Part shown: piece after piece, positions 1-10,311 of the stretch
Numbering within the stretch: position 1 is the first letter of the stretch
Layout of the letters: every line of letters begins with the position of its first letter
Source: a bacterium
GTDB taxonomy: Bacteria > Sysuimicrobiota > Sysuimicrobiia > Sysuimicrobiales > Kaftiobacteriaceae
DNA: 10,311 nucleotides
Reading direction: 5' to 3'
NCBI GenBank assembly: GCA_044868695.1
Contig: JBIOWP010000097.1
Span: forward strand, 1 to 10,311
Position numbers and translations under genes: made by a program
Notes under the pieces: model-generated
The model's database searches: none
Seen by the model: the letters and a program-made list of their open reading frames with translations, nothing else
Told to the model about the DNA's origin: nothing

Positions 1-498
1 GGTGCGGCACCTTCGCCGGCAGCACCACCGGCTCTTTCTCGTACTCGTCGTAGTTGGGGATGAAGTTAACGGTGTCCTTGTCGATGTCGGCCAGCAGCTC
101 CATCGCGAGCGGAGTGAGACGGCACTCCGAATACCGCATGGCCGCCGGTGGGTCGCCGTCAATGCTGCCGAAATTCCCCTGTCCGTCGACCAGCGGATAC
201 CGGAAAGACCACGGCTGCGCCATGCGCACCAGCGATTCGTAGATCGGCACGTCGCCGTGGGGGTGGTACTTCTTCATCACGTCCCCCACGACGGCCGCAG
301 ACTTACGGTACGGCCGGTCCGGCCGCAGCCCGGCCTCCAGCATCCCGAACAGGATGCGCCGCTGCACCGGTTTGAGCCCGTCTCGGATGTCCGGCAGCGC
401 CCGGCTGACGATGACGGACATCGCATAGTCGAGGTACGAGGTCTTCATCTCGTCCTCGATGGGCTTGGGGAGGATACGGGATTCGTCGGGGAGGGGCA

Positions 499-499
<1 letters not shown>
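1..499 (-). CDS. gyrA: DNA gyrase subunit A, N-terminal ~166 aa (runs off the left edge)
   Basis: Not in the ORF track; translated by hand from ATG at 499: [50 protein letters not shown]...KYHPHGD...[21 protein letters not shown] (catalytic Tyr123). The start overlaps the gyrB stop (TGATG). Position next to dnaA/recF favours gyrA over parC. Confidence 0.95.
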
Positions 500-2464
<1,965 letters not shown>

Positions 2465-2469
2465 CAGGT

Positions 2470-2503
2470 CGGGAGGGGCTTGCCCGTTCCGGCGCCCCTC
2501 CCG
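2470..2503 (-). promoter_or_regulatory. GC-rich stem-loop in the putative gyrB 5' leader
   Basis: CGGGAGGGGC (2470-2479) is the reverse complement of GCCCCTCCCG (2494-2503): 10-bp stem, 14-nt loop, no U-tract on either strand. Confidence 0.6.
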
Positions 2504-2531
2504 TGGTTGACCTAATCGACCAGCACAACTC

Positions 2532-2561
2532 AGTCTAACATGGGGTTCTCGGCCCCGTCAA
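2532..2561 (-). promoter_or_regulatory. Putative sigma70/sigmaA promoter for gyrB-gyrA
   Basis: Minus strand TTGACG (2561-2556), N18 spacer, TAGACT (2537-2532), with an extended -10 TGn (TGT-TAGACT). It lies in the remB-gyrB intergenic gap. Confidence 0.7.
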
Positions 2562-2578
2562 CGCACGAAATCCCGCAT

Positions 2579-2860
2579 CTAGCGCGGAGTTTCGCGCTCC
2601 CAGGCCATCGCCGGCGCCCCCACACCGGCCATCCGCCGGGCCAGGGTCGCGGGCGAAATTCCCGACGCGATCACGGCGATCGCGGTGACGACCAGGGCCT
2701 TACGGTCCTCACCCGGCCCGCCGCCCCGCAGCCGGCGGGAGTGCCTGGACTTGTCGACAAACTCCCGATTGATCTCCGACGAGGCCAGCAGGCGGGCGTC
2801 TAGAACAGCCACCACGTCCGTGACTCGAATGACGACGTCACCCCCGAGGTGGACGTACAT
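2579..2860 (-). CDS. remB: RemB/YaaB-like protein (DUF370 family)
   Basis: N-terminal MYVHLGGDVVIRVTDVVAVLD and C-terminal KALVVT...SGISPATLARR fit the YaaB/RemB pattern. It sits in the Firmicute-type position between recF and gyrB. Confidence 0.8.
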   Translation of the reverse strand: MYVHLGGDVVIRVTDVVAVLDARLLASSEINREFVDKSRHSRRLRGGGPGEDRKALVVTAIAVIASGISPATLARRMAGVGAPAMAWERETPR

Positions 2861-3347
2861 CCGCGGACCCGGGCTGGCGCTTCTTCCACAGCAGTTGACT
2901 CTCCATTACCTTCCTGGCCGTCGCGCGCAATTCCGGATCCGCGATCTCCGCGACGGTGCGCTCAATCGCCGCCGTCTCCTCGCCGGAGAGCGCGGGCTCC
3001 TGGGCCTGTGGCACGGCGGGGGCTCCCAGCGTAGCCGGGGCCGCCGGCGGACCGGTCCGCGGGCGCAGCCGCATCTCTGCCACCGCGCGAACGCCCAGCC
3101 GCCGATTGATCTCCTCAGCAATTCCGCCGCGCCGGGCCGACAGTTCCTGCACCCACAGCCCGGGCTCCACTTCCACCACGAGCGTCGTGCCGCGCAGTCC
3201 CGCCGGCCGGGAATACGCGGCTCCCTCACCGACGATCTCCGCCCACATCTCCTGGATCATGGCTTCATACGCGGCGCGCTCTACGCCCAGCGCCGCCGCC
3301 GCCGAACGCAGAATCGTCCTAAGGGAGGTGAGCGCGCTGCGCTTCAA
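2838..3347 (-). CDS. dciA: DUF721 / DciA-like protein (putative helicase loader)
   Basis: Core WAEIVGEGAAYSRPAGLRGTTLVVEVEPGLWVQELSARRGGIAEEINRRLG fits the DUF721 pattern, followed by a Pro/Ala-rich linker and a helical tail. Start moved from 3362 to TTG at 3347, which has SD GGGAGGA at 3358-3352. Lies between recF and gyrB. Confidence 0.75.
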   Translation of the reverse strand: MKRSALTSLRTILRSAAAALGVERAAYEAMIQEMWAEIVGEGAAYSRPAGLRGTTLVVEVEPGLWVQELSARRGGIAEEINRRLGVRAVAEMRLRPRTGPPAAPATLGAPAVPQAQEPALSGEETAAIERTVAEIADPELRATARKVMESQLLWKKRQPGSADVRPPRG

Positions 3348-4446
3348 CCGTTCCTCCCGCAACGCGGTAGACCGCGGCGTCCGCGGGCAGCTCCGGCAGC
3401 GTCGCGAGTGTGGTCACGGTTACCAGCGTCTGCGCGCCGCGTGCGAACGTCAGTAGCTGCGCCTGCCTGGGCTCGTCCATTGCCATCACCACGTCATCCA
3501 GGAGCAGGGTCGGCTCTTCGCCGGTGTCCTCGCGCAGCAGCCGGCGCTCCGCGAGCCGCAGCGCGAGCACGGCCGCGAGTTGCTGGCCCCGTGATCCGTA
3601 TAGCCGCAGGGAGCGGCCGTCCACGGCCAGGTGGACGTCATCGCGGTGCGGCCCGGCCAGTGTCACGCCGCGGGCCAGCTCTGCCGGGCGCCGCTGCGCC
3701 AGGGCGCGGCGCGCGTCCTGCGCGAGCTCCTCTTCATCCGCGCCGGCCAGGTTCGGCGCGTAGGTTACCGTCAGCGCTTCGCGCCCCGCCGTCACCTCGC
3801 CGTAGATCTCTCGCGCGGCCGCGGCCATGCGGTCCACCAGCGCGCGGCGCCGTACGGTGATGGCCGCGCCCAGCACGGCCACTTGCTCGTCCCATGGCTC
3901 CAGGACACCCGGTGCGGCGCGCCCCGCCCGCAGGAGCTGGTTGCGCTGCAGCACTGCCCGGGCATAGCGCTGCGCGGCGTAGAAATACGACGGGCTCATC
4001 TGCGCCAGCAGCAGGTCCACCAGCCGGCGCCTCGGCGCGGGCCCGCCGGCGGCGATGTCGGCGTCGTGCGGAGTGGCTACGACGCACAAGAGGTGTCCAA
4101 AGATCTCTCCACGGCGCACCGGGACGCCGTTAAGCCGCACCTCCCGCCACAGGCGGCCGGGCTGCGGCGCCGATGCATCCGCGCGGAGCGCGACGTCTAT
4201 CTCCACATCACGATCCGCCCGCGCTGCCGCCGCGTGCACCCGGGCCCAGCTCTCTCCCAGGGTGATGAGGTCGCCGTCGCGCTGCGCGCGGTGCGAGCGG
4301 CCGGTGGCGGCCACCTCTACGGCCTCCAGCAGCGAGGACTTCCCCTGAGCGTTGGCTCCGACCAGAACCGTCAGCCCCTGGCCGGGCTCGATCTCGGTGC
4401 GGCGGTGGTTGCGGAAGTTGATGACGCGCAGGCGTGTGATGTGCAT
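3319..4446 (-). CDS. recF: DNA replication/repair protein RecF
   Basis: Start taken as ATG at 4446 (MHITRLRVINFRNH), 1 nt after the yaaA stop. Walker A GANAQGKSS, GPHRDD, signature SRGQQ, Walker B LLLDD. Confidence 0.95.
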   Translation of the reverse strand: MHITRLRVINFRNHRRTEIEPGQGLTVLVGANAQGKSSLLEAVEVAATGRSHRAQRDGDLITLGESWARVHAAAARADRDVEIDVALRADASAPQPGRLWREVRLNGVPVRRGEIFGHLLCVVATPHDADIAAGGPAPRRRLVDLLLAQMSPSYFYAAQRYARAVLQRNQLLRAGRAAPGVLEPWDEQVAVLGAAITVRRRALVDRMAAAAREIYGEVTAGREALTVTYAPNLAGADEEELAQDARRALAQRRPAELARGVTLAGPHRDDVHLAVDGRSLRLYGSRGQQLAAVLALRLAERRLLREDTGEEPTLLLDDVVMAMDEPRQAQLLTFARGAQTLVTVTTLATLPELPADAAVYRVAGGTVEAQRAHLP

Positions 4447-4447
4447 C

Positions 4448-4660
4448 TCAGCCGCGAACCACCTCGAGTGCGCGCCGCCCAACCTCGACCCGGTCGCCGG
4501 GCACCAGCGTCCGTCCCCGGCGGCGTTCCGTCTGGCCGTTCACCTTCACACGGCCGGACTGGACCAGCGCCTTCGCCGCCCCGCCCGACTGGGCCACGTT
4601 AGCCCATTTCAAAAACGCGCCCAACTCCACGCTGTCTGTACCGATGGGCACTTGTTCCAC
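4448..4660 (-). CDS. yaaA: S4-domain RNA-binding protein, YaaA family
   Basis: ELGAFLKWANVAQSGGAAKALVQSGRVKVNGQTERRRGRTLVPGDRVEV is an S4_2/YaaA pattern; position between dnaN and recF as in Bacillus. Confidence 0.88.
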   Translation of the reverse strand: MEQVPIGTDSVELGAFLKWANVAQSGGAAKALVQSGRVKVNGQTERRRGRTLVPGDRVEVGRRALEVVRG

Positions 4661-4677
4661 CGGGGAGACGCTCTCGT

Positions 4678-5787
4678 TCAGGCGTACACCCTCACGGGGG
4701 CGAGAACGTACACGTAGTCGGTGTGGTGCGCGGGGCGGAGCGCGCCGGGACTGAGCGGGCCGGTCAGTTCGAAAAAGAGCTCGTCGGACGCGATGTTGTT
4801 CAGGCAGTCGATCAGGTACCGGGCATTGAACGCCGCCTCGACGCTCTCGCCCTCGGCCGTCACGTCGACCTCCTCGCGCGCCTTCCCGACCTCCGGCGTG
4901 TTGGAGGTGATCGTGAGGACCTTGCCCTTCGCGGCCAGCCGGACGACGTTCGCTGAGTCCCGCGCGGTGATCGACGCGCGGCGTACGGCGCGCAGGAGGC
5001 GGTCGGTCTGCACCCGGATGCGCTGCTTGAACTCCTGCGGGATCACCTGCTGGTAGTTCGGAAACTGCCCGCTGATGAGCCGCGAGAACACGCGCAACCC
5101 CGGGACCGCGAACACCAACTGGTTGTCGGCCATCGCCAGCTGTACGGCTCCTTCGGCGCCGGCCAGGGCCCGCCCGAGTTCCTGGAGCGCTTTCGCGGGC
5201 ACGATGACACCCAGCTTCTGCCGCGCCGGCTCCGCCAGCGTCACCTTGCGCAGCGCCAGCCTGCCGCCGTCCGTCGCCACGAACCGGGCCTCGGCGCCAT
5301 CCAGCACCACGTACACGCCCGTCAAGAACGGCCGGGTCTCGTCGGCGGACACGGCAAAGATCGTCTGGTTGATCATCATCCGCACAATGTCGGCTTCAAT
5401 GGTGCCTACAGCCTCGCCGTCGGCCCGCGGGAGCGTGGGGAAGTCCCCTGCCGGTAGCCCCAGGATCTCGAACTGGCTCGCTTCGCAACTGATTTGTGCC
5501 TGCGGCCCGCCCTCCGCAGCTTTGATCTCAACCGTCGCCGCCGGCAGATTGCCAACAATCTCGGTCAGAATGCGCGCAGGCAACGTCATCTGTCCGCCTT
5601 GTTTGACCTCAGCATCCACTTCCACCTGTACCGCCAGTTCCAAGTCCGTCGCGGTAAGCTTGATGCCGTCCTTTTGGGTTTCCATCAACACGTACCCAAG
5701 AATTGGCATCGTTGTCCGGGTCGAGATCGCCCGGCCGACCAATTGGACGGCTTTAAGAAGAGCTGGCTGTGGACAGGTTACCCACAT
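4678..5787 (-). CDS. dnaN: DNA polymerase III beta sliding clamp
   Basis: 369 aa with MPILG, ATDLE, ADETRPFLTGV, VATDGGRLA, SRLISGQFPNYQQVIP, FNARYLID and C-terminal VLAPVR. SD GGAGG upstream; directly downstream of dnaA. Confidence 0.97.
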   Translation of the reverse strand: MWVTCPQPALLKAVQLVGRAISTRTTMPILGYVLMETQKDGIKLTATDLELAVQVEVDAEVKQGGQMTLPARILTEIVGNLPAATVEIKAAEGGPQAQISCEASQFEILGLPAGDFPTLPRADGEAVGTIEADIVRMMINQTIFAVSADETRPFLTGVYVVLDGAEARFVATDGGRLALRKVTLAEPARQKLGVIVPAKALQELGRALAGAEGAVQLAMADNQLVFAVPGLRVFSRLISGQFPNYQQVIPQEFKQRIRVQTDRLLRAVRRASITARDSANVVRLAAKGKVLTITSNTPEVGKAREEVDVTAEGESVEAAFNARYLIDCLNNIASDELFFELTGPLSPGALRPAHHTDYVYVLAPVRVYA

Positions 5788-5901
5788 GGAGTCCTCCGGA
5801 ATTAATAATTATAAAACTTCGTAGTAGTACTAATAGTGCTGTGGATACTGTGGATAAGCAAATGCAGGCTAACAATAGCAAGCGAATGAGGGTGTGTATA
5901 G
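5768..5901. other. oriC, DNA-unwinding half: DnaA boxes, DnaA-trios and A/T-rich tract
   Basis: Minus strand TTATCCACA (5857-5849, perfect) abuts GTATCCACA (5848-5840). Trios TAG-TAG-TAC-TAA-TAG lie on the + strand at 5822-5836, and a 17-nt A/T-only tract at 5800-5816. Further near-consensus boxes at 5893-5901, 5778-5786 and 5768-5776. Confidence 0.9.
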
Positions 5902-5953
5902 CCCTGGGATAACGGGCGGGCACAATCCCCATCATGTGGAGTCTGCAGAAACA

Positions 5954-7285
5954 TCACTCGGCGCTGCGCAGACTGTCCACAAGCCTCTTCAGATTGGCTG
6001 CGAAGTAGGCGTCCTTACCCAGCACATCCTTCACTCGCTCGCAGGCGTGCATGACGGTGGTGTGATCACGGCCACCGAACTCTTCACCGATCCGCGGCAG
6101 GGAGGCGTCGGTGAGTTCGCGGGCGAGGTACATCGCTACCTGGCGGGGGAAGGCGATGCCTTTCGTCCGTCGCTTCGCGCGCATCTCTTCGACGCGCAGG
6201 TCGAAGTGTTCGGCCACCGTCCGCTGGATCATCTGGATCGTGACCGGTCGGCTCGGGGAGGCCGGGAGCAGTTCCTTGAGAATTTCGGCGGCAAGGTCCA
6301 CGGTCATGGGTGCGCGGGTGAGGCCGGCGTAGGCGACGACGCGCACGAGGGCGCCTTCCAGCTCGCGGATGTTGGACTGGATGCGCTGCGCGATGAACTC
6401 CGCCACTTCGTCGGGCACGCTGAGGCCATCCAGCTCGGCCTTCTTCCGGAGAATCGCGATGCGGGTCTCCAGGTCGGGGGGCTGGATGTCGGCGATCAGC
6501 CCCCACTCGAAGCGTGATCGCAGGCGGTCTTCCAGCGTCGGGATCTCCTTGGGCGGCCGGTCGCTGGTGATGATGATTTGCCGGCTCGCCTCGTGCAGGG
6601 TGTTGAAGGTGTGGAAGAACTCCTCCTGCGTGCGCTCCTTGCCGGCGAGGAACTGGATGTCGTCGATGAGCAGTACATCGACGTTGCGATATTTCGTGCG
6701 AAACTCCAGCGTCCGGTCGTCGCGAATCGCGTTGATCAGTTCGTTGGTGAACTTTTCGCTGCTGATGTATGCGACGCGGGTGAGCTGCTTCTTGTGGATG
6801 ACGTGATGCCCGATGGCCTGCAGCAGATGGGTTTTGCCCAGGCCCACGCCGCCGTAGATGAACAAAGGATTGTACGCACGGGCGGGGGCCTCGGCCACCG
6901 CCATGGCCGCGGCGTGTGCGAACCGGTTTCCCGAGCCGATCACGAACGTATCAAACGTGTATTTCGGCGCCAGGGGCAGGCCGTCTGGTGCCCGCGTCGC
7001 TGCCGTCTGGGCGGGCGCAGCAGATTCCTCGACGACCGTCAACTGGATGCTGACCGCGCGCGAGAGCACTTCCTGCAGGGCGCTGTGGATGAGTCCGGCA
7101 TGGCGGGATTCAATCCACTCCTTCGCATGGCGGCTGGGCACGGCGAAGACCAGCGTGTCGCCGTGGACGGCCACCGGGAGCATGTTCTTTAGGTAGAGTT
7201 CGTAGGTGGGCTTGCTCAGGCGGCTTTCAATACGGCGCAGCGCTTCCTGCCAGATGCCTGCCGCGGACGACGTGTCGACTGCCAT
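5954..7285 (-). CDS. dnaA: Chromosomal replication initiator DnaA
   Basis: [29 protein letters not shown] (Walker A), LLIDDIQF (Walker B), [27 protein letters not shown], domain IV RQVAMYL...[17 protein letters not shown] at 7301-7296. Confidence 0.99.
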
Positions 7286-7325
7286 GTGCGTGCTGCCTCC
7301 TGGAGCGGGAGATAAAGTCCCGGGC

Positions 7326-8114
7326 CTACGGCTTGAACACGTCGCCCAGGGCGGCGATGCCTTCTTCCGTCAGTGTGCGCTTGCCGGCGTCCTTGCCGTC
7401 TACCAGCCGGCGCTGCTCTAGCAGCTGCAGCTCGCGGTAGGCCGTGCTCTGACTCACGCCGAGTTCCTTCGCGATGGCCGAGGGACCGGCCGACCCCAAC
7501 TCGGCGATCAGCAGCAGCACCTTCTTCTGCCGGGGCGTCAGATCGGGCCGCTCGAGGGGGTCCGGTGCCGGGCCCGGGGTGGGCGCAGCGGGCGGCCGCA
7601 CGGGCTCGCCACCGACGGTCAGTGTGACGACCGCGCCGCGGCCGAGGTTGTCCTCGATCCGCACGGCGCCCCCCAGGAATGCCAACTGCTCCCGGGCGAC
7701 GGGCAGCCCTGAGCCGACCCCCTTGATGAGGCGGCGCATCTGCGGAGTGGCGGTGGTGAAGCCCGGCTGCAGCGCCTTTTCCTTGTCGGGAATGCCGGGC
7801 CCCTGATCGGAGATCCGGATCGTGTTGCCGTCGTCGAGGATACTGATCACGGCGCCTCTGAAAAACGCGTGGATCAGATTTTCAATAATCTCGCGGATCA
7901 CCACATACGGGATGCGCCCGCCGCGGTCGCGGGCGAAATCGTACGTGCGCGCGGCGAGGTCGCCGACAAACTCGTGGAACTCCGAGCCCCGCAGGGAGAC
8001 CACCCGGGGAGCAGCCAGGGGCGAGTCATATACGGCCACCCTGACCTCGGGCTCCTCCGGCGCCGCCGACTCCTCGTGCTCCTGAAGCTGGCGCAGGAAC
8101 TCCGTCATCGCCAT
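7326..8114 (-). CDS. Uncharacterised GHKL (HATPase_c) ATP-binding domain fused to a C-terminal winged HTH
   Basis: N-box [10 protein letters not shown]1 DQGPGI, F-box PGFTT, G2 GVGSGLP, Pro-rich linker, then [16 protein letters not shown]...[28 protein letters not shown]...GKRTLTEEG (wHTH). The true start may be the second ATG at 8108, which has GAGG 6 nt upstream. Confidence 0.85.
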
Positions 8115-8181
8115 CCTCGCCGGCCGGGGATCCGCGCATATGCAGTTTGTAATCGGGTGAGACGGTCACGAAGGTTTGCCG

Positions 8182-8208
8182 CCGTCCGGGAAAGTCCTAC
8201 CCGGACGG
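8182..8208. promoter_or_regulatory. Perfect 9-bp inverted repeat upstream of the GHKL-wHTH gene
   Basis: CCGTCCGGG (8182-8190), spacer AAAGTCCTA, CCCGGACGG (8200-8208). Extendable by GCCG/CGGC (8178-8181/8213-8216) across a 4-nt bulge. Confidence 0.5.
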
Positions 8209-8263
8209 ATACCGGCGGGCACATTTCACGACAGTCCGTGAGCAAGCGAGCGGTGACCACGAT

Positions 8264-8546
8264 TGTGGATAGCCCCCGGGGGAGTGAACCCGAGTTCGTG
8301 CACTCCACCAGCCGTTCCTGCCGAACAGAGGTGCGCGGCCGGTGGAGTGGTTGCCGCCGCTGGAGCGGGGATCGAGAGGATATCCACAGCTGTGAAAAAC
8401 CCTGTGGACAATCCAAAAGAAGTCCTGAGGGAGACGGGAGGAGTCCGCCCGCGGCGGAGCCGTCATGGCATGGGCTCTAGAGACGGCCGGACCGGCCTCC
8501 GGAAAATCTGTGGATGGGAGATGGCGTTGCTCCCAAGTTACCCACA
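8264..8546. promoter_or_regulatory. DnaA-box cluster in the divergent promoter region (autoregulatory and/or second half of oriC)
   Basis: TGTGGATAG 8264-8272, ATATCCACA 8380-8388, TGTGAAAAA 8391-8399 (= TTTTTCACA, fits TTWTNCACA), TGTGGACAA 8403-8411, TGTGGATGG 8509-8517, TTACCCACA 8538-8546. Confidence 0.85.
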
Positions 8547-8564
8547 GCCCCTGGAGCAGGCGTG

Positions 8565-8573
8565 TGCTATAGT
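8565..8573 (+). promoter_or_regulatory. Putative extended -10 promoter of the rpmH operon
   Basis: TGcTATAGT ends 10 nt before the rpmH GTG; no clear -35. Confidence 0.55.
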
Positions 8574-8583
8574 GGGTGGTGCC

Positions 8584-8721
8584 GTGGCGAAACGAACCTT
8601 TCAGCCGAAAGCCCATAGACGCAAGAAGACGCACGGATTCCTGCGCCGCATGCGGACACCGGGCGGGCGGACGGTCCTCCGCCGCCGCCGGAGCAAGGGC
8701 CGGTGGCGCGTGACGGTGTAA
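8584..8721 (+). CDS. rpmH: 50S ribosomal protein L34 (45 aa)
   Basis: GTG at 8584: [45 protein letters not shown]. This is the C-terminal end of track ORF 8263..8721. Confidence 0.97.
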
Positions 8722-9071
8722 GGCCGATCCATCGACTCGTCTCCCCCGAAGAGTTCCGACTGGTCTATCGCGAGGGACGCCGCGTAGTCCGGGATTCCGT
8801 GGCTGTGTACGTGCGGCGGAACAGGTTGCCGGTTTCCCGGGTGGGTTTTTCCGTCGCACGCGGCATCGGCACGGCAGTGGCGAGAAACCGGCTGCGCCGG
8901 CGGATTCGCGAGGCGTTCCGGCACGAGCAGGTGCGCCTGGCGGATGGGTTCGACGTGGTGCTGGTGCCGCGCGCCCCGGCAGCCGCGACGCCGTTTACTG
9001 AATTGCGGGCCGTCCTGCGGGAAGCCCTGATTCAGGCGGGGGTCACCGGCGGGCCCGGAGAACATTCCTGA
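8703..9071 (+). CDS. rnpA: Ribonuclease P protein component
   Basis: [23 protein letters not shown] motif [21 protein letters not shown]. Overlaps rpmH by 19 nt; GGAG lies 9 nt upstream of the GTG. Confidence 0.93.
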
Positions 9072-9084
9072 TGGTGCGCAGACC

Positions 9085-9294
9085 ATGACCCGCGTCCTGC
9101 TGGGAGCGATCCGGTTCTATCAGCGCGTCGTCTCGCTGTACACGCCGCCCAGGTGCAGGTTCTACCCATCGTGCTCGGCTTACGCCGCGGAGGCTGTGGC
9201 GCGGTATGGAGCGTGGCGTGGGGCCGAGCTGGCCATCCGGCGCCTGCTGCGCTGCCACCCCTGGAACCCGGGCGGCTACGACCCGGTTCCGTAG
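9085..9294 (+). CDS. yidD: Membrane protein insertion efficiency factor YidD
   Basis: [34 protein letters not shown]; synteny between rnpA and yidC. Confidence 0.95.
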
Positions 9295-9325
9295 CGGCGC
9301 AGCCCCGCTAAGGAGGATCATGTAG

Positions 9326-10048
9326 TTGGTTAATCCCATCACGCTCATCGCCGACGGACTGGTCCAACTTCTACTGTTCTTCCACGGGCTGACGGGCAGT
9401 TATGGCATTGCCATTGTCTTGCTGACCCTCGTCATCAAACTTGTGATGCACCCCCTGACGCGCAAGTCGTTCAAGGCCATGAAAGCCATGCAGGCGCTGG
9501 CGCCGCAGATGACGGTGCTGCGCGAAAGACATAAGAGCGATCCGCGCACGATGAACGCCGAAATGATGAACCTGTACCGAACGAACCGCGTCAACCCGTT
9601 TTCCGGGTGCCTTCCGCAGCTGGTCCAGCTCCCCGTGCTCTATGGGCTGTTCGCCGCGCTGCGGCGCCCCGGGCTGTTCGGAGGCGAGACGTTTTTGGGG
9701 GCCGGCCTGGAGCAGGTACCATCCTTCGGGGCGATCGCCGCCCACCCGCTGCTGGCCATCTACCCTTTGCTGGTAGGGGCGACGACGTACCTGCAGCAGA
9801 TGATCTCGATCACCGACCCGCAGCAGGCGCGGATGTTTGTTTTCATGCCGATCATGGTCGCGTACTTCGCCACTAACTTCCAGATCGGCCTCTCCATCTA
9901 TTGGATCGTCTCCACACTCGCGTATATGGTAGAATACCTGCTCGTCGTCGGGCGGCTGCGGCCGGCCCCGGCGGGAACCGTGCCCGCGCCGAACCCGAAC
10001 CCCCCGCAGGTGCTATCCCAGCGCCCCAAGGGCACGAAGAAGAAATGA
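9326..10048 (+). CDS. yidC: Membrane protein insertase YidC/Oxa1, short form without a large periplasmic domain
   Basis: SYGIAIVLLTLVIKLVMHPL, MQALAPQM, NPFSGCLPQLVQLPVL, GLSIYWIVS. TTG start 9 nt after SD AGGAGG (9311-9316). Confidence 0.93.
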   Translation: MVNPITLIADGLVQLLLFFHGLTGSYGIAIVLLTLVIKLVMHPLTRKSFKAMKAMQALAPQMTVLRERHKSDPRTMNAEMMNLYRTNRVNPFSGCLPQLVQLPVLYGLFAALRRPGLFGGETFLGAGLEQVPSFGAIAAHPLLAIYPLLVGATTYLQQMISITDPQQARMFVFMPIMVAYFATNFQIGLSIYWIVSTLAYMVEYLLVVGRLRPAPAGTVPAPNPNPPQVLSQRPKGTKKK

Positions 10049-10311
10049 AGCAGGCCGAAGGCAGCGGGCGCACGGTCGAGGAGGCGGTCGACCAGGCGCT
10101 GAGCGACCTCGGGGTCAGCCGTGAGGACGTCGAGGTGGAAGTGCTGGACCCCGGCACGCGCGGGATGCTCGGGCTGGGCGCGCGCGATGCGCGGGTGCGC
10201 GTCACGCTGCGAGCGAACCCCGCGGCGGTCGCCCACACGCTCATGGAACGGCTGCTCGCGCAGATGGGCATGGGCGGCACCGTGCGCGCGCGGGAACAGG
10301 ACGACACCGTC
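10045..10311 (+). CDS. jag: RNA-binding protein Jag/KhpB (EloR), N-terminal part (runs off the right edge)
   Basis: Hand translation from ATG at 10045 (ATGA overlap with the yidC stop): MKQAEGSGRTVEEAVDQALSDLGVSREDVEVEVLDPGTRGMLGLGARDARVRV, a Jag_N domain; usual position after yidC. Confidence 0.9.
   Translation, partial: MKQAEGSGRTVEEAVDQALSDLGVSREDVEVEVLDPGTRGMLGLGARDARVRVTLRANPAAVAHTLMERLLAQMGMGGTVRAREQDDTV

Follow-up and report, generated by a model that had tools for sequence, protein, structure and literature searches.

Gene X is a real and strongly conserved gene that sits inside a bipartite replication origin, between the upstream DnaA boxes and dnaA, and its product is predicted from sequence and structural models to join an ATP-binding module, via a tether, to a winged helix that binds DNA. 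No published account of the gene was found in the literature searched (mainly non-subscription papers); the function proposed for it here is a prediction. The window, i.e. the whole stretch of DNA that was analysed (10.3 kb), is one complete contig; the assembly to which it belongs has 2.6 Mb, is 95% complete and contains X as a single copy. The following features were considered:

7326 to 8114, minus strand: gene X, encoding a GHKL ATP-binding domain, a Pro-rich linker and a winged helix (262 aa as first read)
5954 to 7285, minus strand: dnaA (443 aa; TIGR00362 over cut-off)
7286 to 7325, minus strand: gap of 40 bp between X and dnaA with the dnaA Shine-Dalgarno sequence GGAGG; no DnaA box, promoter or terminator found
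8115 to 8583, no strand: upstream origin half and divergent promoter region, with DnaA boxes at 8264, 8380, 8391, 8403, 8509 and 8538
5768 to 5985, no strand: downstream origin half with six DnaA boxes
4678 to 5787, minus strand: presumed dnaN, followed by S4-domain yaaA, recF, dciA, remB, gyrB and gyrA
8584 to 8721, plus strand: presumed rpmH, divergent, followed by rnpA, yidD, yidC (these three by Pfam) and jag

The names rpmH, jag, dnaN, recF, gyrB and gyrA are those that we take the translations to indicate, while the S4_2, DciA and RemB neighbours of dnaN are supported by Pfam and NCBIfam scans. A preliminary description, made from the sequence alone, had placed X in the same orientation as dnaA, 40 bp ahead of it and between two clusters of DnaA boxes, and the ORF coordinates, the box counts and an assembly-wide scan all agree with this placement. 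The start codon is likely to be M3 (8108, giving 260 aa): the distance from a GAGG to M3 is 6 nt, whereas M1 abuts this GAGG directly, and the database protein has 260 aa; residue numbers nevertheless follow the 262-aa count from M1. The same description regarded X as an inserted gene, a view that found no support, given that its GC content at third codon positions (0.87) is like that of dnaA and dnaN (0.84 each) and that the trees discussed below point to old vertical descent with losses. Relatives of X carry generic database names such as "ATP-binding protein"; among records with a name, those closest to X come from "Bacillati bacterium ANGP1" and "Armatimonadota bacterium", the group being Sysuimicrobiota (CSP1-3).

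A scan allowing up to two mismatches found six DnaA boxes in each origin half, compared with approximately 0.6 expected in each and a maximum of four in 500 shuffles. One further box lies inside the X reading frame, and across the assembly clusters of at least three boxes per 500 bp occur only at these two origin halves; the cumulative GC skew has its minimum at about 5.5–6 kb in the window. Within the downstream half, tandem boxes (5840–5857) adjoin DnaA-trio-like repeats (5821–5837) and an AT-rich run (approximately 5800–5817). Box clusters flanking dnaA, together with tandem boxes beside DnaA-trios, identify a bipartite oriC with a basal unwinding system, a layout described in the accessible portion of PMC6669920. 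As in the Bacillus subtilis-type origin of that source, clusters lie on both sides of dnaA, and tandem boxes, trios and an AT-rich run precede dnaN; unlike there, an extra gene of 0.8 kb parts the upstream boxes from dnaA. Neither a sigma70 promoter nor a terminator was found by a consensus scan of positions 5700–8800, in line with the earlier remark that the gap contains no terminator or separate promoter, but this is a weak negative, because the same scan misses the rpmH -10 element and the sigmaH-type sites.

The protein falls into two predicted domains:

7611 to 8051, minus strand: N-terminal domain of X (aa ~22–168), a beta-hairpin, a long helix and a Bergerat fold, with 3LMM residues 234–408 as the closest fold
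7341 to 7544, minus strand: winged helix-turn-helix of X (aa ~191–258), MarR-like fold

Pfam matched HATPase_c at aa 71–167 (E 5e-12, over cut-off) and winged helix-turn-helix families at aa 191–255, and the residues E75, N79, H82, D103, G105, G107, F119, G132, G134, G136 and L137 are in place. The Bergerat motifs, the Pro-rich linker (9 Pro among the 24 residues from aa 168 to 191) and the C-terminal winged helix of the preliminary description were thus recovered, and so was its statement that X has no transmembrane segment, no HisKA domain and no response regulator nearby: the 19-residue hydropathy peak is 1.27 and the Pfam scan found no HisKA or receiver family in X. No NCBIfam model reached its cut-off among the best 25 listed. 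The N-box ExxxN, the G1 motif DxGxG, the G2 motif GxG and a Bergerat fold seen with AlphaFold2, Foldseek and VIA place X in the GHKL superfamily, and the winged helix with its conserved recognition helix (S-x-S-T-A-Y-R-(D/E)-L) and wing (G-K-R-x-L-T) corresponds to the fold of MarR/IclR/TrmB-like regulators. Across 147 aligned members, N79, H82, D103, G105, G107, G132 and G136 are invariant and E75 is kept in 142 and substituted in five; in the winged helix R195 is found in 140, G210 in 144, R227 in 141, K245 in 136 and R246 in 140 of them. The linker varies between 10 and 194 aa among members, and the AlphaFold2 model of the two-domain protein (pLDDT 89.7) has a pTM of 0.64, compared with 0.86 for the N-domain alone (pLDDT 90.5), from which it follows that the two domains probably move independently. 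Larger fusions were found neither among proteins of 747–2130 aa nor among those of 460–2000 aa, the second search being weak since it missed known members of 470–490 aa.

Structural comparison of the full model ranked DIP2311 of Corynebacterium diphtheriae (PDB 3LMM) top in Foldseek, and in VIA 3LMM spans residues 18–168 (Z 12.3, rmsd 2.9, 149 aa), which makes it the best fold match to the whole N-domain including the N-terminal hairpin. With the N-domain alone, Foldseek listed histidine kinases first by E-value, but among the matches listed the TM score was 0.75 for 3LMM and 0.45–0.57 for the kinases. The winged helix resembles MarR-type domains (VIA Z up to 12.8, rmsd 1–2.5). DIP2311, which we take to be an AlbA_2 + HATPase_c_4 + winged helix-turn-helix protein of the "Schlatpase-HTH" type, differs from X by some 230 N-terminal residues that X does not have, and identity is only 14–17%; furthermore, the DxGxG lid of X is of the kinase type, and its place is fixed in front of dnaA and not in defence islands. 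No AlbA_2/SLFN nuclease domain was found in X, among the families listed for the 147 members or in eight long representatives, the GHKL part starting at aa 22. The resemblance to HATPase_c_4-HTH proteins noted earlier is borne out by fold (3LMM) and not by sequence: PF13749 had no match in the organism's own genome at E 0.1 and is absent among 25 families listed for the 147 members. According to the available part of a recent preprint, Schlafen-GHKL-HTH proteins are widespread, and those of the Schlatpase type frequently terminate in a short HTH (bioRxiv 10.64898/2026.05.29.728809). Together with the 3LMM-like fold, this would suit an origin of X as a domesticated DIP2311/Schlafen-ATPase-type remnant that came to lie between promoter and dnaA in an ancestor, serves some unrelated housekeeping role and is held in place by the synteny of the origin, an explanation which we regard as improbable and to which we return with the gene neighbourhoods.

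Small stand-alone GHKL proteins such as SpoIIAB, RsbW and RsbT share with X the ExxxN N-box and the G1-F-G2 lid, and the ATP lid of X is histidine-kinase/SpoIIAB-like in sequence. SpoIIAB was the best match in a single-sequence search of the PDB (E 6.5e-4) and ties with 3LMM on Z in VIA (11.7 versus 12.3), but over 124 aa versus 149 aa. In a profile search against solved structures, KinB was best, followed by BCK/PDK and other kinase cores, and PF02518, the family that X shares with sensor histidine kinase CA domains and BCK/PDK, matched 147 of 147 members. X combines a 3LMM-like topology with a kinase-like lid and fits none of the named subfamilies. In contrast to the SpoIIAB group, X has the additional hairpin and winged helix; no STAS domain was found in X or the window, and no STAS or sigma gene adjoins it in the window or in relatives. 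The SpoIIAB model TIGR01925 scored 21 bits against a cut-off of 135, and HATPase_c_2 (PF13581) is absent among the 25 families listed. A role as the genome's RsbT was rejected because a separate RsbT-like gene lies elsewhere beside STAS genes; this gene scores 24.6 bits, below several histidine kinases, so that the RsbT-type resemblance noted earlier does not amount to orthology. A two-component histidine kinase was rejected as well: HisKA is missing from X and from the families listed for the 147 members, the model shows no DHp hairpin, and X differs from histidine kinases in having no DHp/H-box, sensor, transmembrane segment or response regulator and in carrying Glu at position 75. Its only His residues are H13 in the variable N-terminus, the unconserved H47 and H82 in the N-box helix; no response regulator was found in the window, and the neighbours of X in relatives are origin genes.

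It is conceivable from this kinship, if rather unlikely, that X is tethered to DNA and works there as a Ser/Thr (or His) protein kinase or a partner-switch protein like SpoIIAB, RsbT or CapK; DnaA, DnaN or DciA would then be phosphorylated or sequestered by it at the origin. The motifs shared with anti-sigma kinases, the SpoIIAB matches and the place of BCK/PDK protein kinases right after KinB would fit, as would the tight spacing of X and dnaA, which suits a stoichiometric partner. A precedent is found in CapK/CapS, where, in the portion of PMC13373217 available, a GHKL kinase acts on a DNA-bound wHTH repressor and the two modules control an adjacent operon; these are two proteins with STAS beside immune operons, whereas X is one protein without STAS beside dnaA. 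The text of that paper does not mention dnaA, and PADLOC matches to X cover the winged helix only, weakly. Against a kinase of this kind stand the lack of STAS in X and the window, with no STAS match in two of four small carrier genomes (drafts), and the separate RsbT-like protein of the organism. Moreover, no position of DnaA separates the 147 carriers from 67 non-carriers, the best contrast being 0.30.

In the organism's own phylum, profile A1 matched 82 of 94 genomes, including 54 of 54 of high quality; two of the 82 are weak kinase-core matches in genomes that are 59–69% complete. The preliminary description had pointed to similar proteins in Coriobacteriia, and rightly so: X was found in 190 of 201 genomes of this class (that of record L008), some as small as 1.4 Mb. 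Among sampled genomes it is present in 92 of 251 Actinomycetota (the phylum of L008; three unpublished genomes, G299, G343 and G380, are counted in the 251 and did not match) and in 27 of 251 Bacillota (the phylum of record L009), and it was not found in the other 159 and 224, respectively. Profile A2, run with no positive control, matched none of 81 genomes in the phylum of L031 (a Prochlorococcus record) and none of 81 in that of L046 (a Deltaproteobacteria record). Relatives were not found in viral contig, phage or plasmid collections. The family comprises 395 clusters at 50% identity with E 1e-30 or better, and nearly every carrier genome has one copy.

The preliminary description had proposed a neighbourhood survey in distant phyla and named random genomic contexts of homologues as evidence against its proposal. 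We examined 251 loci with X from three phyla (230 after removal of duplicates), consisting of the best matches of each search and 36 picked for divergence or contig-end position; 34 loci that match the kinase core only (L023–L056) were excluded from all adjacency counts. dnaA follows X in 225 of the 230 distinct loci, the other five are cut by contig ends, and not a single locus has been relocated; this comparison thus came out in favour of the preliminary description. The next gene is dnaA on the same strand in 223, with an estimated gap of at most 150 bp in 221, and two loci wrap from the contig end to dnaA at position 1. The stop codon of X lies within 100 nt of the codon for the conserved Trp of DnaA in 130 of 141 pairs and within 45 nt in 59. 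The link survives inversion of the pair relative to dnaN and rpmH (L015, L018, L020) and is kept where thiamine/moeA genes replace the upstream rpmH (L111, L133). Any inversion that keeps the promoter of dnaA must carry X along.

Origin synteny is strong by itself, and adjacency alone is thus no proof of function: the rpmH-dnaA-dnaN block is conserved anyway, so a passenger would stay put too. In 67 dnaA loci of non-carriers, which contain no X-like ORF, rpmH lies within 1.1 kb of dnaA in 49, is absent in seven, and 11 are too short for a decision. The passenger explanation introduced above gains from this conservation of gene order without X, and it would also accommodate repeated losses that leave no signature in DnaA. 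It fits poorly with the retention of X in 1.4-Mb genomes and in loci where the neighbours yaaA, remB, dciA and rpmH drop out or move, and with a degree of conservation equal to that of DnaA: X reaches a mean pairwise identity of 0.49 and DnaA one of 0.50, with a pairwise r of 0.68 to which kin contribute non-independently. Taking both sides together, we consider it the least probable of the explanations discussed here.

Trees of X and DnaA (FastTree, midpoint-rooted, no clade tests) both group the organism's own phylum and most Coriobacteriia; support for the deep branches is weak, and non-carriers fall within groups of carriers. The history of X fits old vertical descent with repeated losses, leaving sister lineages without the gene, and a transfer between phyla is possible. 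An apparent mutual exclusion with YabA (0 of 15 carriers versus 53 of 96 non-carriers, nominal p 3e-5) was rejected as lineage-confounded: among DciA-positive genomes YabA was found in 0 of 10 carriers versus 2 of 19 non-carriers (p 0.53). Since the signal vanishes at fixed DciA status, it is not used as support here; the organism's own genome has no YabA match.

Ahead of X, two promoter-like elements were recognized:

8294 to 8319, minus strand: P1, a predicted sigmaH-like promoter (AGGA-N18-GAAC), with the DnaA box 8264–8272 just downstream
8174 to 8228, minus strand: composite element TGAAA (8228–8224)-N25-AGGA (8198–8195)-N17-AAAC (8177–8174), a predicted sigmaH-like promoter P2 preceded by a conserved site

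With DnaA boxes masked, the element GAA(A/C/G)-N24-28-AGG(A/G)-N17-NAA was found just upstream of X in 44 of 49 distinct segments of the own phylum, compared with 0.14 in shuffles; the distance from GAAA to the promoter is 24–28 nt, and exactly 25 nt in 29 of the 44 loci. In its strict form the composite element occurs once in the organism's genome, at 8228–8174, and its upstream site is a candidate site for X. AGGA...GAAT is the shape that we take to be the sigmaH consensus. The genome encodes spore_sigH over cut-off, and the shape is found upstream of spoVS and ftsA, presumably sigmaH targets, and not upstream of the sigH gene itself. The consensus was not found in the accessible text of PMC5749712. 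The sigmaH-like pattern is specific to the phylum (20 of 24, versus 4 of 37, 0 of 20 and 2 of 33 in other carrier groups), and Coriobacteriia have an extended sigmaA-type -10 element instead (25 of 37).

The pentamers GAAAA and TGAAA were the most carrier-enriched in all four carrier groups (0.28 and 0.18 versus a null of up to 0.09), the motif being derived from the carrier set itself, in which kin are not independent. An excess of GAAA was at least two-fold in 10 of 12 carriers, but five of nine close non-carriers likewise showed one, of 2.4- to 4-fold, and it may thus be common to origins or promoters in general; we treat the GAAA site as a lead and not as an operator. Scans for palindromes, direct repeats and 5-mers revealed no palindrome or operator common to all carriers, such signals being limited to lineages, e.g. 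TTTC-N1-GAAA in 8 of 20 Bacillota and 0 of 24 of the own phylum. A TGA-N10-TCA palindrome was rejected, as it is mostly the reverse complement of the rpmH start.

A MarR-like winged helix with a conserved recognition helix, yet no common operator at the origin, might indicate that X is an ATP-sensing transcription or nucleoid factor with distant targets, whose place ahead of dnaA serves only to couple its expression to DnaA feedback, growth phase and the gene dosage at the origin. The sigmaH-like promoters would give growth-phase control in the own phylum. Such co-regulation would be possible from elsewhere in the genome as well, yet none of the 230 loci has been relocated, and the strict composite element occurs once in the organism's genome, at the X locus. 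We judge distant targets unlikely, if less so than a kinase or a passenger.

We tentatively prefer, at somewhat less than even confidence, to read X as an ATP-gated, oligomeric DNA-binding regulator of the dnaA promoter or of the upstream origin half, on the basis of sequence, models and analogy. The preliminary description had suggested an ATP-sensing or kinase DNA-binding protein acting on oriC, the dnaA promoter or DnaA itself; the two-domain anatomy, the conserved site residues and the adjacency to dnaA speak for it, and the missing residue signature in DnaA and the missing common operator against it. The spacing suggests that X is transcribed together with dnaA, from promoters lying in between DnaA boxes, which would put both genes under DnaA feedback. 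By analogy, binding of ATP may close the lid and drive the formation of X dimers or tetramers, and hydrolysis involving E75 would reset them. The PF13749-type GHKL of SLFN-pAgo undergoes ATP-driven oligomerisation with E314/N318, as stated in the available part of bioRxiv 10.64898/2026.05.29.728809, and these residues correspond in pattern to E75/N79 of X. The winged helices on their free tethers might then bind short, variably spaced sites between the DnaA boxes; X would in this way tune the output of dnaA and/or how available the upstream boxes are, and so link initiation to the nucleotide state.

To our knowledge, none of the known initiation regulators considered here has a GHKL-wHTH architecture or lies between upstream boxes and dnaA. 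Apart from YabA, SirA, Soj, Spo0A, DiaA/HobA, SeqA and Hda, we considered CtrA, MtrA and CcrZ, which we take to be initiation regulators, and none of these proteins was matched in the Pfam and NCBIfam scans of X. The first seven are covered in the accessible portion of PMC5295017, where YabA, SirA, Soj and Spo0A do not have the architecture of X. What X would have in common with known regulators is the proposed tuning of DnaA or origin activity, Spo0A and SeqA being binders of origin DNA. A bolder version, which we find possible but doubtful, is that X represents an ancient, undescribed class of initiation controller in which a GHKL ATP clamp carries winged helices on tethers; co-expressed with DnaA inside the origin, it would bridge or occlude the upstream boxes or act on DnaA according to its ATP state. 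If true, X would be older than the divergence of Actinomycetota from Bacillota, and its loss from the lineages that led to the model organisms would explain why it was missed.

We know of no GHKL ATPase acting as an origin regulator, and the timing of initiation is largely open outside E. coli, B. subtilis and Caulobacter. X is a small soluble protein for which null mutants (E75A, N79A, D103A, R227A) and the DNA to test are evident, which makes the question directly testable. SigmaH is best known from the transition phase of B. subtilis, and the sigmaH-like promoters suggest that the X-dnaA unit of the own phylum is apparently driven by a sigmaH-type factor. X is near-universal in this phylum and in Coriobacteriia, which are common gut bacteria, and present in other lineages of Actinomycetota and in lineages of Bacillota; its predicted role is that it likely helps to set the timing of the start of chromosome replication in the bacteria that carry it.

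The block usually found upstream of X, the gene for the GHKL ATP-binding and winged-helix protein directly ahead of dnaA, is the divergent rpmH-rnpA pair. In one carrier lineage (loci L111:20-3282 and L133:18-3228), this pair is replaced by genes for a Thia_YuaJ thiamine transporter, thiamine pyrophosphokinase and moeA, and the rpmH block was missing within 4 kb in at least four further loci. In L226:4036-6094 and L153:1779-4001, rpmH and X lie approximately 2 kb apart, an interval with space enough for additional genes. The Eggerthellaceae records L015, L018 and L020 carry the X-dnaA block inverted between both flanking intergenic regions, and in three of these records Gln occupies the position of the catalytic E75. 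Some Coriobacteriia forms of X (L242, L243, L244, L278 and L279) possess interdomain linkers of about 180-270 aa rich in Gln, Pro, Gly and Tyr; ten DnaA sequences of Coriobacteriia formed a long separate branch in the DnaA tree.

A single TAG was located within the X profile match in genomes G187, G197, G275, G237, G177, G181, G203, G253 and G163. Recoding of this codon was ruled out for L284 and L285, the two flagged matches that were fetched, because the reading frame spans the entire wHTH and the profile match extends beyond the natural stop. The frame of X is broken in L283, L287 and L289, and that of dnaA in L001, L002 and L283. Given that dnaN is also interrupted in L283, the breaks in this locus are likely due to a sequencing or assembly error.

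Inspection of the window revealed an 18-bp unit in exact tandem copy at 2429-2464, which spans the ribosome-binding site and start codon of gyrB and may represent either a genuine duplication or an assembly artefact. The window also harbors the following gene:

2838-3362, dciA

DciA was more common among X carriers of the Bacillota sample (10 of 15) than among non-carriers (19 of 96), counts in which related genomes are not independent. A search of the whole window genome (G000) yielded no match to yabA.

Elsewhere in G000, an rsbRST-like cluster that is unrelated to X was identified, as were SigH and two genes preceded by an AGGA-N17/18-(G/A)AAT site:

Contig C53, 17331-18597, a pair of STAS genes with a gene for an RsbT-like kinase downstream
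Contig C105, 39524-40117, sigH
Contig C127, 13653-13898, spoVS (site upstream)
Contig C87, 28661-29776, ftsA (site upstream)

SigH-like genes are present in three of five other carrier genomes. Since SigH of G000 scored above the spore_sigH cut-off and AGGA-type sites precede both spoVS and ftsA, the sequence data suggest a predicted Bacillus-like sigmaH regulon in Sysuimicrobiota.
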